Notes under the pieces: generated by a model
Told to the model about the DNA's origin: nothing
Databases searched by the model: none
What the model saw: only the letters and a program-made list of their open reading frames with translations
Position numbers and translations under genes: made by a program
DNA from: an uncultured Bacillota bacterium
GTDB taxonomy: Bacteria > Bacillota_I > Bacilli_A > RF39 > UBA660
DNA: 64,000 nucleotides
Assembly (NCBI GenBank): GCA_948466255.1
Contig: CAOJZV010000006.1
Span: 2,521-66,520 of the forward strand
Direction: 5' to 3'
Shown here: piece after piece, positions 1 through 64,000 of the stretch
Layout of the letters: the number at the start of each line of letters is the position of its first letter
How positions within the stretch are numbered: the stretch's first letter is position 1

Positions 1-1121
1 AGTGATTCGGTCATACCATATCCTTGAGATATTTTGGCATTACATCCATGCTTTTTTAAGTATTCATTTACTTTATTATTTAAAGATTCAGATAGACTAT
101 CTCCACCACATACTACATATCTGACATTTGATAAATCTAAATTTTTAACATTATTACAATTTGTAAGGGCTTCAAATAAAGTAGGGACACCAAAGATTAG
201 ATTTGGTTTTGTTTTTTGAATTAGTTTATCAAACTCTCTTGAGTTAAATTGAGGGATCAATATCACTTTAGCACCAAAACATAGTGGAGTATGTGTACAA
301 ACTCCTAAACCAAACCCATGGAATAATGGGAGAATTGTAAGCATGGCATCACCAAGTTTATACTGTGTAAGAAAGATTTTTGCTTGTTCAACAAGGGCGT
401 TAAAATTGCCATTACTTAAAACAATTCCTTTTGGATCACCAGTTGTTCCTCCAGAGTGTAATATAACAGCAGGGGTATCTTTTGATCCTTGAAATGTTTC
501 TATATTTTCTTTTGTTCTTCCATTTTTTATAAATTGTTTCCAAAAAACATATTTTCCTTCATTATTTTTTGGTTTTACAACTTTTCTTCCTTGCGTTAAT
601 TCATAGCCAACATTTAATAAAAGAGGCATTGAATCTTTTGCTGATACGATGATTACATTTTGAACATTAGTTTTATCCAAAATATTATTTATTTTTTCAT
701 AACAAAGATCTATTGTTACTAAAGCTTTGGCATGATTGTTTATTAGGTAATTTTTTATTTCCTCTTCAGCAGATAGTGGGTGTATCATATTTGCGATGGC
801 ACCTAATTTATTTAGGGCATAAAATGCAATTACAGCTTCTGGAGTGTTGGCCATACAAATGGTTACAACATCTTTTTCTCCTATACCTAGTTTTTTAAAG
901 GAATTTGCACATGTATTTATTTCCTTAAGTAATTTTTTATATGTTGTTTTTTTCCCAAAATATTCTAAAGCTGGCATTTTTGGATATGTGTTTGCAGTGT
1001 CTTCAAAATATTCATAAATTGTTTTGTTACTTACTTTGATGGTTTCATCACCTTTTTTATAATATTTGTGCCATGGAGCATTTGGCTTTTTTAGTCTTTT
1101 TATTTTGTCGATAAGTTCCAT
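1..1121 (-). CDS. AMP-dependent synthetase/ligase (acyl-CoA synthetase-like); the C-terminus runs off the window edge
   Basis: Absent from the ORF track because it is truncated. Manual minus-strand translation from the ATG (complement of 1119-1121) gives MELIDKIKRLKKPNAPWHKYY. It contains the AMP-binding signature LHSGGTTGDPKG, and GYGMTES sits at the window edge. Confidence 0.8.
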   Translation of the reverse strand, partial: MELIDKIKRLKKPNAPWHKYYKKGDETIKVSNKTIYEYFEDTANTYPKMPALEYFGKKTTYKKLLKEINTCANSFKKLGIGEKDVVTICMANTPEAVIAFYALNKLGAIANMIHPLSAEEEIKNYLINNHAKALVTIDLCYEKINNILDKTNVQNVIIVSAKDSMPLLLNVGYELTQGRKVVKPKNNEGKYVFWKQFIKNGRTKENIETFQGSKDTPAVILHSGGTTGDPKGIVLSNGNFNALVEQAKIFLTQYKLGDAMLTILPLFHGFGLGVCTHTPLCFGAKVILIPQFNSREFDKLIQKTKPNLIFGVPTLFEALTNCNNVKNLDLSNVRYVVCGGDSLSESLNNKVNEYLKKHGCNAKISQGYGMTES

Positions 1122-1124
1122 GTG

Positions 1125-1709
1125 TTACCTTCTTTCTATAATCATTGTATTAATTTTTTCTCTTAATTTGTCAGTTTCTTTGATAAAATCATTAGTTTGT
1201 ACAGTGTATGGCTTTTCAAAGGTTATGGTTATACCTTTTCCAAATATATTATATTTTCCTATAATACAAAAAGGAATAATTTCGCTTTCTGTTTGATAAG
1301 ACATTCTAATGGCACCTTTTTTAAACGGTAAGGTAGGTTCTTTTTTTTCTCTATTGATAGTGCTTTCTGGGAAAATACCAATTATTTCATTGGCTTCTAA
1401 AACTTTAATTGCCTCATTATAGGCTTCTTGATTTTGCTTTGCTTTTCTATCTACAGGAATTATTCCCATGTTTTTAAATATAATTCCTAATGGACCTTTT
1501 GTTAATTCTACTTTAGCTAAAAAATGTACTGTTCTTTTGGTACAAGAAATTAATAAAAGGCTGTCTAAAATATTTGTATGATTTCCTGCTAAAATTATTT
1601 TATCTTTTTTGGGAATATTTTCTTTTCCTATTATATGTGGATGAAAGAAAATTTTAAATAATATGGTTATTATGGGCCTTACTATTCTATATAAAAGTGG
1701 CTGTTTCAT
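1125..1709 (-). CDS. plsC: 1-acyl-sn-glycerol-3-phosphate acyltransferase family protein
   Basis: 194-aa ORF with the HX4D acyltransferase motif (NHTNILD) and a downstream FPE(S/G)T-like box (IFPESTINRE). It abuts the acyl-CoA ligase gene. Confidence 0.75.
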   Translation of the reverse strand: MKQPLLYRIVRPIITILFKIFFHPHIIGKENIPKKDKIILAGNHTNILDSLLLISCTKRTVHFLAKVELTKGPLGIIFKNMGIIPVDRKAKQNQEAYNEAIKVLEANEIIGIFPESTINREKKEPTLPFKKGAIRMSYQTESEIIPFCIIGKYNIFGKGITITFEKPYTVQTNDFIKETDKLREKINTMIIERR

Positions 1710-1987
1710 ACTATCACCTATTTATAATTATACATTAAATATAGTTAGATATCAATTAGCGAAGGGGGTTTAAATATTAAATATGTTTTTCTTTTTGATA
1801 AGTAATTATAATGGTTATTTATTTTACTTATTAAAGGGTTAAATGATTTAATGCTTAGAAACCTTAGTATTAATATGGATTTTATTGTATCGATTAGTTC
1901 TTTTCAATTAACAAAAATCAAATGAAAAATGATGATAATTAAAAAACAAGATAAAAGTTTTTTGCCTTTATATGTATTTAGTTAATA

Positions 1988-2016
1988 TTGACAATAGATA
2001 GTTTTTCCTTTAAAAT
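1988..2016 (+). promoter_or_regulatory. Putative sigma-A promoter of gpsB
   Basis: TTGACA (1988-1993), a 17-nt spacer, then TAAAAT (2011-2016), about 25 nt upstream of the gpsB start. Confidence 0.45.
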
Positions 2017-2041
2017 GTAAAATAGGAAAAGAGGGATGCTC

Positions 2042-2362
2042 ATGTATCAAGAAAGAATTATTCTTACACCAAAGGATATTTTAGAAAAAGAGTTTAAAAT
2101 CGATACAAGAGGATATAGACCACAGGAAGTTGATAAGTTTTTAGACACCATCATTAGTGATTATGAAGAAATGTTTGCACTTATGCGTGAATATGAAAGG
2201 GATAAAAAATCGTTAATTGATGAAAATATGCGTCTAAAACAGGAAATTAGAAGTTTACGTACTAAACTTGATGTAGCTTCTGAGACTAGTGGTGGCGTAA
2301 GCAATGTTGACTTACTTAGAAGATTATCTAATTTAGAAAAAATTATTTATGGCGATAAATAA
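2042..2362 (+). CDS. gpsB: Cell-cycle protein GpsB (DivIVA-domain)
   Basis: The N-terminus LTPKDILEKEFKIDTRGYRPQEVDKFLD is the DivIVA/GpsB lipid-binding domain, and a coiled coil follows. The second ATG (2042) is better spaced from the AGAGGG SD than the track start at 2036. Confidence 0.8.
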   Translation: MYQERIILTPKDILEKEFKIDTRGYRPQEVDKFLDTIISDYEEMFALMREYERDKKSLIDENMRLKQEIRSLRTKLDVASETSGGVSNVDLLRRLSNLEKIIYGDK

Positions 2363-2714
2363 TATTTTGACAAACGCTGCATTCTTTGTAATGTAGAGGA
2401 AAGTCCATACTTGCACAGTCTGTGATGACTGTAGTGATTGTGCATAGGGAAAAAATAACCTATGGCAGATTTTATCTGACGACGTTTGATGGCCTAAGGA
2501 ATTTTCTATGGCCTAGAACATAAAGTGCCGCAGTGACGAATCTTTTAGAAATAAAAGAGTGAAACGTGGTAAACTCCGCAAGCAAGCAACCCAAATTATG
2601 GTAGGGGAACCTAATAGAAGAGAATTAAGAATTTTCTATGGGACTGGTTTTACCGGTAGATAGATGTTTGTCACCTAGAAATAGGTACAGAATATGGCTT
2701 ATAAAATATTATTT
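2357..2714 (+). ncRNA. rnpB: RNase P RNA, type B (Bacillus-type)
   Basis: Universal GAGGAAAGTCC box at ~2395. Conserved blocks AAAGTGCCGCAGTGACGAA, GGTAAACTCC...CAACCCAAATTATGGTAGGGGAACC, GGTAGATAGATG and ACAGAATATGGCTTA are present. The P1 helix is AAATAATATTTT (2357-2368) paired with AAAATATTATTT (2703-2714). The ends are approximate. Confidence 0.9.
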
Positions 2715-2739
2715 TGTTTATAATAAGGAAGGTAAGGAT

Positions 2740-3207
2740 ATGAAGGAAATTGGAGAGCAGTTAAAAACGGCTCGTGAGGGCATCGGTGTTTCAATTGAAG
2801 AAGTAGCCGAAGATTTAAAAATTAGACCAACGCAAATTGAAAATATCGAGGCAGGAAATTCTGAAGCTTTCGATGATGTATTTTATCTGAAATATTTTAT
2901 TCGCGATTATGCAAAATATTTAGGGTTAAATAAAGAAGATTTAGTGGATGAATTTAATGAATATTTATTTGATTATACTTCTAGACTTTCTTTAGACGAT
3001 ATAAAAATGGCAACTAAAGAAAAGAAACCAGCTAAGGCGGTTAAGTCACCATATACTATTGATAAAAGAAATAAAGCTAAAATGATTCCGTTTTTAGTTT
3101 ATGGTTTGATTGTAGCTTTAATAGTGGTTATTGTTTATTTTGTTATTACGTTAAATATAGTAGATGATGATTTTGAGGAAGGGACTGTCATAACTGACAG
3201 AGGTTAG
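2740..3207 (+). CDS. rodZ: RodZ-like cytoskeleton protein (XRE-type HTH plus one TM helix)
   Basis: MKEIGEQLKTAREGIGVSIEEVAEDLKIRPTQIENIEAGN is the RodZ/YmfM HTH, and a C-terminal TM helix follows. The gene order rodZ-pgsA-recA-rny matches Bacillus. The track start at 2638 would overlap rnpB, so the ATG at 2740 with a GGAAGGTAAGG SD is preferred. Confidence 0.75.
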   Translation: MKEIGEQLKTAREGIGVSIEEVAEDLKIRPTQIENIEAGNSEAFDDVFYLKYFIRDYAKYLGLNKEDLVDEFNEYLFDYTSRLSLDDIKMATKEKKPAKAVKSPYTIDKRNKAKMIPFLVYGLIVALIVVIVYFVITLNIVDDDFEEGTVITDRG

Positions 3208-3215
3208 GAGGATTT

Positions 3216-3818
3216 ATGAACACACCTAATAAATTAACAATGTTTAGAATATTTTTGACATTTGTAATAATTGCACTTTTATTATTTCCGTTTTCAGCAA
3301 TGGATATAAATGTTACTCAATTATTTATTAATGAATCATTAAGAGTAGATATTAGATATTTAATTGCGGGTATTTTATTTATTATTGCATCTTTAACTGA
3401 TTTTGTTGATGGCTATATTGCAAGGAAATATAATATGGTTACTGATTTTGGAAAAATGATGGATGCGATTGCGGATAAAATTTTAGTAAATGCGATTTTA
3501 ATTATTTTATGTGCACAAGGATTTATTCATCCAATTATTCCTGTAGTAATTATTTTAAGAGATACTTTTGTAGATAGTATTAAAATGGTTGCTGGTAATA
3601 AGGGTAATGTTGTTGCTGCTAGTAAACTTGGTAAGGTTAAAACGGCTACAATGATGGTAGGGTTAGTTTTAACTTTATTCTATAATTTACCATTTGAACT
3701 TTGGAATCTTAGGGTTTCTGATTTCTTATTAATTTTAGCAACTATCTTATCAGTTATTTCAGGAATTCAATATTATTTAGCAAATAAACATTTATTATTT
3801 GAAGATATGAGGGCCTAA
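3216..3818 (+). CDS. pgsA: CDP-diacylglycerol--glycerol-3-phosphate 3-phosphatidyltransferase
   Basis: CDP-alcohol phosphatidyltransferase motif DGYIARKYNMVTDFGKMMDAIADK in a multi-TM protein. Confidence 0.85.
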   Translation: MNTPNKLTMFRIFLTFVIIALLLFPFSAMDINVTQLFINESLRVDIRYLIAGILFIIASLTDFVDGYIARKYNMVTDFGKMMDAIADKILVNAILIILCAQGFIHPIIPVVIILRDTFVDSIKMVAGNKGNVVAASKLGKVKTATMMVGLVLTLFYNLPFELWNLRVSDFLLILATILSVISGIQYYLANKHLLFEDMRA

Positions 3819-3856
3819 GGCCTTTTTTCTTTTGGAAAAATTTACTAGACACTTTT

Positions 3857-3870
3857 TGAACAAATGTTCG
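3857..3870 (+). promoter_or_regulatory. LexA operator (Cheo box) upstream of recA
   Basis: TGAACAAATGTTCG matches the Gram-positive SOS box CGAAC-N4-GTTCG at 13 of 14 positions. It lies immediately upstream of the recA promoter. Confidence 0.75.
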
Positions 3871-3879
3871 GAAAAAGTA

Positions 3880-3908
3880 TTGACATTTGTTTTTAGATAG
3901 TATAAAAT
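3880..3908 (+). promoter_or_regulatory. Putative recA promoter
   Basis: TTGACA (3880-3885), a 17-nt spacer, then TAAAAT (3903-3908). Confidence 0.5.
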
Positions 3909-3945
3909 GTAATCATAGGAGTTTCAAAGTAAGGAGGAAAATAAA

Positions 3946-4965
3946 ATGGCAAAGACTGCTGATACTGATCAAAATTTAAAACAGGTTTTATCTGATATAG
4001 AAAAACAATTTGGGAAAGGGTCAATTATGCGTTTAGGAGATGATGAAAAACGTGAAATTGATGTTGTACCTAGTGGAAGTATTGCGCTTGATGTTGCGCT
4101 TGGAATCGGAGGTTATCCAAAAGGGAGAATTATAGAAATATATGGACCTGAATCTAGTGGTAAAACTACTTTCGCATTACATGCGATTGCAGAAGCTCAA
4201 AAACAAGGTGGAAAGGTTGCATTTATTGATGCAGAGAACTCATTAGATCCCCAATATGCTGAAAGATTAGGAGTTAATATTAATGATTTATTATTATCGC
4301 AACCTGATAATGGTGAACAAGCTTTAGAAATTGCTGAAGCTTTAGTTAGAAGTGGGGCAATTAGTGTTATTGTAATTGATTCTGTTGCAGCTTTAGTTCC
4401 ACAAGCTGAAATTGAAGGTGAAATGGGTGATTCCCACGTTGGACTTCAAGCTAGACTTATGAGTCAAGCTTTAAGAAAATTAGCTGGAATTATCAACAAA
4501 ACTGGAACTGTGGCTATATTTATTAACCAATTACGTGAAAAAGTGGGAGTTATGTTTGGGAATCCAGAAGTTACTCCTGGTGGACGTGCACTTAAATTCT
4601 ATTCTTCTATAAGACTTGAAATTAGAAGAAGTGAACAAATTAAAATGGGAACTGATATTATTGGTAATAAAACTAATATTAAAGTGGTTAAAAATAAAAT
4701 GGCCCCTCCATTTAAAACTTGTTCTGTAGATATTATGTATGGAACTGGTATTTCTATGGAAGGTGAACTTATTGATTTAGGTGCCGAGGCTAATATTTTA
4801 GAAAAATCTGGTGCATGGTATGCATATAAAGGTGAAAAAATTGGCCAAGGTAAAGAAAATGTTAAAGAATATTTGAAATCTAATCCTAAAGTTAAGGAAG
4901 AAATTAATAAAAAGGTTCGTGAATATTTTAATATTACTAAAGCAAGTGAAAAAGAAAGTAAATAG
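3946..4965 (+). CDS. recA: Recombinase RecA
   Basis: Walker [10 protein letters not shown], plus [14 protein letters not shown] and the rest of the canonical RecA sequence over its full length. Confidence 0.98.
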
Positions 4966-4973
4966 TTTTAAGC

Positions 4974-4999
4974 AATATGTTTATACATATTGTTTTTTA
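4974..4999 (+). terminator. Intrinsic terminator after recA
   Basis: CAATATG / CATATTG stem with a 6-nt loop, followed by T6. Confidence 0.6.
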
Positions 5000-5130
5000 T
5001 TTATGCTTTTTTTAATTATTGTTAATAAATGGCTTGTTCTGTTATTTATTTTTCTTGACTTATTTAGTAATCCCTTATAAAATAGAATTAGGTGATGAAA
5101 TATGTCACTTATAGTTATGGAGGTAATAAT

Positions 5131-6684
5131 ATGACAAATAGTATTTTCTCCATTTTGCTAGTTATAATTGGACTTTTTGTAGGTATTATCTTAATGATAA
5201 TTTTAAGTTATGTAAAAGGGTCAAATGCTTCTAGAAAAGCAACTGCATCTATTGAAAAAGCTAAAAAAGAAGCTGATAAAATTAAACGTGATGGTATTTT
5301 AGAAGCTAAAGAAGAAGCACATAGATTAAAAACTGAACTTGATAAAGAAATTAAAGAGAAAAAACAAGAAATGAAGGAATCTGAAGAACGCCTTTTGTCT
5401 CGTGAAGAAAGCATGGATAGAAGAGATCAAATGCTTCAAAATCGTGAGCAATTACTTGATGAAAAAGAAAATAATTTAAACCAAAAACAAAAAGATATTC
5501 AAGACAAGCAAGTGGAGCTTGATAATGCAAAAAATGAACAAATAAAAGAACTTGAAAAAATTGCAGGGTATTCTAAGAAGGAAGCCCGCGAAGTTATTAT
5601 GAAAAAGGTTGAAGAAATGATGGATTTAGAAATTTCTTCATACATTAAAGAACGTGAAGCTGAAGCTAAATTAGACGCAGATAAAAAAGCTAAAACAATG
5701 ATGGTTTCAGCTATGCAAAAGTATGCATCTGATGTAGCTAATGAACAAACTGTTACAGTAGCTACTTTACCTAACGATGAAATGAAAGGTCGTATTATTG
5801 GTAGAGAAGGTAGAAATATTCGTACTATTGAGGCTGTTACTGGTGTTGATTTGATTATTGATGATACTCCTGAAGCTATTGTTTTATCTAGCTTCGACCC
5901 TTATCGTAGGGAAATTGCTAAAATAACTTTAGATACTCTTATTAAAGATGGACGTATTCATCCAGGTAGAATTGAAGAAGTTTATGATAAAACAGTTAAA
6001 GAAATGAAAGCTAAATTACTTGAATTAGGTGAAAATGCTTTATTTGAACTTGGTATTACTAAAATGGATCCTGAAATCATTGAGTTGCTTGGAAAACTTA
6101 ATTTTAGAACTAGTTATGGGCAAAATGCTTTACAGCATTCTTTAGAAGTCGCTACTTTATCTGGGCTACTTGCAGCTGAATTAGGTGAAAATGTTAGCTT
6201 AGCTAAAAGAGCTGGATTATTACATGATATCGGAAAAGCTATTGATCATGAGGTTGAAGGTAGTCATGTAGAAATTGGGGTTAAAATTGCGACTAAATAT
6301 GGCGAAAGTGATGATGTTATTAATGCAATTGCTTCTCACCATGGTGATACTGAAGCTACTAGTGTTATTTCAGTTTTAGTTGCTATTGCTGATGCTTTAT
6401 CAGCATCACGTCCTGGCGCTAGAAATGATTCTTTAGAAAATTATATTCAAAGATTAAATGAACTTGAAAATATTGGTAATGAAATTCCTGGAGTTGAAAA
6501 GTCATTTGCTGTCCAAGCAGGAAGAGAATTACGTGTAATTGTTAAACCAGAAGATATTAATGATTTAGAAAGCTTTAAAGTGGCTAGAGAAGTTAAAGAT
6601 AAAATTGAATCTACATTACAATATCCTGGAACAATAAAAGTTGTAGTTATTAGAGAAACTAGAGCAACAGAAGAAGCTAAATAA
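5131..6684 (+). CDS. rny: Ribonuclease Y
   Basis: N-terminal TM helix, a long coiled coil, a KH domain ([12 protein letters not shown]) and an HD domain (LLHDIGKA...HH). The start at ATG 5131 follows a GGAGG SD. Confidence 0.95.
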
Positions 6685-6700
6685 TAGCTTCTTTTTCTTT
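6671..6700 (+). terminator. Intrinsic terminator after rny
   Basis: AAGAAGC / GCTTCTT stem spanning the stop codon, followed by a T-run. Confidence 0.5.
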
Positions 6701-6878
6701 ACGTTTTTAGACTTTGACAGTTATAGTTTGCTTTCTTCACAATTATATTACCTTTGCGTTTTTAATATCATAACTTCTTTGATGTAAAGATTATGAAATG
6801 TAAATTAATTAGATAATAAAAATTTAGCATGATATATAGAATTTAAAAAGGAAAAAAGAACATATATTAGTTCTTTTT

Positions 6879-7259
6879 TTAATTTTCTGGATTTTCAAGG
6901 GCAGTTGCGCCATCACCCATAAAAGCAACATATAAAACTATAATGGCGGATAGTAAACTTAAAATACCGGCATCTATTTGTAAATTGGCGGTTTTTAAAT
7001 CTAGATTATGTTCTTCTTTTATACCTTTATCTATATAGTTGATGTATAAAAATCCAATTGAGATTATGAGCGCTAATGTTCTGTTTAATTTTAAAAGGTC
7101 TTCAGATGTTTTGTTTGTATATAATGGTTTTTTCTTTTCGTGAATCAAGATTTGATTATAAGTTAAAGTTAGTGAAACTATAAGAGTAAAAATAAATAAT
7201 AGTGAAAGTCCAAATTGCCATCTTAATAGTTTTGCTTCTTCTAAATCATAATTTGTCAT
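6879..7259 (-). CDS. Hypothetical membrane protein
   Basis: 126-aa ORF with 3 predicted TM segments. Its start overlaps the stop of the upstream deacetylase gene by 4 nt. No recognisable motif. Confidence 0.5.
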   Translation of the reverse strand: MTNYDLEEAKLLRWQFGLSLLFIFTLIVSLTLTYNQILIHEKKKPLYTNKTSEDLLKLNRTLALIISIGFLYINYIDKGIKEEHNLDLKTANLQIDAGILSLLSAIIVLYVAFMGDGATALENPEN

Positions 7260-8476
7260 TCGTTTTCTCTAAGTTGTTTTAATTCTAAAAGTTCACTGAC
7301 AGTCACAAACTTATAACCTTTATCTTTTAAAGCTTTAACTACCGAATCAATGGCATTTGCGGAATATTCGTGATTATCGTGCATTAATATTATACTGCCA
7401 TCTTTTACATTAGGAATTATATTATTTATTATTTTTTCTTTCTTTTTTACTTTCCAGTCAGATGAATCAACATCCCAAAGTATAAAGGTTAGGTCCGTGT
7501 ATGACTTTAATCTATCTGAATATCCACCATAAGTTGGCCTAAATACTTTTGGGGATATGCCAGTTATCTTTTGTACTTTTTCTTGGGTTTTGTTTAATTC
7601 TTCTTGAAATTCTTGTTTTGATAATCTGTTTAGCCATTTGTGATTATAAGAATGGTTCCCTATTTCATTACCTTCATTTACCATTCTTTGTAATGTTTCA
7701 TTATAAAACTCTACTTTATTACCAATAACAAAGAAAGTTCCGCAGGCATCATATTTTTTTAATGTATCTAATATTTTTGTGGTATATTTACTTGGGCCAT
7801 CATCAAAGGTTAATGCTACAACTTTATCATCATAGTCAATATTCTTCTTTTTAATTTTAATATAGTTATCTGTATTTTCTGTTTTATCTATATCTATTAA
7901 TAATTTCAAAGAATTTAAAGGGATATCTAAATATATTAATTCTTGTCTATTATCTTTTGATGTTTGCATACCTAAATAGAGGGTTAAATTTTCATCATCA
8001 AAAGTAAAATAATCATAGCTAACATTAGTAAGAGATTCTATATCGCTATCTCTATATTTTTCTAATAATTGTTTTTTAATATTATAATCTAAAGCATCTA
8101 GATCTTTGATTATATCTTCCATAGTTAAAAAACTTTTGGTTTTTTTATTATAGGTAAAGGTTTTGATTTTATTTATTTTTTTATCTGCATTTATTTCTGT
8201 ATTTAAACTAACATTAACTATATCATCATTTAGTTCTTTATATGTATATGAAATATTTAATTCTGGATTTTTATAATTTTTGTATTCTTTTTTAAAATTG
8301 GTGCGAGTTTTATTTATGTATGAAGTTATGGCATCATCTAGAATGTTTATTCCAGTTACAGGGTAGTTAATGGCAATTAATTCGTCATCACTTATAGTGG
8401 TTTTTATTTCTTTTTTATTACAGCCAGTTATTAGTAATATAGCTAAGCATAGAAATAGTAACATTGTTTTTTTCAT
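7256..8476 (-). CDS. Polysaccharide deacetylase (NodB) family lipoprotein
   Basis: Lipobox LLITGC follows the MKKTMLLFLCLAI signal. The C-terminal NodB domain contains FDDGPSKYTTKILDTLKKYDACGTFFVIG and HSYNH. Confidence 0.8.
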   Translation of the reverse strand: MKKTMLLFLCLAILLITGCNKKEIKTTISDDELIAINYPVTGINILDDAITSYINKTRTNFKKEYKNYKNPELNISYTYKELNDDIVNVSLNTEINADKKINKIKTFTYNKKTKSFLTMEDIIKDLDALDYNIKKQLLEKYRDSDIESLTNVSYDYFTFDDENLTLYLGMQTSKDNRQELIYLDIPLNSLKLLIDIDKTENTDNYIKIKKKNIDYDDKVVALTFDDGPSKYTTKILDTLKKYDACGTFFVIGNKVEFYNETLQRMVNEGNEIGNHSYNHKWLNRLSKQEFQEELNKTQEKVQKITGISPKVFRPTYGGYSDRLKSYTDLTFILWDVDSSDWKVKKKEKIINNIIPNVKDGSIILMHDNHEYSANAIDSVVKALKDKGYKFVTVSELLELKQLRENE

Positions 8477-8928
8477 AAAATTCACCTAAATAATTATATG
8501 CTTGTCAGATAGGATTATGTACGTATAAAAAGCGAACATTTTACCTTTTGAGTTGTAATATAATAAGTCTCTTTTGGTTTTTTCTTTTTTTACGAAAAAA
8601 TTAGTTTTTAGTTTTTTTGCTTTTTGTCAAAAATGGATTTTTTTCTTTTTTTAAAAGTAACATTTTGTTATTGAAAATAGCTATTTTCTTTGAAATTAAA
8701 GGGTAAAGTGGATAAAAATGGCATTTTTGGTGTTTTTGCCAAAAAACAAAAAAATTAAAAAATGACAAGTTTACATTTTTTAAAAAAATAAATTTTTACG
8801 ATTTTTGTTAGAAATAAAGGGCTTGTGAAAGAGGGTGAAAAAAAGTTTGAAAAAAGCGAACATTTTCTATTGACGTTTAGTCTAAAAAGTGGTTATAATT
8901 GTATTACAAGATAGGGAGGACATGAAGT

Positions 8929-11229
8929 ATGGTTGATACAGAAGAAACTTTAGCAACTTTGAAAGTTGTAAAACGTAATGGAAAAAAAGTAGAATGGAAT
9001 GGGACTAAAATTGCAGTAGCAATAAAAAAAGGATTCGACAGTGTTAAAACTGAAGATGAAGAAAATAAATATACTGAAAAAGATATTAATAAAATATTTA
9101 ATGCAGTTGTAAAAAGAATTGAAAAAGAATATTTAGCTGATGAAAAAATTAAAATTGAACAAATTCAAGATTTAATTGAAGAAGAACTTCATAAAAAAGG
9201 ATATGAAGATGTTTATAAATCATTTTCTGAATACCGCGTGCGAAGAAATATGTCTAGACAAATGTTCTTTGGTGAAAAAAAACAACATAAATTCTTAAAA
9301 GCGATTGAAAATTTAGGTTTAAAATCAGCGCATGAGGAAGATGCGAAAAGGGAAAATGCTAATGTTGATGGTGATACAGCAATGGGAACTATGCTTCAAT
9401 ATGGAAGTACTGTTTCTAAAGAATTTGCGAAAGCTTATTTAATGAAACCTAAATTTGCTGAGGCTCATGACAATGGTGATATTCATATTCATGATATGGA
9501 CTTTATGCCAATGGGAACTACTACTTGTTGCCAAATCGATTTAAAGAAATTATTTGATAAAGGTTTTTCTACTGGACATGGTCATTTAAGAGAACCTCAA
9601 GGTATTATGAGTTATTCTGCATTAGCTGCTATTGCTATTCAGTCTAACCAAAACGACCAACACGGTGGGCAAAGTATTCCAGCATTTGATTATTATTTAG
9701 CGCCTGGTGTACTTATTACTTTTAAAAAACAATTTAAACAAGCAATTTGTGATTATTTAGATTTTACTGAATTTGGTAATTTTATCAATATGGATAGAAT
9801 TGCTAAAGATATTGATAAAATAAAATCTATTGAAGTTGATTTAAATGAATTTGATGGATACGCTAAAGGCTCTGAAGAAGTTAAACGTTTATTTAAAGTT
9901 GCTTATAAAAAAGCTTTAGCAAAAACTGATAGGGAAACTTATCAAGCTATGGAAGCATTTATTCACAATTTAAATACAATGCATTCTCGTGCCGGAGCTC
10001 AAGTTCCATTTTCATCTATTAACTTTGGAACTGATACTTCAGCTGAAGGTAGAATGGTAGTTCGTAATTATTTACTTGCTACTGATTCTGGGCTTGGTAA
10101 TCATGAAACACCAATTTTCCCAATTTCTATATTTAAGGTTAAAGAAGGGGTTAACTATAATCCAGAAGATCCTAACTATGATTTATTTAAATTATCTTGT
10201 GAGGTTTCTGCTAAGAGATTATTCCCTAACTTCTCATTTATAGATTCTACATTTAATAAAGCTACTTATAATCCAGATGATTATAGAACTGAAGTTGGTT
10301 ATATGGGATGTAGAACAAGAGTACTTGCTGATATAACATCGCCTGATAATCAAATTACTCCAGGAAGGGGTAACTTATCATTTACTTCAATTAACTTACC
10401 TAGATTAGGTATCAAACATGGACAAGTTAGTGGTGAACTTGATATGGATGCATTTTATGCTGAACTTGGAGAATTAATGGATTTAGTTAAAGATCAATTA
10501 CTTGAAAGATTTGAAATTCAATGTTCAAGACATGTTTATAATTTCCCATTCTTACTTGGGCAAGGTGTTTGGATTGACAGTGAAAGATTAAAACCTGGTG
10601 ATAGATTAAGAAAAGTTTTAAAACACGGTACTTTAACAGTTGGGTTTATCGGCCTTGCTGAATGTTTAGTAGCTTTAACTGGTAAACATCATGGTCAAAG
10701 TGAAGATTCTCAAAAATTAGGTTTAGAAATTATTGAATTTATGAGAAAAAGAACTGATGAGTACGCTCAAAAATATAATTTAAATTTCTCTTTAATTGCT
10801 ACACCTGCTGAAGGCTTATCTGGAAGATTTACTAATATAGATAAAGCAGTTTATGGTAAATTAAAAGGAATTACTGATAGAGATTATTATACTAATTCAT
10901 TCCATGTTCCTGTTTATTATAATATTTCAATAGCTAGGAAACTTGAATTAGAAGGACCTTACCACAACCTTACAAATGGTGGTCATATTAGTTATGTTGA
11001 ACTTGATGGTGATACGGCTATGAATACTGATGCATTTGAAAAAATTGTAAGACTTATGCATGATAATAATATTGGGTATGGAGCAATCAATCACCCAGTT
11101 GATAGAGATCCAGTATGTGGATATACAGGGGTTATTGGAGATGTTTGTCCAGGATGTGGACGTAGAGAAGGCGAAGGCGTTCCAATTGAAAGAGTTAAAA
11201 ATGCAGATTTAACTTGTTGCGGAAGATAG
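8929..11229 (+). CDS. nrdD: Anaerobic ribonucleoside-triphosphate reductase (class III RNR) body, lacking the glycyl-radical motif
   Basis: N-terminal ATP-cone (VVKRNGKKVEWNGTKI) and an NrdD core (GTTTCCQIDL, NLSFTSINLPRLG, ATPAEGLSGRF, CPGCG Zn-ribbon). The ORF ends at TAG 11227-11229 before any RxxGY motif. Confidence 0.9.
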   Translation: MVDTEETLATLKVVKRNGKKVEWNGTKIAVAIKKGFDSVKTEDEENKYTEKDINKIFNAVVKRIEKEYLADEKIKIEQIQDLIEEELHKKGYEDVYKSFSEYRVRRNMSRQMFFGEKKQHKFLKAIENLGLKSAHEEDAKRENANVDGDTAMGTMLQYGSTVSKEFAKAYLMKPKFAEAHDNGDIHIHDMDFMPMGTTTCCQIDLKKLFDKGFSTGHGHLREPQGIMSYSALAAIAIQSNQNDQHGGQSIPAFDYYLAPGVLITFKKQFKQAICDYLDFTEFGNFINMDRIAKDIDKIKSIEVDLNEFDGYAKGSEEVKRLFKVAYKKALAKTDRETYQAMEAFIHNLNTMHSRAGAQVPFSSINFGTDTSAEGRMVVRNYLLATDSGLGNHETPIFPISIFKVKEGVNYNPEDPNYDLFKLSCEVSAKRLFPNFSFIDSTFNKATYNPDDYRTEVGYMGCRTRVLADITSPDNQITPGRGNLSFTSINLPRLGIKHGQVSGELDMDAFYAELGELMDLVKDQLLERFEIQCSRHVYNFPFLLGQGVWIDSERLKPGDRLRKVLKHGTLTVGFIGLAECLVALTGKHHGQSEDSQKLGLEIIEFMRKRTDEYAQKYNLNFSLIATPAEGLSGRFTNIDKAVYGKLKGITDRDYYTNSFHVPVYYNISIARKLELEGPYHNLTNGGHISYVELDGDTAMNTDAFEKIVRLMHDNNIGYGAINHPVDRDPVCGYTGVIGDVCPGCGRREGEGVPIERVKNADLTCCGR

Positions 11230-11241
11230 GAGGATATAAAA

Positions 11242-11403
11242 ATGAAAGCAGAAGAAAAAAAAGTTGGCGAAGGAGTTAAATTCGAAAGAATTAGAAGAAT
11301 TACTGGTTATTTAGTAGGAACTACTGATAAATTTAATAACGGTAAAAGAGCCGAAGAACAAGATAGAGTTAAACATGATGCTTCTAAAATAATTTCAAAA
11401 TAA
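11242..11403 (+). CDS. Stand-alone glycyl-radical domain peptide of NrdD (53 aa)
   Basis: Not in the ORF track because it is under 60 aa. Translation: MKAEEKKVGEGVKFERIRRITGYLVGTTDKFNNGKRAEEQDRVKHDASKIISK. This is the class III RNR C-terminal motif (RxxGY...FNxGKxxE...RVKH). An AGGAGG SD lies 8 nt upstream. The ORF is in the same frame as nrdD and its TAA overlaps the nrdG ATG (TAATG). Confidence 0.75.
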   Translation: MKAEEKKVGEGVKFERIRRITGYLVGTTDKFNNGKRAEEQDRVKHDASKIISK

Positions 11404-11954
11404 TGAAAATTCGTTTAGCTAGTGATTTACAATCAGATAGTATTGTAGATGGTGAAGGAATTAGGACAGTTATTTGGACGCAAGGTTGCTCTCATAACTG
11501 TCCTGGTTGCCATAATCCGGCCACTCATGATTTTAATGGCGGATTTTTAACTGATACTGATGAAATAAATAAGGAATTATCTTTATTAAAAGCTCAAACA
11601 GGCATTACTTTTTCTGGTGGTGATCCACTATTTCAAGTGGAAGCTTGCACAGAAATAGCAAAACATGCTAAAAAAATTGGTATGAATGTTTGGTGCTATA
11701 CAGGATTTACTTTTGAAGAGTTAATTAAATCTAAAAAGAATATAGAGTTTCTTAAATATGTTGATGTATTAGTTGATGGTAAGTTTATCATGGCAGAAAG
11801 AAGCTTAAATGTTGATTTTAGAGGTTCACGTAATCAACGTATTATTGATGTACCAGCTTCATTAGAAGAAAGTAGGGTAGTTTTAATACCTAAATATATT
11901 GGTGAAAGATATGTTGATGTAAGCATTCCTAAAAAAGAACATATTTATATATAA
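11403..11954 (+). CDS. nrdG: Anaerobic RNR activating protein (radical SAM)
   Basis: CxxxCxxC cluster motif GCSHNCPGCHNP. Size and position are typical of NrdG. Confidence 0.9.
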   Translation: MKIRLASDLQSDSIVDGEGIRTVIWTQGCSHNCPGCHNPATHDFNGGFLTDTDEINKELSLLKAQTGITFSGGDPLFQVEACTEIAKHAKKIGMNVWCYTGFTFEELIKSKKNIEFLKYVDVLVDGKFIMAERSLNVDFRGSRNQRIIDVPASLEESRVVLIPKYIGERYVDVSIPKKEHIYI

Positions 11955-11973
11955 AAGCCTTATGGCTTTTTTT
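11954..11973 (+). terminator. Intrinsic terminator after nrdG
   Basis: AAAGCC-TTAT-GGCTTT hairpin followed by T7. Confidence 0.7.
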
Positions 11974-11979
11974 GTATGC

Positions 11980-12022
11980 GATTTGCATTTTCTAAGAAAA
12001 TTGTTATAATACTATGCAAATC
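11980..12022 (+). promoter_or_regulatory. Strong promoter of the islet operon, bracketed by a 9-bp inverted repeat
   Basis: TTGCAT (11983-11988), a 16-nt spacer, then an extended -10 TGTTATAAT (12002-12010). The arms GATTTGCAT (11980-11988) and ATGCAAATC (12014-12022) are perfect inverted repeats. Confidence 0.5.
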
Positions 12023-12035
12023 AAGGGGGTATTTT

Positions 12036-12146
12036 ATGATTGCGTTAACTGATGTGGAAAGAAAGATATTGAAATATAAAATGTTATGCTTTGGATATGA
12101 TGAATATGAAACTACTTTTTTGAAACAGATGAGTATAAAAGATTGA
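12036..12146 (+). CDS. Possible 36-aa leader ORF of the islet operon
   Basis: ATG follows a GGGGG SD. Translation: MIALTDVERKILKYKMLCFGYDEYETTFLKQMSIKD. There is no homology evidence, so it may be non-coding. Confidence 0.25.
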   Translation: MIALTDVERKILKYKMLCFGYDEYETTFLKQMSIKD

Positions 12147-12154
12147 GGATAGAT

Positions 12155-13015
12155 ATGTTAGATAATCTACCTGTTTTAAATGATGAACGTCTAAAATTTA
12201 AATTTTGTGATAAAAGTGAAGTGCTTAGTGCTGGGAGATATGTTTTGGATAAACATTGTGATGGAATAGATTTAAAAATTCCATATACTAATGGTGATGA
12301 TTTAGAAACACAAATAATTAGCCGTTTTGGAGAAAAACCTTCAGTGGAAAGTTATGATGAAATTATTGAATATATAAAAAATAATATTGAACTAGTTAGG
12401 GTAACCGATATACCTTTATATTTAGATAGTTATAAAGAACGAAATGGATCTACTACAACAACGTGCTTTTATTCAAGTAAAGATTTAGAAGAATCCTTTT
12501 TTGAAAAGCTTCCGGTTTGTACACATAGAATTAGTATTTTTGGCCCATGCGATGAGTTTGCAAAAACCACATATGTTCATGAAATGTATCATGCTTTACT
12601 GAATAGGAATAAAGGTAGTTTGAGAAATTTGTTGAATAAAGAATTCTTATCGATTTTTATGGAAAAAGTAGCAGCTTATGATTTAGATAATTCTGGCAAT
12701 TTGTTTGAATTAAGAAATCTTTATAGACTGCTTTCAATAAAGGAAAACATAATTGAAAAAACTCGTGAAGAATTTAATACCCGAAATGCAGAAAGTATTA
12801 CGAAAAATGAGAGCTATATAATATCGGGATTATTGGCTACTGATTTATTTAATACATATTTGAGAGGTTCAAATAAGCTAAAAAAAGAAATTGATTTATC
12901 AATTAATGAAGTTTTAATGGGTAATGGCGTTATTGAAGATGTTATTGATAAATATGAAGTGACTTTAGAAAAAGGTTCTAAAATAATGAAAAAGCAGATA
13001 AAACATTTTAGTTAG
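12155..13015 (+). CDS. Hypothetical protein with an HExxH zinc-metallopeptidase motif
   Basis: VHEMYHAL motif in a ~286-aa soluble protein. ATG 12155 follows a GAGGA SD. The family was not recognised. Confidence 0.55.
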   Translation: MLDNLPVLNDERLKFKFCDKSEVLSAGRYVLDKHCDGIDLKIPYTNGDDLETQIISRFGEKPSVESYDEIIEYIKNNIELVRVTDIPLYLDSYKERNGSTTTTCFYSSKDLEESFFEKLPVCTHRISIFGPCDEFAKTTYVHEMYHALLNRNKGSLRNLLNKEFLSIFMEKVAAYDLDNSGNLFELRNLYRLLSIKENIIEKTREEFNTRNAESITKNESYIISGLLATDLFNTYLRGSNKLKKEIDLSINEVLMGNGVIEDVIDKYEVTLEKGSKIMKKQIKHFS

Positions 13016-13321
13016 GATTATAATTAAAGATAGTATTGCATTTATACTGTCTTTTTTGTAAAAAACATTTAAAATAGTTGATTTATTATGTGGATATTTG
13101 ATATACTAAAACTGGTTAAAGGGCTAGTACAGACTTTGATTTAGTTTGTGCTATTTTTTTGTATATAATGAATTATATACAAAAATAAATAATGATTAAT
13201 TTGTTTAAAATATAAAAAAAATAGAAAAATTTATCAGATTACGAAGTATTTGTAAGATCTATCAACTTAGTTTTTAACGAGGTTTTATAGTTGTAAAGTT
13301 GGGGGTGGTATTATTAAAAAT

Positions 13322-14725
13322 TTGAATAAACTTTTTGAAGGAATAAAAGCAATTAATCATGCCGTTTGTGAAACATCAAAAAGGCAAAGACTTTCTATTA
13401 ATAATGATGAATTTAATTCTGATTCTATTATACAAATATTAGAACACATAAATTATATTAAAAGTTTTTCTTTATCTGATACTCAGTTAAAAATTATTAT
13501 TAATACTCCTAAAGTAACAGATGATGCAATTTTGTTAATTTTTGAATCAATAATTTATTATGTATTAAAACATGAAATTTGTGAGATAAGTTATACTTTT
13601 GTATTAAACAAACAATTAATTGGGTATAAAATGTTTAAAATGAGCAATTTATATAAATATAACACTAAAGTTATTGATAAAGATAGTTTCATAATGGATT
13701 ATGAACAAGATTATGTGTTTAAAAAACATTATAGAAAGGTTTGTAAATATTCTTTCGAAAATGTGTATAATGAATATTTATCAGTTATTCTTACTGATAT
13801 ATCTTCGTTTTTTAAAAACTGTAATATTTATGAAAAATATGCTGATGACTTATCCGAAGCTATTGCGGAAATTATTGGCAACGCTTTAGAACATTCTAAT
13901 GACAATTGTATTTTGGATATTAAAGTTTTATATGATGATTATAAAAAATATAAATTTATTAATGTTACAACTTTATCTATAGGAGATGTTTTTGTGGGGA
14001 ATAAAATAATTAATTATGTTGAAAATCCAAATAATAATTGTTATAATAGTAGTAATCAGATTGTTTTGGATGCATATAATAATCATAAAAGTAAATTCGA
14101 TGAATTATATGATTTGTCGTCTTTCGCACTTGTTTCTGCTTTTCAGAAATATGTTACTACACGGTTTGATTCTGTTAGCTCTGGTGGAACTGGATTAACA
14201 ACATTAATTCAACAATTAATCGATAAATCAGATGGTGATTATTGTTATTTGCTGACAGGAGACAATGTTATATATTTTAAGGATGAATATTTAAAACTAA
14301 CAGATGATGGTTTGATAGGATTTAATAAGTCAAACGATTATATTGAACAACCACCTAGTGATGATGTGGTAAAAAAAGTAAAAAACAAGCTTAATGTAAC
14401 AATATATAGCTTACAATTTATGTTAAAGGAGGATGAACCTATGAATAGAATAGAATTAGATTTTAATAAAACGATAACTGGTTTGGCTGGTAATCTTTAT
14501 GGGGTTACTGAATATAATAAACAAGCTAAGGATAAATTTGATTGGAATGGTATGAATGAGATTATTTTCCCAAATCATATTACAAAAGTTAGTATTTCTT
14601 TTGTTCAAGGATTCTTTAAAGAGATACTAGAAAAAATTAATAAAGAAGATATTGATGATTATGTTACAATTAAAACTTCGGCAGACGAATTAACTGAAAA
14701 GATAATAGGAAATATAAAATTTTAA
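13322..14725 (+). CDS. GHKL/histidine-kinase-like ATPase fused to a C-terminal STAS-like (DUF4325-like) domain
   Basis: N-box EIIGNALEHS and G2-like SSGGTGLTTL. The C-terminal ~90 aa (IELDFNKT...IIFPNHITKVSISFVQGFFKEI) resembles, from memory, the STAS-like DUF4325 module. The start codon is uncertain: TTG 13322 lies 13 nt after GGGGGTGG. Confidence 0.5.
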   Translation: MNKLFEGIKAINHAVCETSKRQRLSINNDEFNSDSIIQILEHINYIKSFSLSDTQLKIIINTPKVTDDAILLIFESIIYYVLKHEICEISYTFVLNKQLIGYKMFKMSNLYKYNTKVIDKDSFIMDYEQDYVFKKHYRKVCKYSFENVYNEYLSVILTDISSFFKNCNIYEKYADDLSEAIAEIIGNALEHSNDNCILDIKVLYDDYKKYKFINVTTLSIGDVFVGNKIINYVENPNNNCYNSSNQIVLDAYNNHKSKFDELYDLSSFALVSAFQKYVTTRFDSVSSGGTGLTTLIQQLIDKSDGDYCYLLTGDNVIYFKDEYLKLTDDGLIGFNKSNDYIEQPPSDDVVKKVKNKLNVTIYSLQFMLKEDEPMNRIELDFNKTITGLAGNLYGVTEYNKQAKDKFDWNGMNEIIFPNHITKVSISFVQGFFKEILEKINKEDIDDYVTIKTSADELTEKIIGNIKF

Positions 14726-14726
14726 T

Positions 14727-15182
14727 ATGACTATTTTTGAGATTATATATGTTATTTTATTAGTTTTAACTTTAGGCATGTCTATAATTTCTCTTAAGGT
14801 TTCTTTAGCTGTTAGCCAAAAAGATCAGGCAATAAAAATAAGAGAAAAATATTATGATGAAATTTTTAGTGAAATGATAACAAAAAAAATTCCTTATCTA
14901 TATAATAAATTTGTGAATAAGGAAATTGGCAATATAAATGTTAGTATTTCTTCTAAATTTGAAAAAGAAATCGGTTTTTTTAGAGAAAAAATTAGATTTT
15001 TGGAATTTAATTACCCTAATTTTTATAAAGAACTTGATTCGCAGCTAATAGATCTTGATGATAAAGTTGTTTTACTTAGTACTAAACCAGAAAATGTTCA
15101 AAGACTTATTCCTGAGTTTTATGATGGAATTTCAAATGTATATAGACTTGTTGAAAGATTTTATACAAAACATAAATTGTAG
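14727..15182 (+). CDS. Hypothetical small protein with an N-terminal TM helix
   Basis: 151 aa, with the start 1 nt after the stop of the upstream gene. N-terminal hydrophobic helix IIYVILLVLTLGMSIISL. No known motif. Confidence 0.5.
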   Translation: MTIFEIIYVILLVLTLGMSIISLKVSLAVSQKDQAIKIREKYYDEIFSEMITKKIPYLYNKFVNKEIGNINVSISSKFEKEIGFFREKIRFLEFNYPNFYKELDSQLIDLDDKVVLLSTKPENVQRLIPEFYDGISNVYRLVERFYTKHKL

Positions 15183-15316
15183 TAATTATTAATATTTTTA
15201 TATTCGTTATTTTAAAAGTAATTGTATAATTGCTTTTTTATATGCAGGTATATTTTAAGGAATTTAAATAAAAATTAAAAATTTAAATAAAAACTATTCC
15301 ATTTTTCGACAAAATG

Positions 15317-15387
15317 TGCTACAATGTAATTGCAGTATGATTTATGTTTTTAGCTGTAGACAGCCTGTAGTTTGGGCTGTTTTTTTG
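15317..15387 (+). promoter_or_regulatory. trpS leader: extended -10 promoter followed by an intrinsic terminator
   Basis: TGCTACAAT (15317-15325), then an ACAGCC/GGCTGT hairpin (15360-15380) followed by T7. This lies about 50 nt upstream of the trpS SD. No T-box sequence is present. Confidence 0.4.
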
Positions 15388-15438
15388 TTTTGATTTATGT
15401 TATACTTATTTATAGTTTAATTAAAGGAGAAATGTTTT

Positions 15439-16419
15439 ATGAAAAAAGTGTTAACTGGCTTGCAACCAACAGGAGAAATAACTTTAGGAAATTATATAGG
15501 TGCGATTAAACCAATGACTAAATTACAAGATGAGTATGATTCTTATTTATTTGTTGCGGATATGCATTCTATAACTGTAGCTCAAAATCCTAAAGAACTT
15601 AGAAATAATATTAAAAAATTACTTGCTTTATATTTAGCTTGCGGAATTGATCCAAATAAAAATACTATTTATATTCAATCAGAAAATGAATATCATACAA
15701 ATATTTCTTGGCTTTTAGAATGTACTACTTACTTTGGTGAACTATCTAGAATGACACAATTTAAAGATAAAAGTAAGAAAAATGCTAATTTTAGCTGTGG
15801 ATTATTTACTTATCCAGTGTTAATGGCTGCTGATATTTTAGCTTATGACATTGATTATGTTCCAGTTGGAATCGATCAAAAACAACATGTTGAACTTACT
15901 CGTGATATTGCAGATAGATTTAATAAAAAATATGGCGATACTTTTAAACTTCCAGAGCCACTTATTAGTGAATCAGGAACCAAAATTATGGATTTAACTG
16001 ATCCTATTCATAAAATGAGTAAATCAGGAGATAATGAAAAAGGTATTATTCGTATGTTAGATGAACCAGAAGTAATTCGTAAGAAAATTATGGGAGCAGT
16101 TACTGATAGTGAAGCTACTGTTAAATTTGATATGGAAAATAAATCTGGAGTATCTAATTTAATGAATATTTATTCAGCAATTACTGGTAAAACTAATGAA
16201 GAAATAGAAAAAGAATTTGAAAATTGCAATTACGGTGAATTTAAAAGAAGTGTGGCTGATGTAGTTGTAGCTGAAATAAGCGCGATTCAAGAAAAATATT
16301 ATAAAATTATCAACGGAAATGAACTTGATGAAATCTTAGATAAAGGAATTAATATAACTAGAAAGATTGCTAAAGAAAAATATGAAGATATGAAAAATAA
16401 AATGGGATTAGGTAGATAA
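15439..16419 (+). CDS. trpS: Tryptophan--tRNA ligase
   Basis: Class I motifs: TGEITLGNYIG in the HIGH region and KMSKS. Size is typical at 326 aa. Confidence 0.95.
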   Translation: MKKVLTGLQPTGEITLGNYIGAIKPMTKLQDEYDSYLFVADMHSITVAQNPKELRNNIKKLLALYLACGIDPNKNTIYIQSENEYHTNISWLLECTTYFGELSRMTQFKDKSKKNANFSCGLFTYPVLMAADILAYDIDYVPVGIDQKQHVELTRDIADRFNKKYGDTFKLPEPLISESGTKIMDLTDPIHKMSKSGDNEKGIIRMLDEPEVIRKKIMGAVTDSEATVKFDMENKSGVSNLMNIYSAITGKTNEEIEKEFENCNYGEFKRSVADVVVAEISAIQEKYYKIINGNELDEILDKGINITRKIAKEKYEDMKNKMGLGR

Positions 16420-16541
16420 TAAAGTTTCTTAATAAATTAAGGGACTTTTTTCTTTACGAATTTTGTCATTTAAAGTTGCATTTTTTTTAAAACCTGCTAT
16501 AATACGTTTATGTAGTATGTTGTATTATAGGGGGAATTTAA

Positions 16542-18473
16542 ATGAACAAATTACAAAAAACAGGTTATCCTTCAATGGATAGAAATCATGAGGATTGTTT
16601 TGGCTCTGATTTTTTAGAAACAGAAATGCCAAAAACTACTTTATATGATTATATATATGAAGAAAATAAAAATCGTTTGGAGTTGCCAGCTATCAATTAT
16701 TTTGATAATAAAATTTCTTATAGAAAGTTTTTAGAAAATAGTGATACGGTAGCAAGAGCATTAAACCACTATGGGGTAAAAAAAGGTGATACTGTAACTG
16801 TAGTAGCTCCTAGTTTACCAGAAACCTTTTATATTCTTTTGGGAGCTAGTAGAATAGGCGCAATAGCTAATTTTGTTGATCCAAGATATGGAGAAAAGGC
16901 GATTGAACATAAAATTAAAGATTCAAAATCTAAAATTGTAATCGCATTTGACGGTGCTGTAAAAACTTTTAATAGAAGAACAAAACAATATAAAAAACAA
17001 CACGTTTTAGATAAAATAGGTAATATTTTAAAGAATACTGATGTGGAAGCTGTTATTAGTTTACCAGCTAGTAACTCTATTGGCTTAATATCAATCATAA
17101 AAAATGATACTATAAGAGCTGCAATGTTTGATAGACAAAAAAGTGAATTTAAGGATACTTATTCATGGAAAGAATTTTTCAAAACGGGAAGTTTTAGTCG
17201 TAATTTAGTGTTCCCAGAGCATGAGATTGATATTCCAGTAGCTGTTGTATCAACTGGTGGATCTACTGGAACACCTAAAAGTGCTTTATTTTCAAATGAA
17301 AACATTATCAGTGCAACAATGCAATGTCGTTTGACGGGGATATTCCCAGAAGAGGCAAGATGGTATGATATTATGCCACCTTCAATTGCATATGGTTTAG
17401 CTGATGGATCAATTTTGCCTTTCTCATTAGGTAATGAGGTTAGAATTAATCCAGATCCAACTGCAATGAGTTTAAGAAATCCAAAACAATTACAAATGGT
17501 AGAGGATTTAGTGAGGTTTGATCCACATACATTAGCATGTGCACCAAACCATGTACTAGCTATTTTAAATAGCAAAGAATGGAAGAATAATCCACATAGT
17601 ATGATTAATTTTATAGTTGGTGGAGATTCATTAAATAAAGAGCAAATACGTAGATGTGATGAAATGTTACAAAATTTGAAACGTCCTTCTAATTTTGATA
17701 AAGAGCGTTTACTTGGTGAACGTGAAGATATATTAACAATTAATACTGGATGGGGTGCTACTGAAACTACTGCTGCTGCTAGTGTGGCAAGAGGTAGTGA
17801 AAAAGTAAAAGAAGGAACGGTTGGACAAACTTTACCTTATGAAGTTGTAAGTACATTTAGAAAAAATGAAGAAACAGGAGAATATGAAGAATTACCTTAT
17901 GTACCTAATGACCAAATAGAAAATGTTACAGAAGATCAGATTGCAGAACTTTGTGTATCTGGACCAAATGTGATGTTAGGTTATCTTAACAATCCAGATG
18001 AAACAGCTAAGGCTATTATTGAACATCAAGATGGAACAAAATGGGCACACAGTGGGGATTTAGGATTTATAGATGAAGATGGTTATGTTCACTTTATTGA
18101 TAGGGAAAAATATATTAGTGTTAGACATGATGGATTTAAAGTTACTCCAGTTGAAATAGAAGATGTAATTTTAAAAGATGATAGAATTGATGCGTGTAAA
18201 GCAGTTATATTTGATGACCCTGAAGAAGATAGAGGAACTGTTATAAAAGTTTACTACACTTTAAGAGATGCTAGTAGTGACATAAAAGATGTTGAAGAAA
18301 CTGCAAACTTAATGTGTGAAATGGAACTTGCTGATTATAAATGTCCTGTGGACTATGAATGTATGGAAAAATTGCCAATTACTAATTCAGGAAAAATTGA
18401 TGTTATGACTTTAAAAGCTGATGCTGAAGCAAAAGCTAGAAAAGGAAAACAATATATTAAAAAAAATATATAG
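16542..18473 (+). CDS. AMP-dependent synthetase/ligase (acyl-CoA/acyl-AMP ligase family), long form
   Basis: STGGSTGTPK AMP-binding motif, plus GWGATET and SGDLGFIDEDGY. 643 aa. Confidence 0.8.
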   Translation: MNKLQKTGYPSMDRNHEDCFGSDFLETEMPKTTLYDYIYEENKNRLELPAINYFDNKISYRKFLENSDTVARALNHYGVKKGDTVTVVAPSLPETFYILLGASRIGAIANFVDPRYGEKAIEHKIKDSKSKIVIAFDGAVKTFNRRTKQYKKQHVLDKIGNILKNTDVEAVISLPASNSIGLISIIKNDTIRAAMFDRQKSEFKDTYSWKEFFKTGSFSRNLVFPEHEIDIPVAVVSTGGSTGTPKSALFSNENIISATMQCRLTGIFPEEARWYDIMPPSIAYGLADGSILPFSLGNEVRINPDPTAMSLRNPKQLQMVEDLVRFDPHTLACAPNHVLAILNSKEWKNNPHSMINFIVGGDSLNKEQIRRCDEMLQNLKRPSNFDKERLLGEREDILTINTGWGATETTAAASVARGSEKVKEGTVGQTLPYEVVSTFRKNEETGEYEELPYVPNDQIENVTEDQIAELCVSGPNVMLGYLNNPDETAKAIIEHQDGTKWAHSGDLGFIDEDGYVHFIDREKYISVRHDGFKVTPVEIEDVILKDDRIDACKAVIFDDPEEDRGTVIKVYYTLRDASSDIKDVEETANLMCEMELADYKCPVDYECMEKLPITNSGKIDVMTLKADAEAKARKGKQYIKKNI

Positions 18474-18562
18474 AATAATGAATAATATTCATTATTTTTT
18501 CTTTGTAAAAATTTACATCCGAATTGATAAATGTTATAATGATAATATAGGAGGTATAGGAT

Positions 18563-20398
18563 ATGGTTATTGGTATATCGGTAATATTATGCTGTTTATT
18601 ATATAGTTTTGTGCTTGCTGTAATATATTTTTCAAAAACAAGACTTAAAACAATTGATAATAAAGTATATAGTATTTTAGTAATTATAAATATATTTGGA
18701 TTAATTTTAGAATTACTTTGTTGCTATTTTACATACATGAATGGGACCTCAAATTTTAATAGTTTTATGTGTTTTTTCTGTAATAGATTGTTTATTATTT
18801 ATATGCTTACATGGCTAACAGTTTTTACTTTTTATATTTTTTCTATTACATTTGGTAGTAAAAACAAATCAAATGCAGATAGGGAAAAAAATCAGAAAAA
18901 AAATATTAAAATTGCAGTTATTATATATTTGTTTTGTTTGATACTTTCTTTAGTATTGCCATTGGAATGTTTTAGTGATGGGAAGTATGTCTATAGTTAT
19001 GGCCCTGCAACTAATATGCTGGTTGTATTTGGCGGGCTTAGTATTTTATTTGATATATTTTGTGTGATAAAAAACAGAAAATTTATTAATAAGAAACAAT
19101 CCTTACCATTATTTGTATTAATTTTATTGATGATTGGCGTTTTAATTATTAGAAATATAAATCCAGGTATAATTTTAATTAATTCTACATTTGCCTTTAT
19201 AACTTTCTTTATGTATTTTACAATTGAAAATCCCGATGTTCAAATGATTGGTGAGCTTTATAAAAATAGAAAAATAATTGAAAAATCGAATGAAGATACA
19301 TCTAAATTTATTTTTAGAATGACTCAGGATATTAAAAAACCGTTAAAGGATATCATCTCAATCAGTCATGATATGATTAGTATAGATAATGTTGATGAAT
19401 TAATATCTGCTAGTAAATATATAAATAATTATGCGAACCAAATTGATTATTTAATGAATAAGGCTTTAAATATTTCTAATATGGATACACAAAGTATTAA
19501 AGTATTTGATACTAGGTATAATGTTAAAAATTTATTTAAAGAAGTTTCATTTAGAGCTAAAGAAGATATAAAACCTAATCTTGAATTTGATTTTAATATT
19601 AGTGATAATATTCCAACGTATTTATATGGTGATTCTATAAAATTAAAACAGGCTGTTTCGTCAGTTATAAATATTGCGAATGATTTTACAAAAGAAGGAT
19701 TTATTTCATTAGATGTAAGTTCGATTGTAAGATATAATATGTGTAGATTAATTATTACTATTGAAGATTCTGGTAAAGGAATTGGAATCGATAGAATAAA
19801 TCAAATCTTAAGTTTAACTGGTGATGATTTAAAAGATATAGCTGACACAAATTCTGATGATAGAAATTTAGATATTTTAGCTGTTAAAAAGGTTGTTAAT
19901 ATGTTAGGTGGCTCTTTAATGATAAAGAGTGAAGAAGGTGTTGGAACTACTGTAACTATTATTCTTGAACAAAAAGTAGTTGAGACAAAAGAAACTGAGC
20001 TTTCTAAAAAATTAGAAAGTTATGAACAATCTTTATATGGTGAGAAACAAGTTTTAATTGTTGATGACGATGAAAAAGAACTTGATAAAATTGAAAAGCA
20101 AATTAGTTCTGATGGCATTATGGTTAGTTCATCAGTATATGGAAGAGATGTTATTGAAAAAATTAGATCTAAATTAAAATATGATTTAATTATCTTAGAT
20201 GATGAACTTGGGGAGACTAGTGCTTTAGAAGTTCTTAAAGAGTTACAACAAATTAAAAACTTTAAAACACCAGTAGTAGTTATGATTAATGATAATAAAG
20301 AAGGAATTAAACTTCAGTATTTAAAAGATGGATTTGCTGATACAATAAGTAAATCAAAACTTGAATCAGAAATTGATAGAATTATGAAAAGATTTTAA
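18563..20398 (+). CDS. Hybrid sensor kinase-like protein (multi-TM, degenerate H-box, HATPase, receiver)
   Basis: About 6 TM helices at the N-terminus. The H-box position reads FRMTQDIKKPL, with Q where His is expected. N, G1 and G2 boxes are present (DSGKGIG, GGSLMIKSEEGVGTT). The C-terminal receiver has VLIVDDDE and DLIILDD. Confidence 0.75.
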   Translation: MVIGISVILCCLLYSFVLAVIYFSKTRLKTIDNKVYSILVIINIFGLILELLCCYFTYMNGTSNFNSFMCFFCNRLFIIYMLTWLTVFTFYIFSITFGSKNKSNADREKNQKKNIKIAVIIYLFCLILSLVLPLECFSDGKYVYSYGPATNMLVVFGGLSILFDIFCVIKNRKFINKKQSLPLFVLILLMIGVLIIRNINPGIILINSTFAFITFFMYFTIENPDVQMIGELYKNRKIIEKSNEDTSKFIFRMTQDIKKPLKDIISISHDMISIDNVDELISASKYINNYANQIDYLMNKALNISNMDTQSIKVFDTRYNVKNLFKEVSFRAKEDIKPNLEFDFNISDNIPTYLYGDSIKLKQAVSSVINIANDFTKEGFISLDVSSIVRYNMCRLIITIEDSGKGIGIDRINQILSLTGDDLKDIADTNSDDRNLDILAVKKVVNMLGGSLMIKSEEGVGTTVTIILEQKVVETKETELSKKLESYEQSLYGEKQVLIVDDDEKELDKIEKQISSDGIMVSSSVYGRDVIEKIRSKLKYDLIILDDELGETSALEVLKELQQIKNFKTPVVVMINDNKEGIKLQYLKDGFADTISKSKLESEIDRIMKRF

Positions 20399-20417
20399 GC
20401 CTTAATGGCTTTTTTTC
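20397..20417 (+). terminator. Intrinsic terminator
   Basis: AAGCC-TTAAT-GGCTT hairpin followed by T7. Confidence 0.65.
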
Positions 20418-20660
20418 TTTACACTTTTGCAAATATTGTCAGTCTTTGAAGAAAATTACTTATTATATATTTTTTAAATATGTTACTTTTGACATACATA
20501 GTTATTTATTTAGATGATGTTAACTAGTTTACATACTTTTTCATAAATGTAAAACAAAGTAAGAATAGTTAATATAAATAATGTTATAATAAATATAAGG
20601 ATAATCTATGAAAAATTATAGAAATATGTTAAAATGTTAATATATGGAGGAGCGGTTAGG

Positions 20661-21986
20661 ATGAAAAGAGCTAGTTATGTTGATAAGTCTGGTAATACTA
20701 TTGATCATACTTTTGAAAGTAAAAAAACCTTTTTAAATATCTTTTTTGTCATTGGTACTATTGTTCCTTTGATACTTATTGGGTTAATTATTTATACAAT
20801 GGTTGATAATAGTAAATGTGATAAAATTTATAATAGTATTAAAACAGCTACATTAGAATATATGAAGGATAATGATAAAATGCCAGAATATGAGGGTGAT
20901 AGTGCAAGTATTAATATAGATAAACTATATTCAGGTAAATATTTAAGCAGTCTGAATACGGATAATTTAGTGTGCTCTGGAAAAGTGAAAGCTACTAAAT
21001 ATAAAAATGAAATTATTTATACTTTAGATGTTAACAATTGTAATACTTGTTCAACTAATAAAAGATATGGTTCTTGGAGTGAAGAACTTAGTTATTATCC
21101 TGCAGGTAAAAGTATAGTTGATGTTATTCCATATTATAATTTCTATGAAAGAGAAGTTTTAACTACTGATTGGTCTAAAAATTATGAGGCTGATGAAATA
21201 AGTGAAAAAGAATCTAAATATGGAGTTAAAATGCCTAAAGATACTGAAGATAATGGTATGCCTAAAGTACCTACAGAAGGTGAAATTGTTGAGGTGCAAA
21301 CGTTAGAGACACCAATGTATCGTTATAAAGATAAACAATGGCTTTGGTATGATCAACCCTTAAATTATTCAGATTTTTCTTCTGAACAGCCTAGTGGTTT
21401 TTCTACTAAAGACGAAAATACTAGAATTTATACCGAATGGTCTGAATATTCATTAAATTATCCAGGAGAAAAAACTTATCGTGAAATAAAGCAAACAACA
21501 GGATATAAATTTTATTATGAAAAAGATGGTAAAAAAATATATGCTAATAATGGTAAATATACGGCACCTGAAGATGTAGATGAATCTAAATATGATCAGC
21601 GTGATAGTGATACTAGTACTTTATACCAATATCGAGATTCTAAGTGGCGTTGGTATAATGGTCAAAAAAGAAGATATTCTTCTTATCGTTCAGTTCAACC
21701 TGAAAGTTATCCTTACCGTGATGATGCAACTATGCAAGAAACCCCTTATAGTGGTTGGGAAGAAAATTCTTCAATTAATTCGAGTAATGCCGGATATAGA
21801 ACTGAAGAAACTAAAATCCTAACTAAATTTCGTTATGTTTATGAAATTTTATCTTTGCCGGTTTTAAAAAAGCCAGTAACTTTAGATAAATTTGAAAAAG
21901 AAGTAGCTATGACACCTAGTGATTTTGCTAGTTTAGAAGAATACAAATTAGAAGTGACTTATAAATTTAAATATAGAAAAAGATGA
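20661..21986 (+). CDS. Hypothetical membrane-anchored/secreted protein with W-x-W-Y repeats
   Basis: ATG 20661 follows a GGAGGAG SD. It has one TM helix (FFVIGTIVPLILIGLIIYTMV). Motifs YRYKDKQWLWYD and YQYRDSKWRWYNG recur. No family was recognised. Confidence 0.55.
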   Translation: MKRASYVDKSGNTIDHTFESKKTFLNIFFVIGTIVPLILIGLIIYTMVDNSKCDKIYNSIKTATLEYMKDNDKMPEYEGDSASINIDKLYSGKYLSSLNTDNLVCSGKVKATKYKNEIIYTLDVNNCNTCSTNKRYGSWSEELSYYPAGKSIVDVIPYYNFYEREVLTTDWSKNYEADEISEKESKYGVKMPKDTEDNGMPKVPTEGEIVEVQTLETPMYRYKDKQWLWYDQPLNYSDFSSEQPSGFSTKDENTRIYTEWSEYSLNYPGEKTYREIKQTTGYKFYYEKDGKKIYANNGKYTAPEDVDESKYDQRDSDTSTLYQYRDSKWRWYNGQKRRYSSYRSVQPESYPYRDDATMQETPYSGWEENSSINSSNAGYRTEETKILTKFRYVYEILSLPVLKKPVTLDKFEKEVAMTPSDFASLEEYKLEVTYKFKYRKR

Positions 21987-22002
21987 TTTTAAAATCATCT
22001 TT
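21978..22002. repeat. Left copy of the 25-bp direct repeat (terminator palindrome) flanking the IS
   Basis: AAAAGATGATTTTAAAATCATCTTT is identical to 23028-23052. It contains the perfect palindrome AAAGATGATTTT/AAAATCATCTTT. Confidence 0.9.
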
Positions 22003-23027
22003 CCTAAATTGAAATTTCAACCGCACCAGTAAGGTGTGGTTTTTGATATAATAAAAGAGCCCCACCCGGCAAGGAGGACTCATATATGTATTATACACAA
22101 TTAACAGAAAAAAAGAAAGTAGAAATTGATATATTATTAAAACAAGGATTATCAATGAGAAAAGTAGCTTCGATACTTGGAATAAGCCATTCAACTATAT
22201 CTAGATACAAAGCAGGAGTATATAAAAAGAGAACAATAAATATAAAGGAAAAATATAAAATATTTATAGATTATTTGTATACTCATTATGATAGAAAAAC
22301 ATCATCTATAGAGGTATGTATATTTATGTTTAAAAAAAGATATCGTGGCGTGAAATGTCCATCAGTTAAACAAGTATACAATTGGATAAATGAAGGAAAA
22401 ATAAATATTGATAAAAATTATATGTGTTATAAAAGACGTAAAAATAAAATAAGAAACGGAATGATGTCACACACAAAATGGAATCTTGATAACAAAACAG
22501 TTTTACCAATAAGTTTAAGACCAAAATATATTAATAAGAGGGATGAACCAGGACATTTAGAAATAGATTCGATTTTAGGTAAAAAGAATGAACAGGCATC
22601 AATAATATCTATTGTAGATAGATGTACAAGAAGATTATGGCTTATAAAAGCAGAATACAAAAATGAATATTATATAAACAAATTAATATATGAATACATA
22701 ATAAAAAACGAAATAGAAACAAAATCAATAACGGTAGATAATGGATTAGAATTTCAAGCATTGGGAATAGCGGCAAAAAAATTGGGAGTAAAGTTATATA
22801 AGTGTGATCCATATTGTTCATTTCAAAGAGGAACAAATGAAAGAACCAATGCGTTGGTAAGAAGATTTATACCAAAAGGAGATACTATGAAAACAAAATC
22901 ACAGATATATTTAGATGATATTTGTTTTAATATAAATAGTATGCCTAGAAAAATATTTGACTTTAAATCATCTTTTGAGGTAGAATTAAATTATATTTAA
23001 AGTGGTGCGGTTGAAATTACAAAAAAG
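22003..23027 (+). mobile_element. IS30-family insertion sequence
   Basis: Single DDE transposase ORF. The 22-bp terminal inverted repeats are TTGAAATTTCAACCGCACCAGT (22009-22030) and the reverse complement of 23001-23022, with 2 mismatches. The element is flanked directly by 25-bp direct repeats. Confidence 0.85.
22086..23000 (+). CDS. IS30 family transposase
   Basis: N-terminal HTH (LKQGLSMRKVASILGISHSTISR) and a DDE domain (GHLEIDSILGK..., ITVDNGLEF, FQRGTNERTNALVRRFIPKG). Confidence 0.9.
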   Translation: MYYTQLTEKKKVEIDILLKQGLSMRKVASILGISHSTISRYKAGVYKKRTINIKEKYKIFIDYLYTHYDRKTSSIEVCIFMFKKRYRGVKCPSVKQVYNWINEGKINIDKNYMCYKRRKNKIRNGMMSHTKWNLDNKTVLPISLRPKYINKRDEPGHLEIDSILGKKNEQASIISIVDRCTRRLWLIKAEYKNEYYINKLIYEYIIKNEIETKSITVDNGLEFQALGIAAKKLGVKLYKCDPYCSFQRGTNERTNALVRRFIPKGDTMKTKSQIYLDDICFNINSMPRKIFDFKSSFEVELNYI

Positions 23028-23052
23028 AAAAGATGATTTTAAAATCATCTTT
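23028..23052. repeat. Right copy of the 25-bp direct repeat flanking the IS
   Basis: Identical to 21978-22002. Confidence 0.9.
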
Positions 23053-23498
23053 TATAGTGGAAAATCATGAACATCTGCATTAAAATAATTATCATTACGA
23101 TTTATTTCATAAATTGTTTTAATAGTATCTAAAATATCTTTATCATATTCATTTGTGTTTAAAATATCTGATAAAGATAATACACCGATTATATCTTTGT
23201 TTTTAGTAACAACTAATCTTTTTATCTTGTGCTTTTTCATTAATTTTAAAGCATCTATTACATCTTTATCTTGGTCTATAGTTATAACTTTTTTAGAAGC
23301 ATAACTTTTTATTTGTGATAATTGATTAGCCATATCACAAACTAAATCACGGTCAGTTACAACTCCAAACAATTTATCTTTTTCCATAATTAAGATAAAG
23401 CCAACATCCCAAGCATTCATTAAATTTGATACAAACAAAATATTATCATCTGGATCACAAGTTATTAATTTTTTTGACATTATTTCTTTTATTTTCAT
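23052..23498 (-). CDS. CBS domain pair protein
   Basis: IKEIMSKKLITCDPDDNI and GVVTDRDLV repeats typical of tandem CBS domains. 148 aa. Confidence 0.75.
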   Translation of the reverse strand: MKIKEIMSKKLITCDPDDNILFVSNLMNAWDVGFILIMEKDKLFGVVTDRDLVCDMANQLSQIKSYASKKVITIDQDKDVIDALKLMKKHKIKRLVVTKNKDIIGVLSLSDILNTNEYDKDILDTIKTIYEINRNDNYFNADVHDFPL

Positions 23499-23554
23499 CT
23501 TCTCACCCTTTTATATTTTGGACTGAAATTATTTTAATATTCATAAAATAGAAT

Positions 23555-24328
23555 ATGGGAAGAATAAGATTAAAAAGAAAAATACATTTAGGTACTATGA
23601 ATAGATTTACAATTTTTATTGTAAGTTTTGTTTTGATTATTATTTGTATTATTATTGGTTTTAAATATATTAATAAAAAAGCATCACCTATAATTATGAA
23701 TTATGCGGAGATGGAAGCTAAAAAATTATCAAGCATAGTTATCAATAAGGCTATATCAAAACATATTACAGAAAAAGTTAGCGGGGAGGATTTATTTGAA
23801 ATAACTAAAGATAGTAATGGCGAAATTAGAGCGATTGATTTTAATACAACATTAATTAATAAATTTTTAACGGAAACTACTAATAGTGTTCAAATGAATT
23901 TAAGGAATATTGAAAAAGGTGATTTAGAAGCGATAGAATTTTCGGATAGTGTTTTAACGACTTATGATAAGGAAGATTTAGAAAAAGGAATTATATATGA
24001 GGTGACAACAGGAGTATTATTTGGAAATCCATTACTTGCTAATTTGGGGCCTAAAGTACCAGTTAAAATTAGTTTAATTGGTGATGCAACTAGCAACGTT
24101 AGTGCTGAAGTAAAAGATTATGGGATTAATAGTGCGCTTATTCAGGTTTATGTTAATTTAAAAATTAATGAAAGAGTTATTTTACCTTTTTATGATAAAG
24201 ATATAGAAATAAAAACAAAGGCGCCAGTGGCCTTAAAAGTTATTACAGGGACCGTTCCAAAATATTATTCTAACGGACTTAGTCAAGATAGTCCTTCTGT
24301 CGTAGTTCCAACGGAAGAAAAAGAGTAA
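23555..24328 (+). CDS. yunB: Sporulation protein YunB
   Basis: N-terminal TM helix plus GNPLLANLGPKVPVKISLIGDATSNVSAEVKDYGINSALIQVYVNLKINERVILPF, which matches my recollection of the conserved YunB core. The start is uncertain. Confidence 0.65.
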   Translation: MGRIRLKRKIHLGTMNRFTIFIVSFVLIIICIIIGFKYINKKASPIIMNYAEMEAKKLSSIVINKAISKHITEKVSGEDLFEITKDSNGEIRAIDFNTTLINKFLTETTNSVQMNLRNIEKGDLEAIEFSDSVLTTYDKEDLEKGIIYEVTTGVLFGNPLLANLGPKVPVKISLIGDATSNVSAEVKDYGINSALIQVYVNLKINERVILPFYDKDIEIKTKAPVALKVITGTVPKYYSNGLSQDSPSVVVPTEEKE

Positions 24329-24366
24329 TATTTAGAGAAATGTGTTATAATGTAAGTGGTGATATT

Positions 24367-24648
24367 ATGAAAAAATATACTATAAACGAAAAAGAATATG
24401 AATTAATAAAAGATTATCGTGATGGTTTTGATTTATCTGAGGTTACTGATAAATTTACAGATTATTTTGATAATTATGATTATATATTAGGTGACTGGGC
24501 TTATGGAAAACTTAGATTAAAAGGTTTTTGTGATAAGGATAATAGTCTTTTTAAGGATATAAATGATTATTCAACTATTGAGAATTATATTAAGGATAAT
24601 TGTGCTTATAATTGTAAATATTTTATTTTAAAGAAACTTAGTAAATAA
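24367..24648 (+). CDS. yutD: YutD-like protein (DUF1027)
   Basis: YELIKDYRDGFD...DYILGDWAYGKLRLKGF matches the YutD family signature. ATG 24367 is preferred over the track start. Confidence 0.65.
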   Translation: MKKYTINEKEYELIKDYRDGFDLSEVTDKFTDYFDNYDYILGDWAYGKLRLKGFCDKDNSLFKDINDYSTIENYIKDNCAYNCKYFILKKLSK

Positions 24649-24690
24649 GATATTATTGTAATAATTTAATTAATGTGTTATATTATATTT

Positions 24691-24793
24691 AGTGAGGAAA
24701 TTCCTCATAAAAAAGGGAAACATTGTAACATATCAATGTCTGCCTAAATTGTTTTTAGTAAGACACTTTGCTTATGCAAGGTGTCATTTTTTT
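24691..24793 (+). ncRNA. Putative antisense (antitoxin) sRNA, copy 1
   Basis: Promoter TTGTAA (24656-24661), 17 nt, TATATT (24679-24684). Terminator hairpin GACACTTTGC-TTAT-GCAAGGTGTC (24762-24785) followed by ATTTTTTT. It is complementary to the 3' UTR of the minus-strand peptide mRNA. The ends are predicted only. Confidence 0.35.
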
Positions 24794-24794
24794 A

Positions 24795-24878
24795 TTAATT
24801 AAGGCACTTCCAAAGAAGGCCAATCAACAAAATGATAATTACAAGCAATACTAGGATTATAAAATCTTTTTTTGTCAT
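24795..24878 (-). CDS. 27-aa hydrophobic peptide (candidate type I toxin), copy 1
   Basis: Translation: MTKKDFIILVLLVIIILLIGLLWKCLN. An AAGGAGGG SD sits 8 nt upstream and is half-buried in a CCTTTCAG/CTGAAAGG hairpin. Promoter TTGACC-17-TATATT on the minus strand (complement of 24958-24986). Confidence 0.45.
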   Translation of the reverse strand: MTKKDFIILVLLVIIILLIGLLWKCLN

Positions 24879-25195
24879 AATATCAAGCCCTCCTTTCAGG
24901 AACCCCCTGAAACTGAAAGGCAGACACCGATAGCGGTTAAAATGTTTCCGAGTAATTAATATAAACTAGTTATAAACAAAGGTCAAACAACAATTTTGGC
25001 ATTTTTGAAGCATTTTTTCATACAAAAAAACCAAATCTGTTATAGACAAATTTGGCAAATTCATAAGGTTTATTTCTTCAAAAAAGGAAAGTTGGTAGTT
25101 TTATTTATATTATGGAAATTTTATGAAAAGGTGGTTAGGTGGTGGAAAAAAGATAGTAAAAATGTTATAATGGATAAAGATAGGAGGCCTTTAAA

Positions 25196-26285
25196 ATGGA
25201 ATTTAAAGAACTATTAGTAATTTATAGTGATTATAAAAATAGAATAAATGATTTATGGAGGTCTCTTTGACTCTAATTCTAAACAAAAAAGAATGGATGA
25301 ATTAGATAAAATAATGAAGGAAGATAACTTTTGGAATGATAAAAGAAAAAGCGAAACAGTTATTTCTGAATATAATTATTTAAAAAAATTATTAGAAGAA
25401 ACTAGTAATTTGAAAGAAGAAATTGAATTTCATAATGATTCTTTAGGAAATTCTGAGCTTGAAAGTGACGAATCAAATTGGGCTTTAGATGAATATAAAA
25501 ATTTAGGCCAAAGATTAGATGAACTCGAACTTCAAATTTTACTTAGTGGACAGTATGATAAAAATGATGCGGTATTAGAAATACATTCAGGAGCAGGTGG
25601 AACTGAAGCTTGTGACTGGGCAAATATGCTTTATCGTATGTATACAAGATGGTGTGAAAAGAAAGGTTATAAGATAGAAGTTATTGATGAACAGCCTGGA
25701 ACTGAAGTTGGAATTAAAAGTGTTTCTTTAATTGTTAAAGGTCTTAATGCTTTTGGTTATCTTCAAGGTGAAAAGGGAATTCATAGGCTTGTTAGAATTT
25801 CACCGTTTGACAGCAATTCAAGAAGACATACTTCTTTTGCAGCGGTTGAGGTAACACCAGTAATAGATGATGATGCTGATCTTGAAATTGATGAAAAAGA
25901 TATTAGAGTAGATGTTTATCGTAGTTCTGGCGCAGGTGGACAGGGCGTTAATACAACCGATAGTGCAGTTAGGATAACACATTTACCAACAAAAATAATT
26001 GTTACGTGTCAAAATGAACGTAGTCAAATTCAAAATAAAGAAAAGTGTATGCAAATACTTAAAAGTAAATTATTGAAAATAAAAGCAGAAGAAAAGGAAG
26101 CTGAAATGAAAGAATTAAAAGGTGAATTAAAAGAAATTAATTTTGGCTCACAAATTAGAAGTTATGTTATGTGTCCATATACTTTAGTTAAAGATCATCG
26201 AACTAACGCTGAAGATGTTAATGTATCTAAAGTATTGGATGGGGATATAGATTTATTTATAAAAGAATATTTAAAGGAGAAGTAG
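25196..26285 (+). CDS. prfB: Peptide chain release factor 2, requires a programmed +1 frameshift at 25265-25271
   Basis: ORF0 ([24 protein letters not shown]) ends at CTT TGA C (25265-25271), preceded by the SD-like GGAGG (25257-25261). The +1 frame continues [12 protein letters not shown] and carries the SPF and GGQ motifs ([16 protein letters not shown]). Confidence 0.95.
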
Positions 26286-26287
26286 AT

Positions 26288-27166
26288 ATGCTACTAAAAA
26301 ATACTTTTGATGATAAAAAAATCGTTAAAGAAGTTTATAGTAATGATCGTTTAAAAAGATATACCTTATTTTTTCTAGGCGTTTTAATTCAGGCTATAGC
26401 TTTTAATGTATTTATTTTACCAAGCCATATGTCTTTTGGCGTCAGTGGTATTGCTGTCGTTTTAAAGCAATTAATTGGTGTTAATCCATCGTTTGTTATT
26501 TTGCTTGCTAATATACTTTTAGTAATTGCGAGTTTTGTTTATTTAGGAAAATCAGTAACAAGTAAAACTATTGTTGGTTCAATACTATATCCATTATTAG
26601 TTGAATTTACAGTATTTTTACCTGGGGTAATAAATTTGGGTGATACTGAGCCAGTTATTATTGCATTATCAGGAGCAGTATTATATGGTATTGGATGTGG
26701 CTTTGTATTTAAAACTGGATATACAACCGGGGGCTCTGATGTTTTAAAACAAATTATTTCACAATACGGAAAAAAATCAATGGGACAAGCAACATTATAT
26801 GTTGAGGGTTGCGTTGTTACATTATGTTTATTTGTGTTTGGTTGGCAAGCATTTATATATTCAATTATTTCTTTGTATGTAATTAGTGTTCTTACAGATA
26901 AAGTAATACTTGGAATATCAAAGTATAAGACTTTTCAAATTGTAACACATAAAGAAAAAGAGGTTAAACAATTTATTTTAAATCAATTACATCATGGTGT
27001 AACTATTTTAGAAAGTCATGGTGGATATACCGGGAAGGAAAAGAAAATAATTCTTTGTACAATTCCTACAAAAAGGTATTTCTTATTAAAAGAAGGTATT
27101 TTAAAAATTGACAATAAAGCATTCTTTATTGTTACAGATACCTATGAAGTTGAAGGCGGAGGATAG
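26288..27166 (+). CDS. YitT family membrane protein (DUF2179 C-terminal domain)
   Basis: 5-TM N-terminal part and a C-terminal GVTILESHGGYTGKEKKIILCTI module typical of YitT/YqfU proteins. Confidence 0.7.
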   Translation: MLLKNTFDDKKIVKEVYSNDRLKRYTLFFLGVLIQAIAFNVFILPSHMSFGVSGIAVVLKQLIGVNPSFVILLANILLVIASFVYLGKSVTSKTIVGSILYPLLVEFTVFLPGVINLGDTEPVIIALSGAVLYGIGCGFVFKTGYTTGGSDVLKQIISQYGKKSMGQATLYVEGCVVTLCLFVFGWQAFIYSIISLYVISVLTDKVILGISKYKTFQIVTHKEKEVKQFILNQLHHGVTILESHGGYTGKEKKIILCTIPTKRYFLLKEGILKIDNKAFFIVTDTYEVEGGG

Positions 27167-27181
27167 AAAGAAGGATGATTT

Positions 27182-27865
27182 ATGGAATTAATTAGATTAA
27201 CTAATGTTAAAAAAACATATAAAACTGGGGTAACTGCGATTCAGGATTTAAATTTATCTATTAATAAAGGTGAATTTGTATTTATTATAGGTTCAACTGG
27301 ATGTGGGAAGAGTACCCTTATAAAAATGCTTTATCGCGAGGAAAAACCAAACTCTGGTCAAATTATTGTTGGTGGAGTAGATGTTGGGAAATTAAGAAAT
27401 GGTAAGGTTTATAAAATAAGAAGAAAGATTGGGGTAGTATTTCAAGACTTTAAATTATTACCTAAATCTACTGTTTATGAAAATGTAGCTTTTGCTTTAG
27501 AAATTTTTGGTGTACCTAAGGCAGAAATTCATTCTAAAGTTGTTAAAGTTTTGGATCTTGTTGGACTTAAACATAAAATTAAAAGTTATCCTAATGAACT
27601 TTCGGGTGGAGAACAACAACGTGTAGCAATAGCTCGCGCGATTGTTAATGGACCTAAACTATTAATTTGTGATGAGCCTACAGGTAACTTAGATCCAAAT
27701 ACTAGTATGGAAATTATGAAAGTTTTAGAAGAAATTAATAAACTTGGAACAACTATAATTATGGTTACTCATAGTATTGATATTGTTAAGGAACTAAATA
27801 AAAGGGTTATTGTTTTAGACTCAGGAAGAGTACTTAAAGATTATGCAGAAGGGACGTATAGATAA
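27182..27865 (+). CDS. ftsE: Cell division ATP-binding protein FtsE
   Basis: Walker [13 protein letters not shown] signature LSGGEQQRV and Walker [13 protein letters not shown]. It lies directly upstream of ftsX. Confidence 0.9.
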
Positions 27866-28764
27866 TGAAGACATTTAGAATTATTGGAAGAAATTTTAGG
27901 GATGCCTTTAAAGGTGTATTTAGGAACTTTTCTTTATCACTTGCTTCAATATCATGTATTACAATAACCCTTATTGTTGTAGCTGTTTCAATTATACTTT
28001 CTTATAATGTTGATAATTTTACTAATTTAGTTGAAAAAGATGTTACGATTGTTTCATTTTTAGATAATGATTTAAGTGATGAAAAAATAGATGAAATTAA
28101 AGATCAAATTAGTGTAATTAATAATGTAGATAAATATGAATTTATTTCTAAAACAGATATTACTAAAGATATGATGGAATCTTCTGATGTTTTTGAAAGT
28201 ATTATGAAAAACTGGTCTGATGAAGAAAATCCAATTCAAAATACTTTCCAAGTTAAAGTTAAAAACATTGAAGATATTGACAATGTAGCAAAGGAAATTA
28301 AACAAATTGATGGTGTTACACTTGTTAAATATGGTGAAGGTATGGTTGAACAATTAATTTCTGTATTCGATATTGTTCATAAAGTTTGTGTAATTTCAGT
28401 AATTGCTTTAGTTTTAGTTACTGCCTTCTTAATTTCTAATACAATTAAAATTACAATTAATTCAAGGCAAAGAGAAATAAGTATTATGAGACTTATTGGG
28501 GCATCTAACTTAAATATTAGAATTCCATTTATTATTGAAGGTTTAATATTAGGTGCTTTAGGAGCCATTATTCCTATTATTGGAACTATTTATGGCTATA
28601 ATGCTCTTTATCATAATTTTAATGGACAATTATTCAGTCCATTCATTAAACTTATTCAACCTACACCTTTTGTATATACTATTTCATTAATTTTACTAGG
28701 AATTGGTATTTTAGTAGGTATGTTTGGCTCTTGGAGAGCTGTTAGAAAACACTTAAAGATTTAA
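27865..28764 (+). CDS. ftsX: Cell division permease-like protein FtsX
   Basis: 4-TM FtsX topology with a large extracellular loop. The start overlaps the ftsE stop. Confidence 0.85.
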   Translation: MKTFRIIGRNFRDAFKGVFRNFSLSLASISCITITLIVVAVSIILSYNVDNFTNLVEKDVTIVSFLDNDLSDEKIDEIKDQISVINNVDKYEFISKTDITKDMMESSDVFESIMKNWSDEENPIQNTFQVKVKNIEDIDNVAKEIKQIDGVTLVKYGEGMVEQLISVFDIVHKVCVISVIALVLVTAFLISNTIKITINSRQREISIMRLIGASNLNIRIPFIIEGLILGALGAIIPIIGTIYGYNALYHNFNGQLFSPFIKLIQPTPFVYTISLILLGIGILVGMFGSWRAVRKHLKI

Positions 28765-28783
28765 TTTATTTAAATCTTTTTTT
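28755..28783 (+). terminator. Intrinsic terminator after ftsX
   Basis: AAAGATTTAA / TTAAATCTTT 10-bp stem followed by a T-run. It overlaps the stop codon. Confidence 0.65.
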
Positions 28784-28844
28784 GTTATATAAAAGTAGCA
28801 AAAAAATGCGCACATCTTTTTACGAATTTTCTTCTTAAAAACAC

Positions 28845-28875
28845 TTGCCAAAACTAGGGGGGGGGGGGGTATAAT
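28845..28875 (+). promoter_or_regulatory. Promoter with a G13 homopolymer in its spacer (candidate phase-variable switch)
   Basis: TTGCCA (28845-28850), a 19-nt spacer AAACTA+G13 (G tract at 28857-28869), then TATAAT (28870-28875). A GGTGA SD and ATG 28903 follow. Confidence 0.6.
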
Positions 28876-28902
28876 ATATTTAAGATAAACCAAGGTGATA
28901 AA

Positions 28903-29766
28903 ATGAGAAGAAGAAAAAGAAGAAAACAAAGAAAAATAATAATAATATCAAGTTTAATATTATTATTTATAATAACCGTAGGATATGCAGCATTTCAAAC
29001 AAATATAAATATAACAGCTAAAGGGAATATAAAAGTATTATTTCAAAAAGTTAAATTTAAGACACAACTTTTAGAAAATAATACTTTTGAAAATGGAATT
29101 AGTAATTGGGATAAATACGGATGTAGCTCAGGAGGTTATGAAGTAAGTTCTACAGTTAAATATAATGGATATAATTCGATGCGAGTATTTGAAAATAGTG
29201 GCTCACAAGTTAGTTGTTGGAATGGGATAGCACAAAAATTAAATAGATCGTATGATACAACTAAAACATATGAGACATCGGCCTATGTTTATCGTGATTC
29301 AACTAGTACCTATGGTGATTTGAATAATAAAATAAGAATTTATCATAATATGCTTAAAGATGGTGCTTCTGTTTCAGGATGGCTTTATATGAATAATAGT
29401 AAGAGTAGTGCTATTGAAATTACTAAAAATAGGTTAATTGATAAAACTTGGGTATATATTGAGGATTTCAACAAGGGTATAATTTCTGGCGTAAAAGGGG
29501 ATGCAATTTGGGGATATAGATTTGATTATAGTGCAACGGCTGTAAGAGATTCAGCTAGTTCTGTATGGATTGCACTGCCTAAATTTTTTGAAGTTGAGGA
29601 AAAGGAAATAAGAAAATTTTCTAAAATAGGGCAATTACCAAGTGCAAATAAAGCAGGCTACACTTTTGCCGGTTGGTATACTGAAGAAAGTGGTGGAGAA
29701 AAAATTGATGAAAATTTTAAAGTGACTGAGGATATAATTTTATATGCTAGATTTACTAAAAATTAG
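28903..29766 (+). CDS. Secreted/surface protein: basic N-terminus plus signal-anchor, CBM-like central domain, C-terminal Listeria-Bacteroides (Flg_new) repeat
   Basis: MRRRKRRKQRK followed by a hydrophobic helix. The central NNTFENGISNWDKYG segment resembles CBM4/9-type sugar-binding modules. The C-terminus AGYTFAGWYTEESGGEKIDENFKVTEDIILYARF is the TIGR02543-type repeat. Confidence 0.65.
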   Translation: MRRRKRRKQRKIIIISSLILLFIITVGYAAFQTNINITAKGNIKVLFQKVKFKTQLLENNTFENGISNWDKYGCSSGGYEVSSTVKYNGYNSMRVFENSGSQVSCWNGIAQKLNRSYDTTKTYETSAYVYRDSTSTYGDLNNKIRIYHNMLKDGASVSGWLYMNNSKSSAIEITKNRLIDKTWVYIEDFNKGIISGVKGDAIWGYRFDYSATAVRDSASSVWIALPKFFEVEEKEIRKFSKIGQLPSANKAGYTFAGWYTEESGGEKIDENFKVTEDIILYARFTKN

Positions 29767-29778
29767 TAAATCTTTTTT
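29749..29778 (+). terminator. Intrinsic terminator of the surface-protein cassette
   Basis: AGATTTACTAA / TTAGTAAATCT 11-bp stem spanning the stop codon, followed by T6. Confidence 0.65.
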
Positions 29779-29823
29779 GTTATATTATTTTATTTTTATA
29801 CATATAATTACGTGGGTGATATT

Positions 29824-30606
29824 ATGGGATTTAATGTAGGAGATTTAGTTACGCGTAATTCTTATGGCAATGATGTGGTTTTTAGAATTACTGCTATAAA
29901 TGGGGATGATGTTATATTAAAAGGAATGAATATTAGACTTGTAGCAGATGCAGATATGTCTGATTTAAAAAAACATTCAAATGAGGATGTAGAAGATGAG
30001 CAGGAATTTTTAAGCAGGCTAGAAACTGTTCCTGATTTAAATCGTAATGATTATTTTTATTTACCAGGAAAAATTCTTCATATTGATAGCGATACGGATT
30101 ATTTAAAAAGGTGTTTAGATTATTATAAAAAAATAAATATTTGGGCAATGGGTATTAATGAAAAAGAAGATAGAATTGCTGATAACATAATAGATTTGCT
30201 TGAAGAATATAAACCAAATATTGTAGTTATTACTGGGCATGATGCTTATTATAAACGTAAAGGAAAACAAGATGATATTAATGCTTATAAAAGTAGTTCT
30301 TATTTTGCTGATGCAATTAAGAAAGCAAGAGAATATGAAGCTAGCCATGAAAAATTAATTATTATTGCAGGGGCTTGTGGATCATACTATGAAGAGTTAA
30401 TAAAATCAGGGGCTAATTTTGCCTCTAGTCCTAAAAGAGTTAATATTCACGCTTTAGACCCTGCAATTGTAGCCGCTAAAATGAGTTTATCTGATATAAA
30501 TAAAGATATTGATTTAAAAAGCATTTTAGAAAAAACTAAGTATGGTAAAGATGGTATTGGGGGAATTATTACGAAAGGAACAATGCATGTTGGATATCCT
30601 AGATAA
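29824..30606 (+). CDS. yabG: Sporulation-specific protease YabG (peptidase U57)
   Basis: VVITGHDAYYKRKG and IIAGACGSYYEELIKSGANFASSP, the conserved YabG blocks. A GTG at 29812 is an alternative start. Confidence 0.85.
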   Translation: MGFNVGDLVTRNSYGNDVVFRITAINGDDVILKGMNIRLVADADMSDLKKHSNEDVEDEQEFLSRLETVPDLNRNDYFYLPGKILHIDSDTDYLKRCLDYYKKINIWAMGINEKEDRIADNIIDLLEEYKPNIVVITGHDAYYKRKGKQDDINAYKSSSYFADAIKKAREYEASHEKLIIIAGACGSYYEELIKSGANFASSPKRVNIHALDPAIVAAKMSLSDINKDIDLKSILEKTKYGKDGIGGIITKGTMHVGYPR

Positions 30607-30625
30607 AGGTGTATGTGATAATAGT

Positions 30626-30835
30626 ATGATTAGAAAGGCTTTAAGTAGCTATATTGGTAAAGTGGTCACTATTAACTATAATTTAGGTAGAAATAAATAT
30701 GAGTCTTATAAAGCTGAAATAAAAAAATTATATAATCAAGTATTTTTAGTCGAGGTATTAGATGAAAATAAAAGCATAAAATCTTTCTCATATGCTGATA
30801 TTATTACAAAAACAATTAAAATTTTGGATAAATAG
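30626..30835 (+). CDS. veg: Veg protein (DUF1021)
   Basis: IGKVVTINYNLGRNKYESYKAEIKKLYNQVFLVEVLDENKSIKSFSYADIITKTIKI aligns with B. subtilis Veg (SYSYADILTETVEL). An alternative start at 30587 overlaps the yabG end. Confidence 0.8.
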   Translation: MIRKALSSYIGKVVTINYNLGRNKYESYKAEIKKLYNQVFLVEVLDENKSIKSFSYADIITKTIKILDK

Positions 30836-30901
30836 TTGTTTTTTCAGTAAAAATATTGTATACTGAAGATGTAATATAAGGTCCAGAAGGGAGAGGTTAA
30901 C

Positions 30902-31168
30902 TTGAAAATTACATCAGTAAACGTTAGAAAAATAGAAAAGGAAAATTCACGTATCCGTGGAATCGCATCTGTAGTTTTAGATGATTGCTTTGCTGTTCAC
31001 GGTATTAGAATCATTGAAGGGGATGCTGGATTATTTATCGCTATGCCTAGTCGTAAAACTACTAACGATGAATATCACGATATTGCACATCCAATAACAC
31101 AAGATTGCCGTAAAATGTTTGAAGATGCAATCACTGAAGAATATAATAATTTAAAAGAAGATGAATAG
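30902..31168 (+). CDS. spoVG: Septation/sporulation regulator SpoVG
   Basis: MKITSVNVRKIEKENSRIRGIASVVLDDCFAVHGIRIIEGDAGLFIAMPSRK is canonical SpoVG. The start is TTG, after a GGGAGAGG SD. Confidence 0.92.
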   Translation: MKITSVNVRKIEKENSRIRGIASVVLDDCFAVHGIRIIEGDAGLFIAMPSRKTTNDEYHDIAHPITQDCRKMFEDAITEEYNNLKEDE

Positions 31169-31209
31169 TCTTCTTTTTTCTTGCATATAATTTTCTAGGA
31201 GGGAACATT

Positions 31210-31497
31210 ATGGACAAGATGGATGCAATTTCTTCATTAACGCATTCTATTACGCTTAATGAAAGAAAAAATATAATTATAACAGGTGTTAAAAAAATTG
31301 ATAGTTTTGATGAAGATGAATTTTATTTGGAAACAACGATGGGGGACTTAATAATTAAAGGTGAAGAACTCGAAATAATTAAACTTGATACTTATCAAGG
31401 TAATGTTTCCATTAAAGGTAAAGTAGATAGTTTAAACTATACAGAAAATGGAAAAAAGGATAAGGAAAGCGGAGTATTTACAAAGTTATTTAAATAA
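31210..31497 (+). CDS. yabP: Sporulation protein YabP
   Basis: ITLNERKNIIITGVKKIDSFDEDEFYLETTMGDLIIKGEELEIIKLD matches the YabP family. Confidence 0.85.
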   Translation: MDKMDAISSLTHSITLNERKNIIITGVKKIDSFDEDEFYLETTMGDLIIKGEELEIIKLDTYQGNVSIKGKVDSLNYTENGKKDKESGVFTKLFK

Positions 31498-31769
31498 TGG
31501 ATTTATCTATTCAAATTATAACTTTGCTTTTTTCCTTTTTATTTGGAATCTTTTTTTCTTTATTTGTAGGTGTAAACTATAAAATTATTTATAATGATAA
31601 AAAATGGATAAAATTAATAGGAACTTTTCTAGTAGTATTGATTAGTATCCTTGTATATTTTGTTTTGCTTAGGAAAATAAATTATGCGGCTTTTCATCCT
31701 TATCTTTTACTTGCTATTGTTCTTGGTTATTACCTAGAGAAAATAATTGCCAATCATTTTAAAAAATGA
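31497..31769 (+). CDS. yabQ: Spore cortex biosynthesis protein YabQ
   Basis: 90-aa, 3-TM protein immediately after yabP with start/stop overlap. The call rests on position and topology. Confidence 0.65.
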   Translation: MDLSIQIITLLFSFLFGIFFSLFVGVNYKIIYNDKKWIKLIGTFLVVLISILVYFVLLRKINYAAFHPYLLLAIVLGYYLEKIIANHFKK

Positions 31770-31797
31770 TATACTTTTATTAGAATATGGTGATGAT

Positions 31798-32247
31798 ATG
31801 GCAAATAAAAAGATGAGTAAGTCGTCAAAAAGACGTTTAACGGTTATTACCCCAATTGTTATTTTAGCAATTGGGTATTGTGCATTTACTCTTATTACAA
31901 CTGCTATATCAATTTATAAGTTAAATGTTGAAGAGGCTGAATTAAAAGAAGAGCTTAATAATTTGAAAGGTGATTCTAAAGATTTAAAGAATGAAATAAA
32001 TAGATTACAAGATAAAGATTATGTAGCTAGATATGCAAGAGAAAATTATTTATATACTAGAGATGGTGAATATGTAATTAAGGCCCTTGATGAAGATGAA
32101 AAGAAAAAAGAAAATAAATTTGAAATTAAGGATGAATATATAATGGGCGGATGTATTTTATTAGGTACATTAGTATTGTTTTATATAATTTTGAAAGTTA
32201 AAAAAAGTAAGAAAAAGAAAAAACTTAAGAAGAAAAGAAAAAAGTAA
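31798..32247 (+). CDS. divIC: Septum formation initiator DivIC/FtsB family, with an extra C-terminal TM helix and polylysine tail
   Basis: N-terminal TM helix plus the coiled coil LNVEEAELKEELNNLKGDSKDLKNEINRLQDKDYVARYARENY. It sits in the syntenic position after yabQ. ATG 31798 follows a GGTGATGA SD. Confidence 0.75.
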   Translation: MANKKMSKSSKRRLTVITPIVILAIGYCAFTLITTAISIYKLNVEEAELKEELNNLKGDSKDLKNEINRLQDKDYVARYARENYLYTRDGEYVIKALDEDEKKKENKFEIKDEYIMGGCILLGTLVLFYIILKVKKSKKKKKLKKKRKK

Positions 32248-32487
32248 TATAAAAAATTTATATATTTACCAACTTTCCCTTTTTGTAGGTTAAAGTTTTA
32301 CAAATTTACCAAATTTGTCTATAACAGATTTGGTTTTTTGGTATGAAAAAGTGTTTCAAAAATGCTAAATTTGTCATTTGACCTTTATTTATAACTAGTT
32401 TATATTATTTTCTCGGAAACATTTGTAACCGCTGTCGGTGTCTACCTTTCATTTTTTCAGGGGGTTTCCTGAAAGGAGGGGTTTGGT

Positions 32488-32571
32488 ATGCTTACAAAAA
32501 AAGATTTTATAATCCTAGTACTGTTAGTTATTATCATTTTACTGATTATCCTTCTTTTAAAGAATGGGTAG
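32488..32571 (+). CDS. 27-aa hydrophobic peptide (candidate type I toxin), copy 2
   Basis: Translation: MLTKKDFIILVLLVIIILLIILLLKNG. The SD AAGGAGG (32473-32479) is partly paired in a CCTTTCA/TGAAAGG hairpin (32445-32451 with 32470-32476). Promoter TTGACC (32378-32383), 17 nt, TATATT (32401-32406). Confidence 0.45.
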   Translation: MLTKKDFIILVLLVIIILLIILLLKNG

Positions 32572-32574
32572 TTA

Positions 32575-32679
32575 ATAAAGAAAGACACCCCGCTTTAAGC
32601 AGAGTGTCTTTCTGGTCAAAAAACTAGGTAGACATTGATATGTTACAATGTTTCCTTTTTTATGAGGAATTCCCCCATT
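32575..32679 (-). ncRNA. Putative antisense (antitoxin) sRNA, copy 2
   Basis: Minus-strand promoter TTGTAA (complement of 32709-32714), 17 nt, TATATT (complement of 32686-32691). The AAAGACAC...GTGTCTTT hairpin (32581-32611) acts as a bidirectional terminator. The ends are predicted only. Confidence 0.35.
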
Positions 32680-32718
32680 AATTAAAATATATCATATTTG
32701 TTAAAATATTACAACATT

Positions 32719-33297
32719 TTATAGTTTAAAATCTTTTGTGTCGTCATCACTCATATTTTTACCATCGAAATATAATTTTGGTTTAAATTTAAATATTAAC
32801 GCAATGATATTAGATGGAAATCTTTTAACTAACTTATTATAGTCAGTAATGATATCGTTATAATATTTTCTAAATGCAACTATTTCAGCTTCTGATTCAC
32901 TTAATGAAATATCGATTTTAGTAAACACTTCACTTTTTTTAAGTTCTGGATGTTCTTCTTTGTGTTTATTAAATTCTTTGATACCTTCATATAATCTTCT
33001 ATCTAAATCAAAATTTGATAACTTTCTAGATCTTAATTTAACAATAATTGTTAAAATATCGCCTTCAATTTTGGTATTAGCTTTAATGATATCGATTGAT
33101 TTATTAAGTAAATCAAATCTTGTTCTTAATGTTGAATCAATATTAGCTTCAGCTTCATTTATTCTAATAATATAGTTTTGAAAATTATTATATGTACCTG
33201 CAATTAATAATCCCAAAATAAAGATAATAAAAAAACTTGCTAATGTAATGATTAATGTTGTCATACTACCACCTAAAATCATTATAGCAAATTTCAT
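32719..33297 (-). CDS. lemA: LemA family protein
   Basis: N-terminal TM helix, then YNNFQNYIIRINEAEANIDSTLRTRFDLLNKSIDIIK, the LemA signature. Confidence 0.75.
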   Translation of the reverse strand: MKFAIMILGGSMTTLIITLASFFIIFILGLLIAGTYNNFQNYIIRINEAEANIDSTLRTRFDLLNKSIDIIKANTKIEGDILTIIVKLRSRKLSNFDLDRRLYEGIKEFNKHKEEHPELKKSEVFTKIDISLSESEAEIVAFRKYYNDIITDYNKLVKRFPSNIIALIFKFKPKLYFDGKNMSDDDTKDFKL

Positions 33298-33305
33298 TAT
33301 CTATT

Positions 33306-33668
33306 TCAATTATTTGGGTAAAATTCTGAACTAGAAATAATTCTTTCATCAAATTTAATATAGTTGATATAAATCATTAAAATTAAATACCATTCTCCTG
33401 TTGTTGGATCACTTAAAATAATATGATCTCTTCCAGATTGTTCAATGATACCTTTGAAAATGCGATCACGCCATTCTGTCGAATCAGGATATGAGGCATA
33501 TATTTCTACTTGTTTTCCTCTATTTAATCTTAAGATGTTTTCAATATATGATTGTTCAAACTGAGTGTCTGGGAAGTTTTGCTGTATTTCTTGATTTGGT
33601 ACCTGATTTCCTCCTGTATAAAGTGGAGTCCCTGGAAATGCATTTTGGTTTACAAAATTATTATTCAT
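33306..33668 (-). CDS. gerQ: Spore coat protein GerQ
   Basis: Q/N/P-rich N-terminus, then EQSYIENILRLNRGKQVEIYASYPDSTEWRDRIFKGIIEQSGRDHIILSDPTTGEWYLILMIYINYIKFDE, which matches GerQ/YwdL. Confidence 0.85.
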   Translation of the reverse strand: MNNNFVNQNAFPGTPLYTGGNQVPNQEIQQNFPDTQFEQSYIENILRLNRGKQVEIYASYPDSTEWRDRIFKGIIEQSGRDHIILSDPTTGEWYLILMIYINYIKFDERIISSSEFYPNN

Positions 33669-33745
33669 ATAATCATCCTTTCTTTAAAATATATTTAATG
33701 GAAGTATGAAATATGATATAATATGTATAATAAGGAAGTGAAATT

Positions 33746-34327
33746 ATGAAAGTTTCAGTAGGAGTTTCAGCTAGGCATGTTCATTTAACAAAAGATGTTT
33801 ATATGAAGTTATTTGGTAATGATAATTTGGAAGTTATGAGATATTTAGATCAACCGACACAATTCGCATCTACGAGTGTGGTAAATATAAGATGCGGGGA
33901 AAATGAAATATCTAATGTACGTGTTTTAGGTCCTTTTCGTGATTATAATCAAGTAGAGGTATCTAGAACTGATGCCTATAAATTAAAAGTTAATCCACCA
34001 GTAAGAGAATCTGGTAATGTAAGTGGAAGTGTTCCAATTACGATAATTGGTCCAATAGGTGAAGTTAATTTAAATGAAGGTTTGATTGTTGCTAATAGAC
34101 ATATACATATAACGCCTTCTGACGTTTTAAAATATGGATTAGATAATCTTGATGAAGTGTGTATAAAAATAGATGGTGAAAAGGGTGGCGTTTTAAAAAA
34201 TGTATATTTAAAACCTGATAAGAATGCTGGATTTAGATTACATTTAGATACTGATGATGCGAATGCGTTTAATCTTAAAAATGATGATGAAGTAGAAATT
34301 TTGATAGAAAGAGGGAATGAAAAATGA
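33746..34327 (+). CDS. pduL: Phosphate propanoyltransferase PduL
   Basis: Duplicated PduL motifs: VGVSARHVHLTKD and NRHIHITPSD. Confidence 0.85.
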   Translation: MKVSVGVSARHVHLTKDVYMKLFGNDNLEVMRYLDQPTQFASTSVVNIRCGENEISNVRVLGPFRDYNQVEVSRTDAYKLKVNPPVRESGNVSGSVPITIIGPIGEVNLNEGLIVANRHIHITPSDVLKYGLDNLDEVCIKIDGEKGGVLKNVYLKPDKNAGFRLHLDTDDANAFNLKNDDEVEILIERGNEK

Positions 34328-35100
34328 AATTAAAAGATAAAGTTGCGGTTGTAACAGGTGGAGCTATGGGAAATGGTCTTGGAATTGCTAAAGTATTTTT
34401 AAGAGAAGGTGCTACTGTAGCTATATTAGATTATTCTGATAGACTTGGTGAAACTATTAATGAATTAGGTTCTTTAGGCAATGTATGTGGTTTTCATGTG
34501 GATATTCGTGATGTAAAAAAAGTAAATGATTGTATGAAAGCTATTAATGATAAATATGGTCATATTGATATTGTTGTTAATAACGCAGGTGTGGCTAAAT
34601 TAGAAACATTTATGGATATGACTGATGAAGTTAGAGATTTTCACTTTGATATTAATATTAAGGGTACTTGGAATGTTACTAAGGCAGCTGTACCTTATAT
34701 GAATGGTGGTTCTATTGTTAATTTATCAAGTGTTACTGGCCCAATGGTAGCTGATAGTGGGGAAGTTGCTTATGCGACTACTAAAGCTGCTTTAATTGGT
34801 TTTACTAAGGGCTTAGCTGCAGAATTAGTTGAAAAGAATATTAGAGTTAATGCGATTATGCCAGGTTATATTATGACTCCTATGGTTGAAGGAATTGCTA
34901 AAGATACTGATAGTGAAAATCCTCAAAGTGTAGTTGATGGTATTGCGTCTGGAATTCCAATGAAAAGATTAGGTACTATTGAAGAGTTAGGAGAACTTGC
35001 AGCATTTTTAGCTAGTGACGAAGCTAGTTATATTACTGGTCAAGGTATTGTTATTGATGGTGGATCTACACTACCTGAAACAATGTCTGTTGGTGTTTAA
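34324..35100 (+). CDS. SDR family oxidoreductase
   Basis: TGGAMGNGLG Rossmann motif, NNAG, and a Y-x3-K catalytic pair (YATTKAA). Confidence 0.85.
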   Translation: MKLKDKVAVVTGGAMGNGLGIAKVFLREGATVAILDYSDRLGETINELGSLGNVCGFHVDIRDVKKVNDCMKAINDKYGHIDIVVNNAGVAKLETFMDMTDEVRDFHFDINIKGTWNVTKAAVPYMNGGSIVNLSSVTGPMVADSGEVAYATTKAALIGFTKGLAAELVEKNIRVNAIMPGYIMTPMVEGIAKDTDSENPQSVVDGIASGIPMKRLGTIEELGELAAFLASDEASYITGQGIVIDGGSTLPETMSVGV

Positions 35101-35129
35101 AAGAATCAAACGAAATTCGTTTGATTCTT
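35101..35129. terminator. Bidirectional intrinsic terminator between convergent genes
   Basis: AAGAATCAAACGAA-ATT-CGTTTGATTCTT hairpin flanked by an A-run and a T-run. Confidence 0.75.
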
Positions 35130-37091
35130 TTATTCTGTTTTTACAGTTGGGATTATATCATCTAAAGCATATTTATTACTAGTCGGTTCTGTTCCTTTAA
35201 TATAATATAAAACTTTAGCTTTATTTTCATTACTTGCTACTTTTCCACTAATTGGATCTATGGCAACACCAACGACATTATTTGGTGTTTCATACCAATT
35301 ATCTTCCTTATCTTTTAAATAGTTTTCCATAATATCTACCCAAGTATTTTTTATGTTTGAACTATCGGTATTATTAACAGCTTTATTATCATCGTATCCG
35401 GTCCAAAGTCCAACTAATAAATCTTTGTTATATCCAAAAATTAAATTATCAGTATCAGTAGTTCCACTTTTAATTGCATATTTTTTAGTCATTTTGGGAG
35501 ATATGTTATAACATGTTGGAATGTTGTAATCAACAAATTCTTTGGCATATGTCGTAGTTAATAGTTCATTTAAAATATAAACTGTATTTTTATTTAAAAC
35601 ATTTTCTGGACTTGGTTCATATTCATATAAAACATTGCCTTTCATATCGGTTACTTTACTTATGAAAAATGGTTTTATTTTATTTCCTTCATTGGCTAAT
35701 GTGGAATATCCTGTCATCATTTCCATCATATTTATTTCTTCGGCACCTAAAGCAAGAGAAGGTAGTTCATCCACCTTTTTATTTATACCGACTCTTTTTA
35801 ACATATTAACTAAATTATTTTCCCCTAAAAATAAATGTGTTTTAACGGCGTATATATTATCGGAGTAGGCTATTGCAGCAGCCATACTAATTGGTGATTT
35901 AGGGTACTCATTATTGTAGTTTTTAGGCGTGTATGTTTTATTACCTTCAAAAGTAAATGTTGTTTTTTCACTTGTAAATGTTGTTGAAGGGGTAAATCCA
36001 TTTTCTAAAGCTGAATAATAAAGAAATGGTTTTATAGTAGAGCCTACTTGTCTGGTAGCTGTAGTAGCTCTATTATACTGACTTTTATTATAATCTCTTC
36101 CACCAGTTAGGGCTAAAACTTTTCCAGTTTTAGGGTCCATAACGACACCAGCCAGTTGAATATTTTTATTGGTTATGTTTTTATTCGCACTTTCTTCTAA
36201 GATTTTTTGAGCATTTGTATCTAAATTTGTATATATTTTTAGGCCTCCAGTATCTAAGAAAGAAGCAGGAATTGAATCAATTTTTTCAAGTTCATCCATA
36301 ACTGCATCTTGATAGTACCTCATCATTTTTAAGGTATCTTTTTCTTCTTCGGATTTATATACTAGAGATGTATTATAAGCCTTGCTTGCTTCTTCACTAG
36401 TGATATATTTATTTTCAACCATTGAATTTAAAATTATCTTTTGTCTAGCTTTTGCTTCAGTTTGATTAGTAAGTGGGGAATATTTGTTAGGGTTTTTAGG
36501 AATTCCTGCAAGCATACTAGCTTCGGCTAAAGTTAAATCTTTAGAACTTTTTCCAAAATAATATTTAGATGCATTTTCAATTCCAAATATTCCACCATAA
36601 TTTATGGTATTTAAATAACCTTCTAAAATATCGTCTTTTTTATAATGGGCTTCTAGTCTAATGGTAAGCCAAGCTTCTTTGATTTTTCTTTCCCAGGTTT
36701 TATCAAAATCTAAAAATAAGTTTTTGGTATATTGTTGAGTGATTGTGGATGCACCTTGAAGAGTTTCTCCTTCTTTAACATTTATAAATAAGGCTTTTAT
36801 TATTCTTAAAAAATCAAAACCTTTATGATTATAGAAGTTTTTGTCTTCTATTGATATGGTCGCATTAATAAGATTAGGTGAAATTTCATTTAGGCTAATC
36901 CAATCTTCACTGGCTGTACCTGTGTATAATTTTTCTTTATTGTCATATAAATAATATCCGTTGGCCCCATCTATCGCAAGTTTTGGAGTGATTTTGGCAT
37001 ATATGTATAATCCGAAATATAGAGCTACAAATATTAATAATATTGCTGTGATTATAAATAAAGCTTTAATTCCGCGTTTTTGTTTTTTCAT
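35130..37091 (-). CDS. Class A penicillin-binding protein (transglycosylase plus transpeptidase)
   Basis: GT51 motifs (SIEDKNFYNHKGFD, GASTITQQY) and transpeptidase motifs STIKP, SDN and KSGTT. Confidence 0.92.
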   Translation of the reverse strand: MKKQKRGIKALFIITAILLIFVALYFGLYIYAKITPKLAIDGANGYYLYDNKEKLYTGTASEDWISLNEISPNLINATISIEDKNFYNHKGFDFLRIIKALFINVKEGETLQGASTITQQYTKNLFLDFDKTWERKIKEAWLTIRLEAHYKKDDILEGYLNTINYGGIFGIENASKYYFGKSSKDLTLAEASMLAGIPKNPNKYSPLTNQTEAKARQKIILNSMVENKYITSEEASKAYNTSLVYKSEEEKDTLKMMRYYQDAVMDELEKIDSIPASFLDTGGLKIYTNLDTNAQKILEESANKNITNKNIQLAGVVMDPKTGKVLALTGGRDYNKSQYNRATTATRQVGSTIKPFLYYSALENGFTPSTTFTSEKTTFTFEGNKTYTPKNYNNEYPKSPISMAAAIAYSDNIYAVKTHLFLGENNLVNMLKRVGINKKVDELPSLALGAEEINMMEMMTGYSTLANEGNKIKPFFISKVTDMKGNVLYEYEPSPENVLNKNTVYILNELLTTTYAKEFVDYNIPTCYNISPKMTKKYAIKSGTTDTDNLIFGYNKDLLVGLWTGYDDNKAVNNTDSSNIKNTWVDIMENYLKDKEDNWYETPNNVVGVAIDPISGKVASNENKAKVLYYIKGTEPTSNKYALDDIIPTVKTE

Positions 37092-37241
37092 GAAATCACT
37101 CCATTTCTATCTTTATTATTGGAAGAAATTACAAAAATTATAAGTTAAAAATAATAATATAAACGAAAAAGAATGTCTAATATTTTTATGTATTGTAAAA
37201 AATGTGATATGTGGTATAATTTTGTCATTGGAAGTGGTGTA

Positions 37242-37610
37242 ATGGGGAAAATAAATATAAATTATTCTTTGAAAAATGATGGTGAAATTCATTCCTTTAT
37301 TGGTAAAGGTATAAAAAATGGTAATAAAATTACTTTTAATGATGATGGAATTATGACAACTATTACTCTTGGTGAAAATATTTTTATTGAAAGAAAAAAA
37401 GATTATTTAATAAAATTGGGTTTTTGTATAAATAATTTTATGAAAGGGACATATATTATTCCTGAAGGAAGTTTAGATGTAGTAACTGATACAAAGGAGA
37501 TTATTTTTAATGAAAATAACATTAAGATAATTTATTCATTAAATATAAATGGAGCCTTTGCAGGAAATTTTGAATTAAATTTTAATTATAGTATTGACAG
37601 TAGTGAATAA
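37242..37610 (+). CDS. Hypothetical beta-rich protein, possibly DUF1934 (YwiB-like)
   Basis: About 120 aa. The size and beta-strand-like alternating pattern match my recollection of DUF1934. This is a weak call. Confidence 0.35.
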   Translation: MGKININYSLKNDGEIHSFIGKGIKNGNKITFNDDGIMTTITLGENIFIERKKDYLIKLGFCINNFMKGTYIIPEGSLDVVTDTKEIIFNENNIKIIYSLNINGAFAGNFELNFNYSIDSSE

Positions 37611-37654
37611 TATGATACAATGTTTTAAGATTATTACTCAAGGGAGGAAGTTTT

Positions 37655-38110
37655 ATGAAGCTAAATAGGATGTCAAAAGAGGAATTGGAATTATATTCTT
37701 ATATTGATTTAACTAGAATGATTTTAGAAGAGGAAAAGAAGACCCTTAATACACCAACTATTTTTAGAAAGATTTGTGATTTGCTAGAACTTTCTGATGA
37801 TGAATATACTGATAAAATTGGTGATTACTATACTTCTTTAACTACGGATAAAGATTTTGTTTTATTAGATGATGGTAATTGGGATTTACGTGATCGCCAA
37901 CCAGTTTCAGCAATTCTTTCTGAAGATGATGATGTTTATGAAGAAGACGATTTAGAAGATATAGAAGAAGCTGAAGAAGATATGGAAGAAATCGTATCTG
38001 AAGATGATGACGATGATGCAGAGTTAGATTTAGATGATATTGATGATGAAGATGATGACGATTTAGAAGATGATTTAACAATTATTGATGAGGAAGAATT
38101 GGAAGACTAA
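37655..38110 (+). CDS. rpoE: DNA-directed RNA polymerase delta subunit
   Basis: HARE-HTH N-terminal domain (ELELYSYIDLTRMILEEEKKTLNTPTIFRKICDLLELSDDEY) plus a long D/E-rich acidic tail. Confidence 0.88.
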   Translation: MKLNRMSKEELELYSYIDLTRMILEEEKKTLNTPTIFRKICDLLELSDDEYTDKIGDYYTSLTTDKDFVLLDDGNWDLRDRQPVSAILSEDDDVYEEDDLEDIEEAEEDMEEIVSEDDDDDAELDLDDIDDEDDDDLEDDLTIIDEEELED

Positions 38111-38189
38111 TTCTTTTTCTTTTTGGTTATATAGTTTGATTTAGTTAATAAAATATAGTATAATGAAAAACGGTTAAAAGGTGATATAA

Positions 38190-39245
38190 ATGAAAGAAAG
38201 ATTAGAAGTTATTGAAGAAAGATATAATGAACTTGCGGCTGAACTTAGTAAGCCTGAAGTTTTGAGTGATATTAAAAAAACTTTAGAATTAACTAAAGAA
38301 CAAGCTTCTTTAAAAGATGCCTATGAGGCTTATCAAAAATATAAACAAATAACTAGTGATTTAGCTGAAGCCAATGAGCTTGTAAAAGATAGTGAGTTAG
38401 GTGAATTTGCGAAAGAAGAAATTACTAGATTAAATGAAGAGCTTGCAGAGTTAGAAGCTAATATTGAAATTATTTTACTTCCAAAAGATCCTAATGATGA
38501 TAAAAACGTTATCGTTGAAATTAGAGGAGCCGCTGGTGGTGATGAAGCTAATATATTTGCTGGAGATTTATATCGCATGTATAGTAAATATGCGGAAAAG
38601 GAAGGTTGGAAGCTTGAGGTTTTAAGTGAAGAACATTCTGATATGGGAGGTTTTCCTTTAGTAGAGTTTATGGTTAAAGGCGACAGTGTTTATTCTAAAC
38701 TTAAATATGAAAGTGGAGCTCATAGAGTTCAAAGAGTTCCAGTAACTGAAACGCAAGGAAGAGTTCATACATCTACTGCCACAGTAGTAGTTATGCCAGA
38801 AGCTGAAGATGTAGATGTTGAAATTAAACCTGGTGATTTACGTATTGATGTTTATCGTAGTACGGGTGCGGGCGGACAATGTGTAAATACTACTGATAGT
38901 GCTGTTCGTATTACGCATATGCCTTCAGGTATTGTTGTTACTTGTCAAAATGAACGTAGTCAACTTCAAAATAAGGAAAAATGTATGCAAATGCTTAGAA
39001 CTAGACTTTATGAAGAGGAAAGACGTAAGCAAGAAGAGGAACTTGGCAACGAAAGACGTAATAAAATTGGTACCGGTGATAGATCTGAAAAAATAAGAAC
39101 TTATAATTATCCTCAAAACAGGGTTACTGATCATCGTATTGGTTATACTACTAAAAATTTAGATAGAGTTATGGAAGGGAATTTAGAGGATATTATTACA
39201 GCTTTAATTACTGAAGATCAAAATAGAAAGTTACGCGGGGAATAA
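38190..39245 (+). CDS. prfA: Peptide chain release factor 1
   Basis: PVTETQGR (PxT motif) and the GGQ motif (TGAGGQCVN). Confidence 0.95.
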
Positions 39246-39961
39246 TGACTGATAAAGAGTATTTAGAAAAACATTTGGATAGTGATAAATTAGAAGAAGG
39301 TTTGAAACGTTTAGAATTAGGTGAGCCTTTACAATATATTATTGGCAATGTTAATTTTTGTGGAAATATAATTAATGTTAATTCTAACGTTTTAATACCT
39401 AGATTTGAAACAGAATTATTAGTTGAAAAAACTATTAATTATATAAAAAAATATTTTAATAAAAAAGTTAAAATTATAGATTTAGGGACAGGATCTGGAG
39501 CGATTGCTATAAGTCTTAAAAAAAAGCTAGATGCTGTAGTGGATGCGATTGATATTTCTGATGTAGCGTTAGAAATAGCTAGGGAAAATGCAAAAGAAAA
39601 TAATACCCAAATTAATTTTTATGAAAGTGATATGTTTAATGATGTTAATGATAAATATGATGTGATTATTAGTAATCCACCATATATTTCTTATGATGAA
39701 GAAATAGAAGATGTTGTTAAAGACAATGAACCAGCAATAGCTTTATTTGCTGATAATCATGGCCTTGAATTTTATGAGAAAATTTTATCTAAAGCTTCTA
39801 AGCATATTTGTGATAGGGCTATTATTGCATTTGAAATAGGAAGATACCAAGGAGAAGCTATTAGCGAAATGGCTAAAGAATATTTTCCTGATTCAAAAAT
39901 CAGTGTGGAAAAGGACTTACCTGGTACAGATAGGTTTGTATTTATATTCATTAATTTATAA
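39245..39961 (+). CDS. prmC: Release factor glutamine N5-methyltransferase PrmC/HemK
   Basis: SAM motif DLGTGSGAI and catalytic NPPY. It overlaps the prfA stop. Confidence 0.88.
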   Translation: MTDKEYLEKHLDSDKLEEGLKRLELGEPLQYIIGNVNFCGNIINVNSNVLIPRFETELLVEKTINYIKKYFNKKVKIIDLGTGSGAIAISLKKKLDAVVDAIDISDVALEIARENAKENNTQINFYESDMFNDVNDKYDVIISNPPYISYDEEIEDVVKDNEPAIALFADNHGLEFYEKILSKASKHICDRAIIAFEIGRYQGEAISEMAKEYFPDSKISVEKDLPGTDRFVFIFINL

Positions 39962-40037
39962 GGCACTTTGTGTCTTTTTTTCATAGACATTTTTTGTTCT
40001 TAATGATATAATAATTATTGAAATGCGAGGGGAAATT

Positions 40038-41438
40038 ATGGACATTATTAATTTAGAAGAAAAGCGAAATAAATTATTAGATAAATACCGTAATTTGTTT
40101 ATTCAAAATACGGGTTTTACTGGTAATATGTTAAATTCTTATGTTGATAATTTGATTACAGTTGGTGAACAACAATATGGAGATAATTTTACTGAGGATA
40201 TTTTAAAAGAAAAAAGAGATGATTCTATTCTTTGGCTTATGAATGAGGTTTCAAAACATGGTGGAATATCATTTAATAATATTCATAATAAGGTTAAAGA
40301 AACAATGCAAGAAACAGTAAATACAGTTTCAGCTATAGCTAATCAAAAGGCTATTCAAGAACAGGTAAGTGAAAATGATCAAATATTAGAACTTATTGAC
40401 AAAATGAATGAATATGAATTCGAAGAGTATTTAAGTGAATTATCTTGGAGTCCAAGTAATCGTGCTAAATTTAACGGTATTGTTTCTTATAAATTAAAAC
40501 AAGAGCCTAATGCTAGTGAGCTTGAAATTTCAAAAGAGGTTTTAAAATCTATGGCTGATGAAATTGAACTCATTTTCCCTAAAGATGATATAAGTAAGCA
40601 AGAAAATATATCTAATGATGATGTATTAAATGGATATGTGATGGCGGAAAAATCTATTAATAATAATGAAGGGGTAACTGATGAGGATAAAAAAGTATGG
40701 CGAGATGCATTATGGAAAGATTTTGATAATTACGTAGAACAAAATCCTGAAGATAATAAAATAGATTCTCACGATATTTCTAAGCAGATTACCGAGCCTA
40801 TAGTAAAATTACCTGAAGTGCAAAAAACAGATTCTATTGCAAAAGAAAATACTTTAAAAATGGAAAATACGGTTATCCCTGCAACTGCTAAATTAGGTAA
40901 AAGAAAAGAAGCTCCTCAAACTTTAAAACAAAAATTTAAAGAAAAATGGAAGAATGCTTCATTTAAGAAAAAATTACTTATTGGGGCAGTGGCTATAGGA
41001 GCAATAATAGGTTTAGGTGTAATTGCTGCTACGGCAATTTCACAAATGGTTGCAACTCAAAGTTTTGATGCTAATTCAATTATGGCTACGAACAATATAG
41101 CTTCTAGCCTTACTAATGGTTTAGATTTAGGATCTATAGATTCAAGTGTGGTAGATTTTAGTTCTATTGGACAAGGTACGGAGGTACATACTACATTAAA
41201 TGAAGCTTTGACTGATACGAATACACTTACTAGTAATGAATGGATGAATGTTGATCATATGGAAGCTGTAAATACTGCTGGTGAAGTAGTTAATTTAGAT
41301 GGAATGACAGTAGACCAAGTTAATCAAACCTTAGATTCTGGCGACTATGGCGTTAGAGGATCATCAAATGGAGAATATCAAGGATGGTTTAGTGAGGAAA
41401 CTGTTAAAGATGCTATAAATCAAGGAAAGGGGTTATAA
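40038..41438 (+). CDS. Hypothetical single-pass membrane protein
   Basis: 466 aa with one TM helix (LLIGAVAIGAIIGLGVIAATAI) about two thirds of the way along. No motif recognised. Confidence 0.5.
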   Translation: MDIINLEEKRNKLLDKYRNLFIQNTGFTGNMLNSYVDNLITVGEQQYGDNFTEDILKEKRDDSILWLMNEVSKHGGISFNNIHNKVKETMQETVNTVSAIANQKAIQEQVSENDQILELIDKMNEYEFEEYLSELSWSPSNRAKFNGIVSYKLKQEPNASELEISKEVLKSMADEIELIFPKDDISKQENISNDDVLNGYVMAEKSINNNEGVTDEDKKVWRDALWKDFDNYVEQNPEDNKIDSHDISKQITEPIVKLPEVQKTDSIAKENTLKMENTVIPATAKLGKRKEAPQTLKQKFKEKWKNASFKKKLLIGAVAIGAIIGLGVIAATAISQMVATQSFDANSIMATNNIASSLTNGLDLGSIDSSVVDFSSIGQGTEVHTTLNEALTDTNTLTSNEWMNVDHMEAVNTAGEVVNLDGMTVDQVNQTLDSGDYGVRGSSNGEYQGWFSEETVKDAINQGKGL

Positions 41439-41442
41439 AATT

Positions 41443-41739
41443 ATGAAAAGTGGGCTATATACAATTATTGAATTTGATTCAAATGATAAATGGTTTGTAA
41501 TAGGTGAAACTATTTATCAAAATGAAAAATATAATTATTTAATTAGAGTAACTCCTGATGAAAGTGATTTTATAGAAGATTTTATGGTAGTAAAATGTTT
41601 TAATAATAATGGTGAAGAATATTTTGATGTTGTTAAAGATAAAAATATTTTGAAAGAGGTTACACCTTTATTAATTCCTAATATAGATGAATTACTTAAG
41701 AATCCAAAAGAGGCACTTAAAGAACTAATGAAATATTAG
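41443..41739 (+). CDS. Hypothetical small protein
   Basis: 98 aa, tightly linked to the upstream ORF. No confident family. Confidence 0.45.
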   Translation: MKSGLYTIIEFDSNDKWFVIGETIYQNEKYNYLIRVTPDESDFIEDFMVVKCFNNNGEEYFDVVKDKNILKEVTPLLIPNIDELLKNPKEALKELMKY

Positions 41740-41797
41740 TTCTTTTCTATTGTTTTATTTTGGATATTTTAGTATAATAGGTGTAGGGTGGTTTGGG

Positions 41798-44056
41798 ATG
41801 TATAAAAAATTAATTTTAGAATGTTTTAATGAAAATGATAGGAAGTTATCTTTTGCTGACCTTAAAAAGAAATTAGGAGTCAAAGGTGAGGGAGAAATAG
41901 CTTCTTTTTCTTGTGCTTTAGATGAGCTTAGATACGGTGGTGAATTATATTTAGGGAAAGATGATACTTACCGTATTTTTGATGAAAGCTTAGGCGTTAA
42001 ACAGGGGCAAATACATATAAATAAAGGTGGAATTGGTTTTGTTAGGGCCGATTATAAGGGAAAAGAAATTAGTTATATGATTAAAGGGAAAGATTTAAAT
42101 GGCGCCTTACCTAAAGATATAGTTATTATAAAACCAAGTGAGAAAAGTTATTATGGACATCAGATCGCTAAGGTCGAAGAAATTATAAAACGTGATAGTT
42201 TTTTAGAGGTATATGAATATATAGGTGAAGGATTATTTAAACCTTATGGACTTAACATTGATATGAATGTTTTAGTAAAAGAAAACGTTTGTAAACAAAT
42301 GGTCCCACAAACATTGGTTTTACTTGATGTTTCTACTGAGTCTGTTGTTTTAGATGATGAAACATATTTTTATGGTAATATTGAAAAAATTATTGGGCAT
42401 AAGGATGATCCTAAAATAGATGAACTTGCAATTAGTTATAAATTTGGTTTTGATCATAAATTTTCTGATAAAGTAATGGATGCGGCTAATAAAATTCCTA
42501 CAGAAGTTTTAGAAGAAGAATTGGAAGGCCGTGTTGATTTAAGGGATAAGATGGTATTTACTATTGATGGGAAGGATACAAAAGATATAGATGACGCTAT
42601 TTCTCTTGAAATGGATGGAGATAACTTAATTTTAAGAGTTAGTATTGCTGATGTATCTCATTATTTACTTAAGTATCCAGTTTTAATTGAGGAAGCTATT
42701 AAACGTGGAAATTCTGCTTATTTTGCTGATAGTGTAGTGCCTATGCTTCCACATGTTTTATCAAATGGAATTTGTTCATTAAATCCTGGTGCCACTAGAC
42801 TTACTAAAACTGCTGAACTTACATTTAATAGTGATGGTGAATTAATAGCTTCTGATGTTTATAAGAGTGTAATTAAATCTACAAAGAAAATGAATTATGA
42901 TGATGTTAATTCTATATTAGAAGACGGTATAGTTCCAGAAGGCTATGAAGAATTTGCTGGTAACTTGATTCTTATGGGGAGACTGTCTAAATTAGCTACC
43001 GCTAGTAGAAATGCTAAAGGTAATTTGAATTTTTCTGATTTAGAATTTAAAATTCATACAGCTATCAATGGAACTCCTACTGATTTAAATAGATGCTATC
43101 AATATAAAGGTGAAAAATTAATTGAAAATTATATGATTATGGCCAATATTGCAGTTACTGAAATTTATGGCTATTTGGGTCAACCATTTGTGTATCGTAC
43201 TCATGATAATCCAGATTTAATTAAATTACAAAAAACAGTTGAAATTTTAAAAGAACAAGGTATTTGTAATGAAAAAGTAATGAATAATTTACTTTCTAGG
43301 CTGGAAAAAGCTATAGAAAAAAATGCTGATATTAAGCCTATGGATTTACAACCTTTATTAAAAGATGCGCGAGAAAAGGATGTTATAGATGGAGTATCTA
43401 ATTTATTACTTCGCACAATGAAAAAGGCTGGATATTCTAATATTAATATTGGGCATTTTGGCCTTGCTGAAGAAGACTATTGTCATTTTACTTCACCTAT
43501 TAGAAGAGCTGCTGATTTAATGAATCATATTATTATTGATTTAGTTATGGAAATAAATCATGCTGATTCAGCCGATGAAATAATGGAAATTCAAGAAAAA
43601 TTAGATATGATTGCAAAAGCTCTTCCAGATATTTGTGAACATATTTCTGATAGGGAGATTGCTGCCGATGAAGCTGAAAGAGAAATTGAAGAATTAAAAA
43701 GTGTACAATATTTCATTAACCATATTGAAGAGTATGAGGGTCCTGTTTTAGCTGAGGTTTTAAACTCTAATAAATTTGGTTTAAGAATATTTGTAGGAGA
43801 CAAAATAAAAGCTATGATAGATGCTGAAGATTTAGTAGAACAAGGGTATACCTATATGCGTAATAGTCGTACTTATGTAAGAGCTAAAACTAAAGATTGT
43901 TTTAAACTCGGAACTAAGTTTTATGTTTTAGATCCTGAAGCTTCAAAAGAACATAAGATTATAAAATATAATATTGCTTATACACGTGATGAATTTGAAA
44001 AAATGGAAGAGAAAGTTTCTAAACAAAGGACTTTGGTAAAGAGAAGAGAACTATAG
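41798..44056 (+). CDS. rnr: Ribonuclease R
   Basis: RNB domain motifs (TIDGKDTKDIDDAIS, HFGL...YCHFTSPIRR) and a C-terminal S1-like region. ATG 41798 is preferred. Confidence 0.9.
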   Translation: MYKKLILECFNENDRKLSFADLKKKLGVKGEGEIASFSCALDELRYGGELYLGKDDTYRIFDESLGVKQGQIHINKGGIGFVRADYKGKEISYMIKGKDLNGALPKDIVIIKPSEKSYYGHQIAKVEEIIKRDSFLEVYEYIGEGLFKPYGLNIDMNVLVKENVCKQMVPQTLVLLDVSTESVVLDDETYFYGNIEKIIGHKDDPKIDELAISYKFGFDHKFSDKVMDAANKIPTEVLEEELEGRVDLRDKMVFTIDGKDTKDIDDAISLEMDGDNLILRVSIADVSHYLLKYPVLIEEAIKRGNSAYFADSVVPMLPHVLSNGICSLNPGATRLTKTAELTFNSDGELIASDVYKSVIKSTKKMNYDDVNSILEDGIVPEGYEEFAGNLILMGRLSKLATASRNAKGNLNFSDLEFKIHTAINGTPTDLNRCYQYKGEKLIENYMIMANIAVTEIYGYLGQPFVYRTHDNPDLIKLQKTVEILKEQGICNEKVMNNLLSRLEKAIEKNADIKPMDLQPLLKDAREKDVIDGVSNLLLRTMKKAGYSNINIGHFGLAEEDYCHFTSPIRRAADLMNHIIIDLVMEINHADSADEIMEIQEKLDMIAKALPDICEHISDREIAADEAEREIEELKSVQYFINHIEEYEGPVLAEVLNSNKFGLRIFVGDKIKAMIDAEDLVEQGYTYMRNSRTYVRAKTKDCFKLGTKFYVLDPEASKEHKIIKYNIAYTRDEFEKMEEKVSKQRTLVKRREL

Positions 44057-44287
44057 TGAAAAGTAGTTCTTTTTTTCTTGACATTTAAAGTTAAAATTTT
44101 ACATTTTTTTAAGTGCGTAAGAATTGTTATTTGATGATTTTGTTACCTTTACTGTTTATATATTTTAATTATTTGATGCGTAAAAAATACAATAACGTTT
44201 GTAAAGTTAAAAAATTACTTTAGAAAAAAATTAATTAAATCTTTACCCAAACAAGTGTGTGTGTTATAATCAAAATAGGTGATAATT

Positions 44288-47200
44288 ATGCAGGATAAAT
44301 TAACTATACTTTTAGATAAACTTAACTTACCAGAAGAAGGTAGAAAATACTTTACAGGTGGTAGTTTAGAAAAAATTATTTGTAATAAAAACCAAGATAA
44401 ATATGTTTTTTTGATTAATATAAATGAAGTATTACCTTTAGGCGTTTTTTTTGACTTTAATGATTTACTTCATAAAACTTTTAGTAGTGCGAAAAGTGTA
44501 GAAGCTAAGTTTACTGCACCAAAATATGATCTTGAAACTTTAACTGATTATTATCGTCATTATATGACTGAATATAGTAAGAATGCACCTCTACTTGAAA
44601 TTTTTGTTAATTGTAATTTAGTTTTAGAAGATAATAATTTAATTATAGAAGTGGCTAATAAGGCTGAAGAAATGAAATTTTCAAGTATTAAAGAAGATCT
44701 TGAAAAGAAATTAAATTATGCTGGATTTGATATGAAATTTAAAATAACTATCGATGAAGAAAAGGCTAAAGAAATTAGAATTGAAATTGAGAATGCAAAA
44801 ACTGCCGAAATTCCTGTAATACCTAAAAAAGAAAACCCAATTATTATGGGTAGTGAAATTAAAAGTAAAATGACTGATATTAGCTCACTTACTTTTGAAA
44901 TGGATAATGTTGCAGTTGAGGCTAAAATATTTGGTAAGGATTTATTTGAATCATCTAAATCTGATTTTAAAATTATTACTTTAAAATTATATGATGGTAC
45001 TGATAGTATGTACTGTAAAATTTTCTGTAGAGATGCTGGTGATTTTGCGAATTATAATAAACGTTTAAAAGAAGGTAATTGGTATAAAATTAAAGGTTAT
45101 ACTAAAAATGATAAATATTCTAATGAAATTGTTTTAAACGCTCGTGATATTAATATTTCTGATAAAAAGGATGAAGTTAGAATTGACGATGCCAAAGAAA
45201 AAAGAGTGGAGTTACATGCTCACACTAAAATGAGTCAAATGGATGGTATTTGTGATGCTAAAACATTAGTTAAAACTGCTTATAATTGGGGGCATCGTGC
45301 GATTGCGATTACTGATCATAACGGGGTTCAATCTTTCCCTGATGTTTATCACACTGTATGTGATATTAATAAGAAAAAAGAAGGAGAACCTTTTAAAGCT
45401 TTATATGGTGTCGAGCTTACTTTAATTGATGATACTGTAGATATAGTTTTAAGACCAACTGATGATGATTTAATGAAGACTACTTATGTGGTATTCGATT
45501 TTGAAACAACTGGATTTAATGCGGGTGGTGCTGATTCTATTATTGAAGTTGGTGCGGTTAAAATTTGTAATGGTGAAATTGTTGATAGATTTTCTGAACT
45601 TATTAACCCAGGTAGGAAACTACCAGCTAAAATTACAGAAATAACTAATATTACTGACGACATGTTAGTGGGTAAAGATAATGAAGAAACAGTTATTAAA
45701 CGTTTTATAGAGTGGTTTGGGGATTTACCTATGGTTGCTCATAATGCTAAATTTGATGTGTCTTTCTTAAAAATGGCTTATAAAAAGTATAATTTAGGTG
45801 AATTTACTAATACAGTAATTGATACTTTAGAGTTATCTCGTACTATGGATAATAATTTTGCTCGTCATAGTTTATCAGCTTTAGTTAAGAGATATGATGT
45901 TCCTTGGGATGAAAATGCTCACCATAGAGCTGATTACGATGCGGAGGGAACAGCTTTAGTACTTCATAAAATGCTTAAAAAACTTGAGGGTATGAATTAT
46001 GAAAAGATTTCTGATTTAGACAGATTAGTATCTAAAGATGAAATTCATAAATATGGTAATGCTTATCATGTTAATTTAATTGCTTTAAATAGAGTGGGGC
46101 TTAAGAATTTATTTAAGATTGTTTCGCTTGCTAATACTAAATATATGTATAAAACTCCGCGTATTTTGCGTAGTGAGATTGAAAATCATCGTGAGGGAGT
46201 ACTTGTTGGTAGTGGATGTTATGAAAGTGAAATATTTAAACAAGCTCGTAGTAAATCTGATGAAGAACTTTCTAATTTAATTAATTTCTATGACTATGTT
46301 GAAGTTCAACCGGTTTCAGTTTATGATCATTTAATTCAAATGAATGATTTTGGAACTAAAGCTGAACTTATTAGTCATTTAATGAAAATTATTAGAGTTA
46401 CTAAAGAAGCTGGTAAGTTAATAGTAGCGACTGGCGATGTTCATCATATTAATCCTGATGATCGTATTTACCGTGAGATTATTGTTAATCAAAAAGTACC
46501 TGGCGGTGGAAGACATCCACTTGCGAGGAAAGGAATTAATCAAATTCCAAATCAATATTTTAGGACAACTGAAGAAATGCTTGAAGATTTTAGTTTTTTA
46601 AGCGAAGAAGAAGCTAGGGAAATTGTTATTGAAAACCCTAATAAAATAGCCGATATGGCTGAAGTTATTGAGGTTATTATTGAAACTGGTGGGATTCCTT
46701 TCGCCCCTAAAATTGAACATTGTTCTGAAGATACTATTGATATGGTTTATGATAGGGCAAAAGAAATTTATGGTTATCCACTTCCTTATTTAATTGAAGA
46801 AAGACTGGCTTCTGAATTATATGGTAATGAACCTTTTAATGCAATTAAGTATGAACTTGATGAAGAAGGGGTTTCTAAAGAAGATTATGATAAAGAACTT
46901 TATAGTAGGTTACACAAAGTAATGCGTGGTTATACTCCAGCGGTAAGAGAACTTATGGCTAGAGTTATTAAAAAACAAAATCCAGATGTGGAAGATATAG
47001 ATAAAGAAATAGATAATAAATTAACGGCTATTGTAGGGGCTAATTTCGATGTTATTTATTTAATTGCTCAAAAGTTAGTTAAAAAATCTAATGATGATGG
47101 TTATTTAGTTGGTTCCCGTGGATCAGTTGGATCATCTTTAGTAGCTACAATGATGGGTATTTCAGAGGTTAATCCACTTCCACCGCATTATGTTTGTCCA

Positions 47201-48811
47201 AAATGCAGGAAGACTATTTTTGAAAAAGACGGTGAGTCTTTAGGTAGTTTATATGGCTGTGGTTATGATATGCCAGATATGGATTGTCCTGAATGCGGTG
47301 AGAAGATGCGTAAAGAAGGTCATGACATGCCATTTGCGACTTTCCTTGGACTTCATGCCGATAAAGTACCAGATATTGATTTGAATTTCTCGGATTTAAA
47401 TCAAGCTGCGGCTCACGAATATACTAAGGTATTATTCGGTGAAGATAATGTTTATCGTGCTGGAACGATTGGTACAGTGGCAGATAAAACAGCTTTTGGT
47501 TATGTTAAAGGGTACTGTGAAGATAAAGGAATTATGATGCGTACAGCTGAAGTTGAACGTTTAGCTGCTGGATGTACGGGTGTTAAAAGAACTACTGGTC
47601 AACACCCTGGAGGTATCGTTGTTATACCTGGATATATGGATGTATTTGATTTTACGCCTTTCCAATATCCAGCTGATGATGTTACTTCAGCATGGCGAAC
47701 TACTCACTTTGATTATCATGCGATTGACCAAGATGTTCTTAAATTAGATATTTTAGGGCACTCTGGACCAACTAAACTTCGTTTAATTCAAGATTTAACG
47801 GGTATTGATGTTACAACTGTGCCTTTAGACGATAAGGATACAATGGAAATCTTTAATTCTACTAAATCTTTAGGTGTAAGACCTGAACAAATTTTATCTG
47901 AAGTTGGAACTTTAGGTATTCCTGAATTTGGAACGCCATTTACTATTGGAATGGTTAAGAAAACTAGACCAAAAACTTTTGCAGAGTTAGTTAAAATATC
48001 AGGACTTTCTCATGGTACTGATGTTTGGAATGGTAATGCGGAAGATTTAATTGATAACGGAATTGTTCCATTTAGTGAGGTTATCGGATGTCGTGACGAT
48101 ATCATGGTATATCTTATGTATAATGGACTTCCAGCAATTAAGGCGTTTAAAATTATGGAATTTGTTCGTAAGGGAAAAGCTAGTAAGATTCCTGAAGAAT
48201 GGGCATTACATAAAAAAGATTTACAAGAAGCAGGAATTGAAGATTGGTATATAGATTCATGCGAAAAGATTAAATACATGTTCCCGAAAGCTCACGCGGT
48301 TGCGTATGTTATTAATGCATTTAGACTTGCTTATTTTAAGGTTCATAGACCTGGGGTTTATTATTACGCTCAGTTTTCAGTAGAGTACACTGATTTTGAT
48401 ATTGAAGCGATGATAAAAGGTTATGAAACTGTTAAAATGAGAATGGAAGAAATTAGTGACAAAGGTTATTCAGCTACTAATAAAGAAAGTAATATCCTTG
48501 AATCTTTAAAACTTGCTTTAGAAGCTTTAGCTCGTGGTATTAAATTCGCACCTATTGATATTAATAAGAGTGATGCTTTATACTTTGTTTTATCAGAGGA
48601 TGAAAAAACTTTAATCCCACCTTTTAGAACTATTGATGGTCTAGGGGATGTAGTTGCGAAAAACATTGTAGCTGAAAGAGAAAAAGCGCCATTTTTATCT
48701 ATCGAAGATTTACAAAAACGTGCGAAAATTTCTAGTACATTAATTGAAAAAATGAGAATGATGGGCATTTTAGATGGTATGGATGAATCTAGTCAATTAA
48801 GTTTATTTTAA
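44288..48811 (+). CDS. polC: DNA polymerase III PolC-type alpha subunit
   Basis: PHP domain (HAHTKMSQMDG), DEDD exonuclease (VVFDFETTG...HNAKFDVSF), Zn finger (CPKC...CPEC) and polymerase core (GQHPGGIVV). Confidence 0.97.
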   Translation: MQDKLTILLDKLNLPEEGRKYFTGGSLEKIICNKNQDKYVFLININEVLPLGVFFDFNDLLHKTFSSAKSVEAKFTAPKYDLETLTDYYRHYMTEYSKNAPLLEIFVNCNLVLEDNNLIIEVANKAEEMKFSSIKEDLEKKLNYAGFDMKFKITIDEEKAKEIRIEIENAKTAEIPVIPKKENPIIMGSEIKSKMTDISSLTFEMDNVAVEAKIFGKDLFESSKSDFKIITLKLYDGTDSMYCKIFCRDAGDFANYNKRLKEGNWYKIKGYTKNDKYSNEIVLNARDINISDKKDEVRIDDAKEKRVELHAHTKMSQMDGICDAKTLVKTAYNWGHRAIAITDHNGVQSFPDVYHTVCDINKKKEGEPFKALYGVELTLIDDTVDIVLRPTDDDLMKTTYVVFDFETTGFNAGGADSIIEVGAVKICNGEIVDRFSELINPGRKLPAKITEITNITDDMLVGKDNEETVIKRFIEWFGDLPMVAHNAKFDVSFLKMAYKKYNLGEFTNTVIDTLELSRTMDNNFARHSLSALVKRYDVPWDENAHHRADYDAEGTALVLHKMLKKLEGMNYEKISDLDRLVSKDEIHKYGNAYHVNLIALNRVGLKNLFKIVSLANTKYMYKTPRILRSEIENHREGVLVGSGCYESEIFKQARSKSDEELSNLINFYDYVEVQPVSVYDHLIQMNDFGTKAELISHLMKIIRVTKEAGKLIVATGDVHHINPDDRIYREIIVNQKVPGGGRHPLARKGINQIPNQYFRTTEEMLEDFSFLSEEEAREIVIENPNKIADMAEVIEVIIETGGIPFAPKIEHCSEDTIDMVYDRAKEIYGYPLPYLIEERLASELYGNEPFNAIKYELDEEGVSKEDYDKELYSRLHKVMRGYTPAVRELMARVIKKQNPDVEDIDKEIDNKLTAIVGANFDVIYLIAQKLVKKSNDDGYLVGSRGSVGSSLVATMMGISEVNPLPPHYVCPKCRKTIFEKDGESLGSLYGCGYDMPDMDCPECGEKMRKEGHDMPFATFLGLHADKVPDIDLNFSDLNQAAAHEYTKVLFGEDNVYRAGTIGTVADKTAFGYVKGYCEDKGIMMRTAEVERLAAGCTGVKRTTGQHPGGIVVIPGYMDVFDFTPFQYPADDVTSAWRTTHFDYHAIDQDVLKLDILGHSGPTKLRLIQDLTGIDVTTVPLDDKDTMEIFNSTKSLGVRPEQILSEVGTLGIPEFGTPFTIGMVKKTRPKTFAELVKISGLSHGTDVWNGNAEDLIDNGIVPFSEVIGCRDDIMVYLMYNGLPAIKAFKIMEFVRKGKASKIPEEWALHKKDLQEAGIEDWYIDSCEKIKYMFPKAHAVAYVINAFRLAYFKVHRPGVYYYAQFSVEYTDFDIEAMIKGYETVKMRMEEISDKGYSATNKESNILESLKLALEALARGIKFAPIDINKSDALYFVLSEDEKTLIPPFRTIDGLGDVVAKNIVAEREKAPFLSIEDLQKRAKISSTLIEKMRMMGILDGMDESSQLSLF

Positions 48812-48813
48812 AA

Positions 48814-48837
48814 CAGCTTTTTAGCTGTTTTTTTGTG
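48814..48837 (+). terminator. Intrinsic terminator after polC
   Basis: AACAGCT-TTTT-AGCTGTT hairpin followed by a T-run. Confidence 0.7.
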
Positions 48838-48937
48838 AAAAAAATTAATTTTTTTCGTTTTTAACAAGGAATTTGCCTTATAAATCTCGTATATTACATT
48901 AGAGGGGCAAATTTTAGTAAAAATAAGGAGATGAAAT

Positions 48938-49834
48938 ATGAATTATTATGCAGAAATAAAAGATACATTAATTAAAAATGAAATGTATAGGCAAGCTAAA
49001 GACTATTCAAAAAACAAAAATGATTTAAATAGTTATTATAAAGTAGGTAAATTATTAGTTGAGGCTCAAGGTGGAGAGTCAAGAGCCAAATATGGAAATA
49101 AACTAATTAAAGAATATTCAGAGAAATTAACTAGAGAACTTGGAAAAGGCTATGATGTATCAAATTTAAAGAGAATGCGACAATTTTATTTAACTTTTCC
49201 AAAAGGTGGGACATTGTCCCACCTTTTGGAGGGATTGTCATGGAGTCATGTATATAAAATTTTATCAATAAAAGATGAAAATGCTAGAAATTATTATATT
49301 TCCATAATTAAATCTCAAAATATTCCAGTTCGTGAACTTAGAGAAAGAATCAAATCTAAAGAATATGAAAGGATAGGTTATAAGGAGGAATTATCTGAGC
49401 CAAAAGTAAACACTTTAATAAAAGAGCCTATTGTTATTAAATCTAAAAATATACCTGAAAAGGTAACAGAATATGCACTTCATAATTTAATTTTAGAAAA
49501 TATGGAAGGTTTTCTTAAAGAACTTGGCATAGGTTTTGCTTATATTGGACATGAGGTAAAAATTAAAATAGGTAAGGATAATCATTCGATAGATTTTCTA
49601 TTATTTAATTATAAATTTAATTGTTTTGTAGTAGTAGAAATAAAAGTAACTGAATTTAAAGCTGAGTATATTGGACAAGTTATGAAATATATAAACTATG
49701 TAGATGAAAACATAAAAGAAACATCTAATGATAAAACAGTAGGAGTTATTATTTGTAAAGATATAAATGGATATGTTTTAAAATATTGTACAGATGATAG
49801 AATTTTTACAACAACTTATCAATTAATAGGTTAG
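48938..49834 (+). CDS. DUF1016 / YhcG-family PD-(D/E)XK nuclease
   Basis: N-terminal NLKRMRQFYLTFP...LSWSH motif and a C-terminal restriction-endonuclease-like core (IDFLLFNYKFNCFVVVEIKV). Confidence 0.75.
   Translation: MNYYAEIKDTLIKNEMYRQAKDYSKNKNDLNSYYKVGKLLVEAQGGESRAKYGNKLIKEYSEKLTRELGKGYDVSNLKRMRQFYLTFPKGGTLSHLLEGLSWSHVYKILSIKDENARNYYISIIKSQNIPVRELRERIKSKEYERIGYKEELSEPKVNTLIKEPIVIKSKNIPEKVTEYALHNLILENMEGFLKELGIGFAYIGHEVKIKIGKDNHSIDFLLFNYKFNCFVVVEIKVTEFKAEYIGQVMKYINYVDENIKETSNDKTVGVIICKDINGYVLKYCTDDRIFTTTYQLIG
49199..49229. repeat. Perfect 31-nt palindrome (terminator-like) inside the DUF1016 CDS
   Basis: CCAAAAGGTGGGACA-T-TGTCCCACCTTTTGG. The 15-nt arms are exact reverse complements with a GC-rich core, in an otherwise AT-rich gene. 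Confidence 0.9.
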
Positions 49835-49857
49835 GATGTTTTATATGAATTAGTATA

Positions 49858-50015
49858 ATCAAATTAGGAGAGGAAAAAAAGTGCAGACAGTGTCTGCACA
49901 ATTATTCTCATTAAATATAAGAAATTTAAAATATATGAAAATTTTATTTAATGATTAAAAAGGGTCACGCGCTGCGTGACCAATTGAGTTGGAGTCATTA
50001 CAAAGAACTATTTTA
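49858..50015 (+). pseudogene. Fragments of a second DUF1016 gene
   Basis: 49878-49903 reads KVQTVSAQL and 49964-50012 reads GHALRDQLSWSHYKELF followed by a stop. Both match the FP...LSWSHY segment of DUF1016 proteins. There is no start codon and no C-terminal nuclease domain. Confidence 0.5.
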
Positions 50016-50097
50016 AATATTATGTTTGTATTAACTTATGGTCTTATTAATGTTTAAATAATAGGTTATATGTGTTAAAATGGATATAGGTGATAAT

Positions 50098-52680
50098 ATG
50101 AAAAAAATAATACTAGTTGATGGAAATAACCTTTTGTTTAGAAGTTATTATGCAACCGCATATAATGGTAATTTTATGAATAATAGTAAAGGTTTTCCTA
50201 CAAATGCTTTATTCGGTTTTACTAATATGATGAATAAAATTATTAATGAAGAAAATCCTGAATATATTATTGTGGCATTTGATAAAGGGAAAACTTTTAG
50301 ACATGAAAAATATGATGTTTATAAAGATGGTAGAACAGAAACACCTAACGAACTTAAAATGCAATTTCCTATTGCTAAAGAGTTGTTAACAGCTATGGGA
50401 ATTAAGTATTATGAAATAGATAATTATGAAGCTGATGATATTATCGGAACTTTTAGCGAGTATTGTAATAAAGATTCTGAATATGTGGGAACAATTATCA
50501 GTAGTGATAAAGATTTATTACAACTTATTTCAGATGATGTAGATATTAAATTATTAAAACAAAAAGATTATATTCGTTATAATAAAGATTCTTTTGAGGA
50601 AGAATATGGAATTAAACCTATTAATGTAATTGATTTAAAAGCTTTAATGGGTGATGCTTCTGATAACATTCCAGGAGTTAAAGGAGTAGGTGAAAAAACT
50701 GCTCTTAAATTACTTCATGAATATAAAACTTTAGATGGTATTTATGAAAATATTGATAAAATTTCGGGTAAATTAAAAGAAAAATTAGTTAATGATAAAG
50801 ATAATGCTTATATGAGTTATGATCTTGCAACTATTGTTAAAGATGTACCAGTAGAAATTGATATTAATGATATTAAATATAAAGATGCAGATATGGACAA
50901 GTTAAATAGTATGTATGAAGAACTTGAGTTTTATTCATTTCTTAAGAAAAATAAAAAGAAATCTGAAGAAAAACCTTTAGATATTAAAATAATTAAGAAT
51001 ATAAATGAACTTAATATTAATGGTGATGTAGCCGTTTGTTTAGAGGTGTTTGGTGCTAATTACCATACGGCTTCAATTATTGGTATGGGTGTTTATAATA
51101 AAGAGATAAGTGCATTTATTCCTTTGGAAGTATTAAAACAAAACCCTTCATTTTTAAGAGAAAATATTAAATACACTTATGATGTTAAAAAGGTGATAGT
51201 AGCTTTAAAACATTTAGGTATTGAAGTAGATAATTTTGTTTTTGATACAATGATGGCAGGTTCTTTACTTGATTATAATGTAAAAGATGACATGGCTTAT
51301 TTAGCTAATGAAGTAGATTATAAGTTAGATTTTTATGAATCTATTTACGGTAAATTTATTCATTTAAAAATGCCTGATGAAGAAGTGGTCGCAAAATCAT
51401 CTATTGCAAGAGCTAAATTTATTTATGATACTAAAGAAATGTTTGAAGACAAATTAAAAGCGGAAGAGGTTATGAATTTATTTGAAAAAATAGAATTGCC
51501 TTTAGCTTCTGTGTTAGCTGATATGGAATTTACTGGAGTAAAAGTGGATAAAGATAAACTTATATCTATGGGTGAAGATATCCAGGTTAAATTAGAAATT
51601 TTAACAAATGAAATTTATAATATGGCTGGATGTGAGTTTAATATTTCTTCTCCTATGCAGCTTTCTGAAATTTTATTTGAAAAATTAGGCCTTCCACATG
51701 GCAAGAAAACTAGCAATGGGTATTCAACTGCCGCTGATGTACTTCATAAAATAAAAGATAAACATCCAATTGTAAATGCAGTTTTAGAATATAGAGGTTT
51801 AGCTAAACTTTATAGTACGTATATTGAAGGTTTGCAAAATTATATTATAGATGGCAAAATTCATACTATTTATACTCAAAATCTAACTCGTACCGGTAGA
51901 CTTTCTTCAATTGAACCAAATCTACAAAACATTCCAATTAGGGATGAAATTGGAAGATCTATCAGAAAAGCTTTTGTGCCTGTTTATGATTATATTTTAG
52001 GTGCGGATTATTCACAAATTGAGCTTCGTATTTTAGCTCATATTGCTGATGTTCCAGCACTAGAAGAAGCATTTAAATCTGGTATGGATATTCATGCGAA
52101 AACAGCTAGTGATATTTTTAAAGTTTCAGCTGACTTGGTTACTCCTGAAATGCGTAGAGTAGCAAAAGCTGTTAACTTTGGAATCATATATGGAATTAGT
52201 GGCTTTGGGTTAGGTGAAAACTTAGATATTAGAGCTAATGATGCTAGAAAATTTATTGATACATATTTAGAAACTTATCCGGGCATTAAAGAATATATGG
52301 ATGATACAATTAATCATGCAAAAGAAAATGGTTATGTTAGAACTTTATTTAATCGAAAGCGTAATATTCCTGAGCTTAAAAATCCAGTTTATATGATTAG
52401 ACAAAGTGGTGAAAGAATTGCTTTAAATACACCAATTCAAGGTACTAGTGCGGATATTATTAAACTTGCAATGATAAAGGTTTATAATGCTTTTAAAGAA
52501 AAGAAACTTAAAAGTAAGATGATTATTCAAGTTCACGATGAATTAATATTTGATGTTTTAGAAGAAGAACTAGAAATTGTTAAAGAAATAGTTACTGACA
52601 TTATGGAAAATGTTTATGAACTTGAAGTTCCATTAAAAGTAGATGTTAACTATGGTAAAAATTGGTTCGAAGCTAAGTAA
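50098..52680 (+). CDS. polA: DNA polymerase I
   Basis: 5'-3' exonuclease domain (LVDGNNLLFRSYYA, GDASDNIPGVKGVGEKTA) and polymerase motifs A (ADYSQIELR), B (RRVAKAVNFGIIYG) and C (QVHDELIF). Confidence 0.97.
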   Translation: MKKIILVDGNNLLFRSYYATAYNGNFMNNSKGFPTNALFGFTNMMNKIINEENPEYIIVAFDKGKTFRHEKYDVYKDGRTETPNELKMQFPIAKELLTAMGIKYYEIDNYEADDIIGTFSEYCNKDSEYVGTIISSDKDLLQLISDDVDIKLLKQKDYIRYNKDSFEEEYGIKPINVIDLKALMGDASDNIPGVKGVGEKTALKLLHEYKTLDGIYENIDKISGKLKEKLVNDKDNAYMSYDLATIVKDVPVEIDINDIKYKDADMDKLNSMYEELEFYSFLKKNKKKSEEKPLDIKIIKNINELNINGDVAVCLEVFGANYHTASIIGMGVYNKEISAFIPLEVLKQNPSFLRENIKYTYDVKKVIVALKHLGIEVDNFVFDTMMAGSLLDYNVKDDMAYLANEVDYKLDFYESIYGKFIHLKMPDEEVVAKSSIARAKFIYDTKEMFEDKLKAEEVMNLFEKIELPLASVLADMEFTGVKVDKDKLISMGEDIQVKLEILTNEIYNMAGCEFNISSPMQLSEILFEKLGLPHGKKTSNGYSTAADVLHKIKDKHPIVNAVLEYRGLAKLYSTYIEGLQNYIIDGKIHTIYTQNLTRTGRLSSIEPNLQNIPIRDEIGRSIRKAFVPVYDYILGADYSQIELRILAHIADVPALEEAFKSGMDIHAKTASDIFKVSADLVTPEMRRVAKAVNFGIIYGISGFGLGENLDIRANDARKFIDTYLETYPGIKEYMDDTINHAKENGYVRTLFNRKRNIPELKNPVYMIRQSGERIALNTPIQGTSADIIKLAMIKVYNAFKEKKLKSKMIIQVHDELIFDVLEEELEIVKEIVTDIMENVYELEVPLKVDVNYGKNWFEAK

Positions 52681-52707
52681 TTAGAATATAATGATATAGG
52701 TGGTAAA

Positions 52708-53562
52708 GTGAATAAAGTAACAAAAGTGTTGATATACAGTTTTATAACAAATATTATTTTAGCTTTAATTAAAATTGTTTCTGGTGTAGTAGGAGCTTGC
52801 GGGGCATTAATTGCCGATGGCGTTCATTCATTAAGTGATACATTTACTGATGTGTTTGCTATTTTGGGCCATAAGCTTTCGATGAAACCAGCTGATAATG
52901 AACATCCTTTTGGACATGGAAAAATAGAATATATTACTTGTATTGTAATTGGCTTTGTTATTATGACAATGGGTTTTATAATTATTTATAATGGTATTTT
53001 TAATAAACCGGTTGTTCCAAATATATTAACGGTAGTTGTTTCTGTGTTTGTTATTGTGGCAAAACTGGTTTTATCACGTTATATTTTAAATCGTGGTAAA
53101 AAATATGGTAGTAATATTTTGGTTGCTTCAGGTAAGGAAAGTTTAACTGATGTTATTAGCTCTGTAGTAGTTTTAATTTCTATTTTGATTTCGCAATTAG
53201 GAAATGTATTTGTATACGCGGATATGGTCGCAATGATTATTATAGGTATACTAATTTTAAAAATTGCTTATAATATTCTTAGTGAAAATTTTAGCAGTCT
53301 TTTAGGTAAACGAGTTATTGATAATGATTATATAGAAAAGCTAGAAGAAATTATTTATATGGAACCCGAAATAAAAGGCATAGATACTTTAATAGTGTTA
53401 AAATATGGTTCTATTTATCAATTAAATCTTGAAGTTTCAATGGATGCAAATATTGTTTTAAAAGATGCACATGATGTATTAGATAATATAGAAGAAAATT
53501 TAAAAAAATATGATCCCAAATTAGTCCATATTATTATTCATGTGAGTCCATACAAATATTGA
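52708..53562 (+). CDS. Cation diffusion facilitator family transporter
   Basis: 6 TM helices, with ADGVHSLSDTFTD in TM2 and a C-terminal cytoplasmic domain. The start is GTG, after an AGGTGG SD. Confidence 0.8.
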   Translation: MNKVTKVLIYSFITNIILALIKIVSGVVGACGALIADGVHSLSDTFTDVFAILGHKLSMKPADNEHPFGHGKIEYITCIVIGFVIMTMGFIIIYNGIFNKPVVPNILTVVVSVFVIVAKLVLSRYILNRGKKYGSNILVASGKESLTDVISSVVVLISILISQLGNVFVYADMVAMIIIGILILKIAYNILSENFSSLLGKRVIDNDYIEKLEEIIYMEPEIKGIDTLIVLKYGSIYQLNLEVSMDANIVLKDAHDVLDNIEENLKKYDPKLVHIIIHVSPYKY

Positions 53563-53589
53563 CTTTAGTAGTTAATCGTGATAATATTA

Positions 53590-53805
53590 TTTTATAAATC
53601 AATGAGGAAGAATAGTAGTATAAATTAATATTAATAGAGAGTTAGTGTTTGGTGGAAACTAACAATATTGTTTATATGAATCTACTTCTGAGTGGAAATT
53701 AATCATTTCCCGGTCTTGGCCGTTATCTTTAATTAAGACTATGAATTAGGATGGTACCGTGATAATTCACTCCTAAAATACATGGTCTTTTTGTTTTATT
53801 TTTGG
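53590..53805 (+). promoter_or_regulatory. T-box riboswitch leader, probable Ser (UCU) specifier
   Basis: Stem I elements are present: AGTAGTA at ~53614, AGAGA at 53636-53640, and a GGTGGAAAC distal loop at 53651. The candidate specifier is GAA-TCT-A at 53678-53684. The T-box sequence AATTAGGATGGTACCGTG spans 53744-53761. A T-rich tract sits at 53788-53803. Confidence 0.75.
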
Positions 53806-53814
53806 GAGGTTTTT

Positions 53815-54303
53815 ATGGAACAATTAATGGATGTAATAGAAGAACTTGAAAAGAAAAAGGCACATCTTCTTGAACAAAAGGAAAGAAATATAAAGGAAAT
53901 AGAAAAATGTGATGATAAAATAGCTTATTTAAGTTATATAATTACTCAATATAATTGGGGACAAAAGGTTAGAAGAGAACATATAAGAAGTTGTAAAACA
54001 TTACTTGATATGAATGTTTCACATAATAATAATCTTTTATCATTTTATTCATTTGATGGTAATTTGGATGCATATATAGAATCTAGAATTTCTAGGTTAG
54101 AAGAAGAAAATGAAGAACTTGAAAGTTCTAAAAGTGTAGTTGCTGTTCAAATACTGGCTTATAGAAAGAAAAAAATTCTTTTAAATAGTGAAAATAGGGA
54201 TATTGGTTTGAAGATATTAGACATTGATAGTGAAATAGAATTTAAAAAGGCTGGAAGATTTAGTGATAAAATTTATAAAAAAGAAAGAGGGAATCAAAAA
54301 TGA
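53815..54303 (+). CDS. Hypothetical coiled-coil protein between the T-box leader and serS
   Basis: ATG 53815 follows a GGGAGG SD. 162 aa, heptad-rich (EELEKKKAHLLEQKERNIKEIEK, RLEEENEELESSK). Its stop overlaps the serS start (ATGA). Confidence 0.55.
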   Translation: MEQLMDVIEELEKKKAHLLEQKERNIKEIEKCDDKIAYLSYIITQYNWGQKVRREHIRSCKTLLDMNVSHNNNLLSFYSFDGNLDAYIESRISRLEEENEELESSKSVVAVQILAYRKKKILLNSENRDIGLKILDIDSEIEFKKAGRFSDKIYKKERGNQK

Positions 54304-55583
54304 TAGATATTAAATTAATAAGGGAAAATAGAGAATTAGTAAAAGAAAATATTAAAAAGAAATTTCAAGATAAAAAACTTCCTTTAGTAGATGAAGTATA
54401 CGAACTTGATAAAGAGTGCCGTGAGGCTAAACAAGAAGGAGACAAATTAAGGGCCCTAAAAAATGAAAAAAGTGCTTTAATAGGTTCTTTAATGCGTGAA
54501 GGAAAAAGGGATGAGGCTGAAAAAATTAAAGCTGAAGTAAGTGATTATGGTAATAAGATTTTGGCTTTAGAAAATAAAGAAGAAGAACTTTCTAAAAAAA
54601 TTAAAGAAGACATGATGGTTATTCCAAATATTATGGATGATTCTGTTCCTGTTGGTGAAGACGATAGTAAAAATGTAGAAAATAAAAAATATGGTGAGCC
54701 AGTCGTACCTGATTTTGAAATTCCATATCATGCAGATATTTGTGAAAAATTATGTGGTTTAGATAAAGAAAGTGCTGGTAGAACTAGTGGAAATGGATTT
54801 TATTATTTAATTGGAGATATTGCTAGACTACATTCAGCTATGCTTAGTTATGCTAGAGATTTTATGATTGATAGAGGATTCACTTATGCTATTCCACCAT
54901 TTATGATTAGAAGTGATGTTGTTACAGGCGTTATGAGTTTTGAGGAAATGGATGCGATGATGTATAAAATAGAAGGTGAAGACTTATATTTAATTGGTAC
55001 TAGTGAACATTCTATGATTGGTAAATTTAAAGACCAAATTATTAAAGAAGACGAACTTCCAATCGCAATGACTTCTTATTCACCTTGTTTTAGAAAAGAA
55101 GTAGGAGCTCATGGACTTGAGGAAAGAGGCTTATATCGTGTTCATCAATTTGAAAAACAAGAAATGGTTGTTTTGTGTAAATCCGAAGAGGGTATGGACT
55201 GGTATAATAAAATGTGGCAGTATACTGTGGATTTCTTTAGAAGTTTAGATGTACCTGTAAGAACTTTAGAATGCTGTAGTGGAGATTTAGCAGATTTAAA
55301 GGTTAAATCTTGTGATGTTGAGGCATGGAGTCCAAGACAGAAAAAATATTTTGAAGTTGGATCTTGTTCTATTTTAGGTGATGCACAAGCACGTAGACTT
55401 GGAATTCGTATGAAAACAGAAGAAGGAAATAAGTATGTAACTACTTTAAATAATACTGTTTTAGCTACTCCGCGTGGTTTAATTGCTGTACTTGAAAATA
55501 ATTATAATGAGGATGGAAGTGTTAATATTCCAGAAGCTTTAAGACCTTACATGGGTGGGAAAGCAAAAATTGAAATTAAATAA
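54300..55583 (+). CDS. serS: Serine--tRNA ligase
   Basis: N-terminal coiled-coil arm and class II motifs (FRKE...G..R.HQFEK, TLNNTVLATPRGLIAVLEN). Confidence 0.92.
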   Translation: MIDIKLIRENRELVKENIKKKFQDKKLPLVDEVYELDKECREAKQEGDKLRALKNEKSALIGSLMREGKRDEAEKIKAEVSDYGNKILALENKEEELSKKIKEDMMVIPNIMDDSVPVGEDDSKNVENKKYGEPVVPDFEIPYHADICEKLCGLDKESAGRTSGNGFYYLIGDIARLHSAMLSYARDFMIDRGFTYAIPPFMIRSDVVTGVMSFEEMDAMMYKIEGEDLYLIGTSEHSMIGKFKDQIIKEDELPIAMTSYSPCFRKEVGAHGLEERGLYRVHQFEKQEMVVLCKSEEGMDWYNKMWQYTVDFFRSLDVPVRTLECCSGDLADLKVKSCDVEAWSPRQKKYFEVGSCSILGDAQARRLGIRMKTEEGNKYVTTLNNTVLATPRGLIAVLENNYNEDGSVNIPEALRPYMGGKAKIEIK

Positions 55584-55606
55584 AATAGCTTATTTAAGCT
55601 ATTTTT
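55584..55606 (+). terminator. Intrinsic terminator after serS
   Basis: AATAGCTTA / TAAGCTATT hairpin followed by T5. Confidence 0.55.
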
Positions 55607-55634
55607 AGTGTAAAATATTATCAAGGAGGTAAAT

Positions 55635-56360
55635 ATGCGAGTTGGAATTTTTGATTCTGGTATTGGAGGCCTTACCGTTCTTAATTGTTTAATTGAAAGT
55701 TATCCTAATAATGAATATATATATTTTGGGGATACTTTAAATTTACCTTATGGAACAAAAAGTTTAGAGCAGCTAAGGGAGTATGCAGATAAAATTATTA
55801 ATTTTTTAATTAGTAAAAGGGTGGATATTATTGTTATAGCTTGTGGGACAATTAGTTCTAATTTATATGAAGAAATAAAAGAAAAATATTCTATTCCTAT
55901 TATTGATGTTTTAACCCCAACAGTTAAATATATTAAAGAAAATAACCTGAATAATGTTGGTGTTTTTGCTACGCCAATGACTATCAAAAGTGGGGCGCTT
56001 AATAGTGTGGTTAATAATTCTATATCTTGTCCTTTATTTGTCCCTTTAATTGAAAGTGGAAAAATAAATACTAAAGAATGTGATGAAGCTGTTATTGATT
56101 ATTTAAAAAGGCTCGGTGATTGTGAATATATAATTTTGGGATGTACACATTATCCAGTTTTAGAGAAAGTTATTAATAAGCATAGTAATTCTAAATTAAT
56201 TAATATGGGGCAGTGTGTTTCAAATTATATTAATATAAGTAATGAGGGAAAACTAAAAGTTACTTTATATTTTTCATTATTATCGGATGAGCTTTTAAAA
56301 AACATTTCAACAATTATTAAAACACCTTATGAAATAAAACAACAAGTTTTGTCAAATTAA
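55635..56360 (+). CDS. murI: Glutamate racemase
   Basis: IGIFDSGIGGLTVL, and the catalytic Cys motifs IACGT and GCTHYP. Confidence 0.92.
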   Translation: MRVGIFDSGIGGLTVLNCLIESYPNNEYIYFGDTLNLPYGTKSLEQLREYADKIINFLISKRVDIIVIACGTISSNLYEEIKEKYSIPIIDVLTPTVKYIKENNLNNVGVFATPMTIKSGALNSVVNNSISCPLFVPLIESGKINTKECDEAVIDYLKRLGDCEYIILGCTHYPVLEKVINKHSNSKLINMGQCVSNYINISNEGKLKVTLYFSLLSDELLKNISTIIKTPYEIKQQVLSN

Positions 56361-56425
56361 CTTACAAATTTGTAAGTTAATTTTATATTTATTTTGATAT
56401 AATGGTAATAGATGGAGGCGATGTT

Positions 56426-56641
56426 ATGAATAGTAGAATAAAACAAATTATATTATTTATAATTGGGGTTGTAATTATAATAGCCTTATTATTTATATTT
56501 TTCTATGCCTTTATATTTTTGGTTATTATAGGATTAATTTATTATATATATAGAAAAATTTTTAAAAGGCCAAAAAAGGTTAATATAGTAAATGATGATA
56601 ATAAAAAAATAAATCCTGTAATTATTGATATGGAAGATTAA
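56426..56641 (+). CDS. Hypothetical small membrane protein
   Basis: 71 aa with two hydrophobic helices. ATG follows a GGAGG SD. Confidence 0.45.
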   Translation: MNSRIKQIILFIIGVVIIIALLFIFFYAFIFLVIIGLIYYIYRKIFKRPKKVNIVNDDNKKINPVIIDMED

Positions 56642-56740
56642 CTTTACAGTTTTGAAAAAATTGTAAGTCTTTGGACTTTATGACTTTGTTATTTGATTTT
56701 AGGGGTGTTTTGCTATATAATGTTTATACGAGGTGATATT

Positions 56741-57220
56741 TTGAATATTGATATTACTAAATTGAAATCAGGTTTAGATGATTATATTACCATTGATGAA
56801 ACTTATTCTTTTTCTGAAGAAGAACTTAAAAATAGTTCAATTTTAAAACTTGATAATGTTAAAATTAATGGAGAAATCACAAAAAATAGTATAGATGATT
56901 ATGTAATTAATATAATGGTAAAGGGAACAATGGTTTTACCTTGCAGTGTTTCTTTAAAGCCTACTAATTATGATTTTCAGGTTCAAATTGATGGAAATAT
57001 AGCTGAAATCATGGCAGAATTTAATGAAAATTTCGAAAACAATCAAAAAACTCTTGATATTTTGCCAATAATATGGGAAAATATATTGATGGAAATTCCC
57101 ATTCGAATTGTTAGTGATGACATTAGTGATGTTAAAACTGAAGGAGAAGGTTGGGAACTTATTACCGATGATAAAGAAATGGTAAATCCAAATTTAGCTA
57201 AATTAAAAGATTTATTATAG
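56741..57220 (+). CDS. yceD: YceD/DUF177 family protein (ribosome-associated, upstream of rpmF)
   Basis: Conserved position directly upstream of rpmF and an acidic C-terminus. The putative TTG start follows a GAGGTGA SD and is uncertain. Confidence 0.6.
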   Translation: MNIDITKLKSGLDDYITIDETYSFSEEELKNSSILKLDNVKINGEITKNSIDDYVINIMVKGTMVLPCSVSLKPTNYDFQVQIDGNIAEIMAEFNENFENNQKTLDILPIIWENILMEIPIRIVSDDISDVKTEGEGWELITDDKEMVNPNLAKLKDLL

Positions 57221-57232
57221 GAGGTGTTAAAA

Positions 57233-57418
57233 ATGGCAGTACCAGCTAGAAAAGTTAGTAAAACTAGAGGTAGAAAACGTCGTACACATTATAAAATAGA
57301 CGAAAAAACTGTAACAGTTTGTCCAAAATGTGGAGCTACTGTAAAACCACATAGAGTTTGTAAAACTTGTGGAACTTATAAAGGAAAAGAAGTTATTGAA
57401 ACCGAAACAGCTGAATAG
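57233..57418 (+). CDS. rpmF: 50S ribosomal protein L32
   Basis: [21 protein letters not shown] plus a CPKCG...CKTCG zinc ribbon. Confidence 0.95.
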
Positions 57419-57460
57419 GCTGTTTTATTATTATAAAAAATCCACAATAATTTGTGGACT

Positions 57461-58591
57461 TTAATTTGTGTAACGCATATTTTCGTTTGAAATATTAAAT
57501 ATTAATCCCATAGCTATCATGTAACTAAGTAGACTAGATCCACCATAGCTAATAAATGGGAGAGTTATTCCGGTAATCGGTAATAGACCAAAGGTCATAC
57601 CAATATTTTGAATTTGTTGATAAATAAGCATACCAGTTACACCAGCTATTACATATTTATTAATTAATTTATTAGTTTTAACAGCTAGCATAATTAATCT
57701 AATATCAAAAAATGCTATTAAGGCTAGTAAAAAAGCTGAACCAATAAAACCAAAATGACTAGCAAATACTGCAAATATAAAGTCAGTTTGGGCTTCTGGA
57801 AAGTAAATAGGATTAACGTTCCAGCCATAACCTAATAGTCCTGCTGATCCAATGGCACTTAGACTTTGTTCTAATTGATAACCGCTTTGGTTTGACCAGT
57901 CTAATAATCTATCAACTCTTAAGAAGAAACTTGTTCCGAAAATATTTATAAATAAATCTTGGCTTATAAAATAAATTCCTAAAACTAATAAAACTAGGCC
58001 ACCTAAAATTCCAAAAAGAATTGCAAACCATCTATATCTAATTCCAGAAACAAATAACATAACTAAAGTAATTAAAATATAGATCATTACAACTCCAGTG
58101 TCTGGTTGTAAAAAGGTTAATATACTTGGAATTAAAACAATTACTATTGTTTTAATTAAAAAATAAAATTCTTCTCTTAAACTTGGATTGGGAAAATCTT
58201 CATTAAATTTTGAAATTAGGGTAGCAACTGAAATGATTAATATAATTTTCATAAATTCACTTGGTTGAATTGTACCAATTCCTTTAATTTCATACCAGCA
58301 TGTCGCATCATTGATATTTACTCCGAAGAAGAATAAACCAATCAAGGAAAGAATTCCAATTCCATATAATACCCAAACTATTCGGTATATGTGCGTATTA
58401 CCTATGGTCATTACTAGATAGGCTATAATAAATCCAGCTATATACCACATTATTTGTTTACCCATTAAATCATTCATATAACTTGGTAATATACTATTTG
58501 CACCATAAAGTGTAAGAACACTAACTATGGCAAATAATATAATTGGGATAAGAATGGTTTTATCAATTTTATATTTTGATATATTTTTCAT
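57461..58591 (-). CDS. SEDS family protein (FtsW/RodA/SpoVE)
   Basis: 10-TM protein with the C-terminal signature GLLPITGITLPFISYGGSS. Confidence 0.88.
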   Translation of the reverse strand: MKNISKYKIDKTILIPIILFAIVSVLTLYGANSILPSYMNDLMGKQIMWYIAGFIIAYLVMTIGNTHIYRIVWVLYGIGILSLIGLFFFGVNINDATCWYEIKGIGTIQPSEFMKIILIISVATLISKFNEDFPNPSLREEFYFLIKTIVIVLIPSILTFLQPDTGVVMIYILITLVMLFVSGIRYRWFAILFGILGGLVLLVLGIYFISQDLFINIFGTSFFLRVDRLLDWSNQSGYQLEQSLSAIGSAGLLGYGWNVNPIYFPEAQTDFIFAVFASHFGFIGSAFLLALIAFFDIRLIMLAVKTNKLINKYVIAGVTGMLIYQQIQNIGMTFGLLPITGITLPFISYGGSSLLSYMIAMGLIFNISNENMRYTN

Positions 58592-58696
58592 GTTATCACC
58601 AATAAATATAATACACTAACTTTAATAATTATACAATAATTCGAAAAAAAGTTTCAAAAAAAAGAAAAATATAGTATAATTAAATAGGTGATATAA

Positions 58697-59008
58697 ATGA
58701 TTTGGCAATATTTAATAATAATAGTGGTTTTACTTTTAATTGCGTTTGCAATAGTAAAATCAAAGAAAAAAGATTTTAAATTAGAGGCAAATAAGTTAGT
58801 ACAATTTTTGGGTGGGAAAGCTAATATTATTGATTATGAAGTTAACAATTCAAGATTTGTAGCTACTCTTCACAATATTGATTTAGTTAATAAAGAAGCT
58901 ATTCAAAAAATGGGCGCTCAAGGTATTGTAGAAATAGATAATCAACTTAAAATTATTTTTGGTGATGAATCTAGACAGTTAAAAAAACATATTGATGCTT
59001 TAAAATAG
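58697..59008 (+). CDS. Membrane-anchored protein with a degenerate PTS EIIB-like domain
   Basis: N-terminal TM helix, then LVQFLGGKANIIDYEVNNSRFVATL...GAQGIVEIDNQLKIIFG. This resembles a glucose-type EIIB fold but lacks the catalytic Cys (NNSR in place of CxTR). Confidence 0.5.
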   Translation: MIWQYLIIIVVLLLIAFAIVKSKKKDFKLEANKLVQFLGGKANIIDYEVNNSRFVATLHNIDLVNKEAIQKMGAQGIVEIDNQLKIIFGDESRQLKKHIDALK

Positions 59009-59100
59009 ATTATTATCTATTTTTTTTGACCATTTTTTACATAGCCTTACAAAATTCGACAAAATCCGACATTGATAATATTTTATAATTTTGGTAAGAG

Positions 59101-60339
59101 GTGAATTATGTGACTATTATTGATGGACTATTTTTAGATGTTCTTCATGTTTTAATTCCTTTTCTATTTTATTTATTTTATATTGCATATAAAAATTCTT
59201 TTGATGATAAAGAAAATGAATTGGCTGTTATAATAACGATTTTTTCATCATTATATATAATTTTAAAATATAATGCCCCAATTTTTAATGGTGTACCAAT
59301 GTTTTTAGTTAGTTTACCACTATTAATTTCTTGTTTCAAAAAAAATGATATTGCAGTTTATATGTCTTCTATAATTGCAGTTTATTATTATTATAAATTT
59401 TATGATGGTTTTGTATTTTTAATTTTACTTGAGTTTTTATTATATTTTTTAATTTATAAATTTTTATTTAATAAAATTAAACCATGGAAATTTGCCTTTT
59501 TGTATACATTAATATTATTAATTTTTAATTGTATAATCGCTTTCTTTATATACAATTCGGTTAATTACTATTTGGAGATTATACTTGTTAGTTTGATATT
59601 CTTTGTGACATCAACTTTAATAGTATATTTATTAGCTAAAACTGAGGAATTGTTAAATGCTAGAATAACTGCTAAAGAAATTGAGCATGATAAACAAATT
59701 AAAAATACTTTATTTCAGATTACTCATGAAATTAAAAACCCTATTGCGGTGTGTAAAGGATATTTAGATATGTTTGATGTAGAAAATCCTAAACATGCAA
59801 AAAAATATATTCCAATTATGAGGGAAGAAATTGAGAAGACTTTATTTTTACTTGAAGACTTTTTATCTATGAATAAACTAAAAATAAATAAAGATTTATT
59901 AGATGTTAATTATTTGCTTGCTAATTTTATTAAAACTTATGAGCCTTATTTTAATGAAAATAAAATAAAAGCTGATATTAAAATTACAGATAATGAGGTA
60001 TATTTAAATGGTGATTATAATAGGTTATTTCAGGTTTTTACTAATATAATGAAAAATAGTATTGAAGCACTGAGTGATAATCCACAAATAAATGTTTGGA
60101 CAGAAATCAAAGATAACAAATTTTATATTTATTTTAAAGATAATGGTGAGGGGATACCTGCTGACATTTTAGAAAAAATAAAAGAACCTTTTTTTACTAC
60201 TAAAATGAAAGGAACTGGTTTAGGAGTTTCTTTATCTAATGAAATTATTGAAGGTCATGATGGTAAATTATTGTATGATTCTAAAATGGGTGAGTATACT
60301 TTGACAACTATTATTTTACCAGTCGTAGATTGGGATTAA
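59101..60339 (+). CDS. Sensor histidine kinase (multi-TM)
   Basis: An intact H-box (ITHEIKNPIAV) and N/G1/G2 boxes (NIMKNSIEA, DNGEGIP, GTGLGVS). Confidence 0.85.
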   Translation: MNYVTIIDGLFLDVLHVLIPFLFYLFYIAYKNSFDDKENELAVIITIFSSLYIILKYNAPIFNGVPMFLVSLPLLISCFKKNDIAVYMSSIIAVYYYYKFYDGFVFLILLEFLLYFLIYKFLFNKIKPWKFAFLYTLILLIFNCIIAFFIYNSVNYYLEIILVSLIFFVTSTLIVYLLAKTEELLNARITAKEIEHDKQIKNTLFQITHEIKNPIAVCKGYLDMFDVENPKHAKKYIPIMREEIEKTLFLLEDFLSMNKLKINKDLLDVNYLLANFIKTYEPYFNENKIKADIKITDNEVYLNGDYNRLFQVFTNIMKNSIEALSDNPQINVWTEIKDNKFYIYFKDNGEGIPADILEKIKEPFFTTKMKGTGLGVSLSNEIIEGHDGKLLYDSKMGEYTLTTIILPVVDWD

Positions 60340-60366
60340 AAAATAAGAAGCAACTAAATTTGCTTC

Positions 60367-61317
60367 TTATTTTAGTTCTAAGTAATACTCATTGTTAAAA
60401 TCATGATTAGTAGTATCTAAACTTAATAATTTATTAGTATCTATTAAGAAAAATTTGTGGAGTAGCATATTACTTTTATCACTGGTTACAGGGTCATCCC
60501 AAGTTAAATCTAAATGGAGCCATTTTCCGTTTAAATAAACTAAGTTCCATATGTGATTTATATTTGAAATTTTATAGTTTTTAATTCCCAAATCATCAAG
60601 AATTAATTTCATGGCATCACTATATCCGCTACAAAGGGCTTTACCTTCTAATAAAGGTCCGTTTGCTTTGTGTGAATTATATTTATAATTTGTGTCATCA
60701 CCCTTTTCTATTTGGGCAGCTCTTTCTTCATCATAAACCGAGTGATTAATTATGTAATCATGGAAGGCTTTGATTTTTTCTTCATCAGTCATACTATCCT
60801 TTATTACTTCGCATTTAATTTCTTCTAATTTTGTATTTATATTTTGAATATCTTCAGCGCTATATAATTTATCTAATGTGATAGTTGCTTTTCCATATGT
60901 ATTAGTTGTTACATATAATTTTTGATAGCTATTATATGGTGAGACCATATTATTAATGACTGATAAAAGTATTTGATCTTTTGAAATTTCTTTTAAATCA
61001 TTTAAACAATTATCATAGTCTTTTGAACAATAAAATGAATATGAATCTTTTCCAGAATTTAATATTGTATATATGGCATTTAAGATACCTTGTTTATCTT
61101 TTACGTGAAAATCATTTGTATTTTGAACAAAACTAAAATCAAAGCTTTTGGTATATTTGTTATCGTCTGGTTTATTTACTTTTGTATATTCGGTTACATT
61201 TTCCATAACAAAGGTTACGATTTCAGTCCTATAGAATATACATATAACCAATAGTATCAGAAGCATGATTGTTGATATATGGAATTTATAGTGCTTCATA
61301 TTATCACCTTTTTTCAC
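60367..61317 (-). CDS. Transglutaminase-like cysteine protease domain protein
   Basis: N-terminal signal-anchor, and the C-terminal core GKALCSGYSDAMKLILDDLGI...HIWNLVYLNGKWLHLDLTWDD (Cys-His-Asp). Confidence 0.75.
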   Translation of the reverse strand: MKKGDNMKHYKFHISTIMLLILLVICIFYRTEIVTFVMENVTEYTKVNKPDDNKYTKSFDFSFVQNTNDFHVKDKQGILNAIYTILNSGKDSYSFYCSKDYDNCLNDLKEISKDQILLSVINNMVSPYNSYQKLYVTTNTYGKATITLDKLYSAEDIQNINTKLEEIKCEVIKDSMTDEEKIKAFHDYIINHSVYDEERAAQIEKGDDTNYKYNSHKANGPLLEGKALCSGYSDAMKLILDDLGIKNYKISNINHIWNLVYLNGKWLHLDLTWDDPVTSDKSNMLLHKFFLIDTNKLLSLDTTNHDFNNEYYLELK

Positions 61318-61668
61318 TTTCTTTAATATGATATGTTTTTTTCTAATAAAATTATAACATAGTTTTTGTTCTTATAATATATACTTTTTATAATTTATTG
61401 AAAAGTATTTTACATATATATTTGTTATTAGATATAATGTGATATTTTTTTACAAATATTTAATATATTGTTGATTATTTTGCTTTACAAATTTACCAAA
61501 TTGGTAATTTTTTCTTACTAAAAGGGGAATTTGGTAAATTGTAACAAAAAAGAAGGAAATTGATGTACAAAAATTGTATATTTATTTGAAAGAGTATTTT
61601 TTATTCTTTCAAATGACAAGGGATTTCATATATAAAAGAATAAAGGAGGTATTAGAAGGAGGGAATAG

Positions 61669-62535
61669 ATGGCAAGAATTAAATGTATTGATAAAGATGG
61701 TAACATTTTTTATAAAGCAGGAGCAGATGGAATGTTTAAAACAATATTTGGCGATGAACAAGATAAAGAACTTTTAGAAAAGTTATTAGAAGTAACTTTA
61801 GATGAAAAAGTAAAAGTAGAAAGAATACTTAATCCTGGTATATTAAAAACCAATGTGAGAAGCAAAGATAAAACTTTAGATTTACTTGTAAGAGGTTCAG
61901 ATGATACTTTATATAATATAGAAGTAAACATGTCATATTATAAACATTTAAATAGGAGAAATGCCGCTTTTGTGTTTAGTAAATATTCAGAAGATTTAAA
62001 GGTAAGTGATTCATATACAAATATGAATAAAATAATTCAAATAAATTTAACTAGCGAATTATCTGAAGAAGGTGAATTAATAAATGAATATAAATTAATT
62101 GATGAGAATACTAAAAAAGAATACATTGATAATTTTGTAATATATGAATTTAACTTGGATAAGTTAAAGGAAGTATGTTATAATAAAGATGAATTTGGAA
62201 AGTATAAAATATTAGTTTCACTTATATGTGATGATGTTGAACTGCATGATATATGTAGAGGAGATAAACTCTTAGAGAAACTCGAAAGGAAGGTTATAGA
62301 TATGAATAAAGATCCTGAATTTATAGAATTTATGAGTGAAGAAGAGGAAATGGAAAAGCTTCAAAAAACATTGATGGAAAATGCCAGAGAAGAAGGAACT
62401 CTTCAAGGGATTGAACAAGGTTCAAAAGAAAAACAATTACAAATTGCCAAAAATATGCTTGCAAAAAATATGGATATTGATTTAATATCAGAAGTTACTA
62501 ATTTATCAAAAGAAGAGATTGAAACTTTAAAATAG
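61669..62535 (+). CDS. Rpn family recombination-promoting nuclease / putative transposase (PDDEXK_2)
   Basis: N-terminus DGMFKTIFGDEQDKELLEKLLEVTL and DLLVRGSDDTLYNIEVN (D...E.K core). The C-terminal repeat region is EGIEQGSKEKQLQIAKNMLAKNMDIDLISEVTNLSKEEIE. Confidence 0.7.
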   Translation: MARIKCIDKDGNIFYKAGADGMFKTIFGDEQDKELLEKLLEVTLDEKVKVERILNPGILKTNVRSKDKTLDLLVRGSDDTLYNIEVNMSYYKHLNRRNAAFVFSKYSEDLKVSDSYTNMNKIIQINLTSELSEEGELINEYKLIDENTKKEYIDNFVIYEFNLDKLKEVCYNKDEFGKYKILVSLICDDVELHDICRGDKLLEKLERKVIDMNKDPEFIEFMSEEEEMEKLQKTLMENAREEGTLQGIEQGSKEKQLQIAKNMLAKNMDIDLISEVTNLSKEEIETLK

Positions 62536-62569
62536 GTTTCAATCTCTTTTGTTCATAAAAAAAATCAAA

Positions 62570-62833
62570 TTATTGCATTTGATTTACTTTTTTAGTTAGT
62601 CTTGACTTTTCGCGGGCACATTTATTTTTAGCCACTACATTTGCTCCAGTTGCTTTATCGATTCTTTTGATTGCAACTCTTAAAGCTTCTTCTGCACCGT
62701 TTTTGTCTTTAGCTAAAACTGCTTTTTCAACATTTTTAACTGCAGTTTTCATGCTTGCAGCATAACTGTTATTACGGATATGTTTTTTCGCATTAACAAG
62801 TACTCTTTTTTTCGCATTTTTCATATTGGCCAT
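62570..62833 (-). CDS. rpsT: 30S ribosomal protein S20
   Basis: MANMKNAKKRVLVNAKKHIRNNSYAASMKTAVK is canonical S20. Confidence 0.95.
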   Translation of the reverse strand: MANMKNAKKRVLVNAKKHIRNNSYAASMKTAVKNVEKAVLAKDKNGAEEALRVAIKRIDKATGANVVAKNKCAREKSRLTKKVNQMQ

Positions 62834-62940
62834 ATAATTTCACCTCCAAGCCACACTCGTAAATACATTTTAACAAAAAATAAAGAAAAAAGCAAATAAA
62901 ATATGGTATTTTTGGTAAAAATAGTTAATGGGTGATGAAA

Positions 62941-63945
62941 ATGGGACATGAAATAGATTTAAACAAATTTGAAATCAGGACAGATTTGACGATTGAATTA
63001 GCTACAGAAGGAATCAAATCTAGAGAAATAGGGGATGTTAAAGTAACAGATATTACTTTAAATGAATCACAGGGAAAAGAAATCAATAAGAAAGCTGGTA
63101 GATATATTACTCTTGAATTCCCTGATATTACAGATTATGATAATAGTGAAAAAATCAAAACTATTTTTAGTGAAGAACTTTCAAAATTGTTTGAAACTAT
63201 TAAAGTTAATGAGGAAAGTACTTGTTTAGTAATTGGACTTGGAAACGAAAAAACTGCTCCTGATGCAGTTGGGCCCTTAACTATTGCTAAAACTATTGTG
63301 ACTAATCATTTATATGTTTACGGTCAGTTAGAGGAAGGATTTAGACGCGTTTGGGCAATTTCTCCTGGTGTAATGGGGGAGACTGGAATGGAAACTAGTG
63401 ATTTGATTAAAGGTATTGTAGCTACTATTAAACCTGATTTTGTTATTACTGTTGACGCATTAGCTAGTGGTTCTATAGAGAGAGTAAACAAAACTATTCA
63501 AATGACTGATGCTGGAATAAATCCTGGAAGTGGAGTTGGTAATAAAAGAAAGGAAATTAGTAAAGATAATATAGGTGTTCCTGTGATTGCGATTGGAATT
63601 CCAACTGTTGTTGATGCAGCTAGTATTGTAAGTGATACTATTAATTATATGTATAAACATTTTGCTTATAATAAGGAGAATTACGATAATCCAGCTCAAA
63701 AATTAAAATTTGGAGTTAATTATTTGAAAAAAGAAGTTAATATTTTAGATGATGATAAAAAAAATTTATTTGGAATTGTTGGCTCTTTGAATGATTTTGA
63801 AGTGAAGTCTTTAATTTATGAAATTTTAAATCCTATTGGATATAATTTAATGGTTACTCCTAAAGAAGAGGATTTCGTTGTGGAAAAAATATCTGATGTT
63901 ATTAGTGGAGGAATTAATAAATCACTTCACAAAAATGTTGAATAA
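62941..63945 (+). CDS. gpr: Germination protease GPR
   Basis: IRTDLTIE, VIGLGNEKTAPDAVGP, TVDALASGSIERVNKTIQMTDAGINPGSGVGNKR and VPVIAIGIPTVVDA. It is divergent from rpsT, as in Bacillus. Confidence 0.9.
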   Translation: MGHEIDLNKFEIRTDLTIELATEGIKSREIGDVKVTDITLNESQGKEINKKAGRYITLEFPDITDYDNSEKIKTIFSEELSKLFETIKVNEESTCLVIGLGNEKTAPDAVGPLTIAKTIVTNHLYVYGQLEEGFRRVWAISPGVMGETGMETSDLIKGIVATIKPDFVITVDALASGSIERVNKTIQMTDAGINPGSGVGNKRKEISKDNIGVPVIAIGIPTVVDAASIVSDTINYMYKHFAYNKENYDNPAQKLKFGVNYLKKEVNILDDDKKNLFGIVGSLNDFEVKSLIYEILNPIGYNLMVTPKEEDFVVEKISDVISGGINKSLHKNVE

Positions 63946-64000
63946 GATACTTCGGTATCTTTTTTTTGCTGAAATTTTAAAACTTGGCAGAATTTTACAC

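Follow-up and report, generated by a model that had tools for sequence, protein, structure and literature searches.

Two copies of a short element in the window, the 64,000-nt stretch of DNA from an uncultured Bacillota bacterium that was analysed here, raise the question of what is encoded between a pair of convergent promoters set around a 27-codon reading frame, and of what the complementarity between the two ends of the predicted mRNA is for.

Features of the two window copies

A promoter scan found the promoters that an earlier note on this DNA had claimed, TTGACC-17-TATATT for the peptide mRNA (24986-24958 on the minus strand in copy 1, 32378-32406 on the plus strand in copy 2) and, facing it on the opposite strand, a TG-extended TTGTAA-17-TATATT (24656-24684 on the plus strand in copy 1, 32714-32686 on the minus strand in copy 2). 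The ends given below for both RNAs are predicted from consensus signals only.

Copy 1
25023..25056 (-), upstream hairpin and T-run, a putative insulating terminator (terminator scan)
24958..24986 (-), promoter TTGACC-17-TATATT of the putative toxin mRNA; predicted start about 24951-24950
24920..24949 (-), 5' arm of the closing helix, mRNA nt 2-31 (RNAfold MFE, pair probabilities, covariation)
24915..24920 (-), local anti-SD CCUUUC, directly after the 5' arm (MFE folds with and without a 3'-UTR block)
24889..24893 (-), Shine-Dalgarno (SD) sequence GGAGG; part of a hairpin that stacks on the closing helix
24795..24878 (-), ORF of 27 codons, MTKKDFIILVLLVIIILLIGLLWKCLN, plus stop (read from the sequence)
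24762..24785 (-), 3'-UTR hairpin; its plus-strand complement, followed by T7 (24787-24793), is the predicted antisense RNA terminator
24745..24761 (-), A/U-rich linker, immediately 5' of the 3' arm (unpaired probabilities)
24716..24743 (-), 3' arm of the closing helix, mRNA nt 208-235; can form a local self-hairpin instead
24709..24714 (-), U-run, immediately 3' of the 3' arm; probable 3' end of the putative toxin mRNA
24656..24684 (+), predicted antisense promoter TTGTAA-17-TG-TATATT
24691..24793 (+), predicted antisense (antitoxin) RNA, about 103 nt

Copy 2
32308..32340 (+), upstream hairpin and T-run (scan)
32378..32406 (+), promoter TTGACC-17-TATATT of the putative toxin mRNA (scan)
32415..32447 (+), 5' arm of the closing helix (fold)
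32488..32571 (+), ORF of 27 codons, MLTKKDFIILVLLVIIILLIILLLKNG, plus stop; SD GGAGG at 32475-32479
32626..32655 (+), 3' arm of the closing helix; the U-run comes next (32656-32661)
32575..32714 (-), antisense promoter (32714-32686) and predicted antisense RNA of about 105 nt (about 32679-32575)

In copy 1, the first C of the anti-SD (24920) is the same base as the last pair of the 5' arm, and the predicted antisense RNA has a hairpin in its 5' part (24694-24706), which an A-run separates from the complement of the 3' arm; the linker and the terminator follow. The upstream hairpin and T-run lie within the duplicated module and are kept in copy 2. Many homologues have similar hairpins upstream.

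A helix between the two ends of the predicted mRNA

We checked by hand the pairings between the mRNA ends that the earlier note had listed. In copy 1, GGAAACATT (24949-24941) pairs with AATGTTTCC (24724-24716) and GTCTGCC (24925-24919) pairs with GGCAGAC (24744-24738); in copy 2, 32415-32423 pairs with 32647-32655 and GTCTACC pairs with GGTAGAC. The compensated double change in the 7-bp arm, from G:C in copy 1 to A:T in copy 2, is real. Thus, the proposed 5'/3' pairing stands, but its extent of 9 + 7 bp was too short, as the helix comprises about 26-29 bp (9 + 4/5 + 13, including G-U pairs). Indeed, folding of both mRNAs with RNAfold, which the note had suggested, recovers the closing helix in each copy: nt 2-31 pair with nt 208-235 in copy 1 (26 bp, mean pair probability 0.97), and nt 2-34 pair with nt 213-242 in copy 2 (29 bp, mean pair probability 0.95).

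As had been proposed, this fold-back encloses the entire RNA of about 240 nt, with an MFE z-score of -7.6 for copy 1 and -7.0 for copy 2, and none of 200 shuffles folds as stably as the whole RNA. The duplex of the two arms has an energy of -37 kcal/mol, whereas some 1500 38-nt windows drawn at random from the same sequence give -8 to -10 +/- 3-4 kcal/mol, and the closing helix is worth 28 kcal/mol of the fold energy. The competing local terminator hairpin is also present, since the 3' arm folds on itself at -10 kcal/mol directly before the U-run; in the closed form, the 3' arm of the window copies has an unpaired probability of 0.04-0.09.

Conservation of the helix in homologous elements

We searched for homologues with a pattern of the peptide only, which is blind to RNA structure and demanded no SD, start or stop codon. 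This search yielded 25 further distinct full-length elements in gut MAGs, for a total of 27 with the window copies, which form seven sequence groups (A-G) whose arms cannot be aligned between some groups. The same-species contigs L001-L006 are 100% identical to the window and hence uninformative for covariation. The element is multicopy, with at least six copies in MAG CANRSQ01, four in CASPVX01 and two in the window, and decayed or truncated copies (L009/L013 and L035) are found as well.

When each sequence was folded alone, all 27 elements formed an end-to-end helix of 17-35 bp, which in every case joins nt 2-5 to some of the last few bases, no further than 3 nt from where the delimited element ends. 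The arms stay paired in the larger collection of homologues that the note had called for (94-98% of cells in two independent alignable sets). Across groups A-C, 97.9% of cells are paired, and sliding the partners lowers this to 31-50%; three pairs (10 cells) have changed on both sides. Across groups E-F, 93.6% are paired, falling to 36-49% on sliding, and five pairs (9 cells) have changed on both sides. The covariation among homologues is thus far stronger than the single compensated pair known before. That pair is G-U in seven homologues, G-C in three, A-U in two and another combination in one, and the presence of G-U implies that the change passes through a wobble intermediate.

A single global MAFFT alignment of all 27 elements analysed with RNAalifold did not recover the helix, because the arms are non-homologous in sequence between groups and hence were misaligned; therefore, we analysed the two alignable sets apart and each sequence singly. 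Groups D-G match the profile of groups A-C only over the SD and ORF, yet they have complementary arms of their own. The arm pairs include 77 G-U pairs but only 4 C-A mismatches on the sense strand, the sense-strand duplex of the arms is the more stable one in 27 of 27 elements, and in each locus the best partner of the 5' arm is the real 3' arm. In the sequences of all seven groups, the 5' arm begins about 7 nt past the -10 box, and all seven have the sense promoter and the small hydrophobic ORF. A U-run follows right after the 3' arm in most copies of group A and in groups C, D, E and F. It is missing in L017, L021 and groups B and G, where the primary transcript would extend beyond the helix.

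A 12-codon ORF over the -35 box of the peptide promoter seemed constrained between the two window copies, but homologues lack it and we attribute it to chance.

A predicted antisense RNA complementary to the 3' UTR

An equivalent of the opposite-strand promoter named in the note recurs across all seven groups, and in nearly every element the distance between its end and the arm is either 7-10 nt or 29-36 nt. On the antisense strand, most groups have a terminator hairpin and U-run on the 3' side of the stop codon. The terminator lies right next to the codon in groups A, B, C, E (with a weak U-run) and G, and some 35 nt further on in group D; group F yielded no clear terminator. Together, the promoter and terminator are predicted to delimit an antisense RNA of about 80-105 nt, whose complementarity to the 3' UTR takes in the 3' arm. 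Its continuous complementarity to the mRNA is 78 nt in copy 1 and 78-81 nt over the copies.

In most elements, the most accessible 10 nt of the 3' UTR directly adjoin the 3' arm; in copy 1, they lie within the linker. Because the antisense terminator hairpin has short loops of 3-5 nt, both in the window copies and in the majority of homologues from groups A and B, the site of first contact is uncertain. An Fst-like mode, with the antisense RNA bound to the initiation region, was considered and rejected, as 155 of 300 and 57 of 300 shuffles paired equally well.

Predicted masking of the Shine-Dalgarno sequence

The SD is predicted to be held in a local stem with the anti-SD, with an unpaired probability of 0.19-0.21 in the window copies; this probability is ≤0.3 in most groups, with group B as the exception (0.4-0.8). 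We calculated the thermodynamic effect of blocking the 3' UTR. The unpaired probability of the SD fell from 0.21 to 0.017 in copy 1, where the SD stem extends into the GC of the 5' arm (24921-24920), and from 0.19 to 0.04 in copy 2, while the accessibility of the 5' end rose from 0.13 to 0.7-0.9. This tightening of the SD is a thermodynamic prediction with modest effect sizes, and groups A, B, E and F all show it. Groups C and G do not, and in group D, whose SD region pairs with an anti-SD located in the 3' UTR, the block instead raises SD accessibility (0.02 to 0.3).

The peptide

The encoded peptides have a KKD head, an unbroken hydrophobic helix and a short polar tail, and comprise 27 aa in both copies. 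As the note had observed, MTKKDFIILVLLVIIILLIGLLWKCLN of copy 1 and MLTKKDFIILVLLVIIILLIILLLKNG of copy 2 differ in the C-terminal third, save for an extra Leu2 in copy 2. All seven groups have ORFs of 21-27 aa with an SD and an ATG or GTG start, and the peptide is conserved between groups whose UTRs cannot be aligned.

No family in Pfam or NCBIfam, the Fst family included, matched the peptide above background, and no Pfam family, HOK_GEF included, matched it at E ≤10. The RNAs had no Rfam match at gathering score, and at a permissive threshold the best E-value was 0.66, with nothing credible. These searches of Pfam, NCBIfam and Rfam also gave no homology to BsrG or SR4, for which the libraries may hold no model. 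The peptide is probably unrelated in sequence to BsrG, and it presumably lacks the Fst-type proline motif. None of the four N-terminal strings of 8-9 residues of the peptide was found in any paper in open-access full text. A blastn search of plasmids and phages with the 431-nt element and pattern scans of viral contigs for the element gave no match.

Similarity to bsrG/SR4

We consider it likely, with a probability of about 0.72, that each copy is a type I toxin-antitoxin-like module with an RNA architecture of the bsrG/SR4 type. The sequence signals include the hallmarks of type I systems: a short hydrophobic ORF, a predicted sequestered SD and a predicted antisense gene with its own promoter and terminator. 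Among known architectures, that of B. subtilis bsrG/SR4 with its helix P1, and not that of hok, is the nearest. In bsrG mRNA, nt 1-35 pair with nt 232-262 to form P1, and binding of SR4 to the 3' half of P1 leaves nt 1-33 single-stranded and extends the 4-bp SD stem to 8 bp (PMC3834814). Like bsrG, the elements studied here have a long interrupted helix that joins the first ~35 nt to a 3' segment and closes the toxin mRNA, an SD in a short stem above the closing helix, and a predicted convergent antisense RNA complementary to the 3' strand of the helix. Freeing of the 5' strand and lengthening of the SD stem on antisense binding may also apply here, as thermodynamic predictions, with the tighter SD in groups A, B, E and F only.

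There are differences as well. The peptide has 27 aa, compared to 38 aa for BsrG, and the antisense RNA is about 100 nt, compared to 183 nt for SR4. BsrG-type antisense RNAs overlap the toxin ORF according to the T1TAdb paper (PMC8594479), whereas the antisense RNA here is predicted to end on the 3' side of the stop codon, outside the ORF. Unlike bsrG, the window copies have no separate terminator stem-loop after the helix; instead, the 3' arm is itself the terminator hairpin, with the U-run immediately after it. The hosts also differ, as the elements are from MAGs of uncultured gut Bacilli/'Tenericutes' rather than from B. subtilis.

The par system (Fst/RNA II) of the Enterococcus faecalis plasmid pAD1 is similar in that a neighbouring 5' stem-loop masks the SD and the two RNAs are convergent (PMC7472228). 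However, direct repeats mediate the pairing of Fst RNA II with the initiation region, and RNA I and RNA II have one bidirectional terminator in common, while the antisense terminator here is separate and inside the 3' UTR of the putative toxin mRNA.

Proposed mechanism

On the bsrG/SR4-type reading, a sigma-A-type promoter would direct synthesis of an mRNA of about 235-242 nt encoding the 27-aa peptide, and the interrupted end-to-end helix of 26-29 bp would make this mRNA a closed multibranch structure, in which the SD would be masked by the local anti-SD in a hairpin atop the closing helix. The convergent promoter just past the 3' end of the mRNA would give an antisense RNA of about 100 nt, a perfect complement of the 3' UTR, that ends at its own terminator just 3' of the toxin stop codon. 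We suggest that the 3' arm would first fold on itself as the terminator hairpin before the U-run, and that the free 5' arm would next capture it with a gain of about 28 kcal/mol. With both ends hidden from exonucleases, the closed mRNA may be long-lived and poorly translated. The antisense RNA might then nucleate on the single-stranded A/U-rich linker and evict the 5' arm by a toehold-type strand displacement, in which perfect Watson-Crick pairing would outcompete a helix with G-U pairs, a mismatch and bulges. The resulting duplex of about 80 bp would be a substrate for RNase III, and the freed 5' end would be open to 5'-dependent RNases; the junction nucleotides GCC, once released, could lengthen the stem between the anti-SD and SD and shut translation tighter.

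A more elaborate version, which we think unlikely, is that the closing helix is a programmed two-state device and more than a stabiliser, such that the 3' segment serves successively as terminator hairpin, as partner of the 5' end and as antisense target. In copies with the U-run, termination and 3'-end formation might then need the 5' arm, as a long-range 'panhandle' terminator that would make 3'-end formation depend on a free 5' end, and the antisense RNA would mimic the mRNA's own 5' end and displace that end by a toehold. If this were true, the seven natural variants would make the architecture testable and portable as an RNA device.

Alternative explanations

The earlier note had likened the fold-back to the locking of hok and aapA, and that likeness holds in part. 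As in hok/Sok and aapA/IsoA, a 5'/3' interaction closes the full-length mRNA and local metastable or terminator hairpins compete with it (PMC6733600). A lock of this kind, which we regard as unlikely here, would use the helix to keep the full-length mRNA inert both for translation and for antisense binding, until slow 3' trimming refolded it to a translatable form that the antisense RNA then neutralises. Such 5'/3' long-distance interactions are established in hok and aapA (PMC6733600); closing of the mRNA indeed buries part of the antisense target, namely the 3' arm (unpaired probability 0.04-0.09 in the window copies), and the helix consumes a local hairpin loop able to kiss the antisense hairpin loop. 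Group D alone resembles the aapA/IsoA arrangement, in that its anti-SD is in the 3' UTR and helix opening raises SD accessibility (0.02 to 0.3). However, SD sequestration in hok and aapA is a direct effect of the long-distance interaction, their antisense RNAs work on the 5' side, and their mRNAs become active through 3' trimming (PMC6733600). In contrast, the window copies and six of the seven groups have a local anti-SD, and opening of the helix is predicted never to free the SD there, and to hide it more in the window copies. Moreover, the antisense promoter is at the 3' end, while hok has a mok leader ORF and Sok is directed at the 5' initiation region, to which antisense complementarity here is no better than chance. 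Since the antisense RNA covers the 3' arm, 3' trimming would cut away part of the antitoxin target rather than create it.

Alternatively, the locus might produce a structured mRNA and a cis-antisense RNA that are not a toxin-antitoxin pair; the peptide would then be a small, harmless membrane protein, and the antisense RNA would adjust its level. Consistent with this, the peptide matches no toxin family and both window copies sit amid housekeeping genes and not on an obvious mobile element. We consider it quite improbable, given that an element which is multicopy and has decayed or truncated copies combines all the hallmarks of type I modules: the peptide of 21-27 aa is a pure hydrophobic helix behind a charged head, the SD is masked, the mRNA is closed and very stable, and the antisense RNA that converges on it has a separate terminator.

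Finally, an inverted repeat at the DNA level (MITE-like terminal repeats or a protein-binding palindrome, with the RNA helix as a by-product), which a short AT-rich multicopy element with ~30-bp inverted repeats at its bounds superficially resembles and which an IS30-like transposase 1.7 kb off might favour, was rejected as very improbable on boundaries, strand asymmetry and covariation: homology between the copies extends ~130 nt upstream of the 5' arm and ~60 nt past the 3' arm, so the arms are not element boundaries, arm changes are compensatory and keep the sense-strand RNA pairs (77 G-U versus 4 C-A; sense more stable in 27/27), the 5' arm begins at the predicted transcription start in every group, and plasmid, phage and viral collections had no match.

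Implications for the family and its hosts

The repeats look like an undescribed family of small-toxin/antisense-RNA (type I TA-like) modules in uncultured gut bacteria, judging from their sequences. The family comes from MAGs of uncultured gut Bacilli/'Tenericutes', hosts for which almost nothing is known of such modules, and its loci, which escape gene callers, should not be taken for empty intergenic DNA. The bsrG/SR4 pair has reportedly been characterised in a single species by structure probing; the seven diverged versions of one RNA architecture provide covariation evidence that bsrG/SR4 is not known to have. The bsrG-type design, in which the 3' strand of the closing helix is the antitoxin target, appears to be recurrent in Firmicutes and may extend beyond one prophage gene. 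The bsrG paper left unexplained how the double-stranded region melts when SR4 binds (PMC3834814), and the single-stranded toehold beside the helix suggests a testable melting mechanism for binding of the bsrG type.

The putative toxin mRNAs are predicted to be closed by a long 5′/3′ helix

Two type I toxin-antitoxin-like modules, each with a predicted peptide mRNA and an antisense RNA, lie in the window, and a search for a third copy within the window found none:

about 24690-24990, minus strand: copy 1
about 32378-32715, plus strand: copy 2

The two copies are 86% identical across ∼430 nt. An earlier note had proposed that the 5′ end of each mRNA pairs with its 3′ end, and its coordinates and sequences for both copies were all correct on checking; both promoters that it claimed were recovered by a consensus scan. 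We find that the helix exists in RNAfold predictions, but is much longer than reported. In copy 1, nt 2-31 of the mRNA pair with nt 208-235 (26 bp), and in copy 2, nt 2-34 pair with nt 213-242 (29 bp), in each case through three segments, of 9 bp (terminal), 4-5 bp and 13 bp (inner), the last of which holds 2 or 3 G-U pairs. The whole-RNA z-scores are −7.6 (copy 1) and −7.0 (copy 2), the mean pair probability within the helix is 0.97 and 0.95, respectively, and the fold loses 28 kcal/mol when the 5′ arm is kept unpaired. Similarly, the arm duplex has a predicted energy of −37 kcal/mol, compared to −8 to −10 ± 3-4 kcal/mol for ∼1500 random windows of the same DNA. Together these calculations show that the predicted closing helix is not due to chance. 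The local terminator hairpin that had been suggested to compete with this helix also exists, since the 3′ arm alone can self-fold (−10 kcal/mol) and is followed directly by a U-run.

The closing helix is conserved among homologues

Homologues were collected by scanning genome and metagenome collections with a degenerate pattern that is blind to RNA structure (T-K-K-D-F, then 8-10 codons with T at the second position); the genome pattern demanded no Shine-Dalgarno (SD) sequence, start or stop codon, while the metagenome pattern included RTG. About two thirds of the matches are short ORFs of 21-27 aa, each with an SD and a start codon. These ORFs lie in MAGs of gut and rumen origin that bear the label uncultured Bacilli or Tenericutes, and many of the genomes have several copies; no match to the element was found in plasmids, phages or viral contigs, and contigs identical to the window were found in ENA/Logan metagenome assemblies only. 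Deduplication left 27 full-length elements, which sort by sequence into seven groups (A to G). Three decayed copies were also observed: one (L035:6481-6665) is truncated right after the initial bases of the 3′-UTR hairpin, and two (L009:2340-2523 and L013:6068-6251) keep the promoter, 5′ arm, ORF and 3′-UTR hairpin but have lost the 3′ arm.

When folded singly, all 27 elements pair nt 2-5 with the last few nucleotides in a closure of 17-35 bp, the 3′ side of which stops ≤3 nt short of the delimited 3′ end. Thirteen sequences from groups A-C were aligned with MAFFT, blind to structure; 97.9% of cells are paired, compared to 31-50% when the partners are slid, and both sides have changed in 3 pairs (10 cells). 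Likewise, for the nine sequences of groups E-F, 93.6% of cells are paired versus 36-49% when slid, with both sides changed in 5 pairs (9 cells). In group A the terminal segment is GGAAAC/GUUUCC and the second segment GUAAC/GUUAC; their counterparts in group B are GGAGAU/AUCUCC and GAAAC/GUUUC. The arms of group D (GAACCUUUAGUU/AACUAGAGGUUC) and of group G (GGAGAG/CUCUCC plus AGUGCUACC/GGUAGCACU) are unrelated in sequence, with the design unchanged. The single pair earlier described as compensated between the window copies is G-U (7), G-C (3), A-U (2) or another combination (1) among homologues; the change thus goes by way of a wobble state.

Outside the SD and ORF, a profile of groups A-C finds no match in groups D-G; divergence of the UTRs, including the arms, is thus beyond recognition. 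In a single global alignment of all 27 elements the helix does not emerge, owing to misalignment of arms that are not homologous.

A palindrome in the DNA and a structure of the antisense strand are both excluded by strand specificity: there are 77 G-U pairs versus 4 C-A mismatches, and in 27 of 27 elements the sense strand forms a more stable arm duplex than the reverse complement does.

Other parts of the module

In every group the 5′ arm begins ∼7 nt past the −10 box, at the predicted transcription start. Directly 3′ of this arm, and overlapping its final nucleotides, is a local anti-SD that pairs with the SD. Its sequence is CCUUUC in both window copies, and groups E, F and G have CCUCC or CCUCG.

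Nearly all elements, with each of the seven groups represented, have a good, often TG-extended promoter on the opposite strand. The distance between the end of its −10 box and the end of the 3′ arm is either 7-10 nt or 29-36 nt, and both spacings occur even inside group A; in the longer form, the extra 22-25 nt make up a 5′ hairpin of the predicted antisense RNA and, on the sense strand, the U-run after the 3′ arm. In most groups the antisense RNA ends in a hairpin and U-run terminator. Groups A, B, C, E and G have it directly past the stop codon of the toxin ORF, and group D ∼35 nt downstream; group E has a weak U-run, and group F yielded no clear antisense terminator. The predicted antisense RNAs of the window are:

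24691-24793, plus strand: antisense RNA of copy 1
about 32679-32575, minus strand: antisense RNA of copy 2

Each has 78-81 nt of complementarity to its own mRNA and a perfect 26-nt match to the 3′ arm of the other copy; complementarity to the translation initiation region does not exceed that expected by chance. The 3′ arms (24716-24741 and 32630-32655) are an identical 26 nt in both copies, and each antisense RNA could therefore pair with the mRNA of the other copy. Specificity may be set by the linker adjoining the arm, which differs between copies.

Two further features lie within the duplicated unit or over the toxin −35 box:

25023-25056, minus strand: upstream hairpin and T-run, copy 1
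32308-32340, plus strand: upstream hairpin and T-run, copy 2
24980-25018, minus strand: 12-codon ORF over the toxin −35 box, MKKCFKNAKIVV
32346-32384, plus strand: 12-codon ORF over the toxin −35 box, MKKCFKNAKFVI

The upstream hairpin lies ∼45 nt 5′ of the −35 box, and many homologues in groups A, C, D, F and G have comparable hairpins. In copy 1 there is no upstream gene on that strand to terminate; the hairpin may shield the toxin promoter from read-through. In the 12-codon ORF, the copies differ at six sites, four of them synonymous, but this ORF is probably due to chance, since it has no SD and is missing from homologues.

Genomic setting

The modules (24640-25111 and 32253-32730) form inverted repeats around 7.1 kb of housekeeping genes (prfB, yitT, ftsE, ftsX, yabG, veg, spoVG, yabP, yabQ and divIC), a block with essential roles in cell division, translation and sporulation. 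Given the identity and inverted orientation of the copies, an inversion of this block by recombination between them is possible in principle; on the copy 1 side, a contig of the same species, L001, is arranged like the window. Neighbouring features are:

2362-2706: class B RNase P RNA
22086-23000: IS30-like transposase ORF (HTH_38 plus rve domains)
25197-26285, plus strand: prfB (release factor 2)
53593-53777: T-box leader

The transposase ORF is bounded by 51-nt inverted repeats (21978-22028 and 23003-23053; 90% complementary), and this element (21978-23053) lies 1.7 kb from copy 1. prfB has a classic programmed +1 frameshift site, with a short first frame from the ATG at 25197 to ...GGAGGTCTCTTTGAC (about 25256-25270) and a main frame on to 26285. 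The genome has a G+C content of 28% and carries sporulation genes; the RNase P RNA and T-box leader, ordinary features, place the organism among Firmicutes or relatives.

A bsrG-type mechanism is favoured

The closing helix had been likened to hok- and aapA-type locking. In hok and aapA, the long-distance interaction itself sequesters the SD, the antisense RNA works at the 5′ side, and the mRNA is activated by 3′ trimming (PMC6733600). The window copies share the 5′/3′ interaction and nothing further: all three other features are absent, and 3′ trimming would remove the antisense target. The structural claim stands; the mechanistic analogy is better drawn with bsrG/SR4. In bsrG mRNA, structure probing places helix P1 between nt 1-35 and nt 232-262. 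The 3′ half of P1 is the part bound by SR4, and in the complex nt 1-33 are left single-stranded and the SD stem, 4 bp long before, reaches 8 bp, such that SR4 lowers translation on top of RNase III-dependent decay (PMC3834814). The ‘upstream helix’ of par RNA I is a precedent for stabilisation of a toxin RNA by sequestration of its 5′ end (PMC7472228).

We mimicked bound antisense RNA by blocking the 3′ UTR in folding. As in bsrG/SR4, the window mRNAs are predicted to free the 5′ arm and to tighten the SD: for the first 8 nt, the probability of being unpaired goes up from 0.13 to 0.93 (copy 1) or 0.73 (copy 2), while for the SD it drops from 0.21 to 0.017 in copy 1 and, in copy 2, from 0.19 to 0.04, because junction nucleotides quit the helix and lengthen the anti-SD stem. 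The SD also tightens in groups A, B, E and F, is unchanged in C and G, and shows the reverse in D. Group D (L008, L016 and L026) has an extra anti-SD, UUCCUCC, just past the stop codon in the 3′ UTR that pairs with the SD region in the closed form only, and the folding suggests that this group may be closer to hok/aapA in mechanism than the window copies are. For most elements, the 10-nt stretch of highest accessibility in the 3′ UTR adjoins the 3′ arm on its 5′ side, and could thus serve as a natural toehold from which the perfectly complementary antisense RNA displaces the imperfect 5′ arm.

Since the predicted switch agrees with the bsrG/SR4 probing, we favour a bsrG-type model for the window modules, by analogy and from folding. 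The closed mRNA would be stable and poorly translated; antisense invasion would expose the 5′ end, form a long duplex and tighten the SD stem. This account of the whole module is drawn from sequence and thermodynamic prediction, which show that its predicted parts exist and are conserved; we infer the folding order, the participating RNases, the toehold and the peptide's toxicity.

The peptide matched no family in Pfam or NCBIfam, and the RNAs none in Rfam; four N-terminal 8-9-residue peptide strings found no paper in open-access full text, and nothing resembling the module is mentioned in the T1TAdb paper, where 24 families are counted and the main ones named (PMC8594479). Judged by these searches, the family appears to be undescribed; its architecture is one already known.

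Follow-up and report, generated by a model that had tools for sequence, protein, structure and literature searches.

The locus between ftsX and yabG

The stretch of DNA that we analysed (64 kb, hereafter the window) has a G+C content of 27.9% and a G fraction of 0.174, and carries a gene for a 287-aa protein with an unusual upstream region (Table 1). The gene is preceded by prfB, a YitT-family gene, ftsE, and ftsX, and is followed by yabG, veg, spoVG, yabP, an unnamed 90-aa ORF, and divIC; the organism is an uncultured, low-GC spore-former of the gut. The intergenic region between ftsX and the gene is 138 nt long. At the end of ftsX there is a terminator-like hairpin (minimum free energy -9.8 kcal/mol; z = -2.9 against shuffled sequences), which implies that the downstream gene needs a promoter of its own; a consensus terminator scan missed this hairpin because its stem is without G-C pairs. 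Two inverted copies of a non-coding dispersed repeat of ∼470 nt (24642-25111 and 32253-32728 in the window; another copy is found at L026:3696-4015, with 81-84% identity among copies) flank the 7.1-kb segment from prfB to divIC that holds the gene, and the repeat had no match in Rfam. Neither mutS nor mutL was found among the window ORFs that we examined.

The initial annotation described the gene product as a signal-anchored protein with a sugar-binding-like module and a Listeria-Bacteroides repeat, and the domain searches bear this out. Two Pfam families match above their gathering thresholds: CBM_4_9 (PF02018) at residues 55-149 (35.9 bits; cut-off 25.9) and Flg_new (PF09479, the Listeria-Bacteroides repeat) at residues 234-282 (47.4 bits; cut-off 27). 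In the AlphaFold model (pLDDT 84, pTM 0.76), residues 2-37 form one N-terminal helix, followed by a CBM-type beta-sandwich and a small C-terminal domain; the best Foldseek matches of this model are CBM11, CBM4, CBM16, and CBM22 modules (E-values of 1e-7 to 1e-5). The gene is thus predicted to encode an exported or surface molecule, and we infer that the product is exposed on the surface.

Upstream of the gene, the sequence runs in the order …CACTTGCCAAAACTA-G13-TATAATATATTTAAGATAAACCAAGGTGATAAA-ATG, with 27 nt between TATAAT and the ATG. The promoter spacer is 19 nt long, and a tract of 11 guanines would bring it to 17 nt. An uninterrupted run of 13 G between TTGCCA and TATAAT, making a 19-nt spacer, is exactly what had been claimed for this site from a first inspection, and the other coordinates and descriptions given there proved correct as well. 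The tract had also been called non-random: it is the sole G/C run longer than 5 in the window (the next-longest G or C run is 5), and since only ∼9e-6 runs of at least 13 are expected from the window composition, it is not a product of chance. In a promoter scan, the plus strand from the ftsX stop (28764) to the ATG (28903) yielded no further promoter-like site; the scan accepts spacers of 16-18 nt only, and for this reason the G13 site itself is absent from its list. There was no Rfam match at or near the tract, and a repeat search returned no further notable simple repeats in the window.

Two other readings of the site were considered and rejected. The tract is not an assembly artefact, as unique sequence is found on both sides of it in at least eight independent assemblies, and artefactual poly-G/C is confined to contig ends. 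A promoter for a sporulation sigma factor was considered as many genes of the family described below adjoin sporulation genes; it was rejected because the hexamers are those of the sigma-A consensus.

Table 1. Positions of the features at the window locus (plain numbers) and of poly-G and poly-T tracts at other loci (with contig or locus).
Feature	Position	Strand	Details
Terminator-like hairpin	28755-28783	+	10-bp A/T-rich stem, 5-nt loop, then T run; directly after ftsX stop
Upstream cassette part cgaATTTTcttCTTAAAAacAC	28823-28844	+	A/T-rich, UP-element-like; conserved
-35 hexamer TTGCCA	28845-28850	+	read from sequence
Fixed 6-nt spacer part AAACTA	28851-28856	+	AAA(C/T)(C/T)A in every paralogous cassette
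G13 (coding strand)	28857-28869	+	uninterrupted; variable spacer part, proposed slipped-strand switch
-10 hexamer TATAAT	28870-28875	+	invariant across this organism's cassettes
Ribosome-binding site AAGGTGA	28892-28898	+	4 nt before ATG; GGTGA kept in paralogues
Controlled gene	28903-29766	+	287 aa; predicted exported or membrane-anchored protein
Leader coding sequence MRRRKRRKQRKIIIISSLILLFIITVGYAAFQTNINITAKGNI	28903-29031	+	43 aa: basic stretch, hydrophobic helix, conserved GYAAFQTN(I/L)NITAKGNI
Poly-G cassette	L015:8867		G13
Poly-G cassette	L017:9951		G16
Poly-G cassette	L026:8338		G14; ATG 100 nt downstream; gene at L026:8458 is a weak leader match only
Poly-G cassette	cotE flank		G14
Poly-G cassette	P0014 locus		G14, G14, G15 in three samples
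Poly-G cassette	P0015 locus		contigs break within tract
Poly-G cassette	P0019 locus		G7; same in three assemblies
Poly-T tract	L015:9954-9973		T20
Poly-T tract	L021:8861-8877		T17
Poly-T tract	L021:9956-9973		T18
Poly-T tract	L022:527-544		T18
Poly-T tract	P0024 locus, L054-L057		T8; same in four assemblies

A recurring cassette and a leader-sharing gene family

A protein search identified ∼45 proteins that match the window protein over the first ∼43 residues only (80-93% identity). The shared leader sequence is MRRRKRRKQRKIIIISSLTLLFIMTVGYAAFQTNINITAKGNI, and 18 of its columns are invariant in an alignment of 14 sequences. It has no lipobox cysteine (the window protein reads …LLFIITVGYAAFQTN…, and most paralogues read …LLFIMTVGYAAFQTN…), and no signal-peptide model in NCBIfam matched it at E-values up to 1; with its …VGYAAFQTN(I/L)NITAKGNI end it presumably resembles the SipW-dependent signal peptides of the TasA/camelysin type (…GGTWAAFND…). 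The bodies that follow the leader are diverse: CBM_4_9 with Flg_new, DUF6273, DUF285, a glycine-rich ALK_LTK domain, Laminin_G_3, BspA-type LRR, or no Pfam match. Among them, the genes with a poly-G cassette encode CBM_4_9 with Flg_new, DUF285, the glycine-rich ALK_LTK domain, or no Pfam match; the DUF6273, Laminin_G_3, and BspA-type LRR bodies belong to genes that carry a poly-T cassette (see below) or lie outside the promoter comparison.

The promoter region of the window gene recurs with the family. At six or more further loci of the same organism we found the cassette …ATTTT…CTTAAAAnnAC-TTG(C/T)CA-AAA(C/T)(C/T)A-G(n)-TATAAT, with n from 7 to 16 and with either TTGCCA or TTGTCA as the -35 hexamer of the paralogues; five of these six precede genes with a near-identical 43-aa export leader and different bodies. 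One genome thus holds at least seven cassette loci, and six of the seven, the window gene included, stand ahead of leader-sharing genes. The 22-nt pattern 5′ of the -35 hexamer is present in all 8 distinct upstream flanks of this organism, and the distance from TATAAT to the ATG is 26-28 nt at every cassette locus but one (L026:8338). In 152 kb of this organism, all G/C runs of at least 7 lie within the cassette, always with G on the coding strand, and all tracts but one are uninterrupted, a signature of selection for mutability. The family therefore consists of paralogues with a common promoter, 5′UTR, and leader, each with its own promoter repeat and with divergent mature parts. The initial annotation had read the G13 tract as a candidate switch at a single locus; that reading is supported for the locus itself, and what it missed is that the gene belongs to a multi-locus family.

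Ten family genes were examined for their upstream regions: six have the poly-G cassette, and four have a second type of cassette, …AAAAAAATTACCTTG-T(17-20)-ATGATACGCTGTATATGGTGGAAAAGA-ATG, which is found notably ahead of the second gene of tandem pairs (the tracts are listed in Table 1). Taking TATGAT as the -10 and TTACCT as the -35 hexamer of this second cassette, the T run would form a spacer of 18-21 nt; alternatively, a weak hairpin (AAGGTA…TACCTT) before the T run could make the run a terminator. Directly 3′ of one tandem pair of family genes lies a gene for a 285-aa tyrosine recombinase (L015:10942-11799; Phage_integrase family, of XerC/D size), which could be a housekeeping Xer protein or could be linked to the variable locus.

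Spacer length in relatives and among assemblies

We compared the promoter region in relatives of the window organism, all of whose named FtsE and RF2 relatives are NCBI entries of the type "MAG: Bacilli bacterium"; no cultured relative is among them down to 63% RF2 identity. In addition, a scan of JGI metagenomes with the leader alignment confirmed at least four loci, two of which (L039 and L041) were informative. G tracts are found in two other lineages: a 52%-identical orthologue (P0007, on contig L047) has TTGACA-TA-G19-TATAAT, and on contig L039 TTGACA-ATA-G24-TATACT immediately follows the gene for an 89%-identical FtsX and precedes a family gene with a different body; the distance from the -10 hexamer to the ATG is 16-29 nt in these two lineages. 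At the level of sequence, then, the G tract in the spacer is conserved across lineages and the fixed part of the spacer differs. Other relatives are tract-less: the promoter of a 58%-identical orthologue (P0002) is a perfect TTGACA-17-TATAAT in which the spacer is ordinary, and contig L041 (from a sage-grouse caecum metagenome, with an 82%-identical FtsX) has TTGATA-17-TATAAT after ftsX. These tract-less promoters confirm both hexamers as genuine parts of the promoter and show a native spacing of 17 nt.

The slot after ftsX is occupied differently in some genomes. A relative with FtsE P0066 (∼75% nucleotide identity) has a gene for an 834-aa ABC/FtsX protein between ftsX and yabG, with no tract, and so offers no orthologous tract for comparison. 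A strain with 99%-identical ftsX has neither cassette nor family gene after it (L013:1100-1263); its sequence diverges after …ACGAATTTT, where another ORF starts, a strain-level presence/absence polymorphism. When the pattern CTTGYCAAAAYYAGGGGGGGGG was searched in the contigs of GTDB representative genomes, there was one match, an unrelated one in a Saccharibacteria MAG, and either the window species is missing from the GTDB representatives or the tracts are broken there. The chance match itself (L020:4422-4460, in CAYRKQ010000031.1) reads CTTGCCAAAATCA-G10-TAAACT and lies 3′ of a gene for an 863-aa surface-type protein, ∼60 nt upstream of an ORF; this may represent a poly-G promoter spacer (of 16 nt) that arose in another phylum with no relation to the one described here.

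We consider it likely that G(n) is a slippage-variable spacer of a sigma-A-type promoter that sets the expression of the exported CBM-like protein; the reading as a phase-variation switch, first proposed from the window alone, gains support from the promoter anatomy, the recurrence of the cassette, the length differences between assemblies described next, and the predicted exported CBM-like product. The promoter would consist of TTGCCA, a spacer of six fixed nucleotides plus G(n), and TATAAT, and would drive the gene for the exported CBM-like protein; slipped-strand mispairing at replication would add or remove guanines, shift the -35 and -10 hexamers relative to each other in distance and in rotational phase, and so produce a heritable, reversible setting of transcription. 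High expression would be expected near G10-12 (spacers of 16-18 nt), and low or no expression at the assembled lengths of G13-G19. With independent switching at each locus, the set of exported or surface proteins would vary combinatorially. The G at -14 might provide a partial extended -10, in which case the -35 hexamer and the spacing would be less critical.

Metagenome contigs of the window locus from other samples, found by exact-protein look-ups of the gene product and of FtsX, differ in tract length. With identical flanks, the tract is G13 in the window and in L014, G14 in five contigs (L001/L006, L007, L008, L011, and L002), G15 in L012, and G19 in L009, all of them, like the lengths at other loci, being the consensus of short-read metagenome assemblies (in which homopolymer lengths are unreliable), with many contigs at 3-9x coverage. 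The P0014 locus also differs in length among samples; the short tract at the P0019 locus is invariant, as expected if mutability depends on length (Table 1). Since short-read artefacts are found beside the tracts, differences of +/-1 could be errors, and the length differences between assemblies are suggestive, not proof, of switching; slippage would account for them. In L007, for instance, the sequence beyond the tract is garbled from T to G; poly-C runs (22-52 nt, not all of them pure) stand at the contig ends of L019, L026-L028, and L050-L051, and the contig head of L018 is affected as well. Several contigs end at the tract; the repeated cassette is by itself enough to explain such breaks, and we rejected them as a sign of heterogeneity.

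The spacers observed are 19-25 nt in this organism, apart from the G7 locus with its 13 nt, and the two other lineages have 21 and 27 nt; the predicted optimal G11, or any spacer of 16-18 nt, was in none of the assemblies compared. Under the switch reading, every observed tract state would be low or OFF, and this absence of an ON length (G10-12) is the main weakness of the case. It is possible that most cells keep most loci OFF, that short reads over-call G, or that the optimum is not 17 nt. The same observation favors a second reading, which we judge unlikely, that the tract exists but does not vary: what differs between assemblies would be sequencing or assembly error, and the over-long, G-rich spacer would make the promoter permanently weak or silent, or dependent on an activator. 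Consistent with stability, most length differences are only +/-1, the artefacts around the tracts are clear, and several of the contigs have 3-9x coverage; against it, the G19 and G13-14 tracts at the same locus differ by 5-6 nt, three lineages of a clade with 28-31% G+C have kept pure tracts of 13-24 G, at no fewer than seven loci, and the tract-less relatives have ordinary A/T-rich spacers of 17 nt. The instability of G tracts rises with their length, as is known in Campylobacter, Neisseria, and other bacteria, and a non-mutable G13-24 would contradict this.

We regard as very unlikely a third reading, in which TATAAT works mostly alone, the tract acts through DNA structure or protein binding (a rigid poly(dG)·poly(dC), with the G at -14), and a regulator sets expression. 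A G at -14 belongs to the extended -10 motif, at least 22 nt are conserved 5′ of the -35 hexamer and could hold a regulator site, and a 17-nt state is absent among the assemblies compared. On the other hand, the -35 hexamer is near-consensus and conserved in all cassettes, and in tract-less relatives the consensus hexamers stand exactly 17 nt apart, which argues that both hexamers and their spacing matter; moreover, the T of the TG motif is absent at -15.

The joins seen among contigs raise the question of recombination. Three different flanks adjoin the body of P0014: a VanY flank (L048), that of a 388-aa gene (L049 and L052, from two samples), and a cotE-like one (L053). In L002 the window gene stands on the cotE flank, and in L012 the ftsX flank is joined to the 5′UTR of P0015. 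Moreover, relatives (L039 and L041) have other gene bodies in the place after ftsX, and the strain with 99%-identical ftsX (L013) lacks the cassette there. These observations are what one would see if the unit of tract, promoter, and leader were mainly a recombinational junction for swapping gene bodies between expression sites, possibly through G-quadruplex or slipped structures, with changes in spacer length as a by-product. We think this quite unlikely as the main role: all such joins are in short-read assemblies that cross the repeat via poor poly-G, for which mis-joins are the simpler reading, and both arrangements were never found in one sample. A role in recombination would in any case be compatible with spacer-length switching. 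A combined, two-layer form of antigenic variation, in which length switching is joined by cassette-mediated gene replacement and the poly-T class switches the second genes of tandem pairs, seems improbable to us; we know of no such two-layer system (length switching with gene replacement) in walled Firmicutes.

Comparison with known promoter switches

Contingency loci made of simple repeats are textbook examples in Neisseria, Haemophilus, Campylobacter/Helicobacter, and Mycoplasma; to our knowledge, reports of them from walled spore-forming Firmicutes or from uncultured gut commensals are scarce. At the window locus, the promoter of the gene itself has an uninterrupted homopolymer in its spacer, as in porA, opc, and vlp. 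The closest single locus is porA of Neisseria meningitidis, whose expression is high with 11 G in the poly-G tract of the -35/-10 spacer, 2-fold lower with 10 G, and 13-fold lower with 9 G (PMC3639595). Similar to the window locus, porA has an uninterrupted G homopolymer in the promoter spacer of a surface protein gene (opc has poly-C); however, porA is a single locus with 9-11 G in a Gram-negative pathogen of ∼52% G+C, whereas the system described here belongs to uncultured spore-forming Bacilli with 28% G+C and has tracts of 13-24 G (and one G7), with the cassette repeated ahead of a gene family at seven or more loci.

As a gene family, the nearest counterparts are found in mycoplasmas: the vlp family of M. 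hyorhinis has a poly-A tract in the promoter, and the promoter spacer of Vmm in M. mycoides contains TA repeats; as with porA, changes in repeat length were shown to alter transcription in both (PMC10502178). These systems resemble the window family in being variable exported multigene families with a promoter repeat per gene, a conserved 5′ region and leader, and divergent mature parts, and switching in the vlp family is independent for each gene (PMC10502178). Vlps are lipoproteins with a lipobox, repetitive C-terminal regions, and poly-A tracts; unlike them, the proteins of the window family have no lipobox cysteine and have unrelated globular bodies, their genes carry poly-G (and possibly a poly-T class), and the host is walled and spore-forming. 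Since lipobox and C-terminal repeats are both lacking, the window family is an analogue of Vlp and not a member.

The number of tracts recalls the phasomes of Campylobacter jejuni and Helicobacter, in which an A/T-rich genome has many poly-G/C tracts, mostly in genes for surface structures (PMC8355987). Multiple tracts per genome are shared with the window organism, but intragenic placement is not: Campylobacter tracts lie mostly within reading frames, where they act as translational on/off switches, and all tracts seen here are in the promoter spacer of one cassette. Phasomes of the Campylobacter type are further characterised by a genome that lacks MutS/MutL mismatch repair. The class of mechanism is already known (porA, opc, and vlp); new are the lineage of the host, the gene family, and the organisation in which one cassette is placed ahead of many leader-sharing genes. 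We found no description in the literature of promoter poly-G switching in this bacterial group. As the cassettes break or mis-join short-read assemblies, the MAGs of this clade will tend to lose or scramble these genes systematically.

If the proposed mechanism is true, this clade varies exported, carbohydrate-binding, adhesin-like proteins stochastically at many loci, which would bear on evasion of immunity (IgA), on interactions with phages or host glycans, and on the persistence of strains in the gut.

Follow-up and report, generated by a model that had tools for sequence, protein, structure and literature searches.

What kind of element lies at positions 32378-32714 of the window (the whole 64,000-nt stretch of DNA analysed here, from an uncultured Bacillota bacterium)? 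The first-pass annotation had read it as a type I toxin-antitoxin locus of an unrecognised family. The predictions of that reading that can be tested on sequence all held; transcription, toxicity of the peptide and antitoxin action of the RNA we infer. We consider it likely, with a probability of about 0.7, that the locus belongs to a hitherto undescribed family of chromosomal modules resembling type I toxin-antitoxin systems, and it is probably a new variant of the 3′-overlapping type I systems.

Two copies of the module in the window

The promoters, leader, hairpins, ORF and terminator that had been listed for this segment (copy 2, with the mRNA on the plus strand) were each recovered in place. 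A second copy of the segment (copy 1) has its mRNA on the minus strand. The features of the two copies are as follows.

Copy 2
32308-32340, plus strand: upstream hairpin ACCAAATTTGTCTATAACAGATTTGGT followed by a T-run, from terminator scans and the two-copy alignment
32378-32406, plus strand: consensus-like, sigma-A-type promoter of the peptide mRNA (TTGACC-17 nt-TATATT), predicted start near 32413
32415-32447, plus strand: 5′ boxes A (GGAAACATTTGTAAC) and B (GTCGGTGTCTACCT), which form the 5′ side of the long-distance 5′-3′ pairing
32445-32479, plus strand: leader hairpin CCTTTCA (32445-32451)/TGAAAGG (32470-32476) overlapping the Shine-Dalgarno (SD) sequence AAGGAGG (32473-32479), from sequence and fold
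32488-32571, plus strand: 27-codon ORF MLTKKDFIILVLLVIIILLIILLLKNG, putative toxin with a KKD N-terminus and a predicted single transmembrane helix
32570-32611, minus strand: antisense terminator, hairpin 3 (32581-32611) and a T-rich tail overlapping the ORF stop codon
32626-32661, plus strand: 3′ boxes B′ (AGGTAGACATTGAT) and A′ (GTTACAATGTTTCC) and T6, which form the 3′ side of the long-distance pairing and the region of the mRNA terminator
32632-32661, plus strand: ACATTG/CAATGT followed by TTCCTTTTTT, local mRNA terminator
32663-32677, minus strand: antisense 5′-terminal hairpin 1 (UGGGGGAAUUCCUCA), with two G·U pairs possible on the minus strand only
32686-32714, minus strand: antisense promoter (TTGTAA-17 nt-TG-extended TATATT), predicted start near 32679

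Copy 1
24656-25097, minus strand: whole module
24656-24684, plus strand: antisense promoter
24762-24785, plus strand: antisense terminator, followed by T7, called by the terminator scan
24795-24878, minus strand: ORF MTKKDFIILVLLVIIILLIGLLWKCLN
24986-24958, minus strand: mRNA promoter, hexamers identical to those of copy 2
25056-25030, minus strand: upstream hairpin

The transcripts predicted for copy 2 are a peptide mRNA of ∼250 nt with a leader of ∼73-75 nt and an antisense RNA of about 105-110 nt, running from ∼32679 to ∼32570. They are convergent, with a predicted 3′ overlap of ∼90 nt (32570 to 32661), and this layout, which had been likened to txpA/RatA and bsrG/SR4, recurs family-wide. 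The conserved module starts farther upstream than 32378, near 32267.

Promoter-like hexamers (seven vs 4.4 ± 2.2 in shuffles) show no excess over chance in this DNA of 28% G+C. The layout as a whole is above chance because copies 1 and 2 (82% identity over 455 bp) have the ORF, the two promoters and the two terminators in conserved form, because of the fold z-scores and because it recurs in dozens of genomes. With dinucleotide shuffles as the reference, the predicted mRNA fold has z = −8.1 in copy 2 and −7.9 in copy 1, and the predicted antisense RNA of copy 2 has z = −6.05. Most of 54 family members have a promoter-like site for the peptide mRNA in the corresponding place. Copy 1 has a syntenic ortholog in another species (locus L045), where the flanking proteins are 77-90% identical, which suggests that it has been vertically retained.

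Some elements call for qualification. The hairpin at 32581-32611 had been described as shared by the two transcripts; the hairpin is there, but it would serve as a terminator for the antisense strand only, because its T-run sits on the antisense side. Half-burial of the SD in the CCTTTCA/TGAAAGG hairpin is seen in the window copies, where the unpaired probability of the SD is 0.04-0.19, but not as a family trait, since the family-wide value (0.26) shows no excess over a control with shuffled 5′UTRs (0.25). When the 3′ boxes were removed in silico, SD sequestration was unchanged and the SD was not freed. SD sequestration was thus dropped as a feature of the family. The upstream hairpin is kept in copy 1 and in one further locus (L080) and may terminate read-through into the module. 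An ‘insulator’ terminator in this place was rejected as a family-wide trait, with 13 cases on the toxin strand vs 12 on the other and no strand-specific enrichment.

The ORF is conserved as a coding sequence, as judged from substitutions and from its retention. Between copies 1 and 2, codons 3-20 have six synonymous and no non-synonymous changes. The SD, the start codon and a [KR][KR][DE] plus hydrophobic ORF are retained in at least 69 of 78 profile-detected modules, among them at least 12 peptides outside the search pattern, so that the outcome named earlier as refuting the proposal, loss of the ORF while the RNA structure stays, is not what the family presents. In consensus the peptide reads M-x-KKDF and then 15-20 I/L/V/F residues, with the reservation that conservation at codons 3-15 is partly imposed by the search pattern; at four codons outside the pattern the second position is T in at least 90% of sequences. 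The peptides, 36 of which were aligned, consist almost purely of I/L/V/F; the C-terminus is free, P or G motifs and a charged tail are lacking, and a W before the C-terminus occurs in the window's own subfamily only. A size of 27 aa, the hydrophobicity and an mRNA of its own that is short fit a generic type I toxin peptide (<60 aa).

Pairing of the mRNA ends and the antisense RNA

Boxes A and B, the opening ∼33 nt of the mRNA, recur in inverted orientation at its 3′ end as B′ and A′. Because boxes A and B are complementary to both arms of the transcript's own 3′ terminator region, the transcript is predicted to close on itself, with pairing of A and A′ beginning within 2-4 nt of the predicted mRNA start. 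The 5′-3′ helix is present in the minimum-free-energy structures of copies 1 and 2 and also in two distant members, L029 (z = −7.0) and L017 (z = −7.6). The host of the latter has a 1.5-Mb chromosome.

Comparison across the family points the same way. In the 5′-3′ pairing 85.9% of cells are paired vs 78.4% in shuffled and 38-50% in slid controls, and compensatory changes occur at 18 of 22 pairs, a value reached in none of 500 shuffles; shuffle controls overstate significance here because the family sequences are related, and more weight belongs to the slid controls and the G·U bias. For the latter, transition differences yield 93 G·U vs 17 A·C combinations (p = 7e-14). The box duplex has an energy of −35.7 kcal/mol for cognate partners vs −23.3 kcal/mol for swapped, non-cognate ones. 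RNAalifold on the full MAFFT alignment of 51 sequences recovered fragments only, because the subfamilies are out of register, and targeted alignments and per-sequence tests were used instead. By these comparative measures the long-distance 5′-3′ pairing of the toxin-like mRNA is supported across the family. The pairing, the most distinctive feature of the module, was absent from the first-pass annotation.

On the minus strand the bases of B′ and A′ form hairpin 2 of the antisense RNA, for which a length of about 105-120 nt is predicted for the module in general, with three hairpins (a 5′ cap hairpin 1, hairpin 2 and the terminator hairpin 3). The antisense RNA thus covers precisely the 3′ element that pairs with the mRNA 5′ end. 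Boxes A and B are a paralog of hairpin 2, and with hairpin 2 paralogous to the mRNA 5′ end, the antisense RNA and the 5′ end are expected to compete for one 3′ element. Complementarity between the antisense RNA and the mRNA 3′ UTR is complete and extends from the T-run to the stop codon.

A convergent antisense RNA of ∼100 nt had been predicted from the single locus, and family comparison supports both its gene and its structure, the transcript itself being a prediction. The TG-extended −10 of its promoter is present in 38 of 54 members. Hairpins 2 and 3 together are 89.1% paired, with compensatory changes at 17 of 18 pairs and no match among 500 shuffles; in hairpin 3, which belongs to the RNA's own terminator, all nine pairs have such changes, and its G·U:A·C ratio of 22:7 favours the antisense strand. 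In 43 of 51 members the 3′ hairpin folds more stably on the antisense strand. Hairpin 1 occurs in all 31 members that have the region, with 17 different stem sequences and again with greater stability on the antisense strand; the L022-type subfamily lacks both hairpin 1 and the T-run after A′. An antisense RNA gene whose predicted product pairs with the toxin mRNA, the mark of a type I system, is therefore supported by sequence and by comparison. We also considered whether the antisense RNA pairs with the translation-initiation region, as in par or SprA1, and rejected this, since no co-evolving complementarity was detected: cognate duplexes with the initiation region (−20.7 kcal/mol; median rank 16 of 48) had no advantage over swapped ones (−19.4 kcal/mol).

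The family, its relatives and rival explanations

A pattern scan of genomes gave at least ∼65 small ORFs of the family, and a nucleotide profile gave, among the matches listed, 84 modules in 67 loci. Among these matches every host is an uncultured metagenome-assembled genome (MAG), and nearly all of these MAGs come from the gut and carry the label Bacilli, Tenericutes or Erysipelotrichaceae. At least three sequence-divergent subfamilies can be distinguished (window, L029, L017 and L022 types), and at least 13 loci carry tandem arrays of two or three modules, each following another. The modules are located among core genes (yutD-like/prfB; divIC/lemA). In the IMG/VR viral contigs no module was found; a general pattern gave nine matches there, none of them related by profile. 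The viral-contig matches of a first degenerate pattern (SD + ATG + KKDF) were all false positives, and a stricter TKKDFIILV pattern had no matches. A tblastn search of the peptide against plasmids and phages gave no match, an outcome that carries no weight because of the low-complexity filter. Because of the core-gene setting and their absence from viral contigs, the modules are not obviously addiction modules.

The peptide had been described as unlike known toxins, and the databases agree: none of 36 family peptides matched a Pfam (toxin families included) or NCBIfam entry, and no Rfam family, antitoxin RNAs among them, matched the modules of the window and 18 loci at the gathering threshold, E-value mode giving sub-threshold noise only. 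Two weak hits were set aside. Rfam RF02637 (EF0408-EF0409 locus; 20 bits, E = 0.004) rests on the terminator stem and reflects a resemblance between terminators, and Pfam DUF6366 (12 bits vs a cut-off of 27) is noise. Ten family peptides looked up among ∼15 billion predicted proteins were all absent; such peptides are too short for gene callers. No match to the peptide/antisense family was found in the literature.

Of the described type I systems, bsrG/SR4, bsrE/SR5 and txpA/RatA of Bacillus subtilis, which act by duplex formation and RNase III-dependent decay, share the layout: a small mRNA for a hydrophobic peptide and a convergent antisense RNA of ∼100-200 nt overlapping at the 3′ ends, with one promoter per RNA. 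Unlike these, the window family has a target region that also partners the mRNA's own 5′ end, and its modules are not on prophage-like elements; neither its peptide nor its RNA has sequence or profile similarity to TxpA/RatA or BsrE-G-H. According to T1TAdb, which summarises the layout of the three systems, the antisense RNAs of TxpA and BsrE/G/H overlap the ORF (PMC8594479), whereas here the overlap is essentially with the 3′ UTR and reaches the stop codon only. In SprA1/SprA1AS of Staphylococcus aureus the overlap is likewise confined to the 3′ UTR, but SprA1AS targets the translation-initiation region by way of a 5′ domain outside the overlap (PMC8594479), and complementarity of that kind does not co-evolve in the window family.

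Comparison with par (Fst/RNA II of Enterococcus faecalis pAD1 and its chromosomal homologs) shows convergent promoters in both and peptides in which a transmembrane helix comes after a charged K/D N-terminus. The weak RF02637 hit is a further point of contact with this group. In par, an intramolecular helix (5′-UH) that confers stability sequesters the extreme 5′ end of the toxin mRNA, and the SD lies at a hairpin (PMC7472228); in the window family the A-A′ helix is predicted to sequester the mRNA 5′ end similarly. Par has direct repeats, through which RNA II can pair with the 5′ translation-initiation region; the repeats of the window family are inverted, so that its RNAs have similar, not complementary, 5′ ends. 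The two systems also differ in termination, par having one shared bidirectional terminator and the window family two separate ones. The Fst/Ldr signature, a PXXXG(C) motif in the helix, a conserved W and a highly charged C-terminal tail (PMC7472228), is missing from the 36 peptides, W occurring in one subfamily only.

Long-distance 5′-3′ pairing of the full-length mRNA is common to the window family, hok/Sok and aapA1/IsoA1. The aapA1 toxin transcript is locked by such pairing. For hok, the passage of PMC8594479 that cites Franch et al. 1997 describes the primary toxin transcript as locked in the same way. Both of these systems direct the antisense RNA at the 5′ region and activate the mRNA by 3′ trimming, whereas the antisense RNA of the window family would bind the 3′ partner of the fold-back; both are Gram-negative, without homology to the window family and from other host phyla. 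Ibs/Sib and ShoB/OhsC of Escherichia coli resemble it in being chromosomal, multi-copy and very short (18-26 aa), with almost purely hydrophobic peptides that have no charged C-terminal tail, but they are proteobacterial and have no sequence similarity to the window peptides, and Sib overlaps the entire ibs ORF (PMC8594479).

Could the peptide be something other than a toxin? A conserved, non-toxic small membrane protein tuned by a cis-antisense RNA, a modulator of the MgrB, KdpF or SpoVM type, would agree with the syntenic, core-genome location, the lack of association with viral contigs (IMG/VR) and the strong purifying selection on N-terminus and helix. We regard this as rather unlikely: many paralogs per genome and tandem sets of two or three near-identical modules are what type I toxins typically show and would be unusual among accessory subunits, no conserved partner gene adjoins the modules (the neighbours of the window copies are unrelated), the peptide is almost pure I/L/V/F with its C-terminus free, and a closed mRNA with a dedicated antisense RNA suggests a dangerous product. 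A secreted or surface-active peptide (bacteriocin-like, cytolytic or signalling) under antisense control could also be short, very hydrophobic, multi-copy and cationic at its N-terminus; it becomes very improbable given that there is no leader or cleavage motif, that no transporter, immunity or modification genes adjoin either window copy and that the hydrophobic stretch matches a transmembrane helix in length.

Two further explanations would make the ORF secondary. That the module is a non-coding repeat, either a MITE-like inverted-repeat element or a bidirectional terminator cassette with an incidental ORF, could be argued from its flanking inverted repeat of ∼35-60 bp, which takes in both promoters, from its repetition within genomes and from its position between convergent or divergent genes. 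It is nonetheless highly improbable in view of the retained start, SD and ORF with their synonymous change, a G·U bias that bespeaks RNA-level selection on a defined strand, the synteny of copy 1 across species and the lack of any target-site duplication or transposase link seen. A structured 5′ region, a short ORF and a terminator superficially resemble a leader peptide, that is, a cis-regulatory attenuator of a neighbouring gene, but gene order largely refutes this, and we give it hardly any credence: copy 2 is convergent with lemA and copy 1 divergent from prfB, module follows module in tandem arrays, and no Rfam leader or riboswitch matches.

A proposed mechanism and its meaning

If the toxin-antitoxin reading is right, the closed mRNA would shield both of its ends from RNase J1 and 3′ exonucleases and would last long while being poorly translated. 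On the model of txpA/RatA and bsrG/SR4, interaction with the antisense RNA would start by loop-loop contacts and proceed to an extended duplex, opening the closed mRNA; cleavage of the duplex by RNase III would then let the toxin message decay. Should the level of the antisense RNA drop, the peptide would be made, enter the membrane and slow or kill the cell.

Tentatively, and with more doubt than confidence, we propose further that the antitoxin RNA is a paralog or mimic of the toxin mRNA 5′ end, that control is a three-way competition for one 3′ element, and that the family may be specific to uncultured gut Bacilli. In such a competition the mRNA 5′ end would hold the transcript as a closed ring, dormant and long-lived, the local hairpin would end transcription, and the antitoxin would displace the 5′ end and commit the message to decay.

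The module would thus combine a 5′-3′ closure of the hok or aapA1 kind with a 3′-overlapping antitoxin of the B. subtilis kind that targets the closing helix. If true, its inverted-repeat design would be a mirror image of the direct-repeat design of par and a new regulatory logic for type I systems, and the natural covariation across at least three divergent subfamilies would offer ready orthogonal pairs for specificity tests or RNA devices. To our knowledge no type I system has been described in uncultured gut Bacilli; the family would add a large set of multi-copy modules in gut lineages known only from MAGs.

The module and its two copies

The module at 32378-32714 had been read as a putative type I toxin–antitoxin locus, in which a small-peptide mRNA and a convergent antisense RNA overlap at their 3′ ends. 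All of the elements described there were recovered by reading the sequence (31900-33200), from the ORF listing and, for the antisense promoter, by a promoter scan.

Features of the two window copies
32378-32406, plus: mRNA promoter, TTGACC-17-TATATT
plus: mRNA leader, ~73-75 nt
32445-32451 and 32470-32476, plus: local hairpin CCTTTCA/TGAAAGG, overlapping the SD AAGGAGG
32488-32571, plus: 27-codon ORF, MLTKKDFIILVLLVIIILLIILLLKNG
32581-32611: hairpin
32632-32661, plus: ACATTG/CAATGT, then a T-run
32714-32686, minus: antisense promoter, TTGTAA-17-TATATT, with TG-extended −10 box
24656-25097, minus: copy 1, with the same two promoters, ORF MTKKDFIILVLLVIIILLIGLLWKCLN and an antisense-strand terminator

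Promoter-like hexamers (seven seen, 4.4 expected in DNA of 28% G+C) are not significant by themselves. The predicted copy 2 mRNA (32413-32662) folds at −83.5 kcal/mol (z = −8.1) and the predicted antisense RNA (32680-32570) forms three hairpins (z = −6.05). The label ‘copy 2’ implied another copy, which was located on the minus strand (82% identity over 455 bp) and has a canonical antisense-strand terminator (GACAC...GTGTC then T7); a profile search of the 64-kb window revealed no third.

Copy 1 lies between yunB with a yutD-like gene and prfB, copy 2 between divIC and lemA with gerQ. Since the locus L045 of another genome is a syntenic ortholog of copy 1 with flanking proteins 77-90% identical, the module is inherited vertically among core genes. 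The YutD-like gene (24340-24648; Pfam PF06265, described as ‘putative antitoxin’) directly adjoins copy 1, which is at its 3′ side; the copy 1 antisense promoter begins 8 nt past its stop codon, so transcripts reading through from the gene could contribute to antisense RNA synthesis. The ORF at 22086-23000 has an HTH_38 N-terminal domain and, in our reading of its translation, made without a transposase-domain match, is probably an IS30-type transposase; it has no match in the otherwise syntenic L045 and thus may be a recent insertion. The prfB gene (release factor 2; 25164-26285) occupies two frames, 24996-25217 and 25248-26285, the layout expected for a programmed +1 frameshift. That the organism belongs to Bacillota follows from a class B RNase P RNA (2362-2706), a T-box leader (53593-53777) and the sporulation genes yabG, yabP/yabQ (by synteny), yunB and gerQ.

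The ~110 bp upstream of the toxin promoter (32267-32377 and 24987-25097) consist of near-identical blocks, the copies being closer here than at the ORF 3′ end or at hairpin 3, the antisense terminator by the stop codon; such a mosaic suggests that the paralogs have undergone gene conversion. L045 does not share this stretch, which holds a second small palindrome, TGAAAAAGTGTTTCA. An upstream hairpin with T-run (32308-32340) is common to both window copies and to one further locus, L080; family-wide it has no toxin-strand enrichment (13 vs 12 of 57). Between the divergent ORFs 60367-61317 (minus) and 61669-62535 (plus) sits a perfect 17-bp inverted repeat (61484-61544; TTACAAATTTACCAAATT ... 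AATTTGGTAAATTGTAA, loop 26 nt). An 18-19-nt string of its left arm recurs in the conserved stretch that precedes copy 2 (32297-32318), and the repeat may be a common operator or a terminator-like element.

The peptide ORF and its family

Species-representative genomes were scanned with a degenerate pattern (GGAG, 8-35 nt, KK[DE]F, nine NTN codons), which matched at least 113 loci. Among the matches listed, at least ~65 form one family of 18-34-codon ORFs, M-x-KKDF-[I/L/V/F]15-20, and the others are signal peptides of ordinary proteins. Nearly all hosts among these matches are gut MAGs that carry the label uncultured Bacilli, Tenericutes or Erysipelotrichaceae, plus Candidatus Onthousia; family hosts were sampled from rabbit, goat, mouse, chicken, rumen and human. 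A nucleotide profile built from 51 modules detected at least 84 modules in at least 67 loci, and at least 13 loci carry two or three of them in tandem at 330-430-bp spacing. Viral contigs yielded no family member, and exact matches to the LemA protein next to copy 2 came solely from metagenome contigs with the same sequence as the window.

Three complete modules stand head-to-tail, 330-430 bp apart, in L020 (6667-7597), L084 (6703-7688) and L110 (2367-3481). The outer two peptides of L020 are MAGKDFIIFILTIIVLLLVILLFRTI and the middle one is MSKKDFLIFILLIIIIFLIYTLNRLI, and therefore paralogs have diverged within one array. Five family contigs are assigned to Muribaculaceae (L025, L026, L033, L047 and L086), which would imply transfer to Bacteroidota; a binning error is the more probable explanation, because their G+C content of 23-30% resembles that of the other family-positive loci measured. 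An L10 leader (RF00557) is also present in L025. A subfamily with 22-aa peptides (L022, L025, L027, L033, L051, L101 and L115) has neither the antisense 5′ hairpin nor the T-run of the mRNA terminator, and has a conserved GGGGGTTTTGG motif right after the stop codon; some other process must generate the 3′ end of its mRNA.

Decay of the ORF with retention of the RNA, which the first-pass annotation had named as evidence against its reading, is not what the members reveal, since the ORF is kept across modules and substitutions follow a synonymous pattern. Conservation of codons 3-15, imposed by the search pattern, is partly circular; outside the pattern, at least 90% of sequences start with ATG or GTG two codons before KK, and T occupies the second position in at least 90% at four more codons. 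A strict test (SD, start, [KR][KR][DE], at least 60% hydrophobic, 15-45 codons) was passed by 69 of the 78 profile-detected modules covering the ORF region, and several of the remainder are still-intact variants. At least 12 intact peptides outside the pattern, such as MAGKDFIIFILTIIVLLLVILLFRTI and MTKREFSQFIIILLLFLVVIILLLK, were found by nucleotide similarity only. The window copies differ in codons 3-20 by six synonymous and no non-synonymous changes, the last seven codons being free to change. By comparison, then, an ORF for a small, predicted membrane peptide is conserved.

Predicted antisense RNA and mRNA 5′–3′ pairing

In an alignment of 48 antisense-strand sequences, hairpin 2 (the complement of the mRNA boxes B′/A′) and hairpin 3 have 89.1% of cells paired, compared with 74.6% in shuffled alignments and 34-42% with the partner slid; compensatory changes affect 17 of 18 pairs, a level reached by 0 of 500 shuffles. 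The antisense strand is favoured by G·U over A·C in both (56:30 and 22:7), and the 3′ hairpin region is stabler on that strand in 43 of 51 members (−10.9 vs −6.7 kcal/mol; Wilcoxon p = 4e-8). All 31 members having that region possess the 5′-terminal hairpin, built from 17 distinct stems, and here too the antisense strand gives the stabler version; the copy 2 hairpin depends on two G·U pairs that only the minus strand can make. The T-rich tail after hairpin 3 is likewise confined to the antisense strand, and the TG-extended −10 box is conserved. The earlier prediction of a ~100-nt antisense RNA is supported by these features, which strongly imply a structured transcript of ~105-120 nt. Comparatively, a structured, convergent candidate antisense gene, covering the 3′ UTR as far as the stop codon, is shown to be conserved.

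The first-pass annotation missed a further feature. For both window copies, base pairing in the MFE structure joins the 5′-terminal ~33 nt of the mRNA to the two arms of its 3′ terminator region:

Box A, GGAAACAUUUGUAAC, mRNA 5′ end: pairs with A′, GUUACAAUGUUUCC, 3′ terminator region
Box B, GUCGGUGUCUACCU, mRNA 5′ end: pairs with B′, AGGUAGACAUUGAU, 3′ terminator region

The copies differ by a compensatory change (GUCUACC/GGUAGAC vs GUCUGCC/GGCAGAC), and the distant loci L029 (z = −7.0) and L017 (z = −7.6) also have the pairing in their MFE structures. In the DNA, the module is bounded by an inverted repeat that takes in the two −10 boxes and the ~35 bases transcribed first; the antisense RNA and the mRNA would therefore start with paralogous sequences. 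Among 51 members, cognate 5′–3′ duplexes average −35.7 kcal/mol, vs −23.3 for swapped partners and −21.4 for partners with dissimilar 5′ segments, and for 49 members the cognate 3′ partner is among the top nine of 51. When 32 members were aligned specifically for the two helices, 85.9% of cells were paired, vs 78.4% after shuffling and 38-50% after sliding, with compensatory changes in 18 of 22 pairs, reached by 0 of 500 shuffles; relatedness of the member sequences inflates the shuffle statistics and leaves slid controls and G·U bias unaffected. Homogenisation of the repeat at the DNA level would not produce that bias: transition differences between the 5′ boxes and the reverse complement of the 3′ boxes yield 93 G·U and 17 A·C in the mRNA (binomial p = 7e-14). 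Comparison thus shows a predicted 5′–3′ closing helix to be conserved in the mRNA, its 3′ half being the putative antisense target.

Proposed mode of action and relation to known systems

The SD had been described as half-buried in a hairpin. This holds for the window copies (unpaired probability 0.04-0.19) and not for the family, whose mean of 0.26 equals that of shuffled 5′ UTRs (0.25); in silico deletion of the 3′ boxes caused no significant change in SD pairing. Action on the initiation region, as in par or SprA1, is unlikely, because no co-evolving complementarity of the antisense RNA to it was found (−20.7 vs −19.4 kcal/mol; cognate median rank 16 of 48).

RNase J1 in Firmicutes is sensitive to 5′ structure. 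For this reason, and by analogy with the 5′-UH helix that stabilises the message in par RNA I (PMC7472228), closure of the mRNA should make the toxin message more stable. The antisense RNA would then make loop–loop contacts to the mRNA and open the ring, and the duplex would be cut by RNase III, as txpA/RatA and bsrG/SR4 duplexes are. Upon loss of the antisense RNA the peptide would be made and would damage the membrane.

In its working the module is most like these 3′-overlapping systems of B. subtilis; it has in common with par the idea of 5′-end sequestration, and with hok and aapA1 that of folding back. It falls outside each of them by the homology and the repeat architecture that define them: the par repeats are direct, whereas those of the module are inverted. 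As proposed earlier, the family is an unrecognised one: no Rfam family reached gathering score over modules of the window and 18 other loci, and none of 36 peptides matched Pfam/NCBIfam toxin families or PDB chains. The only notable sub-threshold Rfam match, RF02637 (the E. faecalis EF0408-EF0409 par-like locus; 20 bits, E = 0.004), reflects mainly a similar terminator stem. None of 10 peptides looked up is present among ~15 billion predicted proteins, and a literature search returned no paper with the peptide strings, nor one pairing type I toxin–antitoxin with Erysipelotrichaceae.

Both genes, peptide ORF and antisense, are very probably real. That they form a toxin–antitoxin pair, a reading supported at the level at which sequence alone can test it, we put at a probability of about 0.7. 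We classify the modules as a candidate new family of 3′-overlapping type I toxin–antitoxin-like modules with an inverted-repeat-encoded closing helix. Type I toxin–antitoxin systems, for which the T1TAdb description gives 24 families (PMC8594479), are a class where new families are expected; this one is sizeable and unannotated, and its RNA design is unusual and well supported.
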